The notes under the pieces: model-generated
The model's database searches: none
Told to the model about the DNA's origin: nothing
What the model saw: the letters and a program-made list of their open reading frames with translations, nothing else
Assembly: GCA_963845565.1 (NCBI GenBank)
Contig: CAWJSJ010000001.1
Coordinates: forward strand, 960,001 to 1,024,000
Reading direction: 5' to 3'
DNA length: 64,000 nt
Source: an uncultured Methylomirabilota bacterium
GTDB lineage: Bacteria > Methylomirabilota > Methylomirabilia > Methylomirabilales > 2-02-FULL-66-22
Made by a program: the position numbers and the translations under genes
Shown here: positions 1 through 64,000 of the stretch, piece by piece
Numbering within the stretch: the stretch's first letter is position 1
Layout: each line of letters starts with the position of its first letter

Positions 1-537
1 GTGAGCGAGCGGCGAACCTCGGTCGGCGAGTTTCTCGCCGCCGGCGCACCGGTGGCCATCCTCGTCAAGTTGCACCCCCTCCGCCTCCGCCTGGCCGTCC
101 CGGAACGCGACGCGAACCTCGTGCGCGTCGGACAAACCGTCCGAGTAGCCGTCGAGGGCGTTTCGGGAGACGGTTGGGGCCGCGTGGCCCGCGTGTCCCC
201 CGCCATCAGCGAGCAGAACCGGACCCTGTTGATAGAGGCCGAGGTGCATAACGAGGACGCGCGGTTGCGCCCCGGCGCCTTTGCGAAGGCTGACATCGTC
301 GTGGCCGAAGACGTGCGCGTCGTCACCGTGCCCGCGGCCGCCGTGGTCACGTTCGCGGGGATCGAGAAAGTGCTTACGGTCGACAACGACCGTGCCGTCG
401 AAGTACGGGTGCAAACCGGCCGCCGGCTGGGAGACCACGTGGAGATCGTCTCGGGCGTCTCGGCCGACACCCGCGTTGTCGCGCAACCGGGCAACCTGAC
501 CGCAGGGCAGCCGGTGACAACGACCGACGTCCCGTGA
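1..537 (+). CDS. RND efflux periplasmic adaptor (membrane fusion protein), 5' truncated
   Basis: MFP motifs (VPERDA..VRVGQ, GRVARVSP, LRPGAF, VPAAAV, V.TG..G..VEI.SG); directly upstream of an RND permease. Confidence 0.9.
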   Translation: MSERRTSVGEFLAAGAPVAILVKLHPLRLRLAVPERDANLVRVGQTVRVAVEGVSGDGWGRVARVSPAISEQNRTLLIEAEVHNEDARLRPGAFAKADIVVAEDVRVVTVPAAAVVTFAGIEKVLTVDNDRAVEVRVQTGRRLGDHVEIVSGVSADTRVVAQPGNLTAGQPVTTTDVP

Positions 538-617
538 TCACCTGACGTCATCCCGGTGAAGGTGCCGCTGATCAGGGGTCTCGCGTCGTTGGTAACGCCC
601 TCGCAGTAGGAACCGCC

Positions 618-3600
618 GTGCAAAGACTCGCGGAAGTCTGCATCCGCCGGCCCGTGTTCGCGGCCATGATCGTGCTTTCCCTGGTCGTGGTCGGGGCCGC
701 CTCCTACGGTCGCCTCGGCGTCGACCGCTTTCCGTCCGTGGACCTCCCCACCGTGAGCGTCCGTACCGAACTTCCGGGCGCCTCCGCCGAGGAAGTCGAG
801 ACGCAGGTCACCCGCGAGATCGAGCAGGTCGTCAACACGGTCCAGGGGATCCGCGAGCTGCGATCAATCTCCGGTCCGGGACAGTCCATCGTCATCGTCG
901 AGTTCGAATTGCGCCGCGACATCGACGTCGCGGCGCAGGACGTGCGCGAGAAGGTTGCCCTGGCCATCCGCAACCTGCCCCGGGACGCCAGGACACCCAT
1001 CATCGCGAAGTTCGACAACGACCAGGCGCCCGTACTCACCGTGGCGGTGGCGGGTGACCGACCGCTGCGCGAACTGACCGAGGTGGCCGACAAGGTCGTG
1101 AAGATCCAACTCGAGCGCGCGTATGGAGTCGGGGAGGTGCGGCTGGTCGGGGGCCTGAATCGGGCGATCAACGTTTGGGTGGACGCGGAACGCCTGGACG
1201 CGTACCAGCTCCCCATCACGGCCGTCCGCGACGCCATCGTCCGCCAGAACGCGGACTTGCCGGGTGGCAACGTCACGGCCGGTCCCCGTGAGGCCTCCCT
1301 TCGCACCCGTGGGCGCATCGTTGACCCCCGGGGCTTCGATGACCTGGTGGTCTCCACCGTCAACGGGGCCCCCATTCGCGTGCGCGATATTGGCCGGGCC
1401 GAGGACGGGACGGCGGAGCAACGCTCCGTGGCCCGATTGAACGGCGTCCCCACGGTGATCCTGGAGGTGCGCCGACAAGCCGGGGAGAACACGGTGGCGG
1501 TCATTGGCGCGATCAAGGAACAACTGCGCCGCGTGACCGCCGAGCTGCCGGCCGACCTCCGCCTGGAGGTGATCCGCGATCAGTCCCGCTACATCCACGC
1601 CGCCCTCCACGAGATCAAGGTCCACCTCGTCCTCGGCGCCCTGCTCGCCTCCCTGGTGGTACTGGCTTTCATGCGGAGCTGGCAATCGACCATCATCGCC
1701 GCGGTCGCTATCCCCGCCTCGCTCATCTCGGCCTTCGGCATGATGTACGCGCTCGGCTTCACCCTCAACAGCGTCACCATGCTCGCCCTTGTCCTCATGG
1801 TGGGGATCGTCATCGACGACGCCATCGTGGTGCTCGAGAATATCTTCCGGTTCGTGGAAGAGAAACGCATGCGGCCCTTCGAGGCCGCCCGTGCCGCGAC
1901 AGCGGACATCGGCTTGGCCGTCCTGGCCACCACCTTCAGCCTGGTCGTCATCTTCCTCCCCGTCTCGTTCATGTCCAGCATCTCGGGCCGGTTCCTCTAC
2001 CAGTTCGGGGTGACGGCGGCGGTATCCGTGCTGGTGAGCTTGCTGGTGTCGTTCACCCTCACACCGATGATGAGCGCCCGGATGATCCGGCCGGGCGGCG
2101 CGCTTCCCGGAACCGGGCACGAGGCCGCCTCCCGCCGCGGCTTCTACGCCTGGCTCGACCGCAGTTACACGGTCGCCCTGGGGCTGGCGTTGCGGCGACG
2201 GTGGGTGGTCGTCGGGATCGCGCTGGTCGTGATCGCCGCCTCCTGGCCCATCTTCGGATGGGTCAAGCAGGAGTACACGCCCGGCGACGTCGACGAAAGC
2301 GAGTTCGAGGCCAGCATCAACGGTCCGCGAGGGCATCTCGATCACGGCCATGGACGAGGCCGTACGGGCGATCGGGTCCGAGGTGCGGACGGTCCCAGGC
2401 GTGCGGAGTGTCCTCATCACTGCGGGCGGCGGCTTCCTCGGACGCGTGAGCCAGGGCAACATGTACGTGCGCATCGCCCCCCACGAGGAACGGACGCTGA
2501 GTCCGGGTCGGATATGGGGTGCCCTGCGTCGCGGCGATCCGTTGTCCGCCTTCCAGGGAAATTACACGCAGCGTGAGGTGATGCAGCGCGTGCGCCAGCG
2601 GGTGCGCACCTTTCGCGATTTCCGGATCCTGGTGAGGAACATTCCCGGCTTCAACATCGGGGGGGAAACTTCGACATCGACTTTGTCCTGCGCGGCCCGG
2701 AGCTCGAGTCCCTGGCTCGCTTCGCCGAGGAGCTCCGCACGCGCGCCCTCGCGCTGGGCGGCTATCGCGGACCCGGACACCACGCTCCGACTCGACCGCC
2801 CCGAGCTGCGCGTCCGCATCGACCGCTCGCGGGCGGCGGACCTGCAGGTGGACACGGAGCAGATCGCCACCGCTCTCCGGCTGATGGTAGGCGGCGACAC
2901 CGAGGTGTCACGGTTCCTCGACCCGACCACCAACGAGGACTACTACGTCCAGCTCCGCCTGGATGAAAAGGACCGCCGCGAGCCGGGGACGATCTCCCGG
3001 CTCCTCGTCTCGCGCCAGCCCGGGGCGGTCGGGCCCGGCGCGCTGGTCCGCATGGACAACCTCGTGCAGATCGATGCCGGGTTCACCGCCTCCCGCATCG
3101 ACCGGTCCGACCGGCAGCGCGAGGTGCGCCTGCGCGCCGTCGTCCTCCCCGGCTACGGGCAGGCCGACCGGATTGCCGCCCTGCGGGGCGCGGTAGCAGA
3201 GATGGGGTTGCCCGCCGGATACACCACCGCGGTGTCCGGCCGCGCGCGCGAGCTCGAGCACACTTTCACCGAGTTTTTCTGGGTCTTCCTGCTCTCGGTG
3301 ATCTTCATGTACATGATCCTCGCGGCACAGTTCGAGAGTCTGATCCACCCCGTCACCATTCTCCTGTCCTTGCCGATCTCCGTCCCTTTCGCCCTGTTCT
3401 CGCTCTGGTACACGGGGAACACGCTCAACCTCTACTCGGCGCTCGGCATCCTGGTGCTCTTCGGCGTCGTCAAGAAGAACGCCATCCTCCAGATCGACCA
3501 CATGAACACCTTGCGCGCCGAGGGCAAGGACCGGATGACGGCGATCCTGATGGGCAACCGCGACCGGCTCCGGCCGATTTTGATGACGACGCTCACGCTG

Positions 3601-3927
3601 GTGGCCGGCATGTTGCCGCTGTGGCTCGGAACGGGTCCGGGCGCCGAGGAACGCCACGCCATCGCGGTGGTCGTGATCGGGGGGCAGACCCTGTCGCTCC
3701 TCCTCACGCTCCTCGTGACACCCGTGACGTATTCGCTCTTCGACGACCTCGCGGGCGCGTGGGGTCGCATGCGCCGGTTCGGCTGGCGGCGACGTCGGTG
3801 CGTCGATGCTGCGAGCGCCCATGTGGGCAGCGGCGTGAATTCCGACGCCGTCGAGGAGTCGGCGTCCCGACTACCGATACCGCCGCGAGAGGTCCCGAGA
3901 ACGCCGGGGGAAGCGGAGACGGTATGA
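618..3927 (+). CDS. AcrB/AcrD/AcrF-family RND permease, interrupted by about three indels (~2327, ~2660, ~2763)
   Basis: ORFs 618..2576 and 2350..3927 together give a full RND with IDDAIVVLEN, VKKNAILQID and RLRPILMTT; changing frame restores NGPEGISITAMDEA and NIGGGNFDIDFVLRGPELESL. Confidence 0.9.
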
Positions 3928-4150
3928 TGTGGAACTGGTATTTCGGGTGACCCGCCGTACCCGCATGGCAGGTCCCCTCCCTCCAGCGACCGGAACGCGC
4001 TGGCTGCTCGCCGGGCCGGACTTCCACCGGCGAACATCAGTACCTGCTACCGAACGGAGGCCAAGTCAGCGAGTTTGCACGTCATGCGGGCCGGTTTCTC
4101 CATGCGGGAAGCACGGGCGGCCGTAGCGAGCGAGGAAGCGGCGGGGCCAA

Positions 4151-4366
4151 TCACCCGTTCCGTGGCCCAGCGCGGATCCCATGCGTCGCCGTGAGGATCG
4201 TCGGTCGGCGCCAGCAGCGTGCGGTATCGGTCCGGGCCATCGCGGCGAGCTGCGCGATCAACAGGAGGAAATCGGCCGGCGTCGTGACGCAGCAGTCGCG
4301 GTTATGGCACCGGCCGACCACGTGGACCGTCTCCCCGGGAGCGTGGCGCCGCGGCAGGCGTGGCAT
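4151..4366 (-). pseudogene. Truncated Y1/HUH transposase (RAYT/IS200-like) N-terminal remnant
   Basis: MPRLPRRHAPGETVHVVGRCHNRDCCVTTPADFLLLIAQL resembles RAYT N-termini (H..xR.N.R); the HUH motif and catalytic Tyr are missing. Confidence 0.65.
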
Positions 4367-4861
4367 CGCGACCCGGCCGCCGGGCCGGGCGAGATCGGCC
4401 GCCCGCGGGTACTCCCCCGCATCGTGCCTCCCCCGGCGCCGTGTCACGCCGCCCCCCTTCGGCATCCGCGCCGCCCTCGTCCTGCCCGCCGGGGCCACAC
4501 CATCGTGCGCCTTCACCGCCAGGCTTCGTCGGATGCTTGTACTGGCGGTGGCTTCCTCAGGTCCTGGCCAAATACCAGCCATCTCCTTCGAGAAGCCTGA
4601 CAAGCTCACGAACCTTCATCGGCCCCCAGGGGTATGCACTACGGTGTCCGGCGACCGCCCAAGTGTCTCATCCCTTGTTCAGTATACCTGAGACAAAGCC
4701 GGATTCAATCTGCCTCCCGTTCGCCCTTCCCCGAAACCCGGTCCCGGTCGACCTCGCCCACCCGGGTCCCGGCGTCCAGAACGGCCTGCGTTCCCTTGTC
4801 GAATGGCGTCGCGAGTTCCCGGGCGTGGATCTCCCGGTAGAGGCGCTTGGCGCACTGCAGG

Positions 4862-4971
4862 CCAGCACGGTGCTCAAAGGAAAGGTCCAGATGCCAGGCG
4901 GCGTGAAAGGGGCGGGGCACCCGTCCGGAGGATGGGTCTCCGCAGGTGGGCCTTTTTCAGCAGCCTGTCAG
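4862..4971. repeat. MITE-like repeat (family B) with IS-type end CCTTTTTCAGCAGCCTGTCAG
   Basis: Internal sequence is similar to the reverse complement of 13650..13722; degenerate terminal inverted repeats. Confidence 0.55.
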
Positions 4972-5234
4972 GCCCTCCCGACCGGTCCGGGGCGAATCCC
5001 CCGCTCAGGGCAGAAAGAAGAGGGTGTGATAGAGAGGATCTCCGGCAAGGGGGAGTGCGCTCTTGAGTGTTCCCCACTCGGCTGGGATGTTCACCGCTGC
5101 AACGACGTCCGAGAGCAGACATCGGCGCTCGGAAACCGGCTTTCCATGGCCCCCTCCCCCGCTGCCGTCCACGCGGCTTTGCCGTGGAGGGCGCGGAGGC
5201 GGTCACGCGTCGAGCCGCCTGCGCCTCGCGGTCG

Positions 5235-5660
5235 CTAGTCCGCTGCGGGCCACCCTCGGTCCTGCAACACGTGTTCAATGGCTGCGACGATGCTCTCCGC
5301 GTCGGCGGGCTTCCGGAGCGTCAGGGTTGCGCCAACCGTCTGCGCCGTCCGCGCCACGCTGGGATCGTCCAACACCGAAATGAGGATGATCGGGATGTCG
5401 CCGAGCACGGGGTCGGCACGGAGCTTCCGGCAGATGTCGAACCCGCTCCAACCCCGCAGCAGGACATCCAGGAGGATCACGTCGGGACGGTCCTGCTGCG
5501 CCATGGCGAGACCCTGGAGGCCGTCCGTCACCGTGAGCGTCCGGTACCGCGGCTCGAGATGGTCCCGGTAGAAATGCAGCACGAGCGGGTCGTCATCGAC
5601 GCAGAGGACCGTCGGCCGCGCGGGTGGGGTCTTGGCCTCTGGCGAGCCTGGCGTCACCAT
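5235..5660 (-). CDS. Single-domain response regulator (CheY-like receiver)
   Basis: VLCVDDD, PDVILLDV (phospho-Asp), PIILIS, LRKP; RBS AGGAG. Confidence 0.85.
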   Translation of the reverse strand: MVTPGSPEAKTPPARPTVLCVDDDPLVLHFYRDHLEPRYRTLTVTDGLQGLAMAQQDRPDVILLDVLLRGWSGFDICRKLRADPVLGDIPIILISVLDDPSVARTAQTVGATLTLRKPADAESIVAAIEHVLQDRGWPAAD

Positions 5661-5976
5661 GGGGTCCGGTCTCCTTTACAGCCTCGCACCGCGCCAGGGT
5701 CTCGTTGATCCTCGACACAGTTTTCAGGATCGTCCCAAGGCTCTCCCGGATCGCCCGGGCCTCCGACAACCGGGAGGGGGATTCGCTTCCACCGACCCTT
5801 CGCCGCCCGCACCGGTCGGAGCAGACGGAGGTCTTCAGCCCCCTCATGGCCTTCCCACACACCGGACAGGGCCGAAACACCTCCGGGGATGTTACCACAG
5901 GGGCGCTCGCAGCCGCACGTTCGGATTTTATGTCGGAGGAGGCACTGCGCATCGCCTTGTGCCCGTCGTCGGTCAT
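5593..5976 (-). CDS. Small Zn-ribbon protein (CPVCG...CSDRC), probably containing compensating frameshifts
   Basis: CxxC...CSxxC motif; an alternative frame gives the more typical CSDRC-RAAKGRWKR. Confidence 0.45.
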   Translation of the reverse strand: MTDDGHKAMRSASSDIKSERAAASAPVVTSPEVFRPCPVCGKAMRGLKTSVCSDRCGRRRVGGSESPSRLSEARAIRESLGTILKTVSRINETLARCEAVKETGPHGDARLARGQDPTRAADGPLRR

Positions 5977-6134
5977 AGGGTAAGCGTTACGCGCGTCGTC
6001 AAATCGGTGGAGAATTTCTTACCCGCCCACCAGGTCCGGCCTCCAAAACGTAGACACGCTGACTACAGCATAACACCACGCCGTGCCGAGTGATTCTCGT
6101 TCACGAGCCGAGAACTCCTGAATGTGTGCATGGT

Positions 6135-6151
6135 TCGGCACATTTCGTGCT
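6135..6151 (+). promoter_or_regulatory. Putative sigma54 (-24/-12) promoter
   Basis: TCGGCACATTTCGTGCT = GGCAC with exact GG-N10-GC spacing, about 50 nt upstream of an ATG with RBS. Confidence 0.45.
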
Positions 6152-6199
6152 GCAGGCTCAGGCCATCATCCTTTCCGGGGGGGGATGAGGGGAATTCAC

Positions 6200-6358
6200 A
6201 TGCCTGTTATGCGCGTGGAACGGCAACGGACCGTGCCCCGTCACCGCTACCGCGTCTGTTCGTATTGTCGTCACCCCGTGAGAATGTACTGGCACCACGA
6301 CTACTGCGAGCGATGCTACCGCACGTTCGCGACGGGGAAGTACGATCAGGCGCGCTAG
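6200..6358 (+). CDS. 52-aa zinc-finger micro-protein (CSYC-x12-CERC)
   Basis: GAGGGG RBS before the ATG; two CxxC pairs; basic. Confidence 0.55.
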   Translation: MPVMRVERQRTVPRHRYRVCSYCRHPVRMYWHHDYCERCYRTFATGKYDQAR

Positions 6359-6447
6359 GACGGCCACCTAACATCAAGCCGTGCACGCACGGCGGAACGT
6401 CCTCGCCGGCAGTGCCAGACGGACGGAAGATCCGCAGGAGGTCGTGC

Positions 6448-6705
6448 ATGCGATACGGTCTTCTCGTCGTGGTGATATGCCTCGCCATTGCCGGCGATCT
6501 TGGCGTATACATCGCCATGGATGACGCCTCTTTTGAGTCATTCGACCCGCTCCGCCCGGCCACGCTCCTTCCGATCGTTGCGAACCGCTTCTGCGAGCAC
6601 CACCCCCAGGCGTGCGACGTGCTGCGGGATCTGGCAGACAAGTTCGTGGCGCCCTACCGCGAGCGCCCCCGACCCGAGAGCCCGACTGACCTCCTGCCGG
6701 AATAG
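6448..6705 (+). CDS. Hypothetical exported/membrane-anchored protein
   Basis: AGGAGG RBS; N-terminal hydrophobic helix; Cys pair CEHHPQAC. Confidence 0.6.
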   Translation: MRYGLLVVVICLAIAGDLGVYIAMDDASFESFDPLRPATLLPIVANRFCEHHPQACDVLRDLADKFVAPYRERPRPESPTDLLPE

Positions 6706-6891
6706 CCGCACCGGATCCCGTCGTAAACTCCGCGGCCGTCAGGAGCAAGATGGCGCCCCGCATCGGCACCGGGATCAGGCCCGGTGGCGGATCACTCGGC
6801 GGGCGCATGCCGGTGGCATTCATTGACGCAGGGGATTCCGCTTGGTAACCTTTCCCCCGACAATGAGACCGGCATCCAAGAGGAGGGCGGC

Positions 6892-7272
6892 ATGACGGTG
6901 GCGTGGCGCACTCGTCTCACCCGGCTCTCCCTCGTCCTTTGGGGGGTCTGGATACTATTCATCCTCGTTGGCATGCCCATATGGACCGTTAACGACGCAC
7001 GCGAACAAGCCAAATCTGCGGAGGCGGAATCCCGAATGTACGATAATGCGGGCAATCAGAAGGAGGCTGGCCGCGCATTGGCGCGTGCACTGCAATACAA
7101 ACGAACGACGCTGGCCAGTGCCTACAAGGAGTTCTTTGCAGAGTGGCCCGCAGTCCTTGCCTTCCTTATCGTTCCGCCGGTCGCACTGTATGGTTTCCTG
7201 TACGGAAGCGTTCTGTTGTTTGCCTGGATACGCCGCGGTTTCAGGCCGGGCACACCTCGCCCCCCGACATAG
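6892..7272 (+). CDS. Hypothetical two-TM membrane protein
   Basis: AGGAGG RBS; two hydrophobic segments flanking a polar loop. Confidence 0.65.
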   Translation: MTVAWRTRLTRLSLVLWGVWILFILVGMPIWTVNDAREQAKSAEAESRMYDNAGNQKEAGRALARALQYKRTTLASAYKEFFAEWPAVLAFLIVPPVALYGFLYGSVLLFAWIRRGFRPGTPRPPT

Positions 7273-7374
7273 CGCCCCGAAAGAATGGTCAACACACTAC
7301 CCTCTTTCTGTCACGCGCAGTTCCCGCCTGTTATTGCTTTTTCGTGCGGCGGTCGGCCGCCGCTCATTAGCACA

Positions 7375-7419
7375 AAGCAAAAAGGGCTTAGGAGGTTTCT
7401 CCTAAGCCCTTGCTTTTCT
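7375..7419. terminator. Intrinsic (likely bidirectional) terminator after tRNA-fMet
   Basis: 13-bp stem AAGGGCTTAGGAG/CTCCTAAGCCCTT with GTTT loop, flanked by A- and T-tracts. Confidence 0.85.
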
Positions 7420-7496
<77 letters not shown>

Positions 7497-7501
7497 GATG
7501 C

Positions 7502-7530
7502 ATACTACGCAGTTGGCCTTTGAGTGTCAA
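7502..7530 (-). promoter_or_regulatory. sigma70 promoter of tRNA-fMet
   Basis: TTGACA-17-TAGTAT. Confidence 0.8.
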
Positions 7531-7646
7531 GGTCTTTCTCCGGGATACCAAACCACGGAACACCGACCTTTCCCCACAGGACGCACAAGACGCACAAGGC
7601 AATTGACGGCCTGCCGATGTCGAACGGGCTCAAATTGTCGGTCCGC

Positions 7647-8621
7647 CTACCCCTCTTCGAAAGCTTTGCGCGTTTGCTTGATCAGCAGTTCGGCGCTGTT
7701 CGGAATCGGCGCGTGCCAGAATCGGGTGATCCGCCGGGCGATGTGGGCGATGCTGCGGGCGGCCGGGCTGTCCGGATGGACTGTCAGCAGAGATTTTCCG
7801 TGACGAATCGAATCCCGGACGGCCGGGTCGGACACGATAAACCCGAAATAGTCCACCTCGATGGACAGGATCTGCCGGATGGTGCGGTCGAGCGAATCCA
7901 GCATCTGGAGATCATCCGGATGGTCTCCCATGTTGATCACCAGCCGTGGCCGGCACCGCGCGCACACGTCCTGGATGCGCTTTCCGGCATCCGGGTTCAC
8001 CTCCGAGGCCAGCGCCACCAGCGTCTGCACCGTCATCTGCGGCGCATCCACCGGCTGCACGTACAATCGGTTCAGCACCTCGGTGAGTGCCGGATCGTGC
8101 GACAGGCTGCGGTCGATCCGGCGGAGCAGCATGTTTTTCAGGAATACCAGCGCGCTCATCACCGCCGGGTACTCCGGCGACGTCAGCACCATCCCGGCAT
8201 CCACCATGGAGAAGAAGTCGAGGGTATGGAAGGCGCACCCGGCGCCGAGATCCAGGATCACGTACTGGGCGGGTACCGTCCGCAGATTCGAAAGGAGCCG
8301 CACCTTCTGGGCATGGGTGATGTTCGCCATGAACGGCATACGCCCATCCCCGGGCAGGAAGCGCAGGTGGGGAATCTCGGTCTCCACCAGGAAGTTCTCC
8401 AGCGTGCCCGTGCCCACCCGCAAAAAGTCGCCGACTCCCGGAAAGCGATTGGGCAATCCCAGCAGCGAGTGGAGATTCGAATTCCCGAGGTCCAGATCGG
8501 CGACCACCGTCGGACATCCCATGCCCGCCAGGGCGAGGCCGAGATTGGCGGTCAAGAGCGTCTTGCCCACGCCCCCCTTGCCACCGGCGACGGGAATGAT
8601 CGTCGGGGACTGGGGCGTCAC
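7647..8621 (-). CDS. MinD/FlhG/ParA-family P-loop ATPase
   Basis: Deviant Walker A GGKGGVGKT, DLDLG..NL, ILDLGAG. Confidence 0.85.
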   Translation of the reverse strand: MTPQSPTIIPVAGGKGGVGKTLLTANLGLALAGMGCPTVVADLDLGNSNLHSLLGLPNRFPGVGDFLRVGTGTLENFLVETEIPHLRFLPGDGRMPFMANITHAQKVRLLSNLRTVPAQYVILDLGAGCAFHTLDFFSMVDAGMVLTSPEYPAVMSALVFLKNMLLRRIDRSLSHDPALTEVLNRLYVQPVDAPQMTVQTLVALASEVNPDAGKRIQDVCARCRPRLVINMGDHPDDLQMLDSLDRTIRQILSIEVDYFGFIVSDPAVRDSIRHGKSLLTVHPDSPAARSIAHIARRITRFWHAPIPNSAELLIKQTRKAFEEG

Positions 8622-8760
8622 GGTTTCCGTGCTCGTGCGTGTGCCGAGCGGTTGGCGTTGCCATGTCGGGTTCCTGTAGTGTGACGGGTTGGAAACGGAG
8701 GCAGCGCAGAAGTAACCGCCGTCAGGGAACGCGCCGTGCCCGGTCCGCGAGGGCCCTGGG

Positions 8761-9822
8761 CTACCCGCTCGATGCCGGCGCGCCCCGCTCCCGCTCGACC
8801 CGCAGCATCCCGCAGGCGGCGGAAATGTCCCGTCCGCGGCTCTCGCGGATGGTCGCCGTCAGCCGCGCGTCGCCCAGGACCCGCTGGAACAGGTCGATCC
8901 GTTCGCGCGGCGAGGGGCGATCGGGCAGGTCTGGCGTGGCGTTGAATGGGATGAGATTGATCTTGCAGTGGATGCCGCGCAATAGACGCACCAGCCGCTT
9001 CGCGTCCTCCGCCGAATCGTTCACGCCGTCCAGCATCACGTACTCGAACGTCAGGCGTCGACGGTTCAGCAGCGGATACGCACGGCAGGCCCGCAGCAAC
9101 TCGGCGATCGGCCAGCGCTTGTTGATGGGCATGAGCTGGTCGCGCACCGCATCGGTGGTGGCGCTCAGCGACACGGCGAGATTCACACCGAGGTCCGATT
9201 CCGCCAGCTTCTTGATGCCGGGAACGTGCCCCGCCGTGGAGAGCGTGATCCGTCGCGGCGAGAAATCGGCGCCCTGCGGATCGCAGAGAATCCGCAACGC
9301 CCGCGCGACCTCGGGGAAGTTCAGCAACGGCTCCCCCATCCCCATCAGGACCAGATTCGAGATCCGGTCGGCCGCCTCGAGCCGGTCCTGCAGCAGGAGC
9401 ACCTCCCCCACGATCTCGGCCGTGCTCAGGTTGCGCCGCATCCCCATCAGCCCGGTCAGACAGAACCGGCAGGCCAAGGGGCACCCCACCTGGGTCGAGA
9501 TGCAGGCGGTCAACCGGTCCTCGTCCGGGATCAGGACGCTCTCGATCGCCTCCCCATCGCCAAGCGTGAACAGGAACTTCCGCGTCCCGTCCGTCGCCCG
9601 CTGCTCCCCTGCCACCGCGGGTCGGCTCACCACAACGCGGCTCGCCAGCTCGCTGCGCAGGGTCCGGGAAAGATTCGTCATGGCCTCGAGGCTCGTCGCG
9701 CGCCGCGCCTGGACCCACTGGAAGATCTGTCGCCCCCGATAACCGGGATGGCCGAGCTCGACCAGCACGGACTCGACCTCGGCCCGCAAGAGACCCGTGA
9801 GGTCCCACGTCGTCCCGCTCAC
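8761..9822 (-). CDS. rlmN: Dual-specificity RNA methyltransferase RlmN (radical SAM)
   Basis: CISTQVGCPLACRFC, MGMGEP, DISAACGML; GTG start overlaps the upstream TGA. Confidence 0.95.
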   Translation of the reverse strand: MSGTTWDLTGLLRAEVESVLVELGHPGYRGRQIFQWVQARRATSLEAMTNLSRTLRSELASRVVVSRPAVAGEQRATDGTRKFLFTLGDGEAIESVLIPDEDRLTACISTQVGCPLACRFCLTGLMGMRRNLSTAEIVGEVLLLQDRLEAADRISNLVLMGMGEPLLNFPEVARALRILCDPQGADFSPRRITLSTAGHVPGIKKLAESDLGVNLAVSLSATTDAVRDQLMPINKRWPIAELLRACRAYPLLNRRRLTFEYVMLDGVNDSAEDAKRLVRLLRGIHCKINLIPFNATPDLPDRPSPRERIDLFQRVLGDARLTATIRESRGRDISAACGMLRVERERGAPASSG

Positions 9823-10454
9823 GTCTGCCGCTCCCACCACGTCCGGAGCGCGCCGATCTCGTCCAGCGCCGCACCGGGCAGCGTGCACCCGAGAATCCCG
9901 TCGGTCAGCGTCAGCCCGTCGTCGTAATACGGGATCGCCCAGACGACCGCCTGATCAATCGCGCAGCTCAGTTCCACCCCGGTGACGTCCACCCGCCGGT
10001 CCAGCAGGCTCAGGAGGTGCGGCTCGACGAAGACCTTCGCCTCTTCCAGACCACGCGTGCCGCCGAGGAGCGGGGCCGGATCCCCCGGTGACAGTTCCAC
10101 CCGCTTCTGCGTGAAGAGCAGACCGGGGTCGCCGAAGTAGAAGCCGTTCGACAGGAGGAAGGCGGTCACATAGACCCAGTCCGGCGCCGCCCATCCGGCG
10201 CCGCCCTGGCGCGCCGCCCCAGACCACTCCCAGGCCGCCCGAACGCGAAGCCCCCACACCGGCAGGTGGCAGAGCCGTCCGACACCCGGCCGGGCGGGTC
10301 TGGCGGTCTGCGCGGGGCGGGAGACGAGTCCGCCCGCCACCACCTCTCGGATGCCCCGGCAATCCTCGCACCAAAAGAGGACACTCTGCGGCGTGCCATG
10401 GAGCGCACCCCCGCATCCGGGGCATCGCAAGGGAAGGATCACCGGCGTCAGCAT
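9819..10454 (-). CDS. Zn-ribbon protein (third member of the SPFH-linked set)
   Basis: CPGCG...CEDC; LCHLPVW motif shared with neighbours. Confidence 0.7.
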   Translation of the reverse strand: MLTPVILPLRCPGCGGALHGTPQSVLFWCEDCRGIREVVAGGLVSRPAQTARPARPGVGRLCHLPVWGLRVRAAWEWSGAARQGGAGWAAPDWVYVTAFLLSNGFYFGDPGLLFTQKRVELSPGDPAPLLGGTRGLEEAKVFVEPHLLSLLDRRVDVTGVELSCAIDQAVVWAIPYYDDGLTLTDGILGCTLPGAALDEIGALRTWWERQT

Positions 10455-10473
10455 ACTCTCTTCACCGGGTTAA

Positions 10474-10702
10474 GTTATAGCTGGCAGCTGGCATTGGGCA
10501 GCTGACAGCGGACGAAGTGCCAGGGCTGGCAGCGGGCAGTTAGCAGCTGGCAGCAAGAGCAGAATAGAGAAAACGCCTTTACCTCCAAAAGGGCCACGGC
10601 GGGTGAGCCCTTTCCGTGTTCCGGCTGCCAGCTGCTTGCTGCCTGCTGTGATGCTGTGTTCCTGAGGACCGGACTCAACAACTCAATAACTCAATAACTG
10701 TA
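10474..10702. repeat. Inverted heptamer tandem arrays (CTGGCAG)n ... (CTGCCAG)n plus an AACTCAAT 8-mer run
   Basis: Visible 7-nt periodicity at 10474-10556 and its inverse at 10624-10656; AACTCAAT-like x3 at 10674-10698. Confidence 0.7.
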
Positions 10703-10720
10703 TCACTCTATCGCGGACTG

Positions 10721-11690
10721 TCACGGGGAGACCAGCTCGATCTCTCTCCCCGATGTGACCCAGCGCCGGGCGATCCAGAGCAACAACCCACCGGCGAGGG
10801 CGGCGAGCAGAAACGCCGGTCCGACGCCGCCGGCTCCCGCCATCCAGCGCAGCCAGCGGCCCAGGCCCAGCGTCCCCAGGCCCAGGCCCGCGGCGGCGAC
10901 CGCGGCGGCGGCCGCGACATTCCGGGGGGCAGTGCCGCGGAGCAGCCTCCCCTGCACGCCGTCCACCGCCAACTCGTACACTCGCCCCCGATGGCGGTAG
11001 CGCATCCGCCATACCGGGTAGTACAGTAGTTTGACGCGCGTGTCGACGTATCGCGTGTCGTCGTTGACGGAAGCCACTCGCCAGGTGGTCTCGGCCAGAA
11101 AGCGCTCGGCCGACGTCGTCGGCGCAAACACGACCGCCCGACTTTGCAGCGACACACCGTCGAAAGAGGAGCAGTGCCACGGGGGAGCCGGCGCGGCGGA
11201 GGTCCGCCAGCCGGATCTTGTCCACCCCCAGTTCCGGCAGCTCGCAGGCCGGGGCGATCCGGAGGACGTCCTGCTCGACCACCTTGGTGTCCTCACGCTC
11301 TTTCCCCGGATCCGCCAGCCATCGATCCAGCGCCTGCCCGCCCTGCTCGCCCTCGCCCAGCGGGGCGGGTGGCTTCACGCGCTCGCGTATGAAGACCGAC
11401 CCCAGACGGACGGCGGTGGCTTCGAAGAACGGGACGTAGCAGAGGCCGGCGGCCTCGACGCCGATCCGGCCACGCACCGTCGCGGGCACGTCCGGCCGCT
11501 GCAGACTCTGGAGCGCGATCCGGACCGCCGCCTCCCGGTCGACGGGCCCTTCGACCGTGTAACGCGGCACGGCATCCGGGGCCAGGACCAGGCAGCGGCC
11601 GCCACAGTAGCGACAGGCGGTGATCCGCTCTCCTTCCGCCAGACAGAGGGCGCCCCCGCAGGCCGGGCAGCCGAGATGCAGAAGCGCCAT
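10721..11690 (-). CDS. Zn-ribbon membrane protein (YdjG-like), frameshift at ~11164
   Basis: CPACG...CRYCG; LCYVPF and LLYYPVW motifs; VDGVQG; two C-terminal TM helices once the ORFs are joined. Confidence 0.7.
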
Positions 11691-11691
11691 C

Positions 11692-12429
11692 TCAGACGCC
11701 TCCGCCGCGACCGGCGCCGCGGAGCCCCAGATATACCATCACACTCAGCATGGCGACGGCGACCAGCGCGATCCCGAGCGGGGCGATGGCAACGGCGGCC
11801 ACAAGCATCGCCGATCCGCCTCCGATGATCCAGGCGGTGCTCCCGCCGGCCGCCGCATCCGCGGGCGTTGGCAGCGCGTCCTCCGGTGCGAGGACCGATC
11901 CGGAGCAGGCCTCGACCCGCAGCGACACCGGCGTTCCGGCCAAGCGGACCGTGGCCTCGTACACCGGCAGGTGCACCAGGTCGCCCGGCTCCGTGGCCCC
12001 CTCACCCAGCGCGCGCGCGCGGGCCGCCGCCTCGGGGACGGTCGGATCGATCACCGCGCCGCCCTCGGCCTGCGCGGCATCGAAGAAGATCTGCTCGGCG
12101 TCGGGCGGCCGGAGCCGGTCCCACACAGGATCCGGCGTCGACCAGGCGGGGACGAACCGTCGCGGCCCGTCCTTGGCGTATCGCCAGAAGGGGTAGTACA
12201 CGAGGCGCGGGTTCGCGGGACCGGCGGGCGCCCCCACCCGCTGTCGGTCGGCCCAGCGGCGAAGCAGCGGCAGGATCTGATCCGGCGCGATCCGCGGCCG
12301 GTACAGGAAATGGGTCCGGACGCCGGCGAGGTCCAGCACCAGGCCCGCGCCGCAGAACGGACAGGCGGGGAATCCTCCCGCCTCGCGGAGGAGCACCTCG
12401 CCGCCGCACTGCGGGCAGGGAATCTTCAC
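11692..12429 (-). CDS. Zn-ribbon membrane protein (YdjG-like)
   Basis: GTG overlaps the SPFH stop; CPQCG...CPFCG, LVYYPFW, LVHLPVY, VEACSG, C-terminal TM hairpin. Confidence 0.75.
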
Positions 12430-13574
12430 GACGTCGGGGGCGTCACCGCCTCGCCACAGCCCGTACAGAACTTGGTGCGCGGCGGCAAGACGGTCTGACA
12501 GTGGGTGCAGGTCAGCCTGGCCTGCACCTCCGCTCCACAGGCCGGGCAGAACTTGGCCTGCGCGGTCACGTTCTTCCCGCACCGGGGGCATTTGTTCGCG
12601 ACCACCATCTGGTTGCCGCACGACGGGCAAAAGCGTGCCGTGATCGGCACGTCGCCGTGGCAGTCCGGACAGTGCACCGTTCCACGCACGCGAATCCGCT
12701 CGGGGTCCGCGTCCTCCGGCTGAAGGTTCCGATAGATCATGCCGGGCAGCATGAACCCCAGGCCGGCCCCCATTCCCATGCCCAGCCCGGCGCCGGCCGG
12801 CCCCCCGCCGGCGCCGACCCCGGCGGCGGCGTCGCCCAGCGCCTTGGCCGCCTTGAACTTCATGAAGTCGTCCAGGTTCCCCACGGCGCCCATCCCGGAC
12901 CGCTCGTCGATCATCTTCTGGACGTCCGGGGGCGGCGTGATGGCGTTGACGAAGAAATCGATCAGCTCGAGGCCGTAGCGCCGGAAATCGTCCCGCAGGC
13001 GCGTCTTGACCGCCACGCCGATTTCGTCGTACTGCCGCGGCAGTTGGTAGACCGTCTCCAGGTGCTCTCCCAGGAAGTCGTTCAACCGGGACACGATGAC
13101 CTCGCGGAGGTACGCCTCCACCTGGTCGGACCCGTAGGCGCCCTGGGTCCCCACCAGCGTGTTCACGAACAAGAGCGGCTGCGTGACGCGCGCGCTGAAG
13201 ATGCCGAAGGCGCGCAGCCGGACCACGCCGAGTTCCTTGTCCTTGAAGGCCACCGGCTCCTTGGTCCCCCATTTGAGATCGGGGAACACCTTGGCGTTGA
13301 CGAACACCACCTCGGCCCGGAACGGGCTGGTGAACCCCCACGGCAGGCTGAGCAGCTTGGTCAGGATCGGGAGGTTGAGCGTCGAGAGCGTGTGCCGGCC
13401 CGGCCCGAAGACGTCCAGCCCCTTCCCGTCCCGGAAGAAGACCGCCGCCTGGCTTTCCCGGACGATGAGCTGCGCCCCCAACTTGATATCCGCGGAGCCG
13501 CCTTCGGGGATCCGGTGCACGACCTCGCGGCCGTCCGGGTCGAACCACTCGAGGACTTCCAACGCGATGCCCAT
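12426..13574 (-). CDS. SPFH (band 7, YdjI-like) protein with C-terminal double zinc ribbon
   Basis: [34 protein letters not shown], GxGMGMG segment, six CxxC pairs; GGAGG RBS. Confidence 0.9.
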
Positions 13575-13586
13575 GTCGCCTCCTGG

Positions 13587-13643
13587 TTAGGAGCCGTTAC
13601 GAAATAACCTGTACATCTCTTTCTATTTCGTTACGGCTCCTAA
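13587..13643. repeat. Palindromic repeat family A, copy 1
   Basis: TTAGGAGCCGTTACGAAATA-loop-TATTTCGTTACGGCTCCTAA, 20-bp stem with one mismatch. Confidence 0.9.
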
Positions 13644-13649
13644 GTTCGC

Positions 13650-13749
13650 CTCGGACCGGCACCCATCCTCCGGATGGGTACCCGGCGCGCCGCCTTGTAT
13701 CTGGGCCTCTTTGAGCAGCCTGGGGAAAAACGTCTTTCAGACCCTGTTA
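13650..13749. repeat. Repeat family B copy adjoining family A copy 1
   Basis: Minus strand CAGGCTGCTCAAAGAGGCCCAGATACAAGGCGGCG...CCCATCCGGAGGATGGGT is similar to 4869..4940. Confidence 0.6.
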
Positions 13750-14268
13750 GAGCCCGCGCGCCAGCCGATCGCGCTCGTCCACCGTCCGCTCGAACTCCCG
13801 CACCGCCGCCTCGGTGGCCTGCAGGGCCTCGGAGAATCCCTGGTCCTCGCCGGCCGTGTCCGCCAGCACCCGAACCTGCGACTGGAGGCGGGGGATCTCT
13901 TCGAGCAGCCGCAGGTCGAAGTCGTGCAGCCCGGCCAGCTCCCGTTCCCGGATGGTGTGCGCTGCGAACACACCCGCGAAACCGTAGTTCGCAAACCGGA
14001 TCCGGTCGGCCAGGGTGGCCACCTGTCGTCCGATGCGGTCCAAGGACGGCAGCCGGTCGAGCCGACCGGCCTCCGCGAGCAGCCGTTGCGCCGGCTCGAT
14101 CTCGCGCCCGAGGCCGGCGAGCAGCTCCGCCAGATACGCCCGGACCAGCTTGTCGGCATCCCGCAAGCCCTCGCGGTCCTGGTACCGTCCGAGGCCGGGG
14201 ATGCGGCGGACCAGTCGGTCCATCCGCTCGGCCCAGCCCGACCCGTCGTCCCGTGTCGGTGCCACCAT
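13747..14268 (-). CDS. Hypothetical all-helical protein upstream of the SPFH gene
   Basis: Good codon pattern, RBS GAGGG; IPGLGRY.DRE..RDADKL motif; amphipathic helices. Confidence 0.8.
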   Translation of the reverse strand: MVAPTRDDGSGWAERMDRLVRRIPGLGRYQDREGLRDADKLVRAYLAELLAGLGREIEPAQRLLAEAGRLDRLPSLDRIGRQVATLADRIRFANYGFAGVFAAHTIRERELAGLHDFDLRLLEEIPRLQSQVRVLADTAGEDQGFSEALQATEAAVREFERTVDERDRLARGL

Positions 14269-14295
14269 CGGTAAGCCCTCTCTCTCGTCTTTGCG

Positions 14296-15054
14296 CTACT
14301 TGAGCCCCTGCAAACGGCGGCGCGCCTCGGCCGCCTCGGGGCCGGCCGGATTCAGATCCACCGCCCGCTGGAGATGCTCTCGCGCCGTCGTCGTCTCACC
14401 CAGCTGTGCCAGCACCGTGCCCATCTCCAGGTGGAAGACGGCCACGGTGCCGTCAATCTTGATGGCCTTCGCGAATTGCTCCTTGGCCTCGGTCGCGTTC
14501 CCTTGCGCCAGGAGCGCCCGCCCGAGCAGAAAATAGCCGTCGGGGGACTGCGGCATTACGTCGGCGACGCGGCGGAACTCCTCCGCCGCCATCTGATACC
14601 GGCCCTGCGACATGTACGCATTGCCAAGGTTCATGTACGCCCGCTCCGGATTCATATACCGGGGGTTCGCCAGCGCCTTGCGGAAGGCGTCGATCGCCAG
14701 ATCCCACTGCTGGCGGCTCAGGTAGGCCGCCCCGAGGTCGTTATAGGCATCCGAGAAGCGCGGGTCCAGTTCCACCGCCTGCCGAAAGGCGACGATCGCC
14801 TTCTCCGCATCCGGCACACGCAGATACGCATTCCCCAGTGCATGATGATACCGGGCGTTCAGTGGCTCCTTCTCCACCGCCTTCTGCATTTCGCTGATCG
14901 CCTTGGCCATTTTCCCCTCGGCGAGTGCGCCCAGCCCGATGTCGTACGAGGCCTGCGCCGCCTCCTGCTTCTCCACCTCGGCTTCGGGGCCGGCACATGC
15001 CGTGGCGAGCGCGAGGGCCAGCGCAAGGATCAAGATACCCGACTGTCGTGTCAT
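14296..15054 (-). CDS. TPR lipoprotein, PilF/PilW-like
   Basis: Lipobox LATA-C; TPRs; ALANPRYMNPERAYMNLG is typical of PilF/PilW. Confidence 0.75.
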   Translation of the reverse strand: MTRQSGILILALALALATACAGPEAEVEKQEAAQASYDIGLGALAEGKMAKAISEMQKAVEKEPLNARYHHALGNAYLRVPDAEKAIVAFRQAVELDPRFSDAYNDLGAAYLSRQQWDLAIDAFRKALANPRYMNPERAYMNLGNAYMSQGRYQMAAEEFRRVADVMPQSPDGYFLLGRALLAQGNATEAKEQFAKAIKIDGTVAVFHLEMGTVLAQLGETTTAREHLQRAVDLNPAGPEAAEARRRLQGLK

Positions 15055-15070
15055 TCCGCCCTCCGGTTTG

Positions 15071-15172
15071 CTAGGAGCCGTTACGAAAAAACTTCATTCC
15101 CTGTGATTTCGTTACGGCTCCTTGTGCCGTTCCCGAGATTTCTCCGGTCAAGTTATCCGTGACAACGGCTTA
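15071..15172. repeat. Repeat family A copy 2 with second hairpin unit, ending in the mltG stop
   Basis: CTAGGAGCCGTTACGAAA...ATTTCGTTACGGCTCC-TTGTGCCGTT...AACGGCTTA. Confidence 0.9.
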
Positions 15173-16270
15173 GGACTCTTCCACCTGCCCCGTCCGATCG
15201 ACGGCGGCCCCGTCCGGCACCGCCAGGGATGGCGAGTCCTTGGTCGGCTGCACGCGGCCCCCGCCCTGATACACGCGCACGGCTTGTTGATGTTGTTCGA
15301 GGGTGCGTGAAAAGAAGTGCGAGCCGTCGTTCTTGGCGACGAAGTACAGATAATTTACAGGCGCCGGGTTGAGCGCCGCCTGCAGCGACGCGAGGCCCGG
15401 GTTGGCGATGGGACCCGGCGGAAGGCCCTGCACCAGGTAGGTGTTGTACGGGCTCCTGCGCTGCAGGTCGCTGGCGGTGATCCGCCCTGGGCCGCGGGGC
15501 ACCATGTACACCGCCGTGGGATCGGATTGCAGCGGCATTCGCTGACGGAGCCGATTATGAAAGACCGCCGAGATCACGGGTCGCTCGGCGTTCAGTCTCG
15601 CCTCTTTCTCGATCAGCGAGGCCAACGTGATGATCTCGTGCGGGTCCATCCCCAGCCGCGCGGCGCGCTCCCGGAAGTCCGGCGGAACCGACTGGCGAAA
15701 CCGCCCGACCATGACGCGGATGATCTCTTCCTCGCCCATGCCGCGGGTGAGGCGATAGGTGTCGGGGAACAGATAGCCTTCCAGCCGCGCCGCCGCCACC
15801 TCGAGACGAGCGGCCACCATCGGGTCCTGCACCAGCGCCAGGAAGCGATCCCGATCGGCCAGGCGCTCCCCGGCCAGCAGCTTGGCGATGTCCTCCGCCG
15901 TGAACCCCTCGGGGATCGTCACCTGGTGCGTGACGACGCGCCCGGATTCCAGTTTCTGGAGGATCTCGAAAAGGCTCATGCCCGAGGTGAATTCGTACTC
16001 GCCGGATTGCAGCCGCTTGAGAGACCCCTGGAGATAGGCCAGCGCGAGGAAGGTCCAGGTGCTGCGGATGACCCCGGCGTCCTGGAGAAGCAGCGCGATG
16101 TCCTGGACACCGGTCTTGGGCTTGATATACACCACGGTGGGCGCCGCGGGCGCCAGACCGGAGGTGGGCGGCGTCGACTGGAGATACGTGCGGATCCCCA
16201 CCGCCGTCAAGACGAAGGCGAGCAGAAACGGAACGATCCCTCGGAGACGTCGTGCCAGGGCCATCGTCAC
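15170..16270 (-). CDS. mltG: Endolytic transglycosylase MltG
   Basis: N-terminal TM, TIPEG, LEGYLFPDTY, ASLIEKE, LQSDPT, SPYNTY..GLPPGPIANPG. Confidence 0.95.
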   Translation of the reverse strand: MTMALARRLRGIVPFLLAFVLTAVGIRTYLQSTPPTSGLAPAAPTVVYIKPKTGVQDIALLLQDAGVIRSTWTFLALAYLQGSLKRLQSGEYEFTSGMSLFEILQKLESGRVVTHQVTIPEGFTAEDIAKLLAGERLADRDRFLALVQDPMVAARLEVAAARLEGYLFPDTYRLTRGMGEEEIIRVMVGRFRQSVPPDFRERAARLGMDPHEIITLASLIEKEARLNAERPVISAVFHNRLRQRMPLQSDPTAVYMVPRGPGRITASDLQRRSPYNTYLVQGLPPGPIANPGLASLQAALNPAPVNYLYFVAKNDGSHFFSRTLEQHQQAVRVYQGGGRVQPTKDSPSLAVPDGAAVDRTGQVEES

Positions 16271-16273
16271 CCG

Positions 16274-16711
16274 TCAGGGGATTTCTCGACGCGACGCCGC
16301 CTGCCGTCGGTCGAGAAAGCCCTGCAAGATCAGCGTCGCCGCCACCTGGTCCACCAACCCCCGGCGAGCGCGACGACGCACGCCCGCCGCGACCAGCGCG
16401 CGATCCGCCGCCAACGTGGTCAGTCGTTCGTCCCAGAGATGAACGGGCACCTGGAAGCGCTCTGCCACCGCGCGGGCAAACGCGCGCGCCGCGTCCGCGG
16501 AGGGACCCTCGCTCCCATCCATGTTCCTGGGGAGCCCCACCACGATCTCGTCGGCGTGCAGCAGGGAGACGTGGCCAGCGATCTCGTCCAGCGCCTGCGC
16601 ATCACTTCGCCGTGTGACCGTGCTCAGGCCGTGGGCGGTCAGACCCAGGTCATCGCTCACGGCCACCCCAAGCCTCGCCCACCCCCAATCCACCGCCAGG
16701 ATCTTCGTCAT
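16274..16711 (-). CDS. ruvX: YqgF/RuvX pre-16S rRNA nuclease
   Basis: ILAVDWG..R.GVAVSD, VVGLP, DERLTT, DQVAATLILQ. Confidence 0.93.
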   Translation of the reverse strand: MTKILAVDWGWARLGVAVSDDLGLTAHGLSTVTRRSDAQALDEIAGHVSLLHADEIVVGLPRNMDGSEGPSADAARAFARAVAERFQVPVHLWDERLTTLAADRALVAAGVRRRARRGLVDQVAATLILQGFLDRRQAASRREIP

Positions 16712-17033
16712 CAGCCCAGTCGCTCCGTCGCCTGAGGACCGGCGTGGCGGTCCGGGTCCGGACGCGTTCCCGGCCGGCCCTCTCTGCGCGCCCGCCATCC
16801 TCGCATTCACGGTGCCCGACGCGTTCAGGATGTCAAGGGCTTTGCGTCGGCGACGTCAAACGCCGGGTTGCAGTATATCATAAAGGAACCGGGTCTTCGA
16901 CGCTTCCTTGGCGCCCCGGCGGCCCGTCCCGGCACCGCGCCGCCCCAAACACCGCGGCCGGAACCCGATCGGCCCCGGCCGCGTCACCACGCACGCCTCG
17001 GGACGGGACCAGGCCCCGCCAGAGACCGCCCCG

Positions 17034-18890
17034 TCACGGCTTCTGGCGTGACCACAGCATGTTGTACCCCTCCACGAAGGCGTTTACCGAGGCCACGATC
17101 ACGTCCGGCGAGGTCCCGCTGGCCACCACCCGGTTGTTCTTCGTATCCTTCATGGTGATGGTAGTCTCAACCGAGGCGTCCGTCCCGGGTGAGTTGATCT
17201 CGACCTGAAAGTCCACCAGGTCGAAAAAGAGCTTTCCCCGGCTCTCGGCGGCGCTCTTCAGGGCGTTCACCACGGCATCCACCGGACCGACACCGGTCGC
17301 GTCGGACTGCACGCGCTCGCCGTCGAAGGTGATCCAGACCTTGGCGGACGCCTTGCGCTTGAGCGAGGTGGTGATCTGGAAGTCCTCCACCTCGAGGATG
17401 GGCGCCGGCTCGGACAATGCCTTCAGCACATTCTCCACGATATACTGGAGATCCGCCTTGGTGATCTGTTTCCCCTTCTCGACGAAATCGGTCACCAGGG
17501 CGGTCACACGCTTGGCGTACGCCGCCGTGAGCTTCACCCCCAGCTCCGTCCGCACGGTCGCCACCACCTGCGACTGCGATGGCGGACGCGGAAACATCCC
17601 GCGATCCCCTTCCCGGGCCCCGGCCGCGCGGATCTCGTAGAGCCGCAAGCGCAAGAACTTGTCCACCTCGGCCATGGTCGGCTCGATGGTGGCCGGCGAC
17701 GGCAGCACCTTGAGAGCCGCCCTGGGGTCCTTCAGGCCGTTCCCGGTGGCAAGGCACACCACGACCTCGTCCGGCCTGATCCGCCCCGTGGTCAGCAAGG
17801 ACGACAGGGCGGCGACGGGAATGGCGCCCGACGGCTCGACAAAGATGCTTTCCTGGTGCGCGAGCTGCTGCTGCGCGTCCAGGATCTCCGCGTCGCTCAG
17901 AATGACGCCGCAGCCCCCGGATTCCCGCATGGCCGCCAGCGCTTTGAGGCCATCCAGCGGATCCCCCGCCGCCACCGCCGTGCAGACCGTGAACGGCTTC
18001 TCGACCGGCGTGGGGGCATCCAGCCCTTGCTGGAATGCCGTCAAGATGGGCGCACAGCCCTCGGCCTGAACCCCGATCATCCGCGGCAGTCGGTCCACCA
18101 GACCGAGCTCGTAAAATTCCTTGAAGCCTTTCCAGACCGCCGCCATGTTCGTCCCGCAGCCCATGGGCACCAGGACGGCGGCCGGCGGCCGCCAGTCGAG
18201 TTGCTCGATGATCTCGAACGCCTGAGATTTCTGCCCCTCCACCCGGAAGGCGTAGTCGCCGGCCAGGTAGAAGCCGTGGCGTTCGCTCATCTCCTCGGTC
18301 AGCCGCGCGGCGTCGCTGTAGGTGCCACGCACCTGCATCAGGCGCGCCCCGTACGAGAGCGCCTGCGCCAGCTTGCCGATGGCGGTTCCTTCCGGCACCA
18401 GCACGTAGCACGTGAGCCCAGCAACCGAGGCGTAGGCCGCCACCGAGGCCGCCATGTTCCCGGTGGAGGCGACGCAGACCGCCTTGGCCCCAAGTTCCTT
18501 TGCCTTCGTCAACTCGACCAGGCTGCCGCGGTCCTTGAACACGCCGGTCGGGTTCGCGCCTTCGTTCTTGATGTACAGGTCGCGGATACCGGTGCGTTCG
18601 GCCAGGCGGGTGCACCGATACAAGGGGGTGCCCCCCTCGTTCATCGAGACCACCAGATCGAGATCGAGCAGCGGGTAGAAATCGAGGTACTTGAGGGCCT
18701 TGACCGGTGAGGTGCGCAGGGAGTAGCGGTTCAATCTGGATCGGATGTAGGCGTAATCGTATCGGACATCCAGGGGATGCCGGCAGTCGGGACAGCGAGT
18801 GCTCGATTCCTTTTCCCGAACCAGTCGGCCGCAGGAGATACAGCGCAGCTCGTAGAAGCTGGTCCCGTTCTTTCGGCTCTTCGGCCCCAT
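17034..18890 (-). CDS. thrC: Threonine synthase fused to a LeuA/CimA-type C-terminal allosteric domain
   Basis: N-terminal CxxC..CxxC, EGGTPL, KNEGANPTGVFKDRG (PLP Lys), ASTGN, EPSGA, TGNGLKD; C-terminal GVGPVDA...GTSPDVIVASVNAF. Confidence 0.9.
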   Translation of the reverse strand: MGPKSRKNGTSFYELRCISCGRLVREKESSTRCPDCRHPLDVRYDYAYIRSRLNRYSLRTSPVKALKYLDFYPLLDLDLVVSMNEGGTPLYRCTRLAERTGIRDLYIKNEGANPTGVFKDRGSLVELTKAKELGAKAVCVASTGNMAASVAAYASVAGLTCYVLVPEGTAIGKLAQALSYGARLMQVRGTYSDAARLTEEMSERHGFYLAGDYAFRVEGQKSQAFEIIEQLDWRPPAAVLVPMGCGTNMAAVWKGFKEFYELGLVDRLPRMIGVQAEGCAPILTAFQQGLDAPTPVEKPFTVCTAVAAGDPLDGLKALAAMRESGGCGVILSDAEILDAQQQLAHQESIFVEPSGAIPVAALSSLLTTGRIRPDEVVVCLATGNGLKDPRAALKVLPSPATIEPTMAEVDKFLRLRLYEIRAAGAREGDRGMFPRPPSQSQVVATVRTELGVKLTAAYAKRVTALVTDFVEKGKQITKADLQYIVENVLKALSEPAPILEVEDFQITTSLKRKASAKVWITFDGERVQSDATGVGPVDAVVNALKSAAESRGKLFFDLVDFQVEINSPGTDASVETTITMKDTKNNRVVASGTSPDVIVASVNAFVEGYNMLWSRQKP

Positions 18891-18920
18891 CGGTCCCCCT
18901 ACCCGTTGAGAATTCGTGGG

Positions 18921-18949
18921 AGTGTATAGACACTGCACGACAGTGTCAA
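18921..18949 (-). promoter_or_regulatory. sigma70 promoter of thrC with an internal palindrome (operator candidate)
   Basis: TTGACA-17-TACACT; GACACTG-N5-CAGTGTC overlaps the -35 and spacer. Confidence 0.7.
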
Positions 18950-19185
18950 GGAATTCACCCGAGAACGCGGCGCTCGCACTCCGATGGCGGAGACACGCCG
19001 GCGTTTTGAACGGAGCACTGCTCGTGTTTTCCGTTTCGGCAGAGAGTTATGGCGAAGAGTGAAAGTGGGAGATGAAGCCCGTTTACCCGTTTCAAGCGAC
19101 GCACAGGCGGCTTTCTCCGGGGAATAATAAATGGAGGGGAATCTGGGGTAGTATGTGCGCAGACTAATCACTCAGCATATAATTA

Positions 19186-19198
19186 TATCAATGTGTTA
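19186..19198 (+). promoter_or_regulatory. IHF consensus site in an AT-rich intergenic region
   Basis: TATCAATGTGTTA = WATCAANNNNTTR with an AT-rich 5' flank. Confidence 0.55.
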
Positions 19199-19287
19199 GA
19201 GAATGTTACTGATGTGATTCTTAAGAATATCCAAATCGAGAATCCTGCCGAAAACCTACCGTGAGATACCCGGAAAAGCTCCACCGG

Positions 19288-19987
19288 TCATACGCGCCCA
19301 TATCGCCGCCATCCCCACGGAACGGACCGCCGCTTGAAGAGCCCGACCAGAAGCACGCCGGCCGCAAAGCCTCCGATGTGCGCGAACCAGGCGACCCCTC
19401 CCCCCTCGTGGTCGAAGGTCAGGAGTCCATTCAGGACTTGGACCACGATCCAGAATCCCAAGACGAACACGGCCCGAATCTCGACCAGGGGGAACAGGAG
19501 CCCCAGCGGAATCAGGGTCAGGACCCGCGCATGCGGAAACAGCAACAGGTAGGCCCCGAGCACACCGGAGATCGCCCCACTGGCCCCGACCATCGGGATC
19601 CGCGACGTCGGGTTGAGGAGGATCTGCCCAAACGCCGCAGCCAGCCCGCACGCCAGATAGAAAATGGGGAACCGCACCTTGCCCATGGCGTCTTCGACGT
19701 TATTGCCGAAGATCCACAGGTACAGCATGTTCCCGGCGAAATGGAAGAACCCGGCATGGACGAACATCGAACTGACCAGCGTCGCTTCCGGGGAAAACGC
19801 CCGGCCGAGGACTTGGCAGGTTCTCGGTGAGGCTACACGGAATGAGGCCGTAATAGAGCAGGTAGCGCTGACCGGTGTACGCGCCCAGCAGGAACAGCTT
19901 CAGGAACGCGTACGTATTCAGGCCGATGAGGAGCAGCGTCACCACCGGCGGGTACCGAGTCGGGAGATTGTCCCTGAGTGGGATCAT
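19288..19987 (-). CDS. Rhomboid intramembrane serine protease, frameshift at ~19824
   Basis: MIPLRDN start; SMFVHAGFFHFAGNMLYLWIFG, GASGAI, AWFAHIGGF. Confidence 0.9.
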
Positions 19988-21003
19988 GAGGGGACCACAC
20001 CCCCTTGGCGACCGTCTGCCGGCGCGTCCGCTTCGCCCGCACCATCGCCCGCGGGCGACCCGAAGTACAAGTACCGGTCCAGGGCCTTGTTGAATTGGGT
20101 CCACCCGGGGTGCTGCGGATCGGGATAGCGCGCGGAAAAGCTCAGGAACGAGTTGATCTTCCCGTCCAGGTTCTCCGCGTAATGCAGGACGATCGCTTCC
20201 AGCGTTTTTGGGCGTTTTGGTGACCCCCACTCCAGTTCGCCGTGATGGCTGAGAATGCAATGCAGCAGGCTGTTCGCCAGGTCGGCGGGAAAACCGGGGA
20301 TGGCGCGGATCCGCTCCTCCACCAACAGGACCCCCAGCGTGATATGCCCCAGCAGGCGCCCCGCATCCGTGTAATCGAACACCCGGTCCCAGCACAACTC
20401 CTGGATCTTTCCCAGGTCGTGGAGGATCGCCCCGGCGATAAGCAGATCCCGGTTGACCGGCCGGTAGTAGTCGGCCAGCAACTCGCACAGCCCCACCACG
20501 GATACGGTGTGTTCCAGGAGTCCTCCCAGCACCGCATGGTGGATCGCCTTCGCCGCCGGCGCGCTTGTCAGCGCCGTCCGCGTCGCGGGATCGGTCAACA
20601 GGTCCTGCAGCAGGCGTCGGAGGTGGGGCTGTCGGATGCTCTCCACCGCCGCCTCCAGAGCGGCCAGGAGCGCTGCGGGATCCCGATCGCTCCGGGGGAG
20701 ATAGTCCTCCGGAGCGATCTCCTCCTCCGTCGCTTTCCGCAAACGGCTCAGGGTGAGCTGAGGCGCCCCGTTGTAGGCCCCGAGAACCGCCTGCGCTTTC
20801 ACGATGTCGCCGTCGGTCAGCGCCCTGACCGCGTCATCGACCCCGTCCCACATCACCGCAGGAAGTTCGCCGGTCCGATCGGCCAGGATCAGCGTGAGGA
20901 AGGGCTCCCCGCTCCGCCGCTGACGGATCTGGATCTGTCGCGCCAGAAAGAACGAGGTTGCCGGTTGGCCGTCAAGCAGTTCGGTGATGAAGATCTTCGC
21001 CAT
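19984..21003 (-). CDS. yhaM: YhaM-family 3'-5' exoribonuclease (OB + HD)
   Basis: OB fold; PAAKAIHHA..GGLLEH, LHDLGK, GHI, HHG.LEWGSP. Confidence 0.88.
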   Translation of the reverse strand: MAKIFITELLDGQPATSFFLARQIQIRQRRSGEPFLTLILADRTGELPAVMWDGVDDAVRALTDGDIVKAQAVLGAYNGAPQLTLSRLRKATEEEIAPEDYLPRSDRDPAALLAALEAAVESIRQPHLRRLLQDLLTDPATRTALTSAPAAKAIHHAVLGGLLEHTVSVVGLCELLADYYRPVNRDLLIAGAILHDLGKIQELCWDRVFDYTDAGRLLGHITLGVLLVEERIRAIPGFPADLANSLLHCILSHHGELEWGSPKRPKTLEAIVLHYAENLDGKINSFLSFSARYPDPQHPGWTQFNKALDRYLYFGSPAGDGAGEADAPADGRQGGVVPS

Positions 21004-21066
21004 ACGGACCCCTGTGAGGCCGGCCGCCGCCGGCCCATCCGCCCCGGGCACCCAGAACGGTGCAGG

Positions 21067-21756
21067 TCAGCGTCGCGGTTCCACCAAGGGCACGAACCGC
21101 ACCGGCAGGACGACGCGCGTGACGAGCCGGCCGCCGACCTTGCGCCCCTGGATCAAATCCTGAGCTCGCGTTGAGGCGCCCACGGGGATGACCAGCCGAC
21201 CACCCTCCGCCAGCTGGGCTACCAGCGGCTCGGGGATGTGCGTCGCGCCCGCCGTCACGACGATCGCGTCGAACGGCGCCGCCTCAGGCCACCCGAGATA
21301 CCCGTCTCCCGCCCGGACCGCCACCCGCCCGTATCCGAGTGCCCGGAGCCGGGCGCCGGCACTGGCGGCCAGTCCGGGGAGGATCTCAATGGTGTACACC
21401 TGCCGCACGATCTCGGCCAGGACGGCGGCCTGGTACCCGGACCCCGTGCCCACCTCGAGCACGCGCTCCGCCCCGGCGAGCTCCGCGAGCGCGGTCATCA
21501 GCGCCACGATGTACGGCTGCGAGATCGTCTGACCTTCGTCAATGGGGAGGGCCCGGTCGCTGTAGGCCACCGCGGCCAGGGCGGACGGCACGAACCGATG
21601 GCGAGGAACGGTGCCCATGGCCCGCAGGACGGCTGGGTCGGCGATGTCCCGACCCTGCAGCTGCCGCTCGACCATCTGCTGGCGGGCCCGGGCGAACGCG
21701 ACGTCGTCGTCGATGGCGGCAACGGGACACGCGAGGAACAGCGCGCTCACCCCCAT
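21067..21756 (-). CDS. pcm: Protein-L-isoaspartate O-methyltransferase
   Basis: [44 protein letters not shown]; start uncertain. Confidence 0.93.
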
Positions 21757-21827
21757 CAGGGCTCGCGCGATCCACCCGCAGGTCCAGCGGGATCCCGCGC
21801 GGAGGCCCGTGGCCGTCCGAGCCGCTG

Positions 21828-23336
21828 TTACGCCGTGGACCGGATCTCGCTTTTCAGGATCTTGCCCGTCACCGTCCTGGGAAGGTCCGGGACCACGACG
21901 ATACTGCGCGGGACCTTGTAATTGGCCAGACGCTGTCGACACCATTGGAGGAGCTCCTGCGCCCCGGCCGCGTGTCCGTCCCGAAGGATCACGAACGCCT
22001 TGGGCGTTTCGCCCCGGATCGGGTCGGGCATGCCGACCACCGCTGCCTCCGACACCGCGGGATGCGCGCACAGCACCAGCTCGACTTCCCGGGGGTAGAC
22101 ATTCAGGCCGCCGACCAGGATCAGGTCCTTCTTGCGGTCCACGATGTAATAGTAGCCATCCGCGTCCGCCCGGCCCAGATCGCCGGTGTGGTACCAGCCG
22201 TCCCGCAGCGCCTCCGCGGTCTCCGCCGGCCGATTCAGGTACCCCCGCATCACGTTGGGTCCGCGCGCCACGATCTCGCCCACCGTGCCGGCCGGGACCG
22301 CCTCGCCCCGGTCGTCCACGACCCGCAGCTCCACCTGGGGGATAGGGGGGCCCACCGACCCGACCTTCCGCGCCCCGAAGGGCGGGTTCACCGTCAAGAC
22401 GGGGGCGCATTCGGTCGGGCCGTACCCTTCGTAGATCGGAATCCCGAACTGCGTCTCGAACGCTTCCACGACCGAGAGCGGCAGCGGCGCTCCGCCCGAG
22501 ACGCACAGCCGCCAGGCCGAGAAGTCGCCGGCCGGTCGCGGGGTCGCCGCCAGCACCGCATACATACTGGGCACACCGGCGAAGAGAGTCACCCGGTGCT
22601 GCGCGATGGCGCGCAGCACCGCCTCGGGAACGAAGCGGGGCTCCACCACGATCGTGGCGCCCAGGGAGAGGGGTTCGAGGAACAGGACGGTGGCCCCATA
22701 GGCGTGGAAGAGCGGCAGCACCGCCAGGAACACATCCTCCTCGGTGACGCGCAGCACCGCCCGGAAACTCTCCAGGTTGGCGATCAGATTCCGGTGTGAG
22801 AGCAGCGCGCCCTTGGGCCGTCCGGTGGTCCCCGAGGTGTAGAGGCAGACCGCCACGTCCTCCGACCCGAGCGCGGACACGTCGGCGCGCTGCGATTCCG
22901 CGGGCGCCCCCAGCAGCGTGTGGTCGCCGGGCTCGCCGTCAGCCGGCGCATCGAGCACCACGATCGGCACCGGCCGCGGCAGACCGCGCCGCGCCGCGCG
23001 GAGGATCGGCAGACTCGCCTGCAGGCAGACCAGGGCGGTCGCGCCGGAATCCTCCAGGACGTAGCGGACTTCGTCCTCCTTGAGGAGCGGATTCAAGGGC
23101 ACCACGGCGCCTCCGGCCATGAGCACCCCGAGATACCCCACCCCGAACTCCGGCAGGTTGGGACAGACCAGCACCGCGCGGTCCCCCACCCGGAGCCCGG
23201 CGCGCCGGAGGACGCCGCTCAGGGTGGCCGCCTGCTGCGCCAGCGCTCGATAGGTGAGGCGGCGCTCGCGAAAGATGATGGCCGGATGGTCGGGGACGCG
23301 GCCGGCGCTCGCGGCGAACAGGTCGAGCAGGGTCAT
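21828..23336 (-). CDS. Long-chain fatty acid-CoA ligase (FadD-like)
   Basis: [27 protein letters not shown]. Confidence 0.9.
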
Positions 23337-23387
23337 GGGTGCCTCACCGGCGGCGCCGGGAACCGAGCCCGCGGCGGCCATCGCGCG

Positions 23388-24374
23388 TCAGACCTCGGGA
23401 TGCGTATCCAGCGCCCCAATGAATGCCTGGGTCAGCGATTGGTCGAATTGCGTGCCGCTGTGTTCCTGCAACTCGCGAATCGCCGCCTCGCGCCCGAGGC
23501 TCCGTCGGTAGCTCCGATCGGCCACCATGGCCTCGAACGAATCGGCAATCAGGATGATCCGCGACGCCAGCGGAATCGCCGTGCCCCGCAATCCGTCCGG
23601 GTACCCGCGGCCGTCCACCCGTTCGTGGTGATGCCGGATCACGTCCGCCACCTGGCCGAATTCCTCGATCTCCCCCACGATCTCGGCCCCCTTGGCCGGG
23701 TGCTCCTTCATGACGGCGAACTCCTTCGGGGAGAGCGGCGCGGGTTTGATCAGGATGGAATCCGGCACGCCGATCTTGCCGACGTCGTGCATCCAGGCGG
23801 ACAGCTCCAGGATGTATCGCTCTTCGCTGGACAGCTGGATGGCGTCCGCCAAGAGCAGGGACAGACGCGTCACCCGGCGCGAGTGGCGCGCCGTGTACGG
23901 ATCCTTGGCGTCCACCGCCGAGGCCAGGGCCTTGATCGCCTCGAACAGCACCTGCGCCCCCCGCTCTCGGAGGCGGGCCACCTCCAGTCGACGGCGCGTC
24001 AGATTCCGCTCGATCAGGATCGGCAGCTCGCGAATGTTCACCGGCTTCGTGACGAAGTCGCTGGCCCCTCGCTGGAGTGAGTCCTTGGCGAGCTCCACGT
24101 CCGTATGCCCGGTCAGGACGACGATGGGCATATCGGGGTGCATCCGGGACACCGCATCGGTCAGCTCCAGCCCGGACAGCCCTGGCATCGTCTGGTCGGT
24201 CAACAGCAGATCGAAGTGTTGGGTCCGCAGCAGATCCAGGGCCTCCCCGCCCGAGGAGGCGGCGATCACCTCGTACCCGCTCATGTGCAGGCACTTGACC
24301 AGGGCCAGCCGCATGGCTTCCATGTCGTCCACCACCAAAACACGCGACGCCTGGCCTTCCGACTCGTGAGTCAT
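23388..24374 (-). CDS. REC + HD-GYP response regulator (RpfG family c-di-GMP phosphodiesterase)
   Basis: Receiver domain; HDVGK, HHERVDGRGYPDGL. Confidence 0.92.
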   Translation of the reverse strand: MTHESEGQASRVLVVDDMEAMRLALVKCLHMSGYEVIAASSGGEALDLLRTQHFDLLLTDQTMPGLSGLELTDAVSRMHPDMPIVVLTGHTDVELAKDSLQRGASDFVTKPVNIRELPILIERNLTRRRLEVARLRERGAQVLFEAIKALASAVDAKDPYTARHSRRVTRLSLLLADAIQLSSEERYILELSAWMHDVGKIGVPDSILIKPAPLSPKEFAVMKEHPAKGAEIVGEIEEFGQVADVIRHHHERVDGRGYPDGLRGTAIPLASRIILIADSFEAMVADRSYRRSLGREAAIRELQEHSGTQFDQSLTQAFIGALDTHPEV

Positions 24375-24404
24375 GGACGATCCCGATCCTCTCCCGACCC
24401 GCGC

Positions 24405-25262
24405 TCAGTTCAAGAATTCCTTCAGGTGTCTGGTGCGCGCCAGTTGGGTCAGCTTCTGTTTGGCCCGCGCCTCGATCTGGCGCACCCGCTCGCGGGACAA
24501 CTTCATCCGCCGCCCGACTTCTTCCAACGTCTGCGACTCCTCCCGCCCCAGACCGAAGCGCAGTTCGATCACCTCCCGCTCCCGGGGCTTCAGGTGGCCG
24601 AGCATGCGCTCCACTTCCTCCCGGAAGGCGTGCCGGATGAGCTCTTGGTCCGCCGAGGGAATCGCGCTGGTTTGCGCCAACTCCAACCCGAGCGAATCGC
24701 TGCCCTCGCCGTCCGTGGCGAGGGAAGCCTGCGCCCCGGCACCTCGCAGAATCTCCTCCATCTCGCCCGGATCCAAATCCAGCGCTTCCTCCACGGACTC
24801 GTTGCTCGGCTCCGCTTGCGTGGCCTGCGTCAGGTCGGCCCGCACCTCGCGGATCTTGGAGGCCAGCCGCGCCTTTCGGATCGGAAGGCGGACGGCACCG
24901 CCGCCAACCGCCAGCGCCTGCATGATGGCCTGGCGAATCCACCAGACCGCATAGGTGATGAACTTCACCCCGCGGTCCGGGCTGTAACGGCGGGCCGCCT
25001 CCAGGAGGCCCAGGTTGCCTTCGTTGATCAGGTCCAACAGGGACAGCCCGCACCCCTGGTAGCGCATGGCGACTTTGACCACGAAGCGCAGATTGGCCTC
25101 CACGAGCTTCCGGAATGCGCGCTCGTCGCCTTGCCGGATCTCGGCGCCCAGCACCTGCTCGTCTTCCCGGCTGAGCAGCGGGATGCGCACGATGCGGCGG
25201 AGATAGGCGGCCAGCGTGTCGTCCCGGATCTCTTCGTAGAACGAGCCGCTGCGTCGCGGCAT
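24405..25262 (-). CDS. Alternative sigma70-family factor (RpoD/RpoS-like, lacking region 1.1)
   Basis: LVEANLRFVV, DLINEGNLGL, KFITYAVWWIRQ, TLEEVG..SRERVRQIE. Confidence 0.92.
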   Translation of the reverse strand: MPRRSGSFYEEIRDDTLAAYLRRIVRIPLLSREDEQVLGAEIRQGDERAFRKLVEANLRFVVKVAMRYQGCGLSLLDLINEGNLGLLEAARRYSPDRGVKFITYAVWWIRQAIMQALAVGGGAVRLPIRKARLASKIREVRADLTQATQAEPSNESVEEALDLDPGEMEEILRGAGAQASLATDGEGSDSLGLELAQTSAIPSADQELIRHAFREEVERMLGHLKPREREVIELRFGLGREESQTLEEVGRRMKLSRERVRQIEARAKQKLTQLARTRHLKEFLN

Positions 25263-25293
25263 GACGCCTCCTCGCGCGGCGAACCAGTACGGC

Positions 25294-26757
25294 TTAGGGC
25301 TGCTTCGGGGTCAGCACGACGAACCGCGAATTCCCCTCCCGCTGCACCAGCAGCAACAGATTGCTGCCGCGCTTCATCTGGCTCAGCAGCCGGGTGAACT
25401 CCTGGACGCTGCGCACCCGCTCGCGGTTTGCTTCCGCGATGATGTCCCCGGGCCGCATACCCGCACGAACCGCCGGGCCTCCCTCCTCCACGCCCGACAC
25501 CACCACCCCGCTTCCCGCGGGGACCTTCAACTGCTCGCGCAGTTCGGGCGTCAGGTCCTGGACGCTGAAGCCGAACCGGTCGGCGTTCTCCTCCGGCGCG
25601 CTCCCCGTCGCGACCGCCGCAGGCTCGGAGGGCTGTTCGCCCAAGACGACGGTCACCGTCAGCGGCTGCTTCTCGCGCAACACCTTCAAGGTGGCGGGCG
25701 CGTTGATGGGACTCTGGGCGACCTCGCGCTGCAACTGACGCACGTTCGCGATCTTGGCGGCGTTGAACTGCAGGATGATGTCGCCGGTCCTGAGACCGCC
25801 CTTCTCCGCAGGGCTGTCCTTCATGACGTTGCCGACCAGGACCCCGTCGTCCGGCTTCACCCCGAACTGGGCTGCGAGTTCCTCGGTCAACTCCTGGATA
25901 CCGATCCCCAGCCAGCCGCGCACGACCCGACCCTGCGCGATGAGGCGGTCCGTGATCTCCCGGGCCATGTTGATCGGGATGGCGAAGCCGATCCCCTTCC
26001 CCGAAGCCACGATGGCGGTGTTGATTCCGATCACTTCACCCGCCATGTTGACGAGCGGTCCGCCGGAATTCCCCGGATTGATGGAGGCGTCCGTCTGGAT
26101 GAAATCCTCGTACGTGGTGATGCCGACCTCCGAGCGGCCGATCGCGCTCACCACCCCGACGGTCACGGTTTGATCGAGCCCAAACGGGTTGCCGATGGCC
26201 ATCACCCACTCCGCGATCCGGACCTTCCCCGAGTCGCCCAGCTTGGCGACCGGCAAGTCCCCCGTCGCATCCACCTTGATGACGGCCAGATCCGTCTTGG
26301 GATCCCTCCCCACCACGGTGGCCTTGAACTTGCGCTTGTCCGACACCTGGACTTCGATCTCGTCCGCCTGCTCGACCACGTGATTGTTGGTGAGGATGAA
26401 GCCGCGCTTGTCGACGATCACGCCCGACCCCAGGCTGTGCCGCTCGCGCTGAGGCTGCTCGCCGAAGAAACGCTCGAGGAACTCCTCACCGAAGAACTCC
26501 CGGAACGGCCCCCGGAACTGGGGTGGTACCTGCCCGCGCCGACCTTCGGGCGCTCGCGGCTTTTGCGTCGTGGCGATGTTGACCACCGACGGCTTCGCCG
26601 CCTGCGCCACCTGGACGAATGCGTCCTGCAGGCTCTGGAGGGCGCTCCGCGCCTCCTGGGCGACCGCGGGTGCGGCGGGAACGAGTAGACAGCAGAACAG
26701 AAAGCTTGTCAGAATCCGGCAGGCGGCCGGTGTGACGTGACGTGTACGCTGTTTCAC
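25294..26757 (-). CDS. HtrA/DegQ serine protease with two PDZ domains
   Basis: Signal peptide; GSG, TNNHV, DLAV, INPGNSGGPL. Confidence 0.95.
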   Translation of the reverse strand: MKQRTRHVTPAACRILTSFLFCCLLVPAAPAVAQEARSALQSLQDAFVQVAQAAKPSVVNIATTQKPRAPEGRRGQVPPQFRGPFREFFGEEFLERFFGEQPQRERHSLGSGVIVDKRGFILTNNHVVEQADEIEVQVSDKRKFKATVVGRDPKTDLAVIKVDATGDLPVAKLGDSGKVRIAEWVMAIGNPFGLDQTVTVGVVSAIGRSEVGITTYEDFIQTDASINPGNSGGPLVNMAGEVIGINTAIVASGKGIGFAIPINMAREITDRLIAQGRVVRGWLGIGIQELTEELAAQFGVKPDDGVLVGNVMKDSPAEKGGLRTGDIILQFNAAKIANVRQLQREVAQSPINAPATLKVLREKQPLTVTVVLGEQPSEPAAVATGSAPEENADRFGFSVQDLTPELREQLKVPAGSGVVVSGVEEGGPAVRAGMRPGDIIAEANRERVRSVQEFTRLLSQMKRGSNLLLLVQREGNSRFVVLTPKQP

Positions 26758-26805
26758 GGATGGTCCTCCCTGAACCTCGGCGGCGGGTGCCGCGCTGAAG
26801 AATTC

Positions 26806-26834
26806 CTTCTAACACATGCCCCGGCGAGTGTCAA
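26806..26834 (-). promoter_or_regulatory. sigma70-type promoter of degQ
   Basis: TTGACA-17-TAGAAG with extended TG. Confidence 0.55.
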
Positions 26835-27667
26835 ACCGGCGTCCGTCGCCGACTTGAAGGCTTCTGAGAGCGCCGCAGGCACACGGGGTCTCCGATGCGC
26901 ACCTGCCGGTCGCGGGCGAGATTCCCTCGGTTGCAGAATAGCTCGAGGTAGGCCGCGCTCCCGACGAGCGCGCCGGCCTCTCCGGCCCCAACCTCGGAAA
27001 ACGTCCCGACGAGACGGCCGAGCGGGCGCCCCCCGACCCATACCTGGAGTGGCCCACCCCGCTCCGTCGTCGTGTCGGGGACGAGATCGCGGGGGATGTT
27101 CGTGAGGCAATTCCCGAATCGATCCACCCAGACCACCTCGCCCTGGACCCGGCCGGCGGTATCGACGCGCGGCTGCGGGATCTCCAGGCGAACGGGATCG
27201 GCGAGGGGTGGCCCGAAACAATCCGGGGACACGCCGGCGGCCAGATGGCCGGCGACCGGCGCGAAGACGTCTCGTCCGTGAAACGACGTGCTGACCGGAT
27301 GCCGCCAGAACGCTTCGACGGACAGCCTTCTGACCGCACAGCGCCCCGCGGCGGCCAAGGGATAACTCAACACCCCGTTGTCCGGACCGACGAAGACCTG
27401 CCCGTCGATCTCGGCCAAGATCGGGCGGCGCGCGCCACCGACCCCCGGATCCACCACCGCCACATGAATCGTCCCTGCAGGAAAGGCTCCCACCGCCGTG
27501 TGGAGGAGGAAGCTGCCGCCGACGATGTCATGAGGCGGAACCTCGTGGCAGAGATCCACCAGGGCCGCATCGGGACAGATGCCGAGCACCACGCCCTTCA
27601 TGATGCCCACGAAGGGATCCTGCGTACCGAAATCGGTCAGGAACGTCACGATCGGTCGCGCCTGCAC
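26831..27667 (-). CDS. SAM hydroxide adenosyltransferase (DUF62 / SAM-dependent halogenase family)
   Basis: TDFG, HVAVVDPGVG..RR, GPDNG, STSFHGRDVFAP, DRFGN. Confidence 0.9.
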   Translation of the reverse strand: MQARPIVTFLTDFGTQDPFVGIMKGVVLGICPDAALVDLCHEVPPHDIVGGSFLLHTAVGAFPAGTIHVAVVDPGVGGARRPILAEIDGQVFVGPDNGVLSYPLAAAGRCAVRRLSVEAFWRHPVSTSFHGRDVFAPVAGHLAAGVSPDCFGPPLADPVRLEIPQPRVDTAGRVQGEVVWVDRFGNCLTNIPRDLVPDTTTERGGPLQVWVGGRPLGRLVGTFSEVGAGEAGALVGSAAYLELFCNRGNLARDRQVRIGDPVCLRRSQKPSSRRRTPV

Positions 27668-27754
27668 AGTATCCTGGCGTTGCGGCCACCCGGACGCGGA
27701 AGCGTCATCGGGCCCTCCGGCGGCCGCTCGTGCGCGTCCCGATACGCTTTTCGA

Positions 27755-27783
27755 TTGACTATTCCGTTCAGAGCGATTATAAA
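27755..27783 (+). promoter_or_regulatory. sigma70 promoter of tRNA-Leu
   Basis: TTGACT-17-TATAAA. Confidence 0.7.
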
Positions 27784-27793
27784 AAACCCCGTT

Positions 27794-27880
27794 GCCGAAG
27801 TGGCGGAACTGGTAGACGCGCTACGTTCAGGGCGTAGTGAGGGTATCCTCATGGGGGTTCGAGTCCCCCCTTCGGCACCA
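27794..27880 (+). tRNA. tRNA-Leu (CAG)
   Basis: 87 nt; GCCGAAG/CTTCGGC acceptor stem, CTACG-TTCAGGG-CGTAG anticodon arm, long variable arm, GTTCGAGTC, CCA. Confidence 0.97.
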
Positions 27881-27970
27881 ACCACCCTGTGTCCCCCGAC
27901 GAGACCGTTCGCGCACGCATTCCTCGACGAGTCCCCCGGGTCCGCAGCCAGTCGCCAGGCCAGCCACGCG

Positions 27971-28813
27971 TCACTGCAACCGATCGGCGAAGAGTTCCGT
28001 CGTCGCGCCTTTCTCGAACTCCAGCATCGTCGTCATCAAGGCATCCCGCTGTTTCTGCTTGGCCAGCATCTCCCGCAGCTTGTCTTTCACCTCGTCGTAG
28101 ACCTGGACGGTGGTCCCGTGCGGCCCGCCCTTGATGAGGTGGTACCCGTATTGCGTCTTCACCACCCCGCTGACCTCGCCCTCTTTCAAGGCGAAGGCCG
28201 CCGTTTCAAATTCCGGCTCCGTCTGCCCGCGGATCAGCACCCCCAGCTCCCCACCCTTCTCCGCGCTTCCGGTGTCCTGCGATTTCTCTTTCGCCAGCTC
28301 CGCGAACGACTTCCCGGCCTTGAGTTCCGCCTGGAGCGCCTCGGCCTCGGCCTCGGTCTTCACCATGATATGGCTGGCGCCCACGGTGTCTGTGGTGAAG
28401 AGCGGTTTGTTATCCTCGTAGGCCTTCTTGATGTCCTCGTCGGTGACCTGACTCAGCGCGTCCACCTTCCGCCGCAGGAGTTCCTCGATCACGACCTGGC
28501 GCTTCGCGACCTCCACACGCCGCTTGACCACGGCCTCTTGGTCCACCTGCTGGGCTGTCGCCGCCTGGAACAGAATCTCCTCCCGCACCAACGCGCGCAG
28601 GATCTCCCCGTATCGCTCTGGGGGGATCGGGCCGCGCTCTTGTTCCAGCATCCCGAGCCGCACCTTGAAATCGTCGTACGTCAGGTCCACCTGATTCACC
28701 CGCGCGACGACCCGGCCACCCTCCGGCTGCCCCTCGGGCGCCGCCGCCTGCCCGGCGGTCACCCACACCGCCACCGCCAGCAGGCTGATTCCAACACGCA
28801 TCCCGCCTCGCAT
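27971..28813 (-). CDS. Exported parvulin-type peptidyl-prolyl isomerase (PpiC/PrsA-like)
   Basis: Signal peptide; ASHIMV, FAELAKEKSQD.GS..KGGELG, GYHLIK. Confidence 0.9.
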   Translation of the reverse strand: MRGGMRVGISLLAVAVWVTAGQAAAPEGQPEGGRVVARVNQVDLTYDDFKVRLGMLEQERGPIPPERYGEILRALVREEILFQAATAQQVDQEAVVKRRVEVAKRQVVIEELLRRKVDALSQVTDEDIKKAYEDNKPLFTTDTVGASHIMVKTEAEAEALQAELKAGKSFAELAKEKSQDTGSAEKGGELGVLIRGQTEPEFETAAFALKEGEVSGVVKTQYGYHLIKGGPHGTTVQVYDEVKDKLREMLAKQKQRDALMTTMLEFEKGATTELFADRLQ

Positions 28814-29008
28814 CACCGCCTCGCTTTCTCGCCTGTGCGCGGGCCGAACCTGTCCCGGCCCGAAATCCCTAGCAGCCGCGCCTGGTGTCTTGACCTCCAC
28901 GAGTCGCCACCCTGGAAACGGGTCCGCGCCGGCCGCAGGGGTTCAGGGCCGGTCCGTCGCCGCACCCAGTGCCGGGGTGGCCCGGCTCGGGCGTTCTCCA
29001 TCAACTGC

Positions 29009-29037
29009 AGCGTACAATACGAGGAAAGAGGCGTCAA
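29009..29037 (-). promoter_or_regulatory. sigma70 promoter of the PPIase gene
   Basis: TTGACG-17-TACGCT. Confidence 0.55.
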
Positions 29038-29113
29038 CCGCGCAGGTCGCCCATTCCCGCGCCCGGACCGGGACGGGCGGGTTGCGCGCTCCGTCGGATG
29101 GGAAGGGATCCGC

Positions 29114-30139
29114 TCAGGTGTGCCGCACTTCGGACGATCCGAGAGCGCCCCGGAGTCGTTCCGCGGCCAGCTCCGGCGGGACCGGGTTGATCAGAATGCC
29201 GGTACCCCATTCGGGCCCCAGCAGGTGGGGCGGGTGCGGGACCACCTCGAGATGCCAGTGATACTCCTCCCGGGCGAACTCCGCGAGGGGAGACGAATGC
29301 AATACCAGCGTGAAGGGCGGATCCTGCAACACCTCGCGGAGGCCCCCCAGCACGCGCGGGAGGAGGCGGGCCAGGTCGCGGCGCACCCCCGAGGGGGCGG
29401 TGCCGAAATCGTGGGCGTGGTCGACGGGAACGATCCAACACTCGAAGGGGAAGCGCGACGCGAAGGGGGCGAAGGCCAGGACGCCGTCCTCGCGCAAGAC
29501 AATGCGCCGCCCGTCCCGCTGTTCCTGCTTGACCATGTCGCACAACACGCAGCGCTCTTTCCAGCGCGCGTAATCCCCGAATCCCTTCAACTCCTCTTCG
29601 ATCACCCGCGGCACGAACGGGCTGGCCATGATGTGCGAGTGCGGATGCTGGAACACACTCGCCGGCAAGCCGTAGTTCTTGACCCACATGACCTGGCGGA
29701 ACCGCAGATCGTTGCGCAGGTCGAGGCACCGCTGCTGGCACACGCGGAGGATGCGATCGAGATGAAGCGCCTCCACGTCCGCCCAGTGACGCGCATGGTC
29801 TGCCGTTTCGATCAGGATCTCATGGGCGCCCACGGCATTCATGCTGTCGTACATCCCTTCGGCGTGTTTCTCCAGGCCTCCCTCGATGCGAAAGATCGGG
29901 TAGCGATCCGCCACCACGCGCACCGACCAGCCGGGCCGGTTGGCCGCCGTGCCCGCCTCGCGCTCCACGTAGATCTCGGCCCCCGTCTGGCTCTCGTTCC
30001 CCGGACAGAAGGGGCACGCCTCGGGCGGAAGCGCCGTCGGTCGCGAAACCGGTCCCGGCGCGGGCAGATCCGCCCGCTCGGGCGAGATCACGACCCAGCG
30101 CTGCGTCACCGGGTCCTTGCGTAGCTGCGGCCGACTCAC
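29114..30139 (-). CDS. GalT-family nucleotidyltransferase with atypical HPHSH motif
   Basis: LRKDPVT..WV, CPFCPGNE, GAHEILIET, FPFE.W..P, YHWHLE, INPVPPE. Confidence 0.85.
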   Translation of the reverse strand: MSRPQLRKDPVTQRWVVISPERADLPAPGPVSRPTALPPEACPFCPGNESQTGAEIYVEREAGTAANRPGWSVRVVADRYPIFRIEGGLEKHAEGMYDSMNAVGAHEILIETADHARHWADVEALHLDRILRVCQQRCLDLRNDLRFRQVMWVKNYGLPASVFQHPHSHIMASPFVPRVIEEELKGFGDYARWKERCVLCDMVKQEQRDGRRIVLREDGVLAFAPFASRFPFECWIVPVDHAHDFGTAPSGVRRDLARLLPRVLGGLREVLQDPPFTLVLHSSPLAEFAREEYHWHLEVVPHPPHLLGPEWGTGILINPVPPELAAERLRGALGSSEVRHT

Positions 30140-30417
30140 GCGCGCCTCCCCCGGCCGCGTGCCCCCGCGGGGCCGTTCACCGCCGCTTCCACCACCACGT
30201 TGGTGGTGGTCTTCAGCACCCCTGGAAGCCGGTGAATGCGCTGGCTGATCAGGTCCCCCAGCACGCTCAGACTCGCCGCCTGCACGAACGCGATCACGTC
30301 GTACGCGCCGGTGACGGCATGGGCCATCTCGACGCCCGGCAGCTTCGCCAGCGCCTCGGCGACCTGCGTTGCCCGGCCCAGGGTCGACTCGACAAACACA
30401 AAAGCGCGGATCGCCAT
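30136..30417 (-). CDS. Stand-alone Lrp/AsnC ligand-binding (RAM) domain protein
   Basis: AFVFV...VTGAYDVIA...I..LPGV..TTT; no HTH. Confidence 0.85.
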   Translation of the reverse strand: MAIRAFVFVESTLGRATQVAEALAKLPGVEMAHAVTGAYDVIAFVQAASLSVLGDLISQRIHRLPGVLKTTTNVVVEAAVNGPAGARGRGRRA

Positions 30418-30448
30418 CGTCCGTCCCTCCCGGTCCTCCCGGCGCGCG

Positions 30449-31351
30449 CTACTCGGACGTCCGCCGCCAGGTGGGCGGAAGACCCGCCCGCCCCCGCTCC
30501 GGGCGACGCGCCGACTGCTCGATGCCGGCCAATACCAGGACCTCCGCGGCCGCCTCCTCGACCGACTTGTCGGTCACATCCACCAGCGGCCACCCCGCGC
30601 GCCCGCACAGGACACGCGCATACTCCAATTCGGCCCAGATCTGCCGCACGTCGGCATAAGGGAACTTCGGCGGGGTCTCCATCTGTTGGAGCCGGGAGCG
30701 TCGCAACTCCAGCAAGCGCTCCGGCTTGATCGTCAGCCCGATCACTTTGTGGACCGGGACACGCGTCAACTCCTCGGGAAGGGGCAAGCTGTGGACGATG
30801 GGGACGTTGGCCACCCGCAAGCCGCGCCAGGCGAGAAACATGCTCAGGGGCGTCTTGGAGGTGCGCGACACCCCGACCAGGACCAGGTCGGCCTGCAGCA
30901 ACCCCTCCGCCCCTTGCCCGTCGTCGTGGCGCACGGTGAAATCCATCACCTCGAAGCGCCGGCGATACTCCGCGTCCATGTCCCGAAAGAGGCCGGGCTT
31001 GGCCAGCGGCTGCAGCGCCAGGAGATCCTCGAGGCGCAGGAGGAGCGGCCCCAGCAAATCGATGGTCGGCACGCGCTGCGCCCGCGCCTCCGTGAGCATG
31101 ACGCTGCGCATCTCCGCAGAGACCAGCGTGTGCACGATGAGGCCGCCCACCTGGTGCGCTTCGCGCACGCACCGTCGCACATCCCCGGCGGTGCGGAGAT
31201 GGGACCGGACGTGGACGTGCACCTTCGCCCCGCGAAACTGCACCAGTGCAGCCCGGACCACCACCTCGGCGGTGTGCCCGGTGGCGTCCGACGCCACCAC
31301 GACCTGATGGGCCGAGGGTGCCGTCGCCGCGCCGGGCGCCTTGCGTCCCAT
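30449..31351 (-). CDS. ppsR: PEP synthase/PPDK regulatory kinase-pyrophosphorylase (DUF299)
   Basis: SDATGHTA, HDDG, GVSRTSKTPLS, ANVP. Confidence 0.92.
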   Translation of the reverse strand: MGRKAPGAATAPSAHQVVVASDATGHTAEVVVRAALVQFRGAKVHVHVRSHLRTAGDVRRCVREAHQVGGLIVHTLVSAEMRSVMLTEARAQRVPTIDLLGPLLLRLEDLLALQPLAKPGLFRDMDAEYRRRFEVMDFTVRHDDGQGAEGLLQADLVLVGVSRTSKTPLSMFLAWRGLRVANVPIVHSLPLPEELTRVPVHKVIGLTIKPERLLELRRSRLQQMETPPKFPYADVRQIWAELEYARVLCGRAGWPLVDVTDKSVEEAAAEVLVLAGIEQSARRPERGRAGLPPTWRRTSE

Positions 31352-32964
31352 CAGGCCGTCTCGAGGATGGGGTACGCCACGGCGGTGATATGGGAATTGA
31401 TCCGCTTCAAGTTGGTCAGGATGTCGAGATGGATCTCGCTGGTGTCGATCGACTCGCGAAATCCGGCGTGCAGTCGCTCGATATGCGCTTGGCGAAAGCG
31501 GCGCTCCGTCTGACTCAGTTCCAGCTTCCGCTCCAGCACCTGCTGCGCGAGGACCGGATCGTTGCTGGCGAAGGCGGCGATGGCCAACTCCAGGTTCTGC
31601 TGGACCTTTTTGTGAAGCAGGGCGATCTCCTGTGCCCCGGCCTCGGAAAAGCGCGCCCCCTTGTTGAGCTTCTTCTTCGCCAACTCCATCAGATTCTTGT
31701 CGACGATGTCCCCGATGTTTTCCAGGTTATTGACGAAGGAGAGGATCCCGATCTCGCGCTTGCTCTGCTCGCCGGTCAAGCTCTGCTGGGAGAGCTTGGT
31801 CAGGTAGTGCTTGATGTCGCGATCCAGGGTGTCCACTTGGTTGTCCCGCTCTTCGATCCGGTCGATCAGTTCGAGATCCTCGCGGGTGAACGTGTCGATG
31901 GTCTTGGCGAACATCTCGGACACGATGTCCGCCATGCGCAGCGCCTCGCGATGCGCCTGCCCCAGCGCCAGGGCCGGCGTGTCGAGCACCCGCTCGTCCA
32001 GGTACTTGGATTTGAACACCCCCTCCGCTTCCGCGCTTTCGGGGACCAGCATCGAAATGACCCGCGCCAGGGCGGCGGAAAACGGCAGGAAGAGGACCGT
32101 GATGCCGACGTTGAACAGCGTGTGCGCGTTGGCGATCTGCCGCGGCACGTCGCTCGCCGTCATCTCGGCCAGCCGGGCGAAGGGGGTGATGAACGGGAAA
32201 AACACCAGCACCCCGACGACCTTGAAGAAGACATGCGCGATGGCCACCCGCTTGGCTTCCGTGTGCGTCCCGATGGAGCTGGCAAAGGCGGTCACGCAGG
32301 TCCCGATGTTGGCCCCATAGATCACCGGGATGGCGGCGGTCAGCGGGAGGAGTCCCTGCAGGGACAGGGTGATCGCCAGGCCGATGGTCGCCGCGGAGCT
32401 GTGCACGAGGGCGGAAAATGTGGCGGCCACGATCAGGCCGAGGAACGGTTGGTCGCTGAGCGAGACCAGGAGGAGGCGGAAGACCTCGCTGTCGCGCAGG
32501 GGCACCATCGCGTCGGACATCACCTTCATCGCGAAGAAGATGAAGCCGAAGCCCAGGACCGCCTGCCCGACGAACTTCAGGACTTTCCGGCGAGAGACGA
32601 AGATCAGCGTAAAGCCGACGCCGACCAGAAGCAACGCGTAGTCGAAGATCTTGAAGGCGATGAGCTGAACGGTGATGGTCGTCCCGATGTCGGCCCCCAG
32701 GATCACGCTCACCGACTGGGCCAACGTCATGAGCCCGGAGCTGGCGAAGCCCACCAGCATCACGGTGGTGGCGCTGGACGACTGGACGACGGCGGTAATG
32801 AAGGCGCCCGCCAGCATCCCCTTGATGCGGCTGTTGGTGATCCCGCTGAGGATCTGCCGCATCCGACCGCCGGCGGCCTGCTGGAGCCCCTCCCCCACCA
32901 GCTGCATCCCGTAGAGAAGCAGGGCCATTCCCCCGAACAGGGCGATGAGCATCGCGTTGGTCAC
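31351..32964 (-). CDS. Na+/phosphate cotransporter (NptA/YjbB family) with PhoU domain
   Basis: VQSSSAT and HSSAAT repeats, GADIGT/GANIGT, IANAHTLFN, LENIGD. Confidence 0.92.
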   Translation of the reverse strand: MTNAMLIALFGGMALLLYGMQLVGEGLQQAAGGRMRQILSGITNSRIKGMLAGAFITAVVQSSSATTVMLVGFASSGLMTLAQSVSVILGADIGTTITVQLIAFKIFDYALLLVGVGFTLIFVSRRKVLKFVGQAVLGFGFIFFAMKVMSDAMVPLRDSEVFRLLLVSLSDQPFLGLIVAATFSALVHSSAATIGLAITLSLQGLLPLTAAIPVIYGANIGTCVTAFASSIGTHTEAKRVAIAHVFFKVVGVLVFFPFITPFARLAEMTASDVPRQIANAHTLFNVGITVLFLPFSAALARVISMLVPESAEAEGVFKSKYLDERVLDTPALALGQAHREALRMADIVSEMFAKTIDTFTREDLELIDRIEERDNQVDTLDRDIKHYLTKLSQQSLTGEQSKREIGILSFVNNLENIGDIVDKNLMELAKKKLNKGARFSEAGAQEIALLHKKVQQNLELAIAAFASNDPVLAQQVLERKLELSQTERRFRQAHIERLHAGFRESIDTSEIHLDILTNLKRINSHITAVAYPILETA

Positions 32965-33057
32965 GGTGGGATGGTTCCCCTCGCAAACGACAGCCACCGG
33001 ATCGCCGTCGCGCTCGCGCGTGGCGGCGCCACGGGACACAACGGTGAAACCTGGCCC

Positions 33058-33086
33058 TGTGTAACATACGGTCAGGAGCGTGTCAA
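33058..33086 (-). promoter_or_regulatory. sigma70 promoter of the Na/Pi cotransporter operon
   Basis: TTGACA-17-TACACA with extended TG. Confidence 0.6.
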
Positions 33087-33303
33087 GAAAGCCCCCGACC
33101 GCCCCAACCGCCACGCGATCGTCCTCGGCGACGACCGCGGCCCGCCGCGAGACCGGCCGCCTATCCCGGTGCCTCCTCGCGGAGCGGCACATTCAGCGGG
33201 TTGGCAAGATACCGATCGCGGCATCCCGGGCACAGGAGATGCCGTTCGCTTTGGCCATGGCCCGCCCTGCGCGGTCAGCCGTCCGATACGCGTCCGCCGG
33301 GTT

Positions 33304-34944
33304 TCAGCGATCCCCGCGTGCCGGGTCGGCGTCGCGGATCAACGCGACTTCGTCGCAGCAGGTGAAGTTCGCGCACCGGATGCAGTCCTTCCAGATCTTC
33401 TGGGGGAGTTCCCGCTTGTCCAGCGTCCGAAAGCCGAGCTGTTCGAAGAATCCGGGACGATAGGTCAAGGCGAACACGCGCCGGATACCCAGCTGCGCCG
33501 CCTCCGCCACACACGCGCCAACCAGCGCCTTTCCGAAGCCACGCCCTCCGTGGCTTTCCAGCACGGCCAGCGAGCGTACCTCGGCCAGGTCCTCCCAGTA
33601 CAGCCACAGCGCACACACGCCCACCACCTGACCCTCCACCTCGCATACGAAAAAGTCGCGTAGGTGCTGATAGATCTCATTGAGCGTTCGATGGAGCAGT
33701 TCTCCCCGTGCCGCAAAATGCGCCAAGAGCTTCTGGATGGCGGGGCCGTCCGCCGCCCGGGCCTTTCGCACCTGCGCCGGCGCCCCGGTGCCCGGGCGCT
33801 CGTCGCTCGCGCCGCCCGACCGCCCTTCCGCGCCCTCGTTCCCGTTCTCGGCTCTCGACTCTTGGCTCGCGGCTCGCGGCTCGCGGCTGCCCTCCATCGG
33901 CTCTCGGCTCTCCACTCCCACCCCCTCGATCGTCACGGAACCCGGTCCACCCACCTCCCCACGCACTTGCACCGGGCACCCCAGGATCTGCTGCGCCAGC
34001 GCGAGCGCCGTGACGAGGTGGGGCGTCAGGCGCCCGGTGGTGACGCGGGACGTACCCGCCGCCAGCGCCATCGGCACCACCAGCTGATCTGCCAGGTACG
34101 GATCGCATCCGACATCCGCGCCGGCGAACTCCAGCAACGCATCCACCGCCTCGTCGGCCACCGTCTCGGCACGCTTCCCGCGCGCCCCCAAGGCCGAGAA
34201 ACCCCCGCAACTCCCCGTGGCGTGGGCCGCCAAGAACAGGGCGCTCCCGGGATTCGATGCCTCCCGCTCGCCGACCTCGATGACCGCATTCTGCCCGGCC
34301 GCCTCGAGTCGCTGCAGTGCGTGCGCCCGCTGCCGCTCGGCAATGCCGCGGGGAAGACCCGCCACCGTCGAGACCCCGCGCACGGACAACGGGCCGTCCC
34401 GATGCACGAGCGCAAGCGGCCGAAGGACCGCCCCTCCTCCCATGTCCAGGACGATCTGCCCCCCGCCTTTCGGGTAGAATCCCCACCGGGGGATTCCCAG
34501 GCTGGCCTGGATCCCCATGCAGACCAGGAGGGGCAGGAACACCGCCTGCACGTACTCTGCGGGCGGGCTCCCCGGGACGTGTGTGCCCCCGAGGAGCGTG
34601 ACGCGCGACGCCCCCTCCGCCAGGGCCAACGGCAGAAGAACAGCCTGGAGCACCAGTGCCGTCGAGCCGGCCGTCCCGACGTCAAAGCGGTACTCGCCAG
34701 GACGGAGGAGGCCCGGAGCAAACGTCACAGCTCGTGAGCCCAGACTCGCCCCCCGGACCTCGGCCTCGCACATGGCGGCCAGCGCGTTCACCACGGTCAG
34801 ATGCTGGGGTTGCAGGCCGGGGATCCGCCGTCCCGCGCGGATGTCGTGGACGTGTACCGGGACCCCGCGAACGGCGGCCAGCGTCAGGGCCGTCCGGAGA
34901 ACCTGCCCACCTCCCTCTCCTTGCCCACCGTCAATCTGGATCAC
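33304..34944 (-). CDS. rtcA: RNA 3'-terminal phosphate cyclase fused to a short ArgA-like GNAT acetyltransferase
   Basis: IDG.QGEGGGQVLRT, PGL.PQH, GGTHV, GFYPKGGG, YLADQL, TPH; then LAEVRSLAV, VFALTY..FF..LGF, LPQKIW.DC..C..F..CDE. Confidence 0.88.
   Translation of the reverse strand: MIQIDGGQGEGGGQVLRTALTLAAVRGVPVHVHDIRAGRRIPGLQPQHLTVVNALAAMCEAEVRGASLGSRAVTFAPGLLRPGEYRFDVGTAGSTALVLQAVLLPLALAEGASRVTLLGGTHVPGSPPAEYVQAVFLPLLVCMGIQASLGIPRWGFYPKGGGQIVLDMGGGAVLRPLALVHRDGPLSVRGVSTVAGLPRGIAERQRAHALQRLEAAGQNAVIEVGEREASNPGSALFLAAHATGSCGGFSALGARGKRAETVADEAVDALLEFAGADVGCDPYLADQLVVPMALAAGTSRVTTGRLTPHLVTALALAQQILGCPVQVRGEVGGPGSVTIEGVGVESREPMEGSREPRAASQESRAENGNEGAEGRSGGASDERPGTGAPAQVRKARAADGPAIQKLLAHFAARGELLHRTLNEIYQHLRDFFVCEVEGQVVGVCALWLYWEDLAEVRSLAVLESHGGRGFGKALVGACVAEAAQLGIRRVFALTYRPGFFEQLGFRTLDKRELPQKIWKDCIRCANFTCCDEVALIRDADPARGDR
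33845..33912. repeat. Heptamer tandem array (GAGAGCC/GCGAGCC) in the RtcA-GNAT linker
   Basis: About ten degenerate 7-nt units on the minus strand. Confidence 0.7.
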
Positions 34945-35147
34945 GCGTGTGCGACCTCGGACAGAGGTTTCTTGCCAAGTTACGCCCCTTCTTACCACTG
35001 CGATTTGGCGAGTGTCAAGACCGACCCCGCGACGATGGCGAATCGCGGGGAATCCGTGGTCGAACCGACCGGCGGCAGCGATCGTGGCAACCTCCAAATT
35101 CGGGTGCGTTCGGCGCCATCAGAAAACCTCCAAACCCTAGAAAACAC

Positions 35148-35176
35148 TTGACATTCGAGGGGCTCATCAATACATT
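35148..35176 (+). promoter_or_regulatory. sigma70 promoter of the D-2-hydroxyacid dehydrogenase gene
   Basis: TTGACA-17-TACATT. Confidence 0.75.
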
Positions 35177-35231
35177 GGCGCTCGTTCTCGGACCCGTCGC
35201 CTGGCCAGACGCCCCTCGAAAGGAGGCCCCT

Positions 35232-36209
35232 GTGAGACCGAAGGTGCTGGTGTCCCGCAAAGTCTTCGACGAAGCCTTGGCCCTGCTCAGCAAGAGTTTC
35301 GAGGTCGAGTCGAACCAGCGTGATGTTCCCTTTACACCGATCCAGCTCGTCAAGAAACTGCAGGGGAAATCCGGGGCGATCGTCCTGTTGACCGACATGA
35401 TCGACGATCGATTGCTGGCCCAGTGCCCGGACCTCAAAGTCGTCTGCAACGTAGCCGTCGGATACAACAACGTCGACGTCAAGGCCGCCACCCGCCGCGG
35501 GATCATGATCTGCAATACGCCGGGCGTGTTGGATGATACCACGGCCGACTTCACCTGGACCTTGCTCTTGGCCACCGCGCGCCGCGTGGTGGAATCGGAC
35601 AAGTTCTTCCGGGCGGGGAAGTGGAAGGGGTGGGGCCTGATGCAGTTCACCGGCTACGACGTGCACCACAAGACGTTGGGCGTCGTGGGGTTCGGCCGCA
35701 TCGGCAAGGGCGTCGCCCGGCGCGCCAAGGGATTCGACATGCGCGTGATCTACACCGATGTCCAGCGCGTGGACGAGGCGACCGAGCGCGAGTACGGGGT
35801 CATGTATGTGGACAAGCGGACGTTATTGCGGGAGTCCGACTTCGTCTCCTTGCACATCCCCCTCTTTCCGGAGACCCGCCACTACCTGTCCGATCCCGAG
35901 TTCGCGTTGATGAAGAGGACGGCCATCCTGGTCAATGCCGCGCGCGGACCGATCGTGGACGAGAAGGCCCTGGTCAAAGCCCTCCGGGACGGGAAGATCG
36001 CCGGTGCCGGCCTGGACGTGTACGAGCGGGAGCCCAAGTGCGAGCGCGCCCTGATCCCCATGAAGCAGGTCGTTCTCGCGCCGCATACCGCCAGCGCCTC
36101 GATCGAGACCCGGACCAAGATGGCCATGATGGCCGTGCAGAACTGCATCACGGGCGTCAATGGGCAGCGACCTGCGAACATCGTGAATCCGGAAGTCCTC
36201 GCCCGCTGA
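35232..36209 (+). CDS. D-glycerate dehydrogenase / glyoxylate reductase (GyaR-like)
   Basis: AVGYNNVD, NTPGVL..TTAD, GFGRIG, N.ARG, GLDVYE.EP, APHTAS; AGGAGG RBS. Confidence 0.92.
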   Translation: MRPKVLVSRKVFDEALALLSKSFEVESNQRDVPFTPIQLVKKLQGKSGAIVLLTDMIDDRLLAQCPDLKVVCNVAVGYNNVDVKAATRRGIMICNTPGVLDDTTADFTWTLLLATARRVVESDKFFRAGKWKGWGLMQFTGYDVHHKTLGVVGFGRIGKGVARRAKGFDMRVIYTDVQRVDEATEREYGVMYVDKRTLLRESDFVSLHIPLFPETRHYLSDPEFALMKRTAILVNAARGPIVDEKALVKALRDGKIAGAGLDVYEREPKCERALIPMKQVVLAPHTASASIETRTKMAMMAVQNCITGVNGQRPANIVNPEVLAR

Positions 36210-36226
36210 CCGCCGGGCCCCCGCAC

Positions 36227-36260
36227 AAAAAACCCCGGCGTCCGATGCGGCCGCCGGGGT
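36227..36260 (-). terminator. Intrinsic terminator between the convergent gyaR and DUF151 genes
   Basis: CCCCGGCG...CGCCGGGG stem followed by a T6 tract on the minus strand. Confidence 0.7.
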
Positions 36261-36280
36261 CCGAGCGAGGTGCCTGCGCC

Positions 36281-36766
36281 TCACATCCGGTACCTGCCGA
36301 AGTCCTCGGGCTTCAAGTTCTCCAGCCACTCCTTCCACTTGTCCGTCTCTTCCTTCTCTTCGGAGATCTCGACACTCTTCGCCTGGGACACCACGTTCTC
36401 GGTCACAAAGATGGGCGCGTTCACCCGGAGCGCAAGGGCGATCGCATCGCTGGGGCGGGAGTCGATGTTGATCACCGTGCCGTTGTGGTTGAGTTCGATC
36501 ACGGCGAAGAACGTGTTGTCCTTCAAATCGTTGACGATCACCTGTCGCACGGTGACCCCGAGCCCATCCAACACGCTCTTGAGCAGGTCGTGGGTCATCG
36601 GCCGGGGCGTCGTGACCTTCTCGAGTTCCAAGGCGATGGCATTGGCCTCGAAGATCCCGACCCAAATCGGCAGCGCCTTCCGCTCGTCGACGTCCTTCAA
36701 GATGATAATGGGCATATTGGTGATGGGATCCAGCGCGATCCCGCGCACCGTCATTTGAACCAGCAT
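36281..36766 (-). CDS. Bifunctional nuclease family protein (DUF151)
   Basis: LPIWVG.FEA.AI, RPMTHDL, IDSRPSDAIALA. Confidence 0.93.
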   Translation of the reverse strand: MLVQMTVRGIALDPITNMPIIILKDVDERKALPIWVGIFEANAIALELEKVTTPRPMTHDLLKSVLDGLGVTVRQVIVNDLKDNTFFAVIELNHNGTVINIDSRPSDAIALALRVNAPIFVTENVVSQAKSVEISEEKEETDKWKEWLENLKPEDFGRYRM

Positions 36767-36775
36767 GGCCCCCTC

Positions 36776-37267
36776 CTACCCTCGCTCTCCCCGGAAAAAG
36801 GGGACCAGCTTCTCGTAGGTCGATTCCAGGTAGTCTGGCATGACCTTCGTCTCGGCCAGGACCGGCATGAAATTGGTGTCGCCCACCCAGCGGGGCACCA
36901 CGTGCATGTGCACATGATCCGCCACTCCGGCGCCTGCCGCTTTCCCCAGATTAATCCCCAGGTTGAAACCCTCCGCACGGAAACGCTCGCGCAGGATCCG
37001 GGTCGTCCGCTGGGACTCGTGCATGATTTCCAAGGTGTCCTCGGCCGACAACTGCCCCAGATCGGCGCAATGCCGGTAGGGAACGACCATCAGGTGCCCG
37101 TTGTTGTACGGGTACCGATTCATCACCACGTACGTCCGCGGGCCTCGATGCAGAATGAGCGTTTGACGATCGTCGACCTCGCGCGGCAATTCGCACAGCA
37201 GGCACCCGTCGGGGCGCGGTCCGTCGATATACGCCATCCGCCACGGCGCCCAGAGCGTCGATGTCAT
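36776..37267 (-). CDS. HIT-family protein (Ap4A hydrolase/phosphorylase-like)
   Basis: LWAPWRM.YI, NRYPYNNGHLM, GAGVADHVHMHVVPRW.GD. Confidence 0.92.
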   Translation of the reverse strand: MTSTLWAPWRMAYIDGPRPDGCLLCELPREVDDRQTLILHRGPRTYVVMNRYPYNNGHLMVVPYRHCADLGQLSAEDTLEIMHESQRTTRILRERFRAEGFNLGINLGKAAGAGVADHVHMHVVPRWVGDTNFMPVLAETKVMPDYLESTYEKLVPFFRGERG

Positions 37268-39147
37268 CCGCGCCCCTGCGGCACCGCGACGACCGCCCCC
37301 GGCGCGGTGCGTTCGGTCCCGAGCCGGTAAATCGCAATCGATCGGCCCACGCCTTTGAACTTAGCATCGCCCACATACTCTAGCAAGACATTTTTTCCCA
37401 GCACCTCGTCGAAAAATCGGTACCCGTGCACCCCGCCGCGCGCCCACGGCTCGGCCATCCCCTGCCGCACCACCTCTTCCACCGTGTCCTGGCTGACCAC
37501 GATGCCGGTGTTGTACAGGGTGCCGGCGTCGTCCACCCACACCTCCCGCCGGCCGCCGGCGTCGTCCAGGGGAATCTGGGGCTGGTCGTCCCCTGCAGCG
37601 TCGTCCGCCATCCCGCTCTGCACCTTCCCGGAATTGGACAGTCGGCCGGCGATATTCACGTTCCGGCCGATGACCGTCCGGTCCATGCTCTGATCATTCA
37701 GCACGAAATGCGCCACCTGCGCCCGCCCCGTGTGAACGCTGATCCCGATGGTGAAGTCGGTCCGACGGTCGGCGCGGAGCCCGGCCATCAACTCCTGAAT
37801 GGCCAACGCCGTGCGCAGCGCGTTGATCTCATCCTGGGGCGTCACGCGCGAGAAACCGAAGGTGATCATGGCGCCGTCGCCGGTGAACTTGTCGATGCGG
37901 CCCCGGTACCGTTCCACCAGCGCCGCGAACGGATCGAACACCTCGTAGAGATGGTGCGCCAGTTCGCGCTCCGACACCCCGCCCTCCGAGGTGGCCGTGA
38001 ACCCGCGCACATCGGCGAACACCACCGTGATCTTCCGGGCGAGTTTCCAGATCTCGCCGTCGGGATGGAAGCGGAAGAGGCGCCCCTCGTCGTAGCGCGT
38101 TCGAAGCTCGACCTCCGATTGCGCGTACCCGACCACGCCCACCGCTTGGCGGGCCAGATCCACCACCTCGCTGCGCTTCACCGCCTGCAGGAGATCGAGG
38201 TAATCCAGCACCAGTTCGCCCCAGGCGCGGTGGGTGGCGCGTTCCAGTCGTCCGACCGGCGAATTGAACCCGACCGCCCAGGCGCCGGCGAATTCCGCCA
38301 GCAGATAGGTCACCACATGACTGTTAAAGAGCAGCCGGGTGACGGACCGCTCCTCGTCGTACGCATCCGGGCGCACCCCGGGCAACCAGCGACGGAACAT
38401 CTCCATCATCCGGGGGTCCTTCCGCTGCAACACGGCCCGCAATCGCTCCCGAAACGCGGCGTGCACCTCGCGGAACTCCCGGAAGTTCAACCGGAATCGC
38501 TTATTGTTCTCGACCAACAACTGGGGAAACGTCAGACGCGCGAGGCTGGTGTCGGTGAAGGGGATCTGGTCGTCGATGATGCAGTCGATCAGCGCGGTGT
38601 TGAAGTCCACCCCCAGATTCTGCCGTAACGGGTTTCCGCTCTGGTGCTTGAAGCGCGCCCACACACGCTCGAAGGCGTTGCGGTGGACCCCTTGCAGGAA
38701 CGGGTGCATCTGGTACTTAAGATCCAGCTTGATCCGTGGCTGCGAGAAGAAGTCCTGCAGCACCTCCGCCACCGCCTTGGAATGCGCCAGCCAGAACAGG
38801 TTCATCAACCCCAGACGACGCTCCTGCTCGATGACGCTGGCCAGAACGGTTTCCAGGACCTGCTCGAACTGATCCAGGGGGGCCGCGCCGCTCCCGTGCG
38901 TGAAGGCGGCATGCTCCCCACCGCCGGCCGTCGCGGTCAGGCCGCGGTAGAGGTATTCCACCAGGTCCCGGAGGCACTTTCGCAAGGGCGGAAAGAGGTC
39001 CACCAGGAAGAGATCGCCCGTCGCCGGATCGAGAGGTCCGTCCGGCAGTTCGGGAACGCGACCCCCGAAAAGTTCTTCGATCTCCGCCACGGTCCCCGCA
39101 ATGAAGCGCGGATCCGGAGCCGACGGACCCCCGAAAATCCTCCGCAT
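37264..39147 (-). CDS. Soluble class III nucleotide cyclase with an unrecognised ~400-aa N-terminal region
   Basis: VVFADVRGFT, DKFTGDG, ISVHTG, TVIGRNVNIAGRL, FKG. Confidence 0.85.
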   Translation of the reverse strand: MRRIFGGPSAPDPRFIAGTVAEIEELFGGRVPELPDGPLDPATGDLFLVDLFPPLRKCLRDLVEYLYRGLTATAGGGEHAAFTHGSGAAPLDQFEQVLETVLASVIEQERRLGLMNLFWLAHSKAVAEVLQDFFSQPRIKLDLKYQMHPFLQGVHRNAFERVWARFKHQSGNPLRQNLGVDFNTALIDCIIDDQIPFTDTSLARLTFPQLLVENNKRFRLNFREFREVHAAFRERLRAVLQRKDPRMMEMFRRWLPGVRPDAYDEERSVTRLLFNSHVVTYLLAEFAGAWAVGFNSPVGRLERATHRAWGELVLDYLDLLQAVKRSEVVDLARQAVGVVGYAQSEVELRTRYDEGRLFRFHPDGEIWKLARKITVVFADVRGFTATSEGGVSERELAHHLYEVFDPFAALVERYRGRIDKFTGDGAMITFGFSRVTPQDEINALRTALAIQELMAGLRADRRTDFTIGISVHTGRAQVAHFVLNDQSMDRTVIGRNVNIAGRLSNSGKVQSGMADDAAGDDQPQIPLDDAGGRREVWVDDAGTLYNTGIVVSQDTVEEVVRQGMAEPWARGGVHGYRFFDEVLGKNVLLEYVGDAKFKGVGRSIAIYRLGTERTAPGAVVAVPQGRG

Positions 39148-39189
39148 ATGCCCCTCGACTCGTCCTGATTTCCCCACCACTGCCGGAAT

Positions 39190-39217
39190 GAAAAAGCAGG
39201 GCGGGACGCCCTGCTTT
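39190..39217 (-). terminator. Intrinsic terminator after ihfB
   Basis: AAAGCAGGGCG-GGA-CGCCCTGCTTT with a T-tract on the minus strand. Confidence 0.75.
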
Positions 39218-39243
39218 CCACTGCGGGGATTCGATCCCGGAGG

Positions 39244-39525
39244 TTATGAGTCCACGAGCGCCTTCAACTCCTTGCCCGGTTTGAAATACGGCACGCGCTT
39301 GGCCGGCACTTGGACCGGCTTGCCCGTCTGGGGATTCCGGCCTTGGCGCGCGCGCCGGCGGCGCACGCGGAAGCTGCCGAACCCGCGCAGTTCGACCTTG
39401 GCGTCATTCGCCAACGCCAGCGCCTGCGAGATGCTGTCAAAGATGGTATCGATGACGACTTCGGTGTCCTTCTTCGTCAGGTTGACCTGCGTTGCCACCT
39501 TTTCTACCAGATCGGCCTTCGTCAT
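39244..39525 (-). CDS. ihfB: Integration host factor beta / HU family
   Basis: MTKADL, VELRGFGSF, GRNPQTG, FKPGKEL; follows rpsA. Confidence 0.85.
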   Translation of the reverse strand: MTKADLVEKVATQVNLTKKDTEVVIDTIFDSISQALALANDAKVELRGFGSFRVRRRRARQGRNPQTGKPVQVPAKRVPYFKPGKELKALVDS

Positions 39526-39732
39526 GGACTCCACCTCCTTAACGTGCAGTATGCCCTGCGACCCCAGGCGTGTCCCGGATCATCAGCCTCGCGGCCATCG
39601 CGAGGCACGCGGCGGCGAGCAGTCGGTCCGGACGTCGACGCTGCGGACCCCGCGCGCGCCAGACCGCGCTATGCTTCCCACGCCGACGGAACGGTACCTC
39701 CGCCCTGCGGTTGCGTCCGACCCCGCCAGCCC

Positions 39733-41454
39733 CTACTCCTCCTCGTCCTCGTCCCGGCGTCGCTTCCGGCCGTGTCCGCTGTCCTCCTCGGGCGCCAGGC
39801 CGTCCCGCAGCGAGTCGACAATCGCGCGGAGGCTGAGACCGATCTTGCGCTCCTCGGGGTCGAGCTTGATCACCTTGAGTATCAACTCTTGCCCAACCTG
39901 GACGACGTCCTCCGGCTTATTGACCCGCTCGTGAGAGAGTTCGGACACGTGGAGGAGGCCCTCCACGCCGTCCTCCAGCTCCACGAAGGCGCCGAAGTCG
40001 GTGGTCCGGATGACCTTCCCTTGCACGTCCATCCCCACCCGATACTTCTCGGGAACGGCCGACTGCCACGGGTCCTGCTGCACCTGCTTGAGGCCCAGGG
40101 AGATCCGGTGGTTGGCCTTGTCCACGTGCAGGACGAGAGCGTCCACCTTCTCCCCCTTTTTGAGGAGCTCCGACGGGTGTCGAATGCGCTTGGTCCAGGA
40201 CATGTCGGAGATATGAATCAGGCCGTCGATGCCCTCCTCCAGCTCCACGAAGGCGCCGAAGTCCGCCAGGTTTCGGACCCGCCCCTCCACTCGCGTCCCC
40301 ACCGGATAGCGTTCCTCGATGAAGTTCCACGGGTTGGGCTCGGCCTGGCGCATCCCGAGCGAGATTCGCTTGTTGCCGCGGTCCACATCCAGGACGACCA
40401 CTTCCACCATATCGCCGATGGCCACCACCTTCGAAGGATGCTTCACCCGCTGGGTCCAGGACATTTCCGAGATGTGCACCAACCCCTCGACGCCCTCCTC
40501 CAGCTCCACGAAGGCGCCGTAGTCGGTCATGCTGACGACCTTCCCCGTGAACTTTGTCCCAACCGGGTATCGCTGCTCCACCGCCTCCCAGGGATCGGGC
40601 AGCCGCTGCTTGTACCCCAGGGATACACGCTCGTTGGTCCGGTCGAACTTGAGGACCACCACCTCGATCTCGTCTCCGACCTGGAAGATCTCCGAGGGGT
40701 GCCCGATCCGCCCCCACGACATATCGGTGATGTGAAGCAGACCGTCGAGCCCCCCCAGATCCACGAAGGCGCCGTACTCGGTGATGTTCTTGATCTTGCC
40801 CTTGACCCGCTTCCCCTCGGCCAGCGTCGCCAAGGTATCTTCCTTCAGGTGCTTCCGCTCTTCCTCGAGCAACTCCCGGCGGGAGAGCACGATGTTGCCC
40901 CGCTTCTGGTTCAGCTTGATGATCTTCATCGGGAAGGCCTTCCCGATGAGCTTATCCAAATCCCGGACCGGCCGGAGGTCCACCTGCGAGCCGGGCAGGA
41001 AGGCCCGCACGCCGATGTCGACGATCAAGCCGCCCTTGGTCCGGCCCAGGATCATGCCGGAGATGGGCCCGCCCTTTTCGTAGACCTGGGAGAGCTCGTC
41101 CCAGATCTTAATCTTCTCCGCCTTTTCCCGCGACAGGACGATCAGGCCGTCGCTGTCTTCGCGCTGCTCCAGATAGACATCCACCGTATCCCCGACCTTG
41201 GCCGTGATTTCTCCGGACGGGGTGCGGAATTCCCGCAGGGGGATCAACCCCTCGGACTTGTACCCGATGTCGACCAGGACGACATCCTCCCGCATCTCCA
41301 GGATGGTCCCCTTGATGATGTCGCCCTCAATGACGTCCCGCAGGCTCTCCTCGTAGATGGCGCGCATTTCGGGCGATGGACCCGTCGCGTCCGTCTCCAA
41401 CTCGTCGGGGTCGGTGAAATCTTGCGGATCAAAACCGGTTGACTGTAATGTCAT
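39733..41454 (-). CDS. rpsA: 30S ribosomal protein S1
   Basis: Six S1 repeats (DIGYKSEG, YGAFVDLGG.DGLLHI.D.SW etc.). Confidence 0.97.
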   Translation of the reverse strand: MTLQSTGFDPQDFTDPDELETDATGPSPEMRAIYEESLRDVIEGDIIKGTILEMREDVVLVDIGYKSEGLIPLREFRTPSGEITAKVGDTVDVYLEQREDSDGLIVLSREKAEKIKIWDELSQVYEKGGPISGMILGRTKGGLIVDIGVRAFLPGSQVDLRPVRDLDKLIGKAFPMKIIKLNQKRGNIVLSRRELLEEERKHLKEDTLATLAEGKRVKGKIKNITEYGAFVDLGGLDGLLHITDMSWGRIGHPSEIFQVGDEIEVVVLKFDRTNERVSLGYKQRLPDPWEAVEQRYPVGTKFTGKVVSMTDYGAFVELEEGVEGLVHISEMSWTQRVKHPSKVVAIGDMVEVVVLDVDRGNKRISLGMRQAEPNPWNFIEERYPVGTRVEGRVRNLADFGAFVELEEGIDGLIHISDMSWTKRIRHPSELLKKGEKVDALVLHVDKANHRISLGLKQVQQDPWQSAVPEKYRVGMDVQGKVIRTTDFGAFVELEDGVEGLLHVSELSHERVNKPEDVVQVGQELILKVIKLDPEERKIGLSLRAIVDSLRDGLAPEEDSGHGRKRRRDEDEEE

Positions 41455-41809
41455 GAAACCCTACTCCTCCTGCTCACGGCCGTGAATTCGAGGCGTCGCC
41501 GCACCCCCGCCAGGCGGGGACAACGGCCGACTCTCATGAGGCGGCCAAGCCGCCTTATGGTCTCAGAGATTGAATGACCTCGCGGTGTGTCGGCGCGCTG
41601 CCGAGCGGTCCCGCACGTCGCGCGACGCCCTGCCGGGATTCCCCGACCCGTCACCCTGGAAACACCGACTGTCACAGGGGCTCGCCGACACCGTGCGACC
41701 GAGCGCGTAGACGAAACCGGCTTGTACGTCCCGGGGGCCTGCGAGAGGAGGGATGATACACGCCCTCTCCAGCCGAGGCAAGCAAAATAAACCCTATCCG
41801 CCCACAAAC

Positions 41810-42529
41810 TCAGGGCTTATCCCGCCCGAGCACTCCGGCCACCTCCGCCAGCATCCGGCGGACAACCCCCTCCGCATCCAGCGAGGTCGAATCGATCCGA
41901 ATCGCATCCGCCGCCGGCCGAAGCGGGGCGATGTCCCGTCCACTATCGCGGGCGTCGCGCCGAGCAACCTCTTCTCGGACGGCGCCCGGGTCGGCAGCCG
42001 CCCCTGCGCGCTGCAGGTCCTTGAGCCGGCGATCCGCCCGGACGCCGAGGTCCGCATCCAGGAAGAACTTGAGGTCCGCATCGGGAAAGACCACGGTCCC
42101 GATATCCCGTCCGTCCATCACCACACCGCCCGCACTCGCCATCGATCGCTGCAGCGCCACCATGCGTTCCCGCACGGCCGGACAGGTCGAGACCAGCGAG
42201 GCCGCCTCGTCCATCGCGGGCGTCCGGAGCCACGCCGTGACGTCGGTGCCGTCCACCAAGATGCGGGGACCGTCCGCGGTGGACGCGATCCGGACGTCGG
42301 TGCGCACCGCCAGCGCTCCCAACCCGGCGTGACTGCGCAGGTCCACGCCTTCCCGCACCGCTTTCCACCCCAAGGCGCGGTACATGGCGCCGCTGTCGAT
42401 GTAGAGGCATCCGATTTCCGCCGCAAGCCGCCGCGCCACCGTACTCTTGCCGGCGCCGACCGGTCCGTCGATGGCAATCACCAGACCCGGTCCACCCGAT
42501 TGCGCGCTCCTGCGGTTCGCCTCAGACAT
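41810..42529 (-). CDS. cmk: Cytidylate kinase
   Basis: IAIDGP.GAGKST, DSGAMYR, DGRDIGTVVFPDA. Confidence 0.95.
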   Translation of the reverse strand: MSEANRRSAQSGGPGLVIAIDGPVGAGKSTVARRLAAEIGCLYIDSGAMYRALGWKAVREGVDLRSHAGLGALAVRTDVRIASTADGPRILVDGTDVTAWLRTPAMDEAASLVSTCPAVRERMVALQRSMASAGGVVMDGRDIGTVVFPDADLKFFLDADLGVRADRRLKDLQRAGAAADPGAVREEVARRDARDSGRDIAPLRPAADAIRIDSTSLDAEGVVRRMLAEVAGVLGRDKP

Positions 42530-43874
42530 CCTCCGCCACCTCGACCACGCCACAGGCGGGCGCTACCTCCGCCAGCAGCCGTGCAAACCCGGGAAACGAG
42601 GTGTCCACGCACGCCACGTCCCGGATCGTGGTTTCCCCGTCCGCGAACAGCGCCGCGATGGCCAGGCTCATCGCCATGCGGTGGTCGCCCCGGCTGGAGA
42701 CCACCGCGCCCCGCAGCCGGGCGCCCCCGCGCACGCGCAGGCTGTCGGCGGTCACGGACACCTCCGCCCCCAATCGCCCGAACTCCTCCGCCACCGCCGA
42801 GAGCCGATCCACCTCCTTCACCCGGAGCTCACCCGCGCCCGTGATGGTCGTCTCGCCCTCGGCCAGCGCAGCGATGACCGCCAGGACCGGAACCTCGTCC
42901 ACCAACCGAGGAATCAGGTCGGCGCCGATCTGCACCCCGCGCAGTCCCGCTCCGGAGACCGTGAGGTCCGCCACCGGCTCCCCAGCCTCGAGCCGAGCCC
43001 GGTCGTGCCGGATGGTGGCCCCCATCCCCGTGAGAACGTCCAGGATGCCGGTCCGCGTGGGGTTCACACCCACGTCCCGCACGCACACCGCCCCGCCACC
43101 CGGCGCCGCGGCCGCGGCCAGGAAGAACGCCGCCGAGGACAGGTCCCCGGGGATGCTGAGCGCGGTCGCAGCGAGCCGCGCCCCGCCCCTAATCGTCACC
43201 CTGACACCCTCCCGCCCCGGCGTCACGCCGAAGGCCGTCAGCATCCGCTCGGTGTGATCGCGCGAGAGGAACGGCTCGGCGACGCTCGTCTCCCCGGCGG
43301 CCTGGAGGCCCGCCAACAGGACGGCAGTTTTCACCTGCGCGCTGGCGACCGGCGAGCGCCAGGCGATCCCGCGGAGCTCGCCCCCCCGCACGGCCAGCGG
43401 AGGGAACCCCCCGTCCGCTCGCCCCAGCAGCGTGGCCCCCATCGCCCGAAGCGGATCCACGATCCGGCGCATGGGACGGCGCCGCAGCGAGCCATCGCCG
43501 GTGAGCAGACTGCAGAACGGTCGGCCGGCCAGGGCACCTGCCAGCATCCGGAACGTGGTCCCCGAGTTCCCGGCATCCAGGACCGTCTCCGGCTCGCGCC
43601 AGGCATCCGGGCCGCCGCCGTGAACCCGGACGAGACCGTCCGCGGACTCGGAGATCTCGACCCCGACCGCCCGCAGCGCAGCCATCGTCGCCCGGCAATC
43701 CTCGCTCCGGAGGAGGCCGCCAATCGCCGTCGTCCCGTGGGCCATGGCGCCCAGCACGAGCGCCCGGTGGGAGAGCGACTTGTCCCCCGGGACCCGGACG
43801 GTTCCCGCCAGCGAGGCCGGGCCGCAGAGCCGCCACGACCGCATCGTCCGTCGCGTGACCGTGGTCTGGTTCAT
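42522..43874 (-). CDS. aroA: EPSP synthase (class II)
   Basis: PGDKSLSHR, GNSGT, RPM.R, SAQVK, RDHTE, LRVKE.DR, DHRMAM. Confidence 0.96.
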   Translation of the reverse strand: MNQTTVTRRTMRSWRLCGPASLAGTVRVPGDKSLSHRALVLGAMAHGTTAIGGLLRSEDCRATMAALRAVGVEISESADGLVRVHGGGPDAWREPETVLDAGNSGTTFRMLAGALAGRPFCSLLTGDGSLRRRPMRRIVDPLRAMGATLLGRADGGFPPLAVRGGELRGIAWRSPVASAQVKTAVLLAGLQAAGETSVAEPFLSRDHTERMLTAFGVTPGREGVRVTIRGGARLAATALSIPGDLSSAAFFLAAAAAPGGGAVCVRDVGVNPTRTGILDVLTGMGATIRHDRARLEAGEPVADLTVSGAGLRGVQIGADLIPRLVDEVPVLAVIAALAEGETTITGAGELRVKEVDRLSAVAEEFGRLGAEVSVTADSLRVRGGARLRGAVVSSRGDHRMAMSLAIAALFADGETTIRDVACVDTSFPGFARLLAEVAPACGVVEVAEDV

Positions 43875-44892
43875 CCCCCACTCCCGACCGTTGCCACCGG
43901 CCCGTCGCCGCGCGGCCGGCCCGTCGCCGCCGCGGCGGCCGCCAGGCGCGCCACGATGGACGCCGCCAGCGAGTCCACCCACTCATCGCCCCGCACCGTG
44001 ACCCATTCGGCCGTCGGCTCGCGCCGGAACCAGGTCACCTGCCGCTTGGCGTAATTCCGGGTGGCCCGCTGCATCTCGGCCAGCGCCTCCGCCTCCGTCG
44101 CCTGCCCCGCCACGACCGCCGCGGCCTGCCGATAGCCCAGCGCCTGGAGCGGACGGAGCGTCGGTGCGTATCCGGCCCTGACCAAGCCTCGCACCTCGGC
44201 GACCAGCCCGTCCTCCCACATCCGTTGGGCTCGGGCATCGATCGCCCGGTACAGTTCCTCGCGTTCCCGCATCAGGACCAGAAAGGCGGACACCATCACC
44301 CGCGGAGGATCCCACAGGGTGGGCCGCATCGCGGACGGGGGCACCCCCGTGAGTTCCCAGAGTTCGAGGGCACGCACCAGCCGAAACACATCGCCCGGGC
44401 GGATGGCCGCAGCCGAAAGGGGATCCACCTGCCGCAACCGTTCGTGGAGGAGTGCACCCCCCGCCCCCGTCGCCTCGGCTCGCAGCCGCGCTCGGATGGC
44501 GGGGTCCCCCGCTTCGCCCGCGAGCTGCCCCTTCAGGAACGCCCGCAGGTAGAGGCCCGTACCCCCCACCAGGATCGGCAGGCGGCCGCGGGCGTGGATC
44601 TCAGCCACCAGGGCTCGGGCCCGCCGGGCGAACTCGAACGCTGAAAACGTCTCCGTCGGGTCACAGACATCCAGCAGATGATGCGGCACGGCGCGTCGGT
44701 CCGCCGGGGACGGTTTGCCGGTCCCGATGTCGAGCCCGCGGTACACCTGCATGGAGTCGGCCACGACGATCTCGGCCGGCGCGCGCGTCGCGACGGCCAG
44801 CCCGAGTCGCGACTTCCCAACCCCGGTGGGGCCGGCGATGATCAGGATGGATGGCGCAAGAATGGCGGACGGCTCCCGTCTCAGGGCGTCAC
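43871..44892 (-). CDS. miaA: tRNA dimethylallyltransferase; start codon unclear
   Basis: In-frame upstream of the listed ORF: IIAGPTGVGKS; DSMQVY..LDIGTGKP, VGGTGLY, AKRQ.TWF. Confidence 0.92.
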
Positions 44893-45266
44893 GGCGCGAG
44901 CGCCCATTGTTCGACCCGGAACCGCAGGGTACGGCGGTAGAGGACCAGATCCAGGGGAACCTCCCACCCCACGCGGACCACGATCCGGTCCCCGTGTTGG
45001 CCGAACTCGACGGCGTCCTCCGCGAGGTCCACGCCCAGGTTCTTGGCCCGCGCGATGAGTTCCGCCCGCGCCTCGGCCTCTTTCCCCGGGCGCGTGGCAG
45101 CCATGGCCGCCTCTTTGACCGGGTTCTGCATGGACAGGTAGTCCCAGTAGATCGGGATGACCTTGCTCCCGACGAACCCGATGCCGGCCAGGACCGTCAC
45201 CGTCAGCAGGAACCCCAGGCGCGTCATGCCTGGGGCTCCCGGATTTCGTCTTCCCGGACAGTGCAT
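44889..45266 (-). CDS. DUF4845-like small protein with pilin-like N-terminal helix
   Basis: G-MTRLGFLL hydrophobic helix, K.IP.Y..Y, C-terminal beta-rich part. Confidence 0.6.
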   Translation of the reverse strand: MHCPGRRNPGAPGMTRLGFLLTVTVLAGIGFVGSKVIPIYWDYLSMQNPVKEAAMAATRPGKEAEARAELIARAKNLGVDLAEDAVEFGQHGDRIVVRVGWEVPLDLVLYRRTLRFRVEQWALAP

Positions 45267-45302
45267 GGATGGGTACCCTCGCGGACCGTCGCGACCGTCC
45301 GC

Positions 45303-46301
45303 CTACCGCCGCGCCTTCAGCCAGCTCATCATCCCACGCAGTTCCTTGCCGACCACCTCGACCTGCTGTTCGGCTTCCGTCCGGCGCATGGCCAGGAAGC
45401 CGGGCCGACCGGCCTGGTTCTCCAGGATCCACTCGCGGGCAAACTGGCCGCTCTGGATTTCGGCCAGGATCTTCTTCATTTCGGCCTTGACCGAGTCGTT
45501 GATGATCCGCGGGCCGCGGGTGTAGTCCCCGTACTCCGCCGTGTCGCTCACCGAGTAGCGCATGTACCCCAGGCCACCCTGGTAGATCAGGTCCACGATC
45601 AGCTTCATCTCATGCATGCACTCGAAGTAGGCGGACTCGGGCTGATACCCGGCCTCCACCAGCGTCTCGAAACCGGCCTTCATGAGCGCGGCGATTCCGC
45701 CGCAGAGCACCGTCTGCTCCCCGAAGAGGTCGGTCTCGGTCTCTTCCTTGAAGGTGGTCTCCAACACCCCGGCGCGCGTGCTGCCGATGCCCTTGGCATA
45801 CGCCAAGGCCAACTCCTTGGCCTTCCCGGACGGGTTCTGGTAGACGGCGACCAGCGCCGGCACGCCGGAGCCCTCGGTGTACACCTGTCGCATGGTGTGG
45901 CCCGGGGCTTTGGGGGCGATCATCGAGACGTCCACATCCGGCGGGGGCACGATCTGGTTGAAGTGGATGTTGAAGCCGTGGGCGAACATCAGGGTCTTCC
46001 CCGGCCGCAGCGCCGGCCGGATGGACTCCTCGTACACCTGCTTGTGGGTCTGATCGGGGAGCAGGATCATGACCACCTGGGACGCCTCGGCGGTCTCGGC
46101 CACCGTCCCCACCTTCAGCCCATCCCCCTTGGCTTTGTCCCAGGACTTGCTGCCCTTGTAGAGTCCGACCATGACCTCCAGACCGCTATCCCGGTGGTTC
46201 AGGGCGTGCGCGTGCCCTTGACTCCCGTACCCGATGATCCCGATGGTCTTCCCCTTCAACAGCCCCAGGTCCGCGTCCTTGTCGTAGTAGAGTGTCGCCA
46301 T
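45303..46301 (-). CDS. ilvC: Ketol-acid reductoisomerase
   Basis: [38 protein letters not shown]. Confidence 0.97.
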
Positions 46302-46314
46302 GGATCTCCTCGTT

Positions 46315-46878
46315 TCAGTCGTTCATCGCCTGTTTCCGGCCGACCACCCGCACCCGGCTCTCCTCGCGTTTGGGGAGGCTCTTGCTGCCCCGGGCGATGG
46401 CCAGCGTCCCGCTGCGCACGATCTCCTGAATGCCGAAGGGCTGCAGCAACTCCAACACGGCTGCGACCTTCTTCTGCTCCCCGGTGACCTCCAGCGTGTA
46501 GCTGGTGGGGGTCACGTCCACGATGCGTCCGCGGAAGATCTCGTTGATCCGCAGGATCTCCGCCCGCGACGCCGCCTCGGCGTTGACCCGGACGAACACC
46601 ATCTCGCGTCCGATGTGCTCTTCGTCCGTCAGATCGATGACCTTGATGACATCGATCAACCGATGCAACTGCTTGACCGCTTGCTCGATGACCCATTCGT
46701 CGCCGTGGAGCGACAGCGTCATCCGGGACACCGACGGGTCCAGCGTCTCGGCCACCGACAGACTGTCGATGTTGTATCCTTTGGCGGCGATCAGCGAGGC
46801 AATTCTGGCCAGGACGCCCTGATGATTCTCCACCAGGACGGCCAGGATGTGCTTCCGGTATTGCTTGACATCCGTCAT
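46315..46878 (-). CDS. ilvN: Acetolactate synthase small subunit
   Basis: LVEN..GVLARI...GYNIDSL ACT domain. Confidence 0.93.
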
Positions 46879-46930
46879 GGGGTTCCGTCCTCTGCGCCAC
46901 CCCCGGCCGGCGCCGAGAGGCAAACGGCGG

Positions 46931-48664
46931 TTAGCGCCAGCCCTGGAAAAGCCGTTCGGGGATCGGCTCGCCCTCGTCGATGATCTCCCGCAGGCTGCAC
47001 CCGGCCGGGATGATCGGGTAGCAGTTCTCTTCCCGCGTCGTCACGATGTCCACCACCACCGGGCCCGGGGTGCCGATCGCCTTCTCGATGACGGGGCGGA
47101 CCTCACTGGGCCGCCGGGCCCGCAGGCCGGTGGCCCCGAAGGCCTCCGCCAGCTTCACGAAGTCCGGCTGGACCTCCAGATCCACCTGCGAGTACTTGCC
47201 GCCGTAGAACATGTCCTGCCACTGGCGGACCATCCCCAGATACCGGTTGTTGATGATGAAGATCTTCACCGGCAAGTTGTACTGGACGCAGGTGATGAGG
47301 TCCTGCATGGTCATCTGAAAGCTGCCGTCCCCATCGATGTCGACGACCAGTCGGCTGGGAAACGCCGCCTGCGCCCCCAGCGCCGCCGGAAACCCGTAGC
47401 CCATGGTCCCCAGCCCCCCCGAGGTCAGCCAGTTCCGGGGATTGCGCGCCCGGTAGTACTGCGCCGCCCACATCTGGTGCTGCCCCACACCCGTGGACAC
47501 GACGGGGTCGTGCGCCTCGGTCGCCTTGTAGATCTCGTCGATGGCGAACTGGGGCAGGATCGCACCGTCCGCCTCCTGCCGGTACCGCAGCGGGTGGCCG
47601 CGCTGCCACTCCGCGATCTGCCCGTACCATTCCGCCATCTCTCCGCGCCAGTCGCGCGTCCCCTTGGCCAGCTCAGCGTTCAGCTGGGTCAGCACGCGCT
47701 TCACATCCCCCACGATGGGCACGTCCACGTGGACGTTTTTCCGGATCGAGGTCGGATCGATGTCGATGTGGATGATCTTGCAGTTCTTGGCGAACTCGGA
47801 GAGCTTCCCGGTCACCCGGTCGTCGAAGCGGGACCCGACCGCGATCATCAGGTCGGCGTGGGCCATGACCATGTTGGCGGCGTAGGTGCCGTGCATCCCT
47901 AGCATGCCCAGCCACAGCGGATGCGCCGTATCCAGCGCCCCCAACCCCATCAGGGTCAGCGTGGTGGGGATCTGCGTCTGGTTGACCAGCTGGGTGAGTT
48001 CCGCCGAGGCGTCGGCGTGGATGATCCCGCCGCCGCCGTAGATGACCGGCCGCTTGGCGGCCGCAATCAGCTCCGCCGCCTTCCGGATCTGCCCGGGGTG
48101 GCCGTTGACGGACGGGTTATAGCTCCGGATCGAGACCTCCGACGGGTAGCCCTTGAACTCCGCGCGGCCCATGATCACGTCTTTGGGCAAGTCCACCAGG
48201 ACCGGTCCCGGCCGACCGCTGCGGGCGATGTAGTACGCCTCCTTGATGATCCGCGGCAGGTCCTCGGTCTTGGTGGCCAGGAAGTTGTGCTTGGTGCAGG
48301 TGCGCGTCGTCCCGACGACGTCCGCCTCCTGGAAGGCATCGCAGCCCATCACCGCGGTCGGCACCTGGCCGGTGAAGACCACGATGCCCATGGAGTCCAT
48401 CAGGGCGTCGGTGAGGCCCGTGATGGTATTGGTGGCCCCCGGGCCGGAGGTGACGATGGCCGTACCCGTCTGTCCGCTGGCCTTGTAGTATCCCTCGACG
48501 GCGTGGACCGCCGTCTGTTCGTGCCGGCACAGAATGTGGTGGATCGGGTAATCCAGAAGCATGTGGTAGGTGTGCAGGATCACGCCGCCCGGATGGCCGA
48601 AGACCGTGTGGGTCCCCTCGGCCTGCAGGCTGCGCAGGAAGATCTCCGAACCGGTCAGCCGCAT
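46931..48664 (-). CDS. ilvB: Acetolactate synthase large subunit
   Basis: RHEQ, TSGPGATN, FQE.D, RFDDRVTG, GDGSFQM, LGMVRQWQ. Confidence 0.96.
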   Translation of the reverse strand: MRLTGSEIFLRSLQAEGTHTVFGHPGGVILHTYHMLLDYPIHHILCRHEQTAVHAVEGYYKASGQTGTAIVTSGPGATNTITGLTDALMDSMGIVVFTGQVPTAVMGCDAFQEADVVGTTRTCTKHNFLATKTEDLPRIIKEAYYIARSGRPGPVLVDLPKDVIMGRAEFKGYPSEVSIRSYNPSVNGHPGQIRKAAELIAAAKRPVIYGGGGIIHADASAELTQLVNQTQIPTTLTLMGLGALDTAHPLWLGMLGMHGTYAANMVMAHADLMIAVGSRFDDRVTGKLSEFAKNCKIIHIDIDPTSIRKNVHVDVPIVGDVKRVLTQLNAELAKGTRDWRGEMAEWYGQIAEWQRGHPLRYRQEADGAILPQFAIDEIYKATEAHDPVVSTGVGQHQMWAAQYYRARNPRNWLTSGGLGTMGYGFPAALGAQAAFPSRLVVDIDGDGSFQMTMQDLITCVQYNLPVKIFIINNRYLGMVRQWQDMFYGGKYSQVDLEVQPDFVKLAEAFGATGLRARRPSEVRPVIEKAIGTPGPVVVDIVTTREENCYPIIPAGCSLREIIDEGEPIPERLFQGWR

Positions 48665-48799
48665 GGTGTATCTCCCCCTCCCGCGGGAGGATCGCTCCCG
48701 CCGGGTGTCTGCCGTTTTCTTCATCCGCCCGGCCGTCCAAGGCGCGGACCTAGGGGTCGGATGTAAGTTTTGATTTTTAACATGCGAAACGGTCAGCCG

Positions 48800-50416
48800 T
48801 CAATCACGAACTGGCCGCCCCGAGGATCGCCGCATCCGGCGCCGGAGGAGGTCCTGGGCCCAGGCGAGCTCGTCGCAGCGGAGAACCGCGGCGGCGCCGA
48901 GGAAGAGGCCGACCGCCACGCCCATCTCCCCGACCAGCACGGCGACCCGCCCGACGAGCGATGGAAACCCCATCGGGCTCCACCAGAGGTGCGTGGCCGC
49001 GCCCCAGCCGGCCATGGGAAGGCACGCCACCGCCACCCGCGCCGCCGCCCGCAGGATGACCCGCCCCTCCAGAAGGCCGAGGCGTCGCCGCAGGCGGAGG
49101 ACGAGCTGCAGGCAGTTGCTGGCCGACGCGACCGCCGTGGCGAGGGCGAGACCCACCGCACCCAAGGGGCCCATCAGGAGCAGGCTGGCCCCGATGTTCA
49201 CCCCCACCGCCACCATCCCGGTCGAGACGGGCGTCCAGGTGTCCCGCATGGCGTAGAAGGCGGGCGCCAGGATGCGGTTGCCGATGTAGAACGCCAGCCC
49301 GACCGCGTAGGCGCAGAGGATCGCGGCGGTGAGGAGCGTCACCGATCGCGTAAAGGCGCCCCGTTCGAACAGGACCGCCACCACGGGGACCGCGAAGCTG
49401 ATCAAGCCAACCATGGACGGCACAGCGAGAAAGATCGCCAGGCGCAGGCTGTCCCGCAGCGCCCGCTTCATCTCACCCATCGCGTCCCGGGCGACCGCCG
49501 TGGCCATCACCGGCAGCGCGCCGGTGGCGATCGCCACCCCGACCACCCCGATGGGGAACTGCACCAGCCGGAACGCGTAGGTCATGGCCGCCACGCTCCC
49601 CTCCGCCAACCAGGAGGCCAGGAGCGTTCCCACGAAGACGTTGATCTGGGTGACGGCGAGCCCGGCCACCCCGGGGAGCATCAACCGGCCGATCTCCCGG
49701 ACCGCGGGGTCCCGCGGCGCGACCTGCATCGCCGGCCGCCAGCCGCAGGCCACGGCCGCCGGGACCTGGATGGCGAGCTGGCCGATCCCTCCGACGACCA
49801 CCGCGATGGCGATCGGAATCACCGGCTGGCTCACCACCGGCGCCACCAGGAAGGCCGACGCGATCATCACCAGATTCAGCACCGTGGGGGACAGCGCCGG
49901 CGCCAGGAAGTGACCCAGCGAGTTGAGGATCGCCATGAACAGCGCCGCCAGCCCCACCAGGAAGATGTAGGGGAACATGATCCGAAGCAGCGTGGCGGTC
50001 AGCGCCAGTTTTCCGGGGACCGCGGCGAAACCGGGTGCTAGGACCTGGACAATCCAGGGGGCCAGCAGGACCCCCGCCACCGACACCACCGCCAGCACGA
50101 CCGCCAGCGTCCCGAGGACCCGCGAGGCCAGCGCCCACGCCGCGCCTTGCCCGTCCCGGGCGGTCGTGCGCGCGAAGGTGGGAATGAAGGCCGCCGAGAG
50201 CGCGCCTTCTCCCAGGAGCTCGCGCAGCGTGCTGGGAATCCGGAAGGCGACGAAGAACGCATCGGCCACCATGCCCGCGCCAAAGAGCCAGGCGATGGCC
50301 ATGTCCCGCACGAACCCGAGGACGCGGCTGAGGAGAGTCGCCAGGCCGACGACCCCCGCCGCCGAGGCGATTTTCCGAACCGAGGCGGATCCGACGGAGG
50401 TCCCCGGCTCAGTCAT
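48800..50416 (-). CDS. murJ: Lipid II flippase MurJ
   Basis: SRVLGFVRD, AFRIP..LREL.GEG, FERGAF; about 14 TMs. Confidence 0.95.
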   Translation of the reverse strand: MTEPGTSVGSASVRKIASAAGVVGLATLLSRVLGFVRDMAIAWLFGAGMVADAFFVAFRIPSTLRELLGEGALSAAFIPTFARTTARDGQGAAWALASRVLGTLAVVLAVVSVAGVLLAPWIVQVLAPGFAAVPGKLALTATLLRIMFPYIFLVGLAALFMAILNSLGHFLAPALSPTVLNLVMIASAFLVAPVVSQPVIPIAIAVVVGGIGQLAIQVPAAVACGWRPAMQVAPRDPAVREIGRLMLPGVAGLAVTQINVFVGTLLASWLAEGSVAAMTYAFRLVQFPIGVVGVAIATGALPVMATAVARDAMGEMKRALRDSLRLAIFLAVPSMVGLISFAVPVVAVLFERGAFTRSVTLLTAAILCAYAVGLAFYIGNRILAPAFYAMRDTWTPVSTGMVAVGVNIGASLLLMGPLGAVGLALATAVASASNCLQLVLRLRRRLGLLEGRVILRAAARVAVACLPMAGWGAATHLWWSPMGFPSLVGRVAVLVGEMGVAVGLFLGAAAVLRCDELAWAQDLLRRRMRRSSGRPVRD

Positions 50417-50542
50417 GCGCCACCCGCCGTCCCCACCGCACCAGAAATCCCTTGACTTCCCGCCACGACTCCTCTAAAAGAATAGGGTTTCTGGGCGGTC
50501 CCAGAACGCTGCGGGATGAGACCATCGAAAGGAGTCAGGTAG

Positions 50543-50821
50543 ATGCCGATCATCAAATCGTCCATCAAGGATCTGCGCCGAACCGAGCGGCGGACTGCCC
50601 GGAACCGGGCCGCCCAGGGGAAGTTGCGGTCCAGCTTGAAGCGCGCCCGGACCGCCGTGGCCGGCGGCCAGGCCGCCGTTGCACAGCAGGCCGTGGCGGA
50701 CGCCGTGCCCGTGATCGACCGCGCCATCGCCAAGGGCATCTTGCACAAGAACGCCGCCGCCCGGTACAAGTCGCGCCTGATGCGGCGAGCGGCCAAGCTC
50801 ACCGCGCCTGCCGCGTCGTAA
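50543..50821 (+). CDS. rpsT: 30S ribosomal protein S20
   Basis: IKSS.K, KGILHKNAAARYKSRL. Confidence 0.96.
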   Translation: MPIIKSSIKDLRRTERRTARNRAAQGKLRSSLKRARTAVAGGQAAVAQQAVADAVPVIDRAIAKGILHKNAAARYKSRLMRRAAKLTAPAAS

Positions 50822-50831
50822 ACCGATCCCG

Positions 50832-51353
50832 TCACCACTCCTCCAGCAGTCGGGCCACCAGCTTCGACGCCGCGTCCTGCGCCGCGCCCTGCACCGCCTC
50901 GTCCTCCGCCGTGCGCGTGCCGGCCGCGGTGGTTCCGGCCGTGTAGAACGCTTCGCCGACCACCACCTCCTTGAGCCGGACCTTGCCGTCGGCCCGCCCG
51001 ACCAGGGTCGCCGACACCGTGACCCGCACCCGGAACCGCCGACCGATGTCCTGCACGTTAAAGGCGATCGCTTCGTTCAGGTAGGCCGTGACGCTCCCCG
51101 AGAGGATCACGTCCGGAGGGCCGGCCTCCGGCGAGCGCAGGATCCCCCGCAGCCGGAGCTGGCGCAGCAGCGCCCCCGCCACCGCGCCCTGGACGCCGGG
51201 ACGAAAGGTTTCGTTGGTGATCGGCTCGACGGCCACCCGGGGTCCGCCCTCGGCCGAGCCGGTCGCCCCGAGGGGCTGATATCCGCACCCGACCGCGAAT
51301 GCCGCCGCTGCACCCAGCAGCAGGCATTGCACCACGATCCACCGTCCGCGCAT
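50832..51353 (-). CDS. lptE: LPS assembly lipoprotein LptE-like
   Basis: Lipobox AVG-CGY; follows leuS. Confidence 0.75.
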
Positions 51354-51363
51354 CGGCCTCCCC

Positions 51364-53965
51364 TCAGCCCGCCACCACGATGTTGACCAGCCGGTCCGGA
51401 ATCACGACCACCTTGCGCACCGCCCGACCCTCGATCCACGGCTGGACGCGCGGCTCGGCCAGCGCCAGGGCCTTGAGCGGCTCCTCGGCGTACCCGCGCG
51501 CCACCTCGCAGCCGCGCGCGGACCTTGCCGTTCACCTGCACGACAACCTCCACGCGCTCCTCCAGGACCAGCGCCGGGTCGGCCGTCGGCCACGCCTCAC
51601 GGAAGATGCTGGCAGGCTGGCCCAGCATCTCCCAGAGCTCTTCCGCCATGTGCGGCGCAAAGGGGGCCAGCAAGGTCAGGAGCACCCGAACCCCCTCGGC
51701 GAACGCCAGGACCCGCGGGTCGGCGGGGGAGGCGGCCGACACCCGGTCCTGGAACCGCCCCAGCGTATTCTGCAGTTCCATCAACGCCGCCAGGGCGGTG
51801 TTGAAGTGGAACGAGTCTTCCAGGTCGCGCGTGACCCGGGCGATGGTCTGGTGCGTCGCGCGGCGCAAGAGGCGCACCTCCTCATCCGGATCGCCGGCCG
51901 CCCAGTGCCCACCCTGGGCGGCGCGGAGGAGCGGCGCCCGCTCCTCGACCAGGCGCCACACGCGTTGCAGGAAGCGGAAGGAGCCCTGGACGCCGTCGTC
52001 CGACCACTCCAGGTCTTTCTCCGGAGGGGCCGCAAACAAGGAGAAGAGCCGGATGGTGTCCGCGCCGTAGTCCGTCAGCAGGTCGTCCGGGTCCACCACG
52101 TTCTTCTTCGACTTCGACATCTTCTCGGTCCGCCCGACTTCCACCGGGGCCTGGCACTCGCGGCATCGCCCCGCCTTGTCCACCTCGCCGGGCAACCGGT
52201 ACCCGTGGGTCGGACAGCGGTGGGACTCCTTGCAGACCATGCCCTGCGTCAGCAGGTTGGTGAACGGCTCGCCGACCGGGCTGAGGCCCAGGTCGCGGCA
52301 GACCTTGGTGAAAAAGCGGGCGTAGAGGAGGTGCAGCACCGCGTGCTCGATCCCGCCGATGTACTGATCCACCGGCATCCAGTGGCGGACCGTGTTCGCA
52401 TCCAGCGGCCGGGAGTCCGCGTGCGGACTGGTGAAGCGCAGGAAGTACCAGGACGAATCGACGAAGGTGTCCATGGTGTCCGTCTCGCGCCGGCCCGGAC
52501 GGCCGCAGGTCGGACAGGCGGCCTGCGCGAAACTCTCCACCCGCGCCAGGGGCGACCCGCCGCTCATCGTGATGGCCACGTCCTGGGGCAGGATCACGGG
52601 CAGGTCACGCTCCGGGACCGGCACCACGCCGCACGCGTCGCAGTAGATCACCGGGATGGGCGTCCCCCAGTACCGCTGGCGGGAGACGAGCCAGTCGCGG
52701 ATCCGGTAGTTCACCGCCCGCGTCCCCGTTCCCTGCTCTTCCAGGTGATCGCAGACGGCCAGGAGCCCTTCCTGGTTCGCCATGCCCGTGAAGCGGCCCG
52801 AGTTGACCATCCGGCCGTCGCCGTCGAAGGCCGCCTCCAGGGAGGCGCCGTCGCGGAGCGCCTCGCCCGTCGGCTGGATCACGACCCGGATGGGCAGCTG
52901 GTACTTCCGGGCCATGTCGAAGTCCCGCTGATCGTGGGCCGGCACCGCCATGATCGCGCCGGTGCCGTACTCCATCAGGATGAAGTTCGCCACCCAGATG
53001 GGGATCCGCTCGCGGGTCAGCGGGTTGATGGCGTAGGCCCCGGTGAACACGCCCTCCTTGTCGGTCGTCGCCTCCGTCCGGGCCGTCCGCTCGGCGCGCC
53101 GCATGCGTTCCACGAAGGCGGCCACCGCATCCGCCTGCGGGGTCCCCGCGGAGAGATCGAGGGTCAGCGGATGTTCCGGCGCCAGCACCATGAAGGTCGC
53201 ACCGTAGAGCGTGTCCGGTCGCGTGGTGAAGATGCGGATGCTCCCGCCCCGCTCCAGCGCGAAATCCACCTCCGCCCCGACGCTCTTCCCGATCCAGTTC
53301 CGCTGCATCGTGCGCACGCGCTCGGGCCACCCCGGCAGCGTCTCGAGATCCCGCAGCAGCTCCTCCACGTAGGCGGTGATCCGGAAGAACCATTGCCGCA
53401 GCTCCCGCTGGACCACCGGGGTGTCGCCGTGCCGCCAGCAGACGCCGCCCTCGGCCTGCTCGTTGCTGAGCACCGACTGGCAGCGCTCGCACCAGTTCAC
53501 CGGCGCGGTCTTCTGGTAGGCCAGGCCGCGCTCCAGCATCTGCAGGAAGAACCACTGGTTCCAGCGGTAGTAGGCGGGCTCGCAGCAGGTGACCTCGCGG
53601 TCCCAGTCGTACGAGAACCCCATCCGTCGCAGCTGGGACTTCATGTAGGCGATGTTGTCCCGGGTCCACTTGGCCGGGTGGATGCCGTGCTCAAAGGCGG
53701 CGTTCTCGGCGGGGAAGCCGAACGCGTCCCACCCCATCGGATGGAGCACGTTGTACCCGCGCATGGACAGATAGCGCGCCACCACGTCCCCGATGGAGTA
53801 GTTCCGGACGTGGCCCATGTGGATCTTGCCCGACGGGTAGGGGTACATCTCCAGGCAATAGTACTTCGGCCGGGTCGGGTCCTCGGTCACGGCGAACGTG
53901 CGGCGCTCGTCCCAGATCCCCTGCCATTTCTTCTCAATGGCACCAAAATCGTAGCCGCGTGGCAT
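51364..53965 (-). CDS. leuS: Leucine-tRNA ligase, frameshift at ~51508 near the C-terminus
   Basis: [23 protein letters not shown] continues in another frame as [21 protein letters not shown]. Confidence 0.96.
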
Positions 53966-53992
53966 GGACATCCTCCGGTTCTCCGTCCGCTC

Positions 53993-54021
53993 TATGTAAC
54001 ATGAGTCCCGCACGTTGACAA
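53993..54021 (-). promoter_or_regulatory. sigma70 promoter of leuS
   Basis: TTGTCA-17-TACATA with extended TG. Confidence 0.55.
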
Positions 54022-54045
54022 GTCGGCACGCCGCCCGACCGTCGT

Positions 54046-54780
54046 TCAATATTCGACCGACACGAGGCACAACCCGTGCGGGAGCGCCGTCTTCCCGGCG
54101 GCACGACGGTCCCGGGACGCCAGGATCTCAGCCAGATCAGCGGCCCGCCGCTTCCCCCGCCCGATCTCGAGCAGGGTCCCCACGATGATCCGCACCATGT
54201 GCTGGAGGAACGCGTTGCCGTCGATCTCGAAGTGCCACCGGTCGCCCTCCGCCCGCCAGGCGGCTCGCGTCACGGTGCGGATGGGCGTGGCCGCGGCGCA
54301 GGTCCCGGCGCGAAACGCGGAGAAGTCGTGGGTGCCGACCAGACACCGCGCCGCCTCCTCCATGGCGCACCGATCCAGCGGATACGGCACGTACAGACTG
54401 TATCGGGCCGCCACCGCCGCCGGATAGTCGCGCCGGAGCACCGTGTAGCGGTAGGTCTTGGATCGGGCGGAACGTCGCGCGTCGAAGTCCGGCGACACCG
54501 TCTCGGCGCGGCACACCACGATGTCGTGCGGCAGGAGCGCGTTGAGGGCCCGGCGCAGCGCGCCGTCGTCGAGGCGCAGCGTCGCGGTACAGCTGGCCAC
54601 CTGGCCGAGCGCATGCACCCCCGCGTCCGTCCGCCCCGCGCCCATCACCGGGACGGGCGCCCCGGCCAACCGAGAGAGCACCGCCTCCAGCCGACCCTGG
54701 ACGGTGTCCAGGCCGGGTTGCACCTGCCATCCGTGATACGCCGTCCCGTCGTACTCCAGCACCAGCTTGAGACGCCGCAT
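54046..54780 (-). CDS. truA: tRNA pseudouridine(38-40) synthase
   Basis: [33 protein letters not shown]. Confidence 0.96.
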
Positions 54781-54823
54781 CCGGACACTCCCCGACGGCC
54801 TGCGCCCCCCCCGCACGCAAAGA

Positions 54824-54854
54824 GGCTCCGGCGGCGCGGTGCGCCGCCGGAGCC
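54824..54854 (-). terminator. Strong hairpin after asd (terminator or stabiliser)
   Basis: 14-bp perfect stem GGCTCCGGCGGCGC/GCGCCGCCGGAGCC with a short T-tract. Confidence 0.5.
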
Positions 54855-54873
54855 CCCGTCATGCGCCCTGCGC

Positions 54874-55896
54874 TCAGAGATACGTCTCGATCAGGCGCTC
54901 CGCGATCTGCACCGCGTTCAGCGCGGCCCCCTTGCGAAGCTGATCCCCCACCACCCAGAAGTTCAGGCCGTTCGGGACCGCGAGATCCTCGCGGATCCGG
55001 CCGACGTAACAGTCGTCCGTCCCGGCGGCGAAGAGCGGCATCGGGTAGCGCTTGTTGGCGGGATCGTCCTGGACCTGGAGGCCCGGGAAGGCGGCGAATA
55101 ACTCCCGCGCCTTGGCCGGCGTGATCTTGGTCTCCGTCTCCACGTGGACCGACACCGAATGCGCGGTGAACACCGGCACCCGCACGGTGGTGGGCGAGAT
55201 CAGGATCCTCTCGTCCTCCAGGATCTTCCGGCTCTCGTGCACCAGCTTCATCTCTTCCTTGGTGTACCCGTTCTCCTGAAAGACATCGATGTGGGGCAGG
55301 ACGTTGAAGGCGATCTGGTACGGGAAGATCGCCACCGGGATCGGCTCGTCCTTCGCCCAGGCGCGCACCTGCGCCTTGAACTCCTCCAGCGCCATGGCCC
55401 CCGCCCCGGAGACCGCTTGATAGCTCGACGCCACCACGCGGCGGATCCGGCTGAAGCGGTGCAGGGGAGCCAGCGCCATCAGCGTCACGATCGTCGTGCA
55501 GTTCGGATTCGCGATGATTCCCCGTTTGGTGTACCCCGCGATCGCGTGCGGGTTGATCTCGGGCACCACCAACGGGACATCCGGCTCCATCCGGAAGGCG
55601 GAGCTGTTGTCCACCACCACCGCCCCCGACTGCCACGCCGCCGGTGCGAACTCTTTACTGCGGCCGGCCCCGGCGGAGAACAGGGCGACGTCCACTCCCT
55701 CGAATGCGCCGGCCGTCAACTGCTCCACCCGGACCGCCTCGCCCTGGAAGGCCAGCGTCTTGCCCACCGACCGCTCCGAGGCCAGCAGCCGGATGCGTCG
55801 GACCGGAAACTTCCGCTCCTCGAGCACCCGCAGCATGACCTCGCCCACCGCCCCCGTCGCCCCGGCGACGGCCACCACGTATCCGTCTTTACGCAT
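54874..55896 (-). CDS. asd: Aspartate-semialdehyde dehydrogenase
   Basis: GATGAVG, DNSSAFRM, NPNCTT, LRKGAALNAVQ. Confidence 0.97.
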   Translation of the reverse strand: MRKDGYVVAVAGATGAVGEVMLRVLEERKFPVRRIRLLASERSVGKTLAFQGEAVRVEQLTAGAFEGVDVALFSAGAGRSKEFAPAAWQSGAVVVDNSSAFRMEPDVPLVVPEINPHAIAGYTKRGIIANPNCTTIVTLMALAPLHRFSRIRRVVASSYQAVSGAGAMALEEFKAQVRAWAKDEPIPVAIFPYQIAFNVLPHIDVFQENGYTKEEMKLVHESRKILEDERILISPTTVRVPVFTAHSVSVHVETETKITPAKARELFAAFPGLQVQDDPANKRYPMPLFAAGTDDCYVGRIREDLAVPNGLNFWVVGDQLRKGAALNAVQIAERLIETYL

Positions 55897-55947
55897 GATC
55901 CCCCGACCCTCCTCCTCCCGCGTCCCCGGGATGGTCGCGCCGCCGGC

Positions 55948-57477
55948 CTACTTCCCGGCGCCGCCGGGCTGCCGCGCCACGACCTTGTTGATGGCATTCA
56001 GATAGGCCCGGACGCTCGCCTCGATGACGTCGGTCGAGCTCCCGCGGCCGACGACCCGCCGGCCGTCGATCTCCACCGCCGCCGTCACCTCGCCCAGCGC
56101 GTCCTTGCCCGCCGTGATGGCGCGGATCTGGTACTCCAGCAGCGTCCCGGGCACCTTGGTGATCAGATCGATGGCCTTGTAGGCCGCATCCACGGGGCCG
56201 TCGCCCCACCCCGATTCCTGGAACGTCTCGTCCTGCATCCGCAGGCGCACGGTGGCCGTGGGCACGATGTTGGTCCCGCTGGTGAACTGCAGGTGCTCCA
56301 GGGTGTACCCGTGCCCCGAGGTCAAGAGCTCGTCCTCCACCAGGGCCAGGAGGTCCTCGTCGAACACCTCTTTCTTCCGGTCGCAGAGATCCTTGAACCG
56401 GCCGAACGCCTTGTTCAGATCCTCCTCGCCCAGGTCCACCCCGAGTTCCTCGAGTCGCTTCTTGAAGGCATGCCGACCCGAATGCTTCCCCAGCACCAGC
56501 TGGCTCTTGGGGACCCCCACCGATTCGGGGGTCATGATCTCGTAGGTGAGCGGCGTCTGCAGGACGCCGTGCTGATGGATGCCCGCCTCGTGCGCGAACG
56601 CGTTGGCCCCCACGATGGCCTTGTTGGGCTGGACGTTCACGCCGGTGATGGACTGCAGCAGCTTGGAGGTGCGATAGATCTCCTCGGTGCGGATCGCCGT
56701 GTCGAAGGCGAAGAAGTCCTTCCGCGTGCGGAGCGCCATCACCAGCTCTTCCAGCGAGGCGTTGCCCGCGCGCTCGCCGATGCCGTTGACGGTGCATTCC
56801 ACCTGCCGGGCGCCGGCCCGGATGGCCTCCAGCGAATTGGCCACCCCCAGGCCGAGATCGTTGTGGCAGTGCGCGCTCACCACCACCCGCTCGATCCCGG
56901 GGACCCGGTGCATCAGGTTCCTGATCCGCTCGCCGAATTCCCACGGCAGGCCGTACCCGACCGTGTCGGGGATATTGATCGTGGTGGCGCCGGCTTTGAT
57001 CGCCGCCTCCACCACGCGACAGAGATAGTCCTGGTCGGTCCGGTGCGCATCCTCGGCCGAGAACTCCACGTCGTCGGTGTACCCCTTGGCCCGCTTCACG
57101 GCGGCCACGGTCGCCTCCAGCACCTCGGCCTGGGTGGTTTTCAGTTTATACTTGATGTGAATCTCGGACGTCGCGATGAAGGTGTGGATCCGGGGCCGCT
57201 CCGCCCCCTTCACCGCTTCCGCGCATCGGTCGATGTCCACGTCCTTGGCCCGCGCCAGTCCGGCGATGATCGGCCCCCCCTTGACTGCCTTGGCCACGGC
57301 CCGGACGGCCTCGAAGTCGTCCTGCGAGGCGATCGGGAACCCCGCCTCCATCACGTCCACGCCCAGCCGGGCCAGCTGCTTCGCCAGTTCGACCTTTTCC
57401 TTGGTGTTCATGCTGCACCCGGGCGACTGCTCGCCGTCGCGCAGCGTCGTGTCGAAGATCAGAATACGCTCTGCCAT
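55948..57477 (-). CDS. leuA: 2-isopropylmalate synthase
   Basis: [30 protein letters not shown]-terminal GDGPVDA regulatory domain. Confidence 0.96.
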
Positions 57478-57502
57478 GGGTGTCACCCTCCCAAGCCGCG
57501 CC

Positions 57503-58303
57503 CTAGTGTTTGCCCGGGGCGGGCTGTTCGATCGTTTCCGCGGGACGCCGCCGCTTCCAGAACGGCAGCATCCGGACCACGCCCGACAGGGCGTACGCGC
57601 TAAAGCAGACGAACAGGAACAGGCTGGGGTGCGAGGCCACGATGAGCAAGACCAGGAGCAACGTGGTCAAGATCGTGAACGGCCGCCGCCGCCGCATCTC
57701 CAGCCCCTTCAGGCTCCGATGGCGCACCCGGCTCACCATCAGGAACCCGAGCGCGTACATCCCAAGCAAGACTCCGGCAGCGGTCGCATTGGGCGACGCC
57801 AGCTCGCGCCCGTAGACGACCACTGCCGAGGACTCCTTCATGAACAGCACGAACGTGGCCACCACCGCCGCCGCCGCCGGGATGGGCAGACCGACGAAGT
57901 ACCGCTTGTCGAGGATGTGGGTCTGCACGTTGAAGCGGGCCAACCGGAACGCCCCGCAGGCCGCGAACGCGAAGGCCGCCAGGCCGCCGATCCAGCCGAA
58001 CGGTCGTAACGCGAAGACGTACGCCAAGAGCGCAGGCGCCACGCCGAACGAGACCAGGTCGGCCAGGGAGTCCAGCTGGATCCCCAGATCGCTGGTGGTC
58101 CCCGTCATCCGCGCGACGCCGCCGTCCAGCACGTCGAAGACCTCTGCCAGCAGGATGGCCACGGCGGCGGCCAGGTACTCGTCGTTGTACACGGCGATCA
58201 GCGCATAGAACCCGCAGAACAGGTTCCCCAGCGTGAGGATGCTCGGGAGCAGATACACACCACGCCGCATCCGCCGGCGCATGCCCGCCCGTCGTTCCGT
58301 CAT
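57503..58303 (-). CDS. pssA: CDP-diacylglycerol-serine O-phosphatidyltransferase
   Basis: D..DG..AR....S..G..LDSLAD.VSFGVAP, RLARFN, F.GLP.P. Confidence 0.93.
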
Positions 58304-58432
58304 GGGCCGGTCTTTCCACCGCGCGCGGGCTTGCAGCCATCGCGCGCGCGGGCCCTTCGCCCGGTCGCGGGACTCCCCGGATGCCCGGGGCCCGATCACT
58401 CGTGGTCCGTTTGGCATCGTTCTACCCTCCCC

Positions 58433-58537
58433 TTAGGAGCCGTTACGAAATAACCTATACATCTCTTTCTATTTCGTTACGGCTCCTTATGCCGTTTCGG
58501 ATTGTCTCCGCTCAACTAATTCTTTGGCAACGGCTTA
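58433..58537. repeat. Repeat family A copy 3 with second unit, ending in the psd stop
   Basis: Same arms as copy 1 and a near-identical loop. Confidence 0.9.
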
Positions 58538-59173
58538 CGGTATCACGCCCAGGATCGTGCTACCCCCCTTGACGGTCTGCCCGCGGCGCACCCGCAACAC
58601 GACCGCCTCGGGCAGGATGCAGTCTGCGCGAGACCCGAACCGGATCAGACCGATCCGGTCGCCGGCGGCGACTTTCCCCCCCGGCCGAACCCGGCACACG
58701 ATGCGCCGGGCGATCAACCCGGCGATCAGCTTCACCCACACATCGCCGTCGGGTGTGGCGAAGCGAATCAGCGTCTGCTCGTTCTCCTGCGAGGCCTCTT
58801 CGTCCCACGCCGCCATGAAGCGGCCGGGTCGGTGGGTCACCTCTTGGACGAGGGCGGAAATCGGCGCCCGGTTCACGTGCACATCGAAGACCGACAGGAA
58901 AATGCTGATCCGCACCAGCGGCTCCCCGAACGGCCCTTTCCAGTCGGGAAAGGGCTTGATGGCCACGATCTTCCCGTCCGCCGGCGCCAAGATGATCCGC
59001 TCGCCCGTCGGGATCTCTCGCTCTGGATCCCGGAAGAAGTACACCATGAAGGCCGCGAGCAGGAGAACCACCGTCCCGCTCCCCGGAAAGCGGAACAGGA
59101 ACAGCAAACCGCTCACGGCCAGCGTCGGCACGATAAAGATCAGTCCGTCTCGTTCGATCGGGAGTTTTCCCAT
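58535..59173 (-). CDS. psd: Phosphatidylserine decarboxylase
   Basis: FFRDPER, APADG, F.VHVNRAP, IRFGSR cleavage motif. Confidence 0.95.
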   Translation of the reverse strand: MGKLPIERDGLIFIVPTLAVSGLLFLFRFPGSGTVVLLLAAFMVYFFRDPEREIPTGERIILAPADGKIVAIKPFPDWKGPFGEPLVRISIFLSVFDVHVNRAPISALVQEVTHRPGRFMAAWDEEASQENEQTLIRFATPDGDVWVKLIAGLIARRIVCRVRPGGKVAAGDRIGLIRFGSRADCILPEAVVLRVRRGQTVKGGSTILGVIP

Positions 59174-59190
59174 ATTACATTGATTCTATT

Positions 59191-59203
59191 AATCAATATG
59201 TTA
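59191..59203 (+). promoter_or_regulatory. IHF consensus site upstream of psd
   Basis: AATCAATATGTTA = WATCAANNNNTTR; TATAAT on the minus strand at 59231-59236. Confidence 0.55.
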
Positions 59204-59268
59204 CGGAATACACCTCATACAAAAAATGACATTATACTCGCCTCGCAAAACGCGGGACCGGTCCTCAA

Positions 59269-61950
59269 TCAGCCGTTCATTTGCCCGCGCACGAGGTCGA
59301 CCAGCTTCGCCAAGGCGTCCGGAATCCTGGCGGGATCCTTCCCCCCCGCCTCCGCCATGTCGGGTCGGCCGCCGCCTCCGCCGCCCGTGAGCTTGGCCAA
59401 GTCGCGCGCGAGGTGGCCGGCGTGCAGCCGTCCGGTCAGATCTTTCGTCACCATGGTAACCCAGGTGACCTTGCCGTCCCCGTGCATGGCGAGAGCCACC
59501 ACGCCACGCTGCAACCGATCCCGCACGCGATCGCCCAGCTCTCGCATCCCCTTGGCGTCCGTCGCCTCGACCAGCGCCCCCACCACGCGGACGCCGTCCA
59601 CGTCGACGGCGCCGGCAAGCAGTCGCTCCAGCGTCCCGCCGAGCAGGCGGGCCTGCAGGCGCTGCACCTCCCGCTCCAGGTCCCGGCTCGTCTCGGCCAG
59701 CTTCTCGACCTTCTCGACCAGCTCCAGCGGGCGCGCCTTGAGTCGTGCCGCCGTCTCCGTCAACACCTGCGCTTCCCGCTTCATGTGCTGATAGGCCCCG
59801 GGTCCTGTGACCGCTTCGATCCGCCGCACGCCCGCTGCCACCCCGCCCTGCGCCAGAATCTTGAAGAGGCCGATCTCGCCCGTCGCCTCCACGTGCGTGC
59901 CGCCGCACAGTTCGGTACTGAACTCGGGGACGCTCACCACCCGGACCTGCTCCCCGTACTTCTCGCCGAAGAGCGCCATGGCGCCCGAGGCCAGCGCCTC
60001 GTCCAGGCCCATCACCTGCGTCGTGACGCCGCGGTTCTCCCACACCTGGGTGTTGACCGCCTCCTCGATCCGGTCGACTTCGTGCGGGCTGAGGGGACTG
60101 AAGTGCGTGAAGTCGAAGCGGAGCCGGTCCGGCGCGACCAGCGAGCCGGCCTGCTTGACATGATCCCCCAGCGTCTGGCGCAGCGCCGCGTGGAGCAGGT
60201 GGGTGGCGGTGTGATTTTTGGCGGTCATCCGCCGGCGTCCCTCGTCCACGGCGGCCCGGACCGTCTGACCCCGCCGCAACGTCCCGCGCTTCACCCGCAC
60301 GCGATGCAGCACCAGCCCCGGCACCGGCCGCCGGGCATCCTCCACCTCGGCCGTCAGGCCGTCCGCCGCCAGCGATCCCGTGTCGCCGACCTGGCCGCCC
60401 GCCTCGGGATAGAACGGGGTCCGGTCGAGCAGCACCTCGCCCGAGGCGCCCGCCTCCAGCGCGTCGGCCGGTTGCTGCGCCTCCCCGACCAGGATGGCGA
60501 CGACCCGCGCCTCGGCGGTCCGCGTGGCGTACCACAGCCCCTCGACGCGCACCGTGCCGATCAGCTCTTTCAGACCATTCGGGATCTCGACCTCGCCGGA
60601 GCCGACCCAGGACTCGCGCGCGCGCGTCCGCTGCTCGGCCATGGCGCGCTCGAACCCGGGCTCATCCAGCGCCAGACCGTGGTCCGAGGCGATGTCCCGC
60701 AGGAGATCCACCGGAAACCCGTAGGTGTCGTAGAGCCGGAAAATCTCCGCCCCGGGGATGGCGGCGGCCCCCTGGGCTTTCTGCTGCTCCACCAGGGACT
60801 CCACCAGACGGAGGCCGACCCGCAGGGTGTGGCCGAACCGCTCCTCCTCGGCCAGCGTCACCCGGGCGACATGCTCCCGCGCTTCGGCGAGCTCCGGGTA
60901 GGCCCCCTGCATCACCTCCACCACCCGGCCGGTCACCTTGGCCATGAACGGCTCGTCCACGCCGAGCAGGCGACCGTGGCGGAGGCCGCGCCGCAGGATA
61001 CGGCGCAGCACATAGCCGCGGCCCTCGTTGCTGGGCAGGACGCCGTCGGCCACCAGAAACGTCGTGGACCGGGCATGATCCGCGATGACCCGCAGCGAGA
61101 CGTCCGTCCCGGGGCCGGCACCGTAGCGGACGCCGGACAGATCCTCCATGAAGCCGATGATCGGTCGAAGGAGGTCGCTGTCGAAGTTGCTCGCCACCCC
61201 CTGGAGGACCGCCGCCAGCCGCTCCAGACCGGCGCCGGTGTCGATGCTGGGCCGGGGCAGAGGGGTCAGCACCCCGTTGCCGCTCCGCTCGAACTGCATG
61301 AACACCAGGTTCCACAGCTCCAGGTACCGATCGCAGTCACACCCCACGGCGCAGGTCGGCCGCCCGCATCCCATTCCCGGACCCTGGTCGTAGATGATCT
61401 CGGAGCAGGGGCCGCACGGGCCCGTATCGCCCATCGACCAGAAGTTGTCCTTGGTGGAGCAGGCCACAATCCGGGCATCCGGCACGTAGCGACGCCAGAG
61501 CGCGCGCGCCTCCTCATCCGGGCCGAGCCGCATCCCCGCGTCGCCCTCGTGAATGGTGGCCCACAGCCGCTCGGGCGGCAGGCCGAGGGTCGTCGTCAGG
61601 AATTCCCACGCAAACGCGACCGCGGCCTCCTTGAAATAGTCGCCGAACGAGAAGTTCCCCAGCATCTCGAAGAAGGTGTGGTGCCGCGCCGTCCGCCCCA
61701 CGTTTTCCAGGTCGTTGTGCTTGCCCCCGGCGCGAACGCACTTCTGCGCCGTGACGGCGCGTCGGTACGGGCGCTGCTCGCCCCCGGTGAACACATCCTT
61801 GAACTGCACCATCCCGGCGTTGGTGAAGAGCAGCGTGGGATCGGCCTTCGGGACCAGCGAGGAGCTGGCAACGTGGGTGTGGCCCTGGCGGCCGAAATAC
61901 TCCAGGAAGGCGCGGCGGATGTCATTGCCTGTTTGGGGCGTCGGGGGCAT
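59269..61950 (-). CDS. alaS: Alanine-tRNA ligase
   Basis: LLFTNAGMVQFK, HHTFFEMLGNFSFGDYFK, NHTATHLLH, ELCGGTH, GGGGGRP. Confidence 0.98.
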   Translation of the reverse strand: MPPTPQTGNDIRRAFLEYFGRQGHTHVASSSLVPKADPTLLFTNAGMVQFKDVFTGGEQRPYRRAVTAQKCVRAGGKHNDLENVGRTARHHTFFEMLGNFSFGDYFKEAAVAFAWEFLTTTLGLPPERLWATIHEGDAGMRLGPDEEARALWRRYVPDARIVACSTKDNFWSMGDTGPCGPCSEIIYDQGPGMGCGRPTCAVGCDCDRYLELWNLVFMQFERSGNGVLTPLPRPSIDTGAGLERLAAVLQGVASNFDSDLLRPIIGFMEDLSGVRYGAGPGTDVSLRVIADHARSTTFLVADGVLPSNEGRGYVLRRILRRGLRHGRLLGVDEPFMAKVTGRVVEVMQGAYPELAEAREHVARVTLAEEERFGHTLRVGLRLVESLVEQQKAQGAAAIPGAEIFRLYDTYGFPVDLLRDIASDHGLALDEPGFERAMAEQRTRARESWVGSGEVEIPNGLKELIGTVRVEGLWYATRTAEARVVAILVGEAQQPADALEAGASGEVLLDRTPFYPEAGGQVGDTGSLAADGLTAEVEDARRPVPGLVLHRVRVKRGTLRRGQTVRAAVDEGRRRMTAKNHTATHLLHAALRQTLGDHVKQAGSLVAPDRLRFDFTHFSPLSPHEVDRIEEAVNTQVWENRGVTTQVMGLDEALASGAMALFGEKYGEQVRVVSVPEFSTELCGGTHVEATGEIGLFKILAQGGVAAGVRRIEAVTGPGAYQHMKREAQVLTETAARLKARPLELVEKVEKLAETSRDLEREVQRLQARLLGGTLERLLAGAVDVDGVRVVGALVEATDAKGMRELGDRVRDRLQRGVVALAMHGDGKVTWVTMVTKDLTGRLHAGHLARDLAKLTGGGGGGRPDMAEAGGKDPARIPDALAKLVDLVRGQMNG

Positions 61951-61981
61951 GGCGATGTTCCTGTGCTGGTGGTCCGGTGTA

Positions 61982-62085
61982 TTAGGAGCCGTTACGAAAT
62001 ACCGTGGCTGTTTTTCGATTTCGTTACGGCTCCTTATGCCGTTCCCGGAATCTCTCCGGTCAAGATATTCTTTGACAACGGCTTA
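61982..62085. repeat. Repeat family A copy 4 with second unit, ending in the recX stop
   Basis: TTAGGAGCCGTTACGAAAT...ATTTCGTTACGGCTCC-TTATGCCGTT...AACGGCTTA. Confidence 0.9.
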
Positions 62086-62616
62086 GTCCGTGTCCGGGGT
62101 CGTGCCGAGGTGCGCGCGACACATCCTGACGATGATCTCCGGCGGAAATCCGCGCCGTTCCAGATAGCCCGCCAGACGGCGCCGCGCCACGGCCGGCGGC
62201 AAACCCGCCAGGGCCTTCAACTTCCGGCGCACGGCCTCTTCGGCCGCGTCGGACGCCGTCCACTCCTCGGCCAGGGCGGAGAGCGCCGCCGCGATCTGAC
62301 CCTCCGGGATCCCTTTCGCCCGGAGCTCCCGGGCCAGGCGGGCGGGCCCGACTGCCGCCCGACGGGCGCGGGCGGTCACCCAGGTCCGGGCGAACTCCGC
62401 ATCGTCCAGATAGCGGCGCGCCGTCAGACGCTCGATGACAGCCGCCACTTCGTCCGGCGGGTAGCCGCGGCGGCCCAGCGTCTGCCGGACCTCGTGGCTG
62501 CTCCGGGACCGGACGGCAAGCAGCTTCAGCGCAATCCCCCACGCGCCCGGCCGCTCGCGCTCGGCCTGCCCCGGACTCGCCTCCCCGCGCCGGCCGCGGG
62601 CCGGTCGGCCCGCCAT
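62083..62616 (-). CDS. recX: Regulatory protein RecX
   Basis: AL.LL..R.RS..E, YLDD.EFA, G..RL..EL..KGI, L.RRGF. Confidence 0.9.
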   Translation of the reverse strand: MAGRPARGRRGEASPGQAERERPGAWGIALKLLAVRSRSSHEVRQTLGRRGYPPDEVAAVIERLTARRYLDDAEFARTWVTARARRAAVGPARLARELRAKGIPEGQIAAALSALAEEWTASDAAEEAVRRKLKALAGLPPAVARRRLAGYLERRGFPPEIIVRMCRAHLGTTPDTD

Positions 62617-63764
62617 CAGAACCGCGTCATCCCCGGCATGGATTTCGGGGGCTGCTCCTGCGGCGCGTTACCCTGCCAGTTCGAGTCCGCGGTGGACTCG
62701 ATGCCCCGCACGCGCAGGGCGAAGTCGTCCGGGTTGCTGCACCACCGGAGCGCCTCCTCGTAGGTGATCAACCCTCGCGTGTACAGCGTCATCAGCGACT
62801 GGTCGAAGGTCTGCATGCCGTACTGGCTGACACCCGCGGCGATGACGTCGGGCAGTTTCCGGGTCTTGTCCGGGTCCACGATCGACTCCCGCACCGTGGC
62901 GGTCGCGACGCAGACCTCGACGGCCGGCACGCGCCCCTTCCCGTCGGCGCGGGGAATCAACCGCTGCGACACGATGCCGCGCAGCACCGAGGCCAGCTGG
63001 AGGCGCACTTGCTTTTGCTGGTACGGCGGGAAGACCGAGATCACGCGGTTGACGGTCTCGGTGGTGTCCAGCGTGTGCAGCGTGCTCATCACCAGATGGC
63101 CGGTTTCCGCCGCCAGCAGCGCGGTGGAGATCGTCTCGAAGTCCCGCATCTCGCCCACCAGGATGGAGTCGGGATCCTGCCGCAGCGCGCTCCGCAGCGC
63201 CTCGCTGAAGCTGGGGGCGTCCACCCCGATCTCGCGCTGGTTGACCAGGCACTTCTTGTCCCGGTGCAGGAACTCGATCGGGTCCTCGATCGTCAGGATA
63301 TGGCCCGTCGTATTGGAGTTGATGTGGTCGATCATCGCCGCCAGCGTCGAGGATTTGCCCGACCCGGTCGTCCCCGTCACCAGGATCAGGCCGCGCGGCT
63401 CGAGGGACAGCGCCTCCAGGACCGGCGGCAGGTTCAGCTCGCGCACGGTTTGGATCTTCAAGGGGATGAGCCGGAGCACGATGCCCACCATTCCGCGCTG
63501 CTGGAACACGTTCACCCGGAACCGCCCCAGGCCGGGCACCCCGTAGGCCAGGTCCGCCTCGTTCCGCTCCTTGAACCGCTCCCGCTGCTTGGCGTTCATC
63601 ACGCCCGCAGCCATGGACACCACGGCGTCCTGGCCCAGCCGGGGCAACTCCATCAGGGGGACGAGCTTGTGGTCGATGCGGAGCACCGGGGGCATCCCCA
63701 CCTTGATGTGCAGGTCCGACGCCTTACGCTCCACCGCGATCTTCAGGAGTTCGACGAGTTCCAT
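62616..63764 (-). CDS. pilT: PilT/PilU-family twitching motility ATPase
   Basis: ASDLH, GTTGSGKS, TIEDPIE, LRQDPD..VGEMRD, TGHLV.STLHT, GMQTFD. Confidence 0.93.
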   Translation of the reverse strand: MELVELLKIAVERKASDLHIKVGMPPVLRIDHKLVPLMELPRLGQDAVVSMAAGVMNAKQRERFKERNEADLAYGVPGLGRFRVNVFQQRGMVGIVLRLIPLKIQTVRELNLPPVLEALSLEPRGLILVTGTTGSGKSSTLAAMIDHINSNTTGHILTIEDPIEFLHRDKKCLVNQREIGVDAPSFSEALRSALRQDPDSILVGEMRDFETISTALLAAETGHLVMSTLHTLDTTETVNRVISVFPPYQQKQVRLQLASVLRGIVSQRLIPRADGKGRVPAVEVCVATATVRESIVDPDKTRKLPDVIAAGVSQYGMQTFDQSLMTLYTRGLITYEEALRWCSNPDDFALRVRGIESTADSNWQGNAPQEQPPKSMPGMTRF

Positions 63765-64000
63765 CTACGCCTCCGCCTCCGGCGAGGCCGCCAACCCCAG
63801 GGCCACCCGCAATTTGGTTTCGATCTCATCCGCCATGGCGGCGTTGTCCTGCAGGAATCGCTTGGCGTTGTCGCGCCCCTGCCCGATCCGCTCGGTCCCG
63901 TACGCGTACCACGACCCGCTCTTCTCGACCACCTTGTGCGCGACGCCCAGGTCGACGAGGCTCCCCAGCCGGGAGATCCCTTCGCCGTACACGATGTCGA
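63765..64000 (-). CDS. recA: RecA, C-terminal fragment (truncated by the window edge)
   Basis: DI.YGEGIS, KSGSWY.Y..ERIGQG..NA. Confidence 0.95.

Follow-up and report, generated by a model that had tools for sequence, protein, structure and literature searches.

The 618-aa protein encoded at 17034..18890 of the window, as we call the whole 64,000-nucleotide stretch of Methylomirabilota DNA that was analysed, is probably an isoleucine-inhibited threonine deaminase that descends from a threonine synthase (ThrC)-like enzyme and stands in for IlvA or CimA. This prediction is based on how the domains are arranged, on the residue pattern, and on gene context and phyletic distribution; from these the reaction steps proposed below were inferred. 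The regulated step is more likely the formation of 2-oxobutyrate than the formation of threonine. Adding up the odds of the readings weighed below makes it likely that the enzyme is a dedicated 2-oxobutyrate source. The features of the gene and of its surroundings are as follows.

17034..18890, minus strand: whole fusion gene, 618 aa in one uninterrupted frame (ATG start, TGA stop).
18783..18842, minus strand: N-terminal CxxC...CxxC zinc-ribbon-like segment (C17, C20, C33, C36).
17742..18650, minus strand: ThrC-derived catalytic domain of PLP fold-type II, aa 81-383.
17418..17600, minus strand: three-helix bundle, aa about 431-491, homologous to subdomain II of LeuA, CimA and homocitrate synthase.
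17055..17468, minus strand: LeuA_dimer regulatory domain (Pfam), aa 475-612, with the CimA-type pocket I565, T570, V574, P595.
18921..18949, minus strand: sigma70-type promoter (TTGACA, 17 nt, TACACT; 10/12 match), about 30 nt ahead of the ATG.
45303..48724, minus strand: ilvB-ilvN-ilvC, the downstream pathway, 26 kb off and not co-operonic (ilvC by TIGR00465; ilvB and ilvN by the ORF list and tblastn).
55948..57477, minus strand: LeuA, the genome's only other LeuA_dimer protein, with the Leu-type pocket A, K, G, T.
Immediate neighbours of the fusion gene: rhomboid upstream; ruvX and mltG downstream.

An earlier note on this DNA had described a ThrC-like enzyme fused to the sensor of LeuA or CimA, and this architecture was borne out: within the one 618-aa frame, Pfam matched PALP (aa 81-383, E 1.1e-72) and LeuA_dimer (PF08502; 95 bits against a cut-off of 24.9, E 4.4e-27). 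The extra C-terminal residues, which the note had aligned by eye with the window's LeuA, were aligned with it by BLASTP as well (29% over 168 columns, residues 449-616 against 344-503, E 2e-13), and the quoted motif pairs fall inside that alignment. The note had also assigned the accessory modules of LeuA and CimA to the protein. Subdomain II is present as modelled helices, but subdomain I is not; no HCS_D2 (PF22617) match was found in the fusion by the same Pfam search that finds HCS_D2 in LeuA. Pfam also gave no HMGL-like match for a DRE-TIM barrel in the fusion. Residues 398-618 were modelled with AlphaFold (pLDDT 84.6, built on 67 rows); structure comparison paired this model with Leptospira CimA's regulatory domain in its Ile-bound form (3F6G; Z 12.8, rmsd 1.6, 114 aligned) and also with LeuA of M. 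tuberculosis (3FIG; Z 12.1). The model's helices at about 431-491 resembled subdomain II of the homocitrate/MAM synthases 6KTQ and 6E1J with middling Z scores (6.3 and 6.1). The full-length model was poor (pLDDT 70, and below 50 in the active-site loop; rmsd from ThrC about 14), so D212 could not be placed and this model was left out as evidence. The four N-terminal cysteines were invariant in all 14 aligned rows, and their segment had Pfam matches only below threshold.

A stop codon between the domains was looked for, and none was found. One contig from another run spans 17050-18962 with five substitutions and zero gaps compared to the window, and a second other-run contig covers the PALP/LeuA_dimer junction (17478-18014). 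A frameshift or assembly artefact as the source of the fusion was ruled out by these gap-free junction contigs together with the two-domain homologs. One of 31 genome matches, G078:C97:926-2776, carries an in-frame TAG. RNA contigs from one RNA run overlap parts of the gene and are uninformative on level or strand.

Residues 395-618, used as a search query, retrieved 135 proteins. Both Pfam families were found in 120/120 homologs among the matches listed, and the named carriers among them were Methylomirabilales/NC10, Nitrospinota and Peregrinibacteria. In a genome scan, the best 80 of 260 relatives comprised 43 close and 37 distant loci, the latter from Patescibacteria, Nitrospinota, DPANN archaea and other bacteria; all counts for distant loci and distant genomes given here refer to these best 80 of 260. 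Searching 50% representatives with a profile turned up roughly a dozen fused clusters of full length, followed by unfused relatives. Pooling produced 203 rows spanning both domains, and the 196 distinct ones belong to Methylomirabilales, Patescibacteria, Nitrospinota and DPANN archaea. Where source annotations are given for the family, they read either "threonine synthase" or an unspecific PLP-enzyme name.

A large unfused clade of about 365-430 aa shares the motifs STGNM and GD[YF] (L210-L289, P0152, P0165, P0168, P0169). LeuA_dimer was absent from 68 of the 80 metagenome loci of these GD-signature relatives (L210-L289), and none of the 68 showed an ilv neighbour or an evident pathway. Most lie on archaeal-looking contigs, with rps15, IF2, a helicase, an aminotransferase and a TPP-enzyme subunit among the neighbours. 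A catabolic Ser/Thr dehydratase is one possible identity of this clade, from which the fusion may descend.

LiCimA residues L451, Y454, I458, T464, V468 and P493 are reported to have roles in the Ile pocket. Among the 203 fused rows, the positions of I458, T464, V468 and P493 hold I or V in 203, T in 174, V in 200 and P in 201, while L is found at the L451 position in 202 and Y or F at the Y454 position in 202. In that alignment, the LeuA-type synthases carry A or S at 458 (residue 565 of the fusion) and G or A at 468 (residue 574). CimA-type synthases have mostly I, V or L at 458 and T, V or I at 468, with A and V in two probable archaeal CimAs. Taken jointly at 565, 574 and 595, the fusion pocket is unlike that of every sampled LeuA; the Y430 position is Val in 199/203 rows, as in LeuA. 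The LiCimA numbering was checked by alignment, by the structure match and against the available text of PMC13381585 (463K/464T). The CimA domain was the sole confident PDB sequence match to the appended region (E 2e-5 with the single sequence, 2e-14 with a profile), in a database that is poor in such domains. The base of a quick tree of regulatory domains (117 columns) does not separate a LeuA from a CimA donor. Judged by its residues, the sensor pocket looks CimA (Ile)-like rather than LeuA-like, and a LeuA_dimer-type domain binds Ile in CimA according to the available parts of PMC9860122 and PMC13381585. The earlier suggestion of branched-chain feedback, with Ile as the most likely ligand, is supported; threonine synthesis is the less likely target of it.

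The catalytic half descends from ThrC but carries an altered active site. It exceeded the NCBI thrC cut-offs (TIGR00260, 248 vs 167; PRK08197, 314 vs 303), its nearest solved structures are ThrCs, and its scores on the IlvA models TIGR01124/01127/02079 (65-91 bits) were all below the cut-offs of 379-441. No single solved structure matched both the PALP and the LeuA_dimer halves. The PLP lysine K119 (FKDRG; equivalent to K61) is present in 202/203 fused rows, with one gap, and R216, which corresponds to R160 of T. thermophilus ThrC, is retained in all 203. The replacements T88M, N154G, S155D and G190T (T. thermophilus numbering) occur in 203/203 rows, as does the clade signature M146, G211-D212, R216 and T247, and only three rows keep the N188 position of ThrC. 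By comparison, T, N, S, R and N occupy T88/N154/S155/R160/N188 in three solved ThrCs and in five others assigned by orthology or context. T88, N154, S155 and N188 of ThrC are reportedly phosphate-binding residues. In a quick tree, the fusion fell outside the 11-member canonical ThrC clade (support 96; six members chosen by motif) and far from IlvA. Since the canonical motif is also missing from many other ThrC-like paralogs, its loss cannot name the new reaction.

The catalytic half had been taken for the cell's threonine synthase, a premise that finds no support in view of the remodelled active-site loop and of a canonical thrC beside hom. Ten PALP matches were found in the source genome (98.7% complete), whose 351-aa canonical ThrC is encoded directly 3' of hom. 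A canonical thrC was present in 30/32 order-mates. A second ThrC was found in 15 of 20 stretches from distant genomes (at least 15 of the 37), several of them beside thrA or thrB. Elsewhere in the source genome, a diverged ThrC-like gene lies next to an unusual PALP gene of about 490 aa with a weak Pfam match (G000:C5:25261-27971, L004); the pair is a possible catabolic cluster.

The phyletic pattern was examined in a phylum sample of 121 Methylomirabilota genomes that were at least 85% complete, 33 in the order and 88 outside. The fusion was found in 30/33 genomes of the order vs 0/88 outside, and CimA in 0/33 vs 81/88; this exclusion counts as one order-level evolutionary event, not as independent cases. 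IlvA scored above the cut-off in 3/32 order-mates vs 27/40 outside (40 of the 88 were scored), and three order-mates (G144, G084, G153) carry the fusion along with an ilvA over the TIGR01127 cut-off. Dehydratase-like matches were seen in 10/32 order-mates, including all six genus-mates, and in 0/22 genomes of families f2-f4. Six PALP genes are present in the closed genome G045, namely the fusion, ThrC, another ThrC-like gene and, by eye, two CysK-like and one TrpB-like. G045 also has ilvC, RidA and one DRE-TIM synthase only, and neither IlvA nor a PF01053 lyase (at 1e-20) was found in it. The source genome holds possible alternatives, namely a PRK08246-like dehydratase, four PF01053 lyases and two unregulated DRE-TIM synthases. 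The latter (G000:C4:211222-212508 and C5:15855-17063) have no regulatory domain and are homocitrate/AksA-like by eye, and might be a source of citramalate. The available text of PMC7476758 describes at least nine routes to 2-oxobutyrate; the sources surveyed here were IlvA, CimA, dehydratase-like genes, DRE-TIM synthases and PF01053 lyases. Among the 37 distant genomes, which are incomplete MAGs, ilvC was found in 32, hom in 18, dehydratase-like matches in three (none above cut-off) and CimA-like synthases in about six. Seventeen of the 37 have ilvC without a hom match, and two of these 17 still have a second thrC.

The gene neighbourhood of the distant loci points to isoleucine synthesis. Within 8 kb of the fusion, 24/37 distant loci of the best 80 of 260 have an ilv gene, and 30/37 have ilv or ridA. 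The immediate same-strand neighbour, read by eye, is ilvB, C, D, E or ridA in 28/37. In the same set, hom and asd were each found once near the fusion and thrB never; aspartate-pathway genes are close in two loci, L067 and L069. The available part of PMC4433059 describes clustering of ridA with threonine dehydratase genes. Ile-rich leader peptides, defined as 10-26 codons with at least five Ile and no more than 250 nt upstream, were found in 14/35 testable distant loci vs 4/308 other genes. The residue totals of the fusion leaders were Ile 78, Leu 35, Val 17 and Thr 6, and attenuator-like hairpins and U runs were seen by eye 3' of them. The leader governs the whole operon, which opens with the fusion gene. 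Leaders rich in Ile, Leu and Val with such hairpins were noted in Peregrinibacteria and Gracilibacteria (L052, L060, L073, L075, L076, L078, L080, L081, L084, L085, L087-L089, L091). A regulated threonine synthase, as originally proposed, fits poorly with the placement of its relatives, which belong to ilv rather than thr operons and have Ile-rich leaders ahead of them.

None of the 43 close Methylomirabilales loci had an ilv neighbour and none of 35 had a leader, so control there would rest on allostery. A CimA-like synthase directly adjoins the fusion at L105 and L106. In six Micrarchaeia loci (L067, L071, L105, L106, L203, L204) the fusion is followed by a probable archaeal-type CimA, and elsewhere a canonical thrC adjoins a LeuA-type synthase; in those Micrarchaeia the two entry routes to Ile may be joined in a single operon. 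Outside the fusion gene, leuS (window 51107-54070) runs into non-homologous sequence near its C-terminus, ORF 10683-11690 looks frameshifted and purL (L001 74-2067) is split over two frames. These three anomalies are probably assembly indel errors.

Two promoter-like sites were found vs 0.2 expected. A TTGAC hexamer was read by eye at equal distance in 30/31 upstream regions of close relatives. No attenuator, riboswitch or operator was found in the 5' region of about 30 nt in the window, and the promoter lies too close to the ATG for either of the first two to fit. A longer reading frame from a GTG at 18938 was rejected because that position falls inside the promoter spacer and homologs begin at the ATG. 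A 7-bp palindrome in the spacer was likewise rejected as an operator, being absent from relatives. Farther upstream, window 18960-19290 is an AT-rich intergenic stretch within a 66% GC genome, and a second promoter-like site with an extended -10 lies at 19209-19182.

In the mechanism we propose for an Ile-inhibited deaminase, L-Thr would form an aldimine with the PLP held at K119, and elimination of water would then give aminocrotonate, which would reverse the last step of ThrC. D212, at the S155 position of ThrC and adjoining the retained Arg, might act as a built-in phosphate surrogate that disfavours O-phosphohomoserine, although this role is speculative and no better than a guess. The enamine/imine would be hydrolysed with the assistance of RidA, and the resulting 2-oxobutyrate would enter IlvBN/C/D/E. 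Ile bound between two regulatory domains, which would derive from the LeuA/CimA family, would restrain the enzyme through subdomain II, as in LeuA and CimA. The regulatory domain of IPMS acts through subdomain II according to the available text of PMC9860122, and a threonine deaminase side activity of canonical ThrCs is described in that of PMC12172450.

Several findings stand against a deaminase. The fusion passes the thrC HMM cut-offs and scores low on IlvA (91 bits); it coexists with IlvA in three order-mates and with CimA-like synthases in about 6/37 distant genomes; ilv neighbours and leaders are lacking in Methylomirabilales; and the unfused GD relatives have no ilv neighbours. The possible alternative sources in the source genome, the CimA exclusion being a single order-level event, the aspartate-pathway genes at L067 and L069 and the missing canonical motif in many other ThrC-like paralogs weigh against it too. 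One alternative is an O-phosphohomoserine phospho-lyase, which would make 2-oxobutyrate directly by gamma-elimination, with no hydration step and with threonine bypassed, and would keep the Ile feedback. The ThrC ancestry with R216 (R160) and K119 retained would suit such an enzyme, the ilv context, leaders and CimA exclusion fit it equally well, and hom is present in 18/37 distant genomes of the best 80 of 260. It is nevertheless unlikely, since an invariant Asp and the loss of T88, N154 and N188 fall at what is said to be the phosphate site, and 17/37 of those incomplete MAGs have ilvC and no hom match, two of them with a second thrC.

Another possible explanation is a genuine threonine synthase isozyme under allosteric control by Ile or Leu, providing the Thr from which Ile is made. 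The thrC cut-offs, the nearest solved structures and the database name all speak for it. However, a second, canonical thrC is present and the active-site loop is remodelled. An isozyme would also leave G045 and 22 genomes of f2-f4 without any detected 2-oxobutyrate source and the ridA adjacency unexplained, and we regard it as improbable. The enzyme could also be a bifunctional or broader Ser/Thr dehydratase, or catalyse another PLP elimination, with a sensor for Leu, Val or multiple ligands and as one of several 2-oxobutyrate sources. This would accommodate the unfused GD relatives on archaeal-looking contigs without ilv genes, the Val at the LiCimA Y430 position as in LeuA, and a domain tree that names no donor, and a moonlighting ThrC is known from the available text of PMC12172450. 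The joint difference of the pocket from all sampled LeuA at 565/574/595 and the Ile-dominated leaders argue against this broader role, which likewise has little probability. We retain the Ile-inhibited threonine deaminase as the best reading.

The fusion shares features with several known systems. It has the fold and PLP lysine of short-type ThrC (EC 4.2.3.1; Aquifex 2ZSJ, T. thermophilus 1UIM/1V7C, M. tuberculosis 2D1F, B. subtilis 6CGQ), with about 42-44% identity to 2ZSJ, 1UIM/1V7C and 2D1F. Unlike these enzymes, it has the T88/N154/S155/N188 positions replaced, forms a separate clade, carries an extra 200-aa regulatory module, occurs in ilv rather than thr context and coexists with a canonical thrC. 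Like IlvA (EC 4.3.1.19, E. coli 1TDJ), it joins a fold-type II PLP enzyme to a C-terminal amino-acid sensor, and the proposed reaction and predicted Ile feedback are also IlvA-like, as are the ilv/ridA context and the leader, in distant loci only. It is not an IlvA ortholog, with 91 bits on TIGR01127 vs 379 and a LeuA_dimer rather than an ACT-like sensor. [quoted passage not shown] CimA, which opens a pathway to the same end product, is Ile-inhibited according to the available parts of PMC9860122 and PMC13381585. In the available text of PMC12172450, the ThrC of Microcystis aeruginosa is a ThrC-family enzyme that acts in vitro as a threonine deaminase, giving 2-oxobutyrate. That protein, likened here by its description, is reported to be mainly a synthase, its genome keeps ilvA, and no LeuA_dimer is mentioned there.

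No description of a ThrC-LeuA_dimer fusion was found in the available PMC and bioRxiv literature. The available portions of PMC12131731 and PMC7311316 do not mention the fused family, and for ThrC those of PMC9081730, a review of PLP-enzyme allostery, cover only SAM activation of the plant enzyme. On balance, we favour the view that the family is a third dedicated, feedback-regulated entry to Ile, in which an Asp-switched ThrC-like enzyme with a CimA sensor spread widely and displaced CimA. The Asp at the product-phosphate site would have brought in elimination chemistry, and a CimA-type sensor would have been taken on. The enzyme would then have spread over bacteria and archaea and displaced CimA order-wide, under a "threonine synthase" annotation wherever it is named.

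If this is true, the missing first step of Ile synthesis would be filled in Methylomirabilales, the order with the nitrite-dependent methane oxidisers. The same gap would be filled in many Patescibacteria and DPANN that have ilvBCDE and no detected IlvA or CimA, and auxotrophy predictions for those genomes would therefore change. An Ile-inhibited deaminase would have evolved convergently from different parts, and the family would offer a natural setting in which to ask why ThrC carries out hydration and not deamination. It would also mean that LeuA_dimer allostery is transferable to an unrelated catalytic fold.
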